The notes under the pieces: model-generated
Database searches by the model: none
What the model saw: only the letters and a program-made list of their open reading frames with translations
Told to the model about the DNA's origin: nothing
Program-made: the position numbers and the translations under genes
Part shown: in pieces, positions 1-20,000 of the stretch
How positions within the stretch are numbered: the first letter of the stretch is position 1
Layout: each line of letters begins with the position of its first letter
Source of the DNA: Seison nebaliae
Lineage: Eukaryota
Direction of reading: 5' to 3'
Length of the DNA: 20,000 bases
Assembly: GCA_023231475.1 (NCBI GenBank)
Contig: JALJEE010002175.1
Coordinates: forward strand, 122,986-142,985

Positions 1-2763
1 AAGTAAAATACAGAAGAATTAGGTAAACGAGAATGTGGGAGTGACGGAAATCGTTTGCTCAATAACTGATAAATATGTGAGGTAGAAAAAAACATATAAT
101 TGAATTGAGACTAATAACAATAATTGAGTGTATGATGTTGAATAGGATACTTTGACTAGGAGAAGAGGAAAAGTTGGAAGAAATAGTAGTTTCATTTTCA
201 TGTTCCGATTTTCTCCGGAAGGAAAGTTTCGCGAATATTTTCATTCTCTATTACATGATACGATGATAAAATGATAATCTACCAAACTCTCCTTTTCCTC
301 CTCTCCATTCTTCTCGACGTTCTTATATCTAAACAGAACGGAATGAGATAAGAAAATAAATTTAATTTCTTCAAAAATATTGATTTCATTTAATCAGGTA
401 ACACCAGACACACGACCACCTCAAAGATGATAATGTTACATTTGATTTGTTTTCAACGAGACAATAGGAGGGAGAGAAGGCACCCGATGGTGAAACATAA
501 AATCGAAATACATTTCAATCGATATATCGTCCCCATGTTTTCCTTACCGACGACGACGATGACGACGACAACCATAATTAGAACAAAAATAAAAGACAAG
601 AATGGAATGCGGAACTTGAAACAAGAAGATGAGAGGCAAATTACACATTTTCCTTAGTTTTAATGACGATGTAATTTTGATCTGAATTAAATGAAAAACA
701 TAAAACTTAAAAAAACTTCCTCCACTCTCACGGATGGCCGTACTCTGTGTTATATCGAAAATTAGTAAAATAAATTTTTGAAAAAATAATATCTACTTTT
801 ATTGGAGATAAATGATTGAAATAGATGTTTGATAATCGTCTAATTCTACATCATCGATGAAATGGAAATAATCGGGTAGTCGATTATTTTGGAAATATAA
901 CGGTTGAATCGAATTGATAGTGAAAGGTGTTGAAATATTTTCCTTTTATTTTTCAGAAACTACCTTGAACTCCAAATACATTTCTGTGCATGGAATTCCA
1001 ACAAGTGCTTATATTGATACCAGTTACCATAGAAACGGAGTCCGCTACTCATGATTAATTTTCAATCATTTAATTGGATGGAGTTCAATGGAATGTGTTT
1101 AGATGAAATAATGAGAAACGATCGACATTCATTTTGACAATTGTGAAATTTATATTATTATGATTCCGATCATAATCGAAGGGTTCTTAGGGAGAAGGAC
1201 TCCCTCACTTTCCCTCACCGAATTTTCTACTTCACTTCATGCAAATAATTCTTTCAATTAATCGGAAAACAACTCGATGAATGAAAGAATCATATGATTC
1301 TCCATACAATGAGACAAATGCATCAGAAGATCAAAGAGGTGTGGGGAAATTATCAACACTGAAATTTAGGTCATATGTTGGGAGAGAGGGGAGGGGCGAG
1401 AGAGGAAAAACTTAAATTAAATGGTATTGATTCGATTGATAACGTTTGTCAATAGGATAACAACAAATTTTGAGTATATCATTGACACAGTTCGAATGTT
1501 CATCATCTCGTCAGATTTGACTAACGTAAGAATTTTTTTTCTTTATTCATTCGAATGTTCAATATTCTAATAGATGATATGATGATATTGAAGAAAAACT
1601 TTTGAATTTCTCTGAGAACGGACAAGAAAATATTTTCGAAGATAAATTTCTTCCATGAACAGAAGATCCTAAAGATAGTTAAATATGTACTGGTAATGGA
1701 ATGTATTTTAACAATCAAATTAACCAAAAGAAAATGGAGAAGGTTAGTGAAATAGAAGATGATGGAAATACGAATCGTTTGGTGTTGAGACGTTCCGAAT
1801 AAGAAGATCGATTACATAACAAACAGCTAAAGCCGAATGGATGAAGATATCGGAAAGATTTTCCTTCAATTACATCTTCTCAAGGAATGAATGAATATGT
1901 TATCCGGAAAATTTATTCCCTTTTATTCTCGTTTTCCTCACTTCGAATTCTTCATTCTTTCATTTCAAATCGGTTTGGATATGAGACGATTTTGTTCGAA
2001 TGTTCATAAATAAAAATATTCTGTCACAAATAATTCTTATCTTGTCAAATTCCTTATGATTGTGCGAACAATTTACGTCTAGCGATAAGTGAGAAATCGT
2101 GATGAAGATGAATCATATTGAATGGGGGGAAAAGAATTCCGATAAACTTCTCTCCAACTTTTCTGGAGCAATCAACTATTCGTTATCGGGTGGTGTGATG
2201 AGCAGAAATTATTAATAATATCTTCCGATTAATATCGGAAATGATAAGAAACACTTCCGCTCCCTCCGACAAATACACGTTAAGTCAATATTGAACTTGG
2301 AGTATTTGTAGATGGGCAAATGGTTTTGCTCCATCTTTCTAACATATCTCTTCTCCGCTCAGAATGGTTGGAGGAAATGTACAGGAAATGTTTGTTAATC
2401 ACATTGAAAACAAACATATTTACACCAACTGATCGCCTTGTTCCTTTTTTGGGGAAAGACTTCCGAATTATTCTCCTAAATTGATCTTCTAAATTTTCTT
2501 CTTCTTCTACTCATTTATTGGAGATGTTTTTGAAAGATAAATAAATATCAATTTCAATCAATGATGAATTATAATTATAAATAAATTATCTTTCTTCCAG
2601 AAAAGAAAAGAAGTTGATGGAAAACATTTCAGTCTAAAATGATGATGGAAATGATGAAAATGAGAGTTCGTTGAAGAGAAAGAGAATGATGAAAAGAATT
2701 GATAATTAAAAAGGTCTTTCTTATCTAATCAAGTTCATGGGAGAAGGTGATAAAAAGGCAAAC

Positions 2764-3810
2764 TTGTAATTCGACCAAATCCTCATGAAGAACAGCATGA
2801 ATCATCTGACGTCTTGCACGACGATAGAGTGCGTTCTTCTTGTTTGATTGCATTCCCTTCAAGGAAGTAATGACAGTTGCTGCATCATCTGATTGTAAGG
2901 AATTGTTGGAAATGTCAAAGACGTCATTGTCGCCGTTCGAACGGTTGGTATGGTGACGTCCAGAATTCTTCTTCCCACCAATCCCACCATTCATGGCAGA
3001 TAGGGAAGAATTCTCATAATTATTAGAGATTGAGGTAGCGGATGTGTTAGTAGTTGTAGAAAGTGTCGTAATTGGAATTTCGCTCGCAATAAATTTGGAG
3101 AAAGAAAGGGAAGAAGTGGAGGAGTCGTCGGGTCGATGAGAAGTGGGAGAATTCTTGATAATATTTCCTTTAAAATTTATGTTGTTTTTAGTATTTGGAA
3201 TAATCTTTCTATTTTCCTTCGATTTGCTTAACGACTCGAAAAGACTATTCGATTCACATGAAGCCGGATATGTATTATCGGAAAGAAGAGCTTTACTTGA
3301 AACATTTGTAACGGAATCATCATCATCATCGTCATGTTGGTCGCCATGAAAATAATTCCTTATTCCATTTGACGTTAAAGTAGAATTTGTGTTTATCGAA
3401 TTTTCTTTTCTTCTTCCGTCGTTATCATCCTCATTCGTCTCCTGCACTTGAAATGAGTTTGTATCAGAAATTAAATTCGAATAAGTATTTCTACTCCCAT
3501 TCTCTTCTTTCTCCCAAACCACTTCCTTCTCCATTCCAATTCTGTCTTTTAATTTCTTCCGATTATTTTTCGACGAGAGACCGTTCTTCACTCGATGATT
3601 AAGTGCACAATCTATGTTAATTATTTCGTTGACAGTTAATCGATCGTGATCGCCATCGTTCTTGTCTTTTGCAAACCAAATGTTGGAAATGTCTTCTGAT
3701 GTGGGGATAATTGATGGGGAGTCGGTCTGTGAAGTAAATGATACTTTACTGGAAAAATTACTTCCGTCTAACGACAACATATCATCGACAATTGACACTG
3801 TTTCACTCAT
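2764..3810 (-). CDS. Large coding exon of an unidentified gene. Ser/Asn/Asp-rich, probably disordered N-terminus ending in a possible ankyrin-like helix. 3' exons not resolved.
   Basis: 368-codon stop-free frame (2725-3831) in AT-rich DNA. First ATG at 3810 (MSETVS). AG acceptor at 3845-3844 with a possible 5'UTR intron 3844-3906. The frame reads ...RRARRQMIHAVLHEDLVELQ and then a phase-0 donor gtttgc at 2763. Confidence 0.6.
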
Positions 3811-4887
3811 CGATTCATATCGGGAAGACAATTTAAAATAATTCTATGAAAAAGAAATAATGGAATGAAATTAGGTCGATATGAAACGATTGATAGATCG
3901 ATTAACTGCTGTTTTCTATTTACCATCATCAAATCAAACCACAACAGACACAACTGAACCACATAAAATTGGAAGTTTTTCAATAAAAAAAGCTGTCGTT
4001 CAATTTCTGCACCAAATTATTCTTTCATAAAAATATAACAATAAAGTCAACTTCAAATTTCAGTAGGAACTTCTTAGGACAATTAAAAAACTAGGACAAT
4101 CGAATAAGACAATTAACAGAATAAACAATCTATCAACGTCCAAATTCTTCTTCCTTGATATTTTTTGGTTCCTTCAAAAAAAAAGGAAATCATCCTCGAT
4201 TTGTAGATGACAAAAAATTTTTTTTGAAACATAATAAATCAGTTTAGGGCAATGTTGAACAGAGAGAGATAGATCAGATTACGTTTTTATCGTTCTACTT
4301 CCATTTTGTCACTTTGATACTTTATATACGAAATTTCGAAATTGACGAATTTGTCAAAGTCAAATATGGACCAGTGGTCAATGTCAATGCAAAGGAAAAG
4401 TTTCATTATTCTAACAAGTCAATATAATCAAATTTAATTAATAAATATTTGGTTCTAAAAGGAAATCTGATTATTGTCAATAAGTTATGGAAATTTTACA
4501 TGGAAAATGGTTTTGAGAAGATTTTATGGGAAAACATTAGAAAAAATGTTTGTGTAATTTTCCTGAGAATTGATGAAGAGAAGAAAGAAATAAAAGTTCC
4601 AAACTACAAAATGCCAGCAGCAACAATAAATTCGAGTTATGATAAAAGATTGACATAAATACCACATCGGATGGAGAATATTTTGTGGTGAAGAGAGAAT
4701 TATTCGTTTGAATGTCATTTATATAATTAGTAGCAGTGGCAGATAACTAATCGAGGAGGACTAACTAATCAGAAAAAGGAGAATCATGATAATCTAAACG
4801 ACGTGATAATTGGAGAAAATAACCATTTGCGTGACAAACATATTTCTGATAGAGTAGGTAAAAAGGAGGAGAATTTAATTTAGTGCA

Positions 4888-4900
4888 GTTGCTAAGCAAC
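4888..4900. promoter_or_regulatory. Candidate RFX X-box (GTTGCT-A-AGCAAC palindrome)
   Basis: Perfect 6+1+6 palindrome resembling the RFX consensus GTNRC(N)-RGYAAC, about 1.1 kb upstream of the ATG at 3810. Confidence 0.4.
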
Positions 4901-5859
4901 CAGGGGGAAAATATTCGCCTTCGATTTTCTGTTCAAAATGAAATTAACGTCATGTAATCTTAACCCAAATAAATGATGAATTCTGTCAAAGGAAAAAGTA
5001 AGTACTTCTAAATGAGAATGTTGGAGCAAAAGGAAAACGATCAGGAATTGATTAGGGAAGATTAGAATTGAAGTTTAAGGAATTGATTGTTATAAATGAT
5101 CGTGAATGTTTTGGATGTTGGCGGATGAGATGGACTTATTCATGTTGATGAATAAAAATAGTGATGATGAGAGTGGAAGGAGATCCATACCATCATCACA
5201 ATCCAAGAGATCGACTGAAATACATGAAATGTTAGAATTCTCCCCTCGTATATGAACAATTGAATCTATACGGAAATATGATCCTATTCAAAATAATATT
5301 AAGAAGAATATGATAGTTTGAATAATGAGTAGAAGTATTTTGCGGTTCGATTGAGATGACTAATATCCATATTCTCATAATGATATTACTTTCCAAAAGC
5401 ACCAGTATCATCATCGTAAAGTGACGTGAATTATTATGATGAAAATTGAACCGAATGATCTTTCTTTTATAGTCTATTAATTTCTATTGTCATCAATCCT
5501 CCTCCCACAAAGATGTATCGAGTGGTCAATTGAAATTTTATTTGTTCGATGAAAAGGTTATTAGAGCATCAGGCGAACTGAACAATAGCAGGATGGCAGG
5601 AACATCTGGACGAAATTTGAATTTTAGATGATATCGAGCACGATAGAAAAGAAAGATTTGTTATGAAGTGAAAGAAAATTGAAAATGATTAACAGAAATT
5701 ATTTTCTGATTACTCATCCGCGACAAAAGAAGGAAATTATTGTGAGAACGAATCTATCATGGGGAATGTATCATTCTTCCATTCATACAGATCATCATCA
5801 AAACCAGGAACTGAAAGTTTTGTTCGAAATTAACCGTAAAAGAAGAAATGATTCGGTGA

Positions 5860-5885
5860 GAAAGAAAGAAAGAAAGAAAGAAAGA
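5860..5885. repeat. (GAAA)n microsatellite
   Basis: gaaagaaagaaagaaagaaagaaaga read directly. Confidence 0.85.
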
Positions 5886-6383
5886 AGGAGTGAGAGACAA
5901 AATAAATACATTTTCTTTCCATTGATCCATTGTTAGAGAATTGAACTGGTATAGAAAATGAGTGAATACTACGCGATTAACTTCATTTACTGTTCATTTA
6001 CAGATGGTGATGATGATGAGGATGGAAGTTAATGAATAATATTCTATTCACTTCACAAACAATCAGACACTGTTAGATAATTGATGAGACAATACACAAT
6101 CAGAATTTATTTAACATTCCTCACCATCAATTCTTGTCAATATTCTCAGATGTCTGTCTATTCATCGAAATAGTAAATGGATGAACACGTCAGAAGATGA
6201 CTTTCAATGGTTTCTCTCACAGAACGTTGTTAGGATTAAATTTTTCGAGGAAAATCTTATTTATTTTGAACTGATCGAAGCGTCATCTTTGATCTTTCTG
6301 TCAACAAGATTGCTTGAAAACAATCAGCTATTTCCCTTAATAATTGTGACTCAAACCGTCTTCTGATTTCACATATATTGGAA

Positions 6384-6403
6384 GAGAGAGAGAGAGAGAG
6401 AGA
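6384..6403. repeat. (GA)n microsatellite
   Basis: About 10 GA units read directly. Confidence 0.9.
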
Positions 6404-6514
6404 ATGCGATAAAATTCTTGCTAATAAAAAGTTTCTTCTCATAATTATATTGATCAATATGGAATTGATATCTATTTCGATTTCTTATTTATTTTGTAAT
6501 TAGAAGTCTAATTT

Positions 6515-6551
6515 CCATCACCACCACCATCATCACCATCAACAACAACAA
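6515..6551. repeat. Compound (CAC/CAT/CAA)n trinucleotide repeat
   Basis: catcaccaccaccatcatcaccatcaacaacaacaa read directly. Confidence 0.75.
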
Positions 6552-6985
6552 TTACGATGATCATTCCCAAAAGATTTTTCTATCATGTCTTTAGTTTCAT
6601 TAAATTCTTCTTGTACTCCTAAATAGTAATAGTAGTCACTTTTTACACAAAACTACACATTTCCACACATCTCTAGACAAATTCCACACAAACAACACAA
6701 TTTCATTTATAACCATGCTAATACATCAACAATTCCTTCTCTACATACAGAAAAAATGGTCGTCGTTGAGGGACATGTACCAAAGAACCTTTACTGACTA
6801 ACATTTACATTCTCTGCTCAATTTTCAATTCCATTCTCTATCCTCTTCCAGTTCCCATGAAGAATTAATTCTCCGTTTATTATCCGAGAAACGAACCGAA
6901 AAAATTATCTACTATTAAAACAAAATTAATTTTTATTCATCTTTCAAGTCGTTTATAATAGAAAAATGTGGTTCTCTTCCAATTC

Positions 6986-8070
6986 TCATTTCACTTGTAA
7001 CATCGATCGAGCGATGAATTCGTCGATATTCTCCAAATCCCAGAAATATTCACGAAGTGTCAATGCTTCTCGTTCATTCTAATTAGAAATTTGAAATTCG
7101 AATATTCCTCAAATGTTACAAACTCAACAAACTTTAAACAATTGAACAAGATCTTGTTGTTGTAATGAGGCGGCCGCCCCTGACATTTGTTCTTGCATCA
7201 TTCTTGATTGATCTGCCGCCGCTATAAATAAATTAATTGCTTCTTCAATAATTCCAAGAGTCTAACCATTATTCTCGCCTAAAATTAAACTGAAAATACT
7301 TCGTAGACCAAACACATTAATGAAATACCACGACAATGAACTTACCCTAAAAATTTGAAAATGATAAATTTCTCTCAAAAACAGAAAAATTAACCAAGAA
7401 GCATCTAATGATACTAATTCAACTCCGCGTTGTAACATCGGTTTAAAACGGAAAGTTAACGGAAATGGAACTTTCGCTAAAAATAAATTTCGGAAGTTAA
7501 TTTAACATGTCTTCTGTTTACTAACTGCAGAGAAATCCGGAAAACATCCAATTAATCCATCCGCCGATAATGATCGTGGGAATTGTATGGAAGAGACTTC
7601 CCTTCATCATATCCGCCATCTGATTTGGATCTGATGGAAAATTATTGTAAAAATCAAATTCGAAAAATTTCAACTTTGCAACATTTTCTTCTGATTGGAA
7701 GATGATGGTTCCAATAATAAACCGTCATCATTATTCAATAATCGATGACGACGAATTAGATAAGCCTAAAAATATTTATTAGAGAGATTAGAAATAAATT
7801 AGGGGGAAAGAACTTCTTTTGGAATGAAGATTCCATTCTCTCGTAAAACCTTACTCTTAAGAAGTAATTGACTATACAAAGAAAATTCAGATTATTTTTA
7901 ATTGATGATTAACGGAGGAACCTGTCGGCTATTTGATTCAGTTCAACTTTTCGATCAGAAACAAAATATAAAGTTAAATAGTGTCGAATAATTCCCACCA
8001 GCAGACTAATAACGGCGATAGGAAGAAATACCCAAATTCGAATATCGGAATCTAACAAAATTTCCGACAT
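6986..8070 (-). CDS. EMC3: ER membrane protein complex subunit 3 (TMEM111), 248 aa, 8 exons
   Basis: Exons 8070-7922, 7871-7814, 7765-7675, 7630-7526, 7476-7395, 7346-7267, 7221-7133 and 7078-6986 total 747 nt in frame. They read [17 protein letters not shown]...VLRENG...MADMMKG...[12 protein letters not shown]...[17 protein letters not shown]...[28 protein letters not shown]...[12 protein letters not shown], which are hallmark EMC3 motifs. Introns are 44-54 bp, all GTT...AG. Confidence 0.97.
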
Positions 8071-8209
8071 TATTAAAATATTAAATCCAATTTTCAAAAC
8101 TTCATTTTTAAATTAAAATTTAAAGTTATTCTTCCTCTTTCAAATTTAAATTTATTATTCCTATAATTTCAGCTCATTATGGAAATTATTGATCATTATA
8201 ATGTCTATA

Positions 8210-8244
8210 AACCAATTATCAACCAATTATCGATACTATCGATA
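8210..8244. promoter_or_regulatory. Candidate EMC3 promoter cluster: tandem AACCAATTATC (CCAAT) x2 overlapping TATCGATA (DRE-like) x2
   Basis: aaccaattatc at 8210-8220 and 8221-8231. tatcgata at 8228-8235 and 8237-8244. The cluster lies 140-175 bp upstream of the EMC3 ATG. Confidence 0.35.
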
Positions 8245-9313
8245 TTTGTCCTAATATGAAATAATTAAACTAAAATAATGAAAATTCAATTCTTTCTTTA
8301 ATCTAATAAGTTTTGCCTTTTTACATCAATGGATTTTAGAAGATTTAAGATGAAAAAATTTAATAGATGCTTCATCAAAAAAAACGACTTTGATTATTAG
8401 AAAGTTAGAAGGAAATCAAAAAACAATGCTGACTGTGAGAATTAAGATAGGAAAAATAATTAGAAAATTAATTATTTGAAGAACGCATCACCAAGTTGTT
8501 ATTTTCATGAATCTGGACGGCTCTCTTTAGAAGAGCAAAAATATTATTGTTTTGAGGAAATGTTATTAATTTAGAGTTTGTTTATTTATCACTCGTATGA
8601 TCCAAATTCATGAAATAATTCATAACATTCCGTATTTTAACATCCTTCAGGTTGGGGTTGGAGCCAAAATTTTAAGTTGAAAGAAATAAGAAAATGAGAA
8701 TATTTGATGAGTTGTGAAGGATATGAGACATAAGCTATTCCAATAACAATTACCGATAGTGAAAATATTGGGAATGATAACTTTTCTGAGAATAATGTAC
8801 AGAATAATTATGGAATCCTTATGGAAATGATATAATTAGTGGATGTGTTATTCATCCCAGCACACTCCCCCAACTACCGAATATTTGAAAACTTCTCAAC
8901 AATTAATAGTATCAATCAATCAACTGACAAATTGGAAGTGAAGACGGGGGAACTGGCCATTCTATCATTAGATATTTCCATCGAGTAATTTCATTAATTC
9001 TCTTAAATTAAACAATCTCTCATAAACATTTTGTTACTTTGGACTTGTGTAAGTGTAGAGAGGAGAGAAGTTTCTTCTACATCTTCTTCACATCTTCGCT
9101 TCATAAGACTAACGACGTCCATCGCTTCATTCTGTCAATCGACTCGACTTAATTATGAATTATATAATTTCAGGCGAGTAAGTAGTTGATGTATATGTTC
9201 CTCTTACTACAACGAATATCAAACAATCTTTCGTCCTCATCTATTGGTAAACAGCAACACACTTGAACAAATCAAGTTCCTATGAACATTTGGAAACATC
9301 TCCATTCGTCAAC

Positions 9314-10844
9314 ATGAGTGGAAGTATTCAATTGAAACAGTCACTCGGTCTCATGTCCAGCGTGAGTATCGTCGTCGGAATAGTTATCGGTTCTGGAATT
9401 TTCGTCTCACCCAAAGGTGTCCTCCAATATACGGGCAGTGTTGGCGCTTCGTTGCTTGTGTGGTTGGCATGCGGTGTAATAACCACCATAGGCGCACTAT
9501 GTTACGCCGAACTAGGTACAATTTTCACCGAAGGCGGTGGCGACTACATTTATATCAAACGAACAATTGGAGAACTTCCTGCTTTCCTTTTTATTTGGAT
9601 GATGGTTGTCGCGATCGTACCGGCGGCTAATGCAATCACAGCGATCACTTGTGCAATTTATATATTGAAACCGTTTTTCGGTCATTTATGCGATCCCGAT
9701 ATTCTGGCCGTGAGAGCGGTAGCAGCGCTTTGTATCCTAACTGTGGTGGCATTAAATTCGCGAAGTGTTAAATTGTCGGCGCATTTAACCACCTTTTTCA
9801 CTGCGGGGAAAGTGTTGGCCATTTCCGTTATCGTGGTGGTGGGATTTGTGGTCCTTTATCTTCATTATGATCAATTACAAGTATTCGATGAACCATTCAA
9901 AGGTACGAACACTCATGTTGGTCGCTTCGTACTGAGTTTCTACAGTGGACTCTTTACGTACAGCGGATTCAATTTCCTTAATTTACTTATCGAAGAAATG
10001 AAAGATCCGTACAAGTTAGCTTTGATTATTTGGCTACTTTTTAAAATTTGTTTCATTCAGAAATTTACCACGTACCATCATGATTGGTATGCCATTAGTG
10101 ACAATCGTTTATCTTTTGACGAATTTGGCTTATTTCGTCGTTTTATCAAAAGAAGAAATTCTTCATAGTCCGGCAGTTGCCCTAATGTTCGCCGATTATA
10201 AATTACAACCAGTTCCATTTTTAATGAGTTACGCCGTCGCCATTTCGGCATTTGGTTCATTGAACGGATCAATATTGACATCGTCTCGGTTATTCTTTGT
10301 GGCTGCGAGAGATGGATTGATGCCGAAAGCTTTATCATTTGTCAATGTGAATTACCATACGCCGATAATTTCAGTTTTATTTGAAGGCGTCATTACTATT
10401 ATTATGTTGTTCGTTGGCGATCTGTATCTACTGATTAATTATTGCATTTTCGCTGAATATCTTTTCATTGGTCTATCTATCATCGCTTTACTTGTAACGC
10501 GCTACAGATCACCAAATGATGATCGACCAATTCGAATCTGGATCGGCCTACCAATCTTATTTCTTATAACTTGTACATTCATTGTCATCACGTCAGTAAT
10601 CGAATCGCCGAGAGATTGTGGTATGGGTCTACTCATTATGTTGGCGGGTATTCCCATCTACATTTTAATGAGAATCGTCCAAAAATCGAAATATCAAAAG
10701 AAATACGATCATGTTGCCACCGTTGTCGATCAAGTCATCCAAAAAACTTTCCTTACAGTTTATGACGAGCAGGAATGTCTCGCTATTAGTCCACATCCAT
10801 CAATGCTCTCCATTCGTCATTGGACTCACCATCATGAAACTTGA
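9314..10844 (+). CDS. SLC7 L-type/y+L amino acid transporter light subunit (LAT family), about 494 aa, 2 exons
   Basis: Exons 9314-10014 and 10061-10844 (1485 nt) are joined by a 46-bp intron gttagc...ttcag, giving EEMKDPYK/NLPRTIMIGMP. Motifs include IGSGIFVSPKGVL, GALCYAELGT, YSGLFTYSGFNFLN and SLNGSILTSSRLFFVAARDG, plus the extracellular Cys (KPFFGHLCDP) used to link the heavy chain. The start could extend slightly upstream if there is another exon. Confidence 0.93.
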
Positions 10845-11329
10845 AACTATTTTTATAATTATCGATAAATAATCAATTCCACTTATTCACCTTTCAAATA
10901 TCGTTACCCGATAATTCAGTTTATCACATCTTTTTCAATTTTTAACCTCTATTCCATCTGTAAATAAAATAAACAACGTTAATATATTCAATCTGACCTC
11001 ATAATTCTTTTCCTTTTCAAAAAATTCTGAAATGTGAAGAAGTCTCGACAAGTCGATGAGAAATATTAGTAGGAAAATTGAAGAATGGAAATGTCACAAG
11101 ATTGATCCTACTTAAAGTGACATATTTCAAGACATTTTTTCAATTTCAATTTTATTGTGGTTTAATTCATAGTTCCATAAACATTTTTTAGTTTGTCGGA
11201 AGTTTTTCGTTAGTTAATATCACTGAATTATATTTTGGAAAAGAGCAATTACATTAGACAATTACAAATGGGACAATTTTTGTTCGGTCAAGACATAACA
11301 ACGACTTATGAGTATTAGATAAGCAAACA

Positions 11330-11760
11330 GCAAGTCCATAAAAATCACAGGAATAAGTGACGAACAACTTAAGTTTCAATTGAATCGAAAAAAATTTACA
11401 GCGATGATAAAATGAGTAGAAGGTTATATATAGAAGGAATTTGAATCTAATTTCATCGGTTGTAGCAGAACTCTTCTTCTTGTTATCAATTTTAATTCCC
11501 AAAAAACAGACATTCTTCTGAACGTATTCGATCATTCTGCACGCTCACCAGATATAAATCCTGTAGAACTTGTAGGCAATCATTTTCAGAAGATTGTACA
11601 AAGAGGGACGATGTTATTCCGATGTTGAAGAAGTTTGGAATAGCTTAGAAAGAGAAATTAATGGGCCGAAATTCCTTCAGAAATATGTGAAATTTTAATT
11701 AACTCTATGAATCGTCCTTATTTATAAGTTGTAACACGAAAAAGAAAGTGGTCCGAATAA
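11330..11760 (+). mobile_element. Decayed, internally deleted Tc1/Tc3-like (IS630-Tc1-mariner) transposase remnant
   Basis: 11518-11600 reads LNVFDHSARSPDINPVELVGNHFQKIV, matching the WPxxSPDLNPIE third-catalytic-residue motif (SPDINPVE at 11545-11568). After frameshifts it continues YKEGRCYSDVEEVWNSLERE and EIPSEICEILINSMNRPYL*VVTRKRKWSE*, resembling the Tc3 C-terminus. The upstream KITGISDEQLKFQLNRKKFTA weakly resembles the HTH region. Boundaries are approximate. Confidence 0.8.
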
Positions 11761-11774
11761 TATAATTCTATAAA

Positions 11775-11777
<3 letters not shown>

Positions 11778-11811
<34 letters not shown>
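11778..11811. repeat. Poly(T) tract, 34 nt
   Basis: Read directly. Confidence 0.95.
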
Positions 11812-11813
<2 letters not shown>

Positions 11814-12391
11814 TTATAGCAAATATATATATACATATTCGATTGTAAATTGTAAAATTGAATGAATTAACTTATTTGTCATTTTCTATTAACGAAATGT
11901 TAGGAGGATATAAAAGTATTTTTAATTCACTATAATTACCTTTCGGTTTTAAGTAATTTGATTGATTTGGTAAACGTTTTCTATGAATTGACTGATGACG
12001 GAGAAATGTAGATTTTGAGAGGATTTTGCGACGCTAAATAACTTTCGTATGAATGTCGTTCATTTCCATAGGAACAAATTTCCTAAGAGAAAAATGGGAT
12101 CGACAGGAACGAACTTTCACACGAATTACACAACATTTTTACTTCAAATTATTTAAGAAAAATTGTCTAACAATAAAATATATAATATTGTAAGTTAAAA
12201 GTAATTGTCGATGATTAATCGCTATCACGTAAAAGATAAATAATTAATCGTTATGTAAACACAGTTTGATGATATGAATTGTTTATTAACAGTACTGACT
12301 CATTGAAAATGTTGAAGATTTCATTCTCCATTCATTTCTAAAAAATTTGATTTTGATAAAATTAATTTGAGTAGATTCTCCTTCGTAAAAA

Positions 12392-12961
12392 ATGCAACCC
12401 GCCGGCCAATTTAATCCCGCAATGATACCACCCACTACCCAAGTGATTGTGCAACAACCAACGTTCAATTTTTTTCCTTTTCAATATTTTTGAAAATTTC
12501 TTTTATTTAAATAATTTCAGTGTGACTCCACCTCAGAAAGCGTCATTCCACGAATTTATCGATCAATTCAATTCAGGTCTATGTGAATGTCCCAATGGAA
12601 GACATTGTTAGTCTTTCTAATATTAAATCAAATTTTAAATTCTAATTTTGTTTTAAATGATTTTCTATAGGCTTTTGCGCTTATTGTTGTACTTGTTGTT
12701 TTGTCATGGAATTGATGGGAAGAATGGGTGAAACGTGTTGCTCCCAATGGTTTTGTACACATGTTGGTGCCAGTTATATCAGACCAATGGTCCGAACACA
12801 ATTTAGCATTAGAGTTTCTTTTTTTCTAATTTCAATTTTTCAAATAATTCTTTCACTTTTTTCAGGGTTCTATGTCGGACGATTTCTGTAATACTGCCAT
12901 GTGTGGTCCCTGTGTCTTACAACAAGCTGCCAATGAATTAGATTATCGAGGATATCGATAA
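12392..12961 (+). CDS. PLAC8/cornifelin-family Cys-rich protein, 131 aa, 4 exons
   Basis: Exons 12392-12462, 12521-12606, 12671-12813 and 12866-12961 (396 nt) read MQPAGQ...QVIVQQPT...FNSGLCEC...CFCAYCCTCCFVMELMGRMGETCC...IRPMVRTQFSIRGSMSDDFCNTAMCGPCVLQQAANEL, with typical PLAC8 motifs (SGLCxC, IxGSxxDD, CxxxQxxxEL). Introns are 58, 64 and 52 bp, all GTT...AG. Confidence 0.93.
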
Positions 12962-13352
12962 TTTTTATTTTATTAATCGATCATAATTCTTAATATTATT
13001 CTTATTAACGTTTATTGTGGTAATTGCGACGTTCAGTTCATTAATCAGATTTTCAATGAACAATAAATATTTATTTTATTGATTTTTTATTTTTAAACGA
13101 ATGAAATTATAAATTTAATTAGATGAAATTTGATGGGGTTATTTTATGACGGAGATGAGTTAAAATAAATTCAAAAATTTCCCTGATTCTTTTTTAATTA
13201 TGATGGTCGTACTGATGGTTTTGTTTTTGAGTGCTTCCCAAAACTGATGTAGAAGGAGGACAACTGTATAAATTTGAAAATTCACATATCGATGTTGTGT
13301 GGCGATTGAAATGAAAAAAGAAGAAAAATTTAGAGAAACACTCTTCTTAAAA

Positions 13353-14678
13353 TCATCCGACAAAGGAGGTTGTGATGAATGAATAAATATTCAAAATTAA
13401 TCGTCTGACATCAATCGTGTCACGAAGACCCACCGCCATTAGACATGACGCATAAATCAATACGATTGTCGTCAATGGATACATTTGGAATGGGAGACAG
13501 AATAACCATAATGTATTAGAGAAACTACGTCTCATTAACGGTAACGTATAAATGGCATTACTAAAATTAAATAAAGAAATTTGAAATTTAAAAAATTGAA
13601 CTTTTTAATTCTCTCACTATCAGGCGAGAGATGAGTTGATGATAATAATGATTGAGTATCCAACATCGTCGAATTGGTTAATTTTGTATAAATGACAATC
13701 GAATGGATTCGAATCAATTCATTATTCCTCACTACGAAATAATTATCAGGAATTTCATTTTTTTTATTTATCGATTTCTTTTCTGTCAATGAAAAATTGA
13801 AGAAATGTCAAACGAGAAAAAAATTAAACCAATTTCATCTTGAATCACATCACAAACAATTAGAGCTGACATGGAATCGGCATTGAATAATGATCGTTTA
13901 TTATAAGACGTCCATACTCCCAATGATGACGGTTTACTGAATGTTTTCGATAATCCGATATCATCAGTCAAATAAATTCCATCGCCAAATAAATTCGTCT
14001 AAAAAAAAAATTTGAAATTAAAAAATTAAAAATAAAAATATAACATCTTTCGACAAATGAGATAAAAGACCAAAATGAGTAATCGAATGTAAATTTTCGA
14101 ATTTTGTACCATGAAGTAAACGTTTGACGGATTTGCCTTCACTTCTCATTTTCCATTTTCTTTCATATTCAATTCCATATCGTAATTTAACTTGGAGATT
14201 TGAATTTTGGAATTCTTCGCCGTTAAAAGAAATCTGATGAAATTGATATCGTTATTTCCCCGTTTATCAATAATATGGTTATGAATTAACTTGTTTATCA
14301 CATAAATTTTCTTTGACATCATAATGAATGGTAGAATCATCTTCTTTCAATAACCATTCAATAAAATCGATTTGTTCTTCATTAAATTCATTATCTTTAA
14401 TCTTTTTCATCCATTCATTGATTGATGGTAATGAATCAATTATTGTTTTCTATCAAATAATAATTGAAGATGAAAAAGAAGAAATCATATTAAACAATCT
14501 TCTCCAAATCATATTCATTATGATCTTTATCTTTTTTGTATTGGAGCGGTAACGGCGTTGATATAGATGATGCACGTAGACTGCACAAAGCAGCGCTCAA
14601 CTGACATAAAATATAGTCGATTTCAACTGGCGTGTAATTGAGAAGAGTCTTCGACAATACATCGCCACGATTCGTCAT
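13353..14678 (-). CDS. PARP16: PARP16/ARTD15-like tail-anchored mono-ADP-ribosyltransferase, about 362 aa, 6 exons
   Basis: Exons 14678-14496, 14449-14291, 14233-14045, 13998-13830, 13782-13602 and 13560-13353 total 1089 nt in frame. Motifs: LSAALCSLRASSISTPLP, LHGTKFENLHSITHFGL, NLFGDGIYLTDD, IVCDVI and EIPDNYFVVRNNELIR (H-Y-Y triad), plus a hydrophobic C-terminal anchor (YPLTTIVLIYASCLMAVGL). Introns are 41-57 bp, all GTT...AG. Confidence 0.9.
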
Positions 14679-15334
14679 ATTTCTTTCGACGACTTAAACT
14701 AAGTCGAATTAAGAATTCTACGAAACTTCAAGACGAAAAAACAAATTTGATAAAAATAATTTTTTCTTTGATAAATCAATTATCTATGATGTTTACATGA
14801 GAATGAACGAATTTACTCTTCTCAAGCACCTCATATTTTTCACTAGTAAGTCATCTTTACCGTCTCGTCGTCAACATTTATTTGAATTCTATCCAATTTT
14901 CTTCGAAGAAAACTTAAGCTCAACTGATCGACAGTGGGAAGAGAGGATTTATTTGAAGGAAAGAATTCGGAGAGCATCATCTGTCGACGTGTAATTGGTT
15001 ATCGAGAAGAAAGCTTATATATTTAAAAAATTTCTCAAGTAAAATTGTTAATAATTTTTTTGGTAAAAGTATCTTTAATGTATAATAAAACATTTGAGCC
15101 TCAAACTTTTTAATTTTCTTTACTTTTTTTTGAGTGAATAGGAAAATATGAGATAATTAAAAAAGAATAATTCAATAAATTCTTCTTCCAAAAATATTTT
15201 ATTTGAATATTTTTTTAAAGAAATTTTATTTGATAATTACATTTTCATACCAAAAAAATATTAAAATTAATTTTTTACGTTACTCATAATGAAAAAGAAA
15301 GATAAGAGAGAAAACGAAAAGGCTTCCACAAATT

Positions 15335-17690
15335 TCACAAAGTTTTTATTCCACGAACGAATGCATCCTCTTCATACAATTTCCCTACGATAATTCTCCC
15401 ATTAAAATAACGACCATTTAATGAATTGAGAGCATCGGTCGCCCCCTCATTACTTGTAAATTGGACGAATATTCTCACGACAATTTCATCATCCATTTTC
15501 CGCATTGGATGAATATCGATTTTTGTAATTGCTCCATATTTTGTGAGTTCATCTCGAATCTCTTCTTCTAAACTGTCGTCTACTTCATCTTCCGTTACCA
15601 TATTTTCGAGAAGAATGACATTAGAACTTGCGCAATCTTTCGACATCAATTTTTTGATATCAATATTTAATGATGATTCTAAAAATAAATAAAAATTTGA
15701 AAAATTATTTTAAAAAATTAACTTAATATATCGTCGGAATTATTTTCGTTTTCAGGTTCCGGTGGATTATGTCCGTTTGATAATCCGTTGGAATTCTCGT
15801 CTCCTTCCATGTCGACATCACCATCATCATCATCTTCTTCATTTTTCGTATTTTCTTTGTTTTCGTACGTTTTTTCTATTTTCATTATCGGTTCTTTTCT
15901 AGGGGAAATATATTTCCCAAAATTATTATTTTCTTTTTTTGTTTCTTTATTCGATGACAAATCAGATAAATCAATAAAAGTTCCGTCATCTCTTTCTTTG
16001 AAAGAGGCAGGAATTGGAGTTTTTGTAGTGGTAAATTCGATGGCATTTGATTCTTTTTTATCTTTTTTCATTTGTTCTTTCATTTCTTTTAAAATGACTT
16101 GTTCATCTATTTCATTCAAACCAGTTTCTAATATATGAATATTTTTCATTCTTCTCACCATATCCTCCACAATCGGATATGTCGTCACTAAGGGGAAATG
16201 TTTAAGTGCACCAATTTTTGCATTAATTTCTGACGAATTAATTTTTGCACTTAATTCTGAATTTGAAATTTCGAATGAATTCATTTGTTGTTTTGCATCC
16301 ATTACACCATAATCTGTTATACCTTCCGGTGGAGTAACAGCATGTCCGACACGTAACAATTGACCGCCCAAATCGAAAAGATTCATGGATTTGACAGCTT
16401 CTTCTGCTGATTTCGCTTCGACATATTCGACAAAACCGAATCCCTTATGTTTCCTCGTCGCTGAATCCACCATCAATTTACATAAATTAATTTTACCAAA
16501 CGATTCGAAAACCATCTTCACATCTTTCTCATCTAATCTAGCATCGACTGCTGAAATGTAAATTCTATTTCGATTTCTTGCTTCGATCACTAATTCGTCA
16601 ACAACCGGTTGTGCTTGAGGCATATTACTGGGTCGTCCTACTTTAATATTTCTTCCTCCTAAAAGTGCATTGTTCATTTGTTCCAATGCCATTTGAGCGG
16701 CTTCAGGTAAATCATATTCGATGAAAGCGAATCCTTTATGTTTATTTGTTAAACTATCCCAAGACATCGCCACATTCTTCAACGGACCGAACGGAGCAAA
16801 TGCTTGACGTAATGTCACTTCATTCAATTCGAAATTAATACTTCCCACATAAATTCTAAATAAAAATTAATAATTAAAAATTTAAAAAAAATGTATAATA
16901 AAAAATTAAAAATAACCGACACATCAATACGAGAGCTTGTTGTCTTTGTAAAATTTCTTTTTGTTCGTCTTGTTGTAATTGCATTTTCTTCTTGTTAATA
17001 TAATAAATTGTGTCATTAATTGATTGAATTTTAGCACGACGTTTCCCCTCTTCATATGAACGTTTCAAATTGTATCGTTCTAATTTACTTGATAATTTAT
17101 CCGTTTTCAGGATTTTCCCAAATTGCTCCATTTCCATAACGGCGTCGAACGGTTTCTTCGGTTGCAATCTCGATCGATGGATTTTGGGAATCGTGAAATT
17201 GACGTTGGATTCATTGAATTCCTTGTCGTCGACGGAAGATACGTTGGAACTGGTAGAGGTGATGGTTTCCGAATCAGCGTTCAACTGGTGTAAAAGATCA
17301 TCATATACGTGTTTGGATGTCGAATTGTCAGCTGCAAAAGAAAAGATTAGAAGTTCCTCATTGGATTCGAGAAGATGAGATTATGACACTCGTTTCCCTC
17401 TCAAGTTGATTTTAAGATAAAAATTTTATAATTCTATCTATGCCTCTCCGCCAATGCTGATGGGAGATGGGCATTGTCTTCTGAAATAGAAAAAGAGAAT
17501 ATGATGAGAAAGATCGCTTCCATCGTGTATTGGATGGGAGTTGTCCCTGTGCCAAATGAAGAAGAACTGAATCAGGAGGAATTTGCAAAACAATTCTGCA
17601 TTCAGAAAATAAAAGGCAAATGAGAAGATATTAGATCATCTGCAATTCTTGCAAATGTTCCTGTGGGTTATAATAACCTGAAGTTTTCAT
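15335..17690 (-). CDS. PUF60: Poly(U)-binding splicing factor PUF60/half-pint (RRM1-RRM2-UHM), about 634 aa, 4 exons; first exon inferred
   Basis: Exons 17690-17678 (ATGAAAACTTCAG, inferred), 17331-16917, 16855-15723 and 15678-15335 total 1905 nt in frame. Motifs: [78 protein letters not shown], and a C-terminal UHM with LNGRYFNGR. The span 15335-17331 is secure; the 13-nt first exon is less so. Confidence 0.93.
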
Positions 17691-18119
17691 AATCGTCTTT
17701 TGTTCGTTCTCTCTCTCTTTCTTTCTTTGCAGAAGATTATTTCAAATTTATTTTCAAGAAAAAATTATTTTTATATTCTTTTATTTTACTTTCACACTAT
17801 TCTATTCCACATAATTTAATGTGTAACTAATCATGTGTACTAATCACAACATAACAAATTAAAAATTTTTCCTTTTTCAAAATTTTGGCGAAATAAAATT
17901 TTTATACAAATAACCTTGAGTTTCATTCTCCTTTTATATTTTTTCCAACCAAGCATAGTTTTATGTGTAATTTTCCATCACATTAAAATTTTCATTTTGT
18001 AAATAGAAATCGTTTTCAAAATTAGACCTATTTCCAAAAATGGACGAATAGGGCACCTCGATAGAGTCATATTGGGGCGTACGTACCACAACCATGGGAC
18101 ACACGTCTCACGCAACGTA

Positions 18120-18853
18120 GAGATCTCCTACCACTGACCGTAGAGGAGATCGATCAAAAAAAAATTTATCCCGACGGGAATTTCACATTAAAAAAAAAAT
18201 AAAAAATAAAAATCGACCACTGGGCAACAAAAAAAAACAACTTATAATTTTGTTAATCATATTATAGGCATAGTCATAGCTTAATAAGTTTATCAGTAAT
18301 ATGAATTCACTAATAACACTAATAATCATCAAAGTCAAGAACATTGACAAAGAAAAAACTGAAAACAGACGCCGAAAAAAGCCAAGACCAAAATAAGGTC
18401 TTGGAAGAAATTATATATATAGGAAGGAATTGATAAAATCGGACTCTTCTGGAAAGACAATTTATGTACACAATAATAATATCCGTAAAGAACTCTTTGA
18501 ATACGTCAACACTTCATTGAAGGCAACATTTTTTCATAGTTGCTACCTCCGGAGCATACAATTACAAATCAAACTCTTCAAAACATTTTGTTGTCACTTT
18601 AATGGTCTAACAATCATTCCTCTCTTTCTAATATTTTCTTGAATTTACCCCGCCGGGTAATAAACGAATAAAAAAAAATCTGAATATTTTTTATGAATTT
18701 TATTTGGATGAATTTTTTAAAAGACATGAAAATATACAAAAAAACATTTTCTGGTAAAGATTGATCAATTATTTGTTTTTATTAAAATTCCTGTCAGGAT
18801 AAATTGAATTGTTTGATCAATCTCCTCCTCAATGGTCAGTGGTAGAAGATCTG
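18120..18853. mobile_element. Non-autonomous or degenerate DNA transposon (MITE-like), 734 bp, with about 65-bp imperfect inverted repeats and TA on both flanks
   Basis: Left end 18120-18183 (gagatctcctaccactgaccgtagaggagatcgatcaaa...aatttatcccgacgggaattt) is an imperfect reverse complement of right end 18785-18853 (aaattcctgtcaggataaatt...tttgatcaatctcctcctcaatggtcagtggtagaagatctg). TA occurs at 18118-18119 and 18854-18855. Confidence 0.75.
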
Positions 18854-19245
18854 TATAATACCAACTGATAATTTTAAATCAATTAAATAGTTTTTAAATG
18901 TCGATCTTTCTTTCCTTTTGGAATCGACCTTATTCTTCATTTGCAATTTTACATATTACAATTCGCACAATATAATTTCAAACAGATATTTTCAATTGAA
19001 TATAAAACACGATTCCTAATTCTTTGACACATTACAATGATTTTATATTTTTAAAAACAATCTAAAAAATATTTTTATAGATCCCCAAAACTTAAGTTTT
19101 CTTTCGTACACGTGCTTCTTACATGTTACGTTAACAATGAAGCAATGGAACGCGCATAATAAAAGCAAGAATACTTAGGCAAATAAGAAAGCCAAATATT
19201 GATTTATATTTTTTTTAATTTTCTAAATTGTTTTTTTTTCTTCCT

Positions 19246-20000
19246 ATGAAACATTTTCAAATTTGTTTGCTTTGTTGTGTTGTAATATTGGTTCGATGTA
19301 GCAGGAGGCCCAGGATGATGCACCCTAACCATGGAGTAGAGGAAATTGACAATGATTTATCACACGAAGAAGCAGTAATGGTAGAAGGGCGGAAAAGAAA
19401 GATAATTCCGGACGGTAGAGAAAAATTACCTGAAGAACAAGATGTTGTAGAGGGACATGACCCTAAAGGCAATGGTCCTAATCTTGATCCAACGGATTTG
19501 CCCGAATATCAATCAGAAGACGAGTTTGATTTTGATGGAGAAAAATTACCTGAAGAACAAGATGTTGTAGACTACAGTCTACTCTACAAGGTAAGGGGAC
19601 ATGACCCTGATCCAATTGTTAGGAAAAAACAAATAGAAATGGAGGATAGTTTGTTCCTACCTAATGGTAAGAATATTAGTCGTAATGTACTTAAAAAACG
19701 AAGATCTCTCAAAACTCATCACGCATGTGTTAATTCCGTTGCACATGCCAAACGTTGTCCATCTTGTGAAAAAAATCATCTGCCAATACATCAATGTTGG
19801 CAAGCGTATAATAGAAAATTCACTACATTACAAATCCAAAATCCAAATTATGTAAAACCGGAATATAATAGAAAAGAAGAATTTTTCGCTGAGCAACTTG
19901 CCATTTATATGGAGGAAGATCAGCATTTGAATCGTGTTTTGCAAGAAGTAGCAAATATAGGAGAGGAAAAGGTCATTCGTCCGATAAATGATCCTAGAGA
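19246..20000 (+). CDS. Orphan putative secreted protein, 3'-truncated by the window edge (at least 251 codons)
   Basis: The frame is open from ATG 19246 to the window end: MKHFQICLLCCVVILVRC (signal-peptide-like), SRRPR, an acidic region with a duplicated EKLPEEQDVV/GHDP, a basic stretch (LKKRRSLK) and CPSCEKNHLPIHQC. It is absent from the ORF track because no stop falls in the window. Confidence 0.75.
   Translation, partial: MKHFQICLLCCVVILVRCSRRPRMMHPNHGVEEIDNDLSHEEAVMVEGRKRKIIPDGREKLPEEQDVVEGHDPKGNGPNLDPTDLPEYQSEDEFDFDGEKLPEEQDVVDYSLLYKVRGHDPDPIVRKKQIEMEDSLFLPNGKNISRNVLKKRRSLKTHHACVNSVAHAKRCPSCEKNHLPIHQCWQAYNRKFTTLQIQNPNYVKPEYNRKEEFFAEQLAIYMEEDQHLNRVLQEVANIGEEKVIRPINDPR
19418..19571 (+). 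repeat. 34-bp exact direct repeat inside the ORF (period 120 bp)
   Basis: gagaaaaattacctgaagaacaagatgttgtaga at 19418-19451 and 19538-19571. gggacatgaccct also recurs at 19452-19464 and 19596-19608. Confidence 0.95.

Follow-up and report, generated by a model that had tools for sequence, protein, structure and literature searches.

All 19 introns that could be checked in the window, as we call the whole 20,000-nt stretch of DNA from the marine rotifer Seison nebaliae analysed here, begin with GTT. The window codes for Seison nebaliae proteins. Introns of animals usually start with GTA or GTG, and this preference for a purine at +3 is followed in 0 of the 19, which are distributed over five genes. 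The comparison with bdelloid rotifers set out below supports the view that the shift to T at +3 is specific to the Seison lineage and, judging from five neighbouring genes in one region, GTT donors very probably extend throughout the genome.

Gene models and splice junctions

Introns of the window (Table 1) have GT-AG ends in 19/19 cases and acceptors that are all TAG or CAG, as in U2-type introns. A is absent from +3 in all 19 donors, and thus none corresponds to the U12-type donor RTATCC (given as ATATCC in an excerpt of PMC3033335). Removal from mature RNA is documented for 15 of the 19, which coincide with gaps in an RNA-seq-assembled transcript-to-genome table (supplement 2 of PMC8351084). 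Each of these gaps (seven in EMC3, five in PARP16, three in PUF60) allows exactly one GT/GC-AG placement, and in every case that placement begins with GTT. The first-pass annotation had allowed that RNA junctions might depart from its models; the 15 gaps agree with them. The other four introns, three in the PLAC8-like gene and one in the SLC7-type gene, have no transcript row among the rows listed in the same supplement.

Table 1. Coding sequences and introns of the five genes (window positions; exon bases in lower case before the slash)
Feature	Position	Strand	Length (nt)	Donor..acceptor	Evidence
EMC3 CDS, 8 exons	6986..8070	-			P0121, SNEBB_005968, 248 aa; transcript rows
EMC3 intron 1	7872..7921	-	50	cag/GTTCCT..TAG	transcript gap, outgroup proteins; diverged contig aligns through +3
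EMC3 intron 2	7766..7813	-	48	gaa/GTTCTT..TAG	transcript gap, outgroup proteins; diverged contig aligns through +3
EMC3 intron 3	7631..7674	-	44	aaa/GTTGAA..CAG	transcript gap; 3/4 outgroup proteins
EMC3 intron 4	7477..7525	-	49	gca/GTTAGT..TAG	transcript gap, outgroup proteins
EMC3 intron 5	7347..7394	-	48	ttg/GTTAAT..TAG	transcript gap, outgroup proteins
EMC3 intron 6	7222..7266	-	45	atg/GTTAGA..TAG	transcript gap, outgroup proteins
EMC3 intron 7	7079..7132	-	54	aaa/GTTTGT..TAG	transcript gap, outgroup proteins; diverged contig aligns through +4
SLC7-type amino-acid permease CDS, 2 exons, start codon inferred	9314..10844	+			PF13520 on two ORFs
SLC7 intron	10015..10060	+	46	caa/GTTAGC..CAG	reading frame and Pfam profile continuity only
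PLAC8-like CDS, 4 exons	12392..12961	+			identical to 131-aa database protein P0130
PLAC8 intron 1	12463..12520	+	58	aac/GTTCAA..CAG	P0130, P0133
PLAC8 intron 2	12607..12670	+	64	att/GTTAGT..TAG	P0130, P0133, P0136
PLAC8 intron 3	12814..12865	+	52	aga/GTTTCT..CAG	P0130, P0133, P0136
PARP16-like CDS, 6 exons	13353..14678	-			P0129, SNEBB_005971, 362 aa, PF18084 + PF00644; transcript row
PARP16 intron 1	14450..14495	-	46	att/GTTTAA..TAG	transcript gap
PARP16 intron 2	14234..14290	-	57	caa/GTTAAT..CAG	transcript gap
PARP16 intron 3	13999..14044	-	46	gat/GTTATA..TAG	transcript gap
PARP16 intron 4	13783..13829	-	47	ttg/GTTTAA..CAG	transcript gap
PARP16 intron 5	13561..13601	-	41	aaa/GTTCAA..TAG	transcript gap
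PUF60 CDS, 4 exons	15335..17690	-			P0001, SNEBB_005972, 634 aa; transcript rows
PUF60 intron 1	17332..17677	-	346	cag/GTTATT..CAG	transcript gap
PUF60 intron 2	16856..16916	-	61	tcg/GTTATT..TAG	transcript gap; ancestral position, in LMCR motif
PUF60 intron 3	15679..15722	-	44	taa/GTTAAT..TAG	transcript gap

In EMC3, a +3-neutral aligner supplied with four non-Seison EMC3 proteins recovered the donors in 27 of 28 introns. Three diverged low-depth contigs follow the EMC3 sequence up to donor positions +3, +3 and +4, exactly, and part from it there (weak evidence, p = 0.15 alone); a full-depth contig also matches 36 nt at 7659-7694, which was taken as chance or a paralogue and left unused. The public sequencing runs compared with the sequence, among which no RNA run was listed, showed no splice joints, a result that bears on splicing in neither direction. 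At intron 1 the read-through ORFs P0122, P0123 and P0125 all lose similarity at the same codon, which suggests that this intron position is old. The PLAC8-like gene owes its name to the first-pass annotation, which assigned it from the letters of the sequence; its introns are fixed by the identical protein P0130, and two homologues recover them (P0133, 3/3; P0136, 2/2 inside the aligned part). The least well fixed of the 19 is the SLC7 intron, which joins two ORFs covering PF13520 profile positions 1-229 and 215-408 and has a possible alternative donor, an in-frame GTACAA, 6 nt upstream.

The 18 donors on which the GTT claim had been built all lie where the annotation placed them, and direct reading of the sequence finds GTT in each. 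A further donor that it had ranked as less certain, at 17677, proved to belong to a genuine PUF60 intron of 346 nt, which one transcript isoform splices out and another retains; the count thereby rises from 18/18 to 19/19. The other two less certain donors, at 2763 and 3906, are putative and stay outside the count; 3906 is preceded, at a distance of four codons, by a stop codon in the phase that would join the long ORF. Transcript gaps, identical proteins and outgroup-protein alignments agree on the donors, and we therefore reject an artefact of the gene models. With 19 introns in five genes, and many multi-gap transcripts in the table of PMC8351084, this is not a setting of low intron density.

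The donor beyond +3

Intron bodies are 53.7% T, and at this composition T at +3 in 19/19 introns would arise by chance with p = 7e-6, or p = 9e-5 for the 15 RNA-fixed donors, all of which have T there; the 95% lower bound on the T fraction at +3 is 0.85, assuming independent introns. Local base bias nevertheless contributes to the pattern, since a GT inside the intron bodies is followed by T in 7/9 cases. The first-pass annotation had counted G at +5 in 5/18 donors and exonic AG in 1/18, and both counts are right (exonic AG becomes 2/19 once 17677 is added). Its conclusion that little else is conserved was too strong, because G at +5 (5/19, p = 0.004) and A at +4 (10/19, p = 0.04) both exceed the intron background, while T at +4 falls below it (4/19, p = 0.004). 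The rest of the Seison donor is thus weak but not blank, and the enrichment of +4A and +5G gives a faint GTTAGT consensus.

Eleven GT sites not followed by T could form introns of 40-70 nt with the same acceptors, and 0/11 serve as donor in the accepted models. Two of the 11 pair with canonical U1 better than the real donor does, and one would outscore the real donor even with the variant U1 considered below. Among the unused sites are a GTGATT 19 nt upstream in PARP16 intron 4, whose pairing with canonical U1 exceeds that of the real donor, and a canonical-looking GTGAGA 16 nt upstream in PARP16 intron 5 (13617). An intron scan blind to +3 to +6 kept 24 candidates, comprising nine known introns, two that start at a wrong GT further upstream and overlap known introns, and 13 others of mixed +3 (6 T, 4 A, 3 G); these 13 are without homology or RNA support and were counted neither for nor against GTT. 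A search for a branch-point motif found no fixed position, and an Rfam search of the window returned no matches.

Comparison with bdelloid rotifers

For the comparison with related taxa, which the first-pass annotation had proposed, we used 10 metagenome loci that group with the PUF60 genes of Adineta, Rotaria and Didymodactylos (support 98/97). Introns flanked on either side by fewer than 4 identical residues out of 8 were removed before counting, leaving 47; locus L054 (58% identity, outside the clade; donor GTAAAA) was left out. Bdelloids keep a purine at +3 in 44/47 donors (A 41, G 3, T 3), and the difference from Seison is significant whether counted by intron (Fisher p = 9e-14) or by position (p = 6e-8). 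Bdelloid introns are 49% T and yet have T at +3 in only 3/47. In the introns of other loci T at +3 forms a minority class (12/50).

The contrast can be drawn at a single ancestral intron. PUF60 intron 2 occupies the same codon and phase in nine bdelloid and 13 other loci, and its donor reads GTAAG in 9/9 bdelloid loci vs GTTATT in Seison; T at +3 occurs in 2/13 of the other loci. Because this position is ancestral, an introner or transposon origin of the Seison introns is rejected, and their donors are moreover unlike one another beyond +3. Pure base bias is disfavoured by both the 19/19 test and the bdelloid contrast.

In several other respects the two groups are alike. Bdelloid loci resemble Seison in AT content and intron size, and likewise have short AT-rich introns (mostly 45-70 nt) and a weak exonic signal (G at -1 in 24/47), with G at +5 in about half of the donors (26/47), and they have the ancestral PUF60 intron position in common with Seison. 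Since bdelloids partly show the same weakness of exonic AG and of +5G, what sets Seison apart is mainly the exchange at +3, T standing where bdelloids mostly have a purine. The earlier proposal that this lineage shifted its donor recognition to GTT thus gains support from the RNA-fixed junctions, from the bdelloid contrast at an ancestral intron and, weakly, from the diverged second sequence; that it reaches across the genome is likely, judged from five neighbouring genes.

Mechanism

Normal U1 snRNA places a (pseudo)uridine opposite +3, where it pairs with A or G, hence the usual GTR start. The best mechanism for the Seison donors would be a putative substitution of one base at the U1 5' end, from ACUUAC to ACUAAC, for which we consider the chances evenly balanced, and slightly better than even given GTT donors genome-wide. 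In the major spliceosome this change would put an A opposite intron +3, and because A has a single good partner, U, it would leave T alone at +3 and no mixture. Old introns would have been converted in place, likely via a stage at which short AT-rich introns had weak donors, comparable to those of bdelloids, which are partly decayed, and the T at +3 would have come from AT-biased mutation. GTT looks necessary but insufficient as a donor, as nearby GTT sites are passed over, and the rest of recognition would likely come from short intron length and U-rich composition.

The residual GTTAGT consensus is the complement of an ACUAAC 5' end, and the depletion of T at +4 runs counter to a GUUUGU match to U6; together they favour a U1 change over an Entamoeba-like U6 match. 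A precedent comes from Entamoeba, in which the donors are GUUUGU and U1 reads ACAAAC (Roy and Bowser, bioRxiv 10.1101/2022.06.08.495308, excerpt). Counting against the U1 change, +4A and +5G could be relics of an ancestral GTAAGT or be read by U6, mean donor pairing is modest even with the variant U1 (5.6 of 9), and the 19 introns are drawn from five genes lying side by side.

A genome-wide shift under a canonical U1, with an altered U1-C, LUC7, TIA-1-like U-binding protein or PRP8 selecting U at +3, is unlikely. According to excerpts of the same preprint, Saccharomycotina yeasts, Giardia, Thecamonas and Mamiellales combine an unchanged U1 with donors that are atypical, mostly at +4, and Entamoeba has a strongly diverged U1-C candidate; LUC7 paralogues, SNRNP27K and METTL16 move donor preference (PMC11732430, excerpt). 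Seison proteins, for their part, are fast-evolving (long PUF60 branch), and about 35% of metazoan BUSCO genes are missing from searches of Seison assemblies. However, the protein effects described in the excerpt of PMC11732430 fall mainly on +4 and on exon/intron balance, and canonical U1 would meet each donor with a U:U mismatch, its pairing averaging only 4.6 of 9.

Less likely again is that U1 counts for little or has been lost and that +3 is read at the U6 step, through G-U wobble with ACAGAGA or through a changed box (ACAAAGA). The ACAGA of U6 can pair with +2 to +6 of GUUUGU (bioRxiv 10.1101/2022.06.08.495308, excerpt), Cyanidioschyzon has a spliceosome without U1 in which the ACAGAGA box is altered too (PMC10158995, excerpt), and exonic pairing of the U1/U5 type is weak in Seison (AG 2/19). 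This route nevertheless predicts strong +4 U and +5 G, contrary to the counts given above, and with G opposite +3 one would expect C as well, which occurs in 0/19; the window is intron-rich, and the review (PMC10158995, excerpt) found no spliceosome reduction among the animals surveyed. Finally, it is improbable that the machinery is unchanged and that T-rich introns drifted to T under relaxed constraint, or that the region is unrepresentative, as Micromonas splice signals confined to one atypical chromosome might suggest (bioRxiv 10.1101/2022.06.08.495308, excerpt), for although the data come from one region and a genuine minority of donors in other loci do have T at +3, drift expects about 30% A at +3 where 0/19 is seen (p = 7e-6), the adjoining +4 and +5 are not T-rich, and both the bdelloid contrast and the lower bound on the T fraction (if introns are independent) argue against it.

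The balance tips modestly towards Seison being an animal with a re-specified major spliceosome, in which an intron-rich genome, ancestral introns included, was recoded from GTR to GTT alongside a changed U1 or a U1-bypassing route. If true, this would be a natural experiment in which a core RNA-RNA code and the splice sites of a whole genome changed together in a metazoan. The exchange of purine for T at old intron positions would open a long-standing question to direct test, signal change by coevolution with the machinery against loss of poor introns, and Seison offers an intron-rich genome, bdelloid relatives that keep the old state and two Seison lineages for comparison. Gene prediction and heterologous expression would in practice get Seison genes wrong wherever they take GTRAG for granted.

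Relation to known systems

A recoded splicing signal in an animal would be a rare case. The 5' splice-site motif follows phylogeny closely, animal phyla clustering in a 61-species comparison (PMC3033335, excerpt), and documented coevolution of snRNA and donor is limited to amoebozoans in the literature examined. A search of open-access literature listed no report of a donor consensus for Seison, rotifers or acanthocephalans, nor of a GTT consensus in another animal, and the excerpts of PMC10125929, PMC10599564, PMC3033335, PMC10158995 and PMC10245619 contain nothing on an animal +3 T consensus.

Metazoan donors fall in two classes, AG//GUNNN and NN//GURAG (Parker et al., PMC11732430, excerpt). 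Seison shares their U2-type chemistry and the tolerance of weak exonic or intronic pairing but fits neither class (AG//GU 2/19, GURAG 0/19). The remaining parallels come from excerpts of bioRxiv 10.1101/2022.06.08.495308. Yeasts, Giardia, Thecamonas and Mamiellales likewise moved away from GUAAGU lineage-wide, though mostly to a pyrimidine at +4, and a U1 change is thus not obligatory. In Mastigamoeba balamuthi, which is intron-richer at about 2.5 per gene, and in Physarum polycephalum, single-base U1 changes fit the atypical donor; both are amoebozoans, however, and their changes lie at +4 (ACGUAC, ACAUAC). Entamoeba comes closest, with a near-invariant U at +3, as in 19/19 Seison introns of the window, and with a precedent for an A in U1 opposite +3; its U6 ACAGA box is canonical. 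It differs in being an intron-poor protist with a strict donor of six to seven bases, GUUUGU in 88-90% of introns, whereas Seison donors are fixed at +3 alone, have mostly A at +4 and read GUUUGU in 1/19, and the predicted U1 would read ACUAAC, not ACAAAC.

Introns of the window and their donors

Three genes of the window, PUF60 (P0001), EMC3 (P0121) and a PARP16-like gene (P0129), encode proteins 100% identical to annotated proteins of Seison nebaliae, described in PMC8351084 as a seisonid rotifer hosted by Nebalia crustaceans, with a genome of ~46 Mb, a GC content of 32-34% and compact genes; GC per kilobase across the window is 27-41%. The first-pass annotation had claimed that every intron here starts with GTT, with T at +3 instead of the GTR of animals, and on re-reading the sequence all the donors that it listed are GTT and lie where it placed them. 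Exact mapping of P0121 and P0001, with GT-AG not assumed, yielded seven and three introns with one GT-AG placement each, and mapping of P0129 and of P0130 (an identical, PLAC8-like protein of 131 aa) yielded five and three. Annotations might inherit a trained bias, and therefore a spliced aligner that prefers nothing past GT/GC was added. With this aligner, four EMC3 proteins from outside Seison gave the same donors for 27 of 28 introns, and the PUF60 donors at 16916 and, within a poorly conserved linker, at 15722 were recovered by 5/5 and only 2/5 homologues, respectively. The single intron of an SLC7-type permease is the weakest of the set, as an in-frame GTACAA alternative lies 6 nt upstream; we take the family spacing ahead of the NLPR motif to favour the GTT site.

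Independent RNA evidence comes from the GMAP table of Trinity transcripts in supplement 2 of PMC8351084, where exon and gap lengths in rows 1403-1405, 1434 and 1439-1440 correspond to PUF60, PARP16 and EMC3. Transcript gaps fall on all 15 predicted introns of these genes (15/15), and when each gap was slid over every equivalent placement a single GT-AG solution emerged, GTT every time. The 15 include 17677, previously listed as an uncertain donor and here a true PUF60 intron. In the part of that table that was searched, no transcript rows for the permease and PLAC8 were found. The observation that introns of the window start with GTT is thus confirmed and strengthened (19/19, with RNA gaps for 15), the candidate donors at 2763 and 3906 being left out of the count. 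If the introns are assumed to be independent, the one-sided 95% lower bound for the fraction of T at +3 is 0.85.

The remainder of the donor and unused sites

Beyond +3 the donors are weakly constrained, with A at +4 in 10/19 (p = 0.04), G at +5 in 5/19 (p = 0.004) and T at +6 in 11/19, which is background level; T is depleted at +4 (4/19, p = 0.004) and exonic AG precedes only two donors of 19. The faint consensus, GTTAGT, is the standard GTAAGT with one swap. Nineteen other GT sites could form an intron of 40-70 nt with the same acceptor. None of the 11 that are not GTT serves as a donor in the accepted models, even though two of them outpair the true donor with canonical U1, for example a GTGAGA in PARP16, 16 nt upstream of GTTCAA. 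The other eight are GTT, and therefore GTT is not sufficient.

Comparison with bdelloid rotifers

Searching metagenomes with an alignment of rotifer PUF60 gave 185 confirmed loci, of which the best 80 were taken. Eleven of these are nearest to named bdelloids, and ten, with one (L054) dropped, cluster with Adineta, Rotaria and Didymodactylos (support 98/97). Their 47 well-supported distinct donors, which are not independent as they come from one gene in related genomes, have A (41), G (3) or T (3) at +3, and by intron position T is the majority in 1/13; the bdelloid introns are 49% T and similar in length to those of Seison. Among the remaining loci T at +3 occurs in 12/50, a normal minority. 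The most direct comparison is provided by a phase-2 intron in the LMCR motif, which begins with GTAAG in 9/9 bdelloid loci and with GTTATT in Seison, following an exonic TCG common to Seison and 7/9 bdelloid loci; the +3 base was therefore swapped in place in an old intron. In 13 other loci this intron has T at +3 in two. The contrast with bdelloids and the swap support one part of the earlier interpretation, that of a lineage-specific shift to GTT; the proposed accompanying change in U1, U6 or proteins is graded below.

At one bdelloid PUF60 intron position, both copies seen (L043:1737 and L048:4300) read cag|GTTAAA; here T at +3 goes with a complete exonic CAG, the combination predicted for the AG//GUNNN class. 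Seison PUF60 has a very long tree branch, and its large exon is without the introns that bdelloids have inside it.

A second Seison-like sequence

Public contigs aligned to EMC3 comprise identical ones at full depth (14-27x) and others at low depth (2-5x) with 86-93% identity. This is consistent with the two Seison lineages that PMC8351084 describes, their depths differing 8-14-fold. In the three low-depth contigs that cover a donor the alignments end at intron +3, +3 and +4, past which the letters differ from the window. This weakly fits a retained GTT in an intron otherwise turned over, the test being one of three single contigs with base matches inferred from alignment ends (p = 0.15 alone).

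Other features of the window

PUF60 is a splicing factor, and retention of its first intron could possibly reflect autoregulation, or merely pre-mRNA. From sequence features, the 2200-3843 region is possibly a sorting-nexin-like gene, and the intron-like element beside EMC3 could lie in the 5' UTR of a divergently transcribed RNA. The frame at 11434-11628 resembles, by its motif, a decayed Tc1/mariner transposase fragment. In parts 1 and 28-30 of the published transcript table, many Seison genes are represented by several assembled isoforms, which are told apart by whether a single intron of 40-60 nt is retained; weak donors could be spliced inefficiently, or the library could contain pre-mRNA.

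Positions of features in the window
Feature	Positions	Strand	Observation
Low-complexity ORF and downstream frame	2200-3843	-	372-aa ORF, no Pfam match; short frame downstream with weak PX-domain match (E = 0.005, below cut-off)
Intron-like element	8125-8172	+	48 nt, GTTATT..TTTCAG; begins just upstream of EMC3 start, opposite strand
Unspliced transcript	8345-8959		In published table (PMC8351084 supplement 2); no notable ORF in window ORF scan
Secondary transcript path	11285-11518		Transcript of another cluster, 94% identity
Frame near secondary path	11434-11628		No Pfam match in profile search
PUF60	15335-17690	-	Two RRMs kept; linker acidic, strongly diverged
PUF60 intron 1	17332-17677	-	346 nt, an unusually long first intron; removed in one assembled transcript, retained in another
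Imperfect direct repeat	19400-19620	+	~35 nt, copies at ~19417 and ~19537; acidic coding-like stretch near window end (by eye)

Possible mechanisms and known systems

The U1 base opposite donor +3 is a pseudouridine, which pairs with A or G, and the 44/47 purines at this position in bdelloids are as expected from such pairing. A U1 with A facing +3 would accept only U, which would match T in 19/19 donors and the absence of C. With this variant, mean donor-U1 pairing in Seison would rise from 4.6/9 to 5.6/9, close to the 6.2 of bdelloids with canonical U1, a gain that follows from the observed T itself and is no independent test. We give a one-base change in U1 roughly even chances of underlying the GTT donors; Rfam families had no match in the 20,000-nt window. 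Selection of +3 U by a protein is a less likely reading, which stays viable because lineages with atypical donors and unchanged U1 exist, according to bioRxiv 10.1101/2022.06.08.495308. Recognition of +3 from the U6 side or free of U1 seems somewhat less likely again, as it predicts U at +4 and a strong +5G, and Seison shows neither. Drift or a local effect is the least probable: with intron bodies at 53.7% T, 19/19 has p = 7e-6, an estimate against which count the origin of all 19 introns in five adjacent genes and the T that follows GT in 7/9 cases within intron bodies.

For a one-base change in U1, Entamoeba offers a precedent in which a donor shift is matched by U1: in the same preprint (bioRxiv 10.1101/2022.06.08.495308) its GUUUGU donors go with ACAAAC in U1 and with a U1-C that has diverged. 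Seison donors belong to neither of the metazoan donor classes in PMC11732430. In the open-access literature we found no description of the donor consensus of any rotifer, Seison included, or of acanthocephalans, nor any animal in which T dominates at +3, subscription papers being outside this search. Donor recoding is, as a kind of system, already known in amoebozoans; a single-position swap at +3 in an intron-rich animal whose relatives kept the old state appears to be new.
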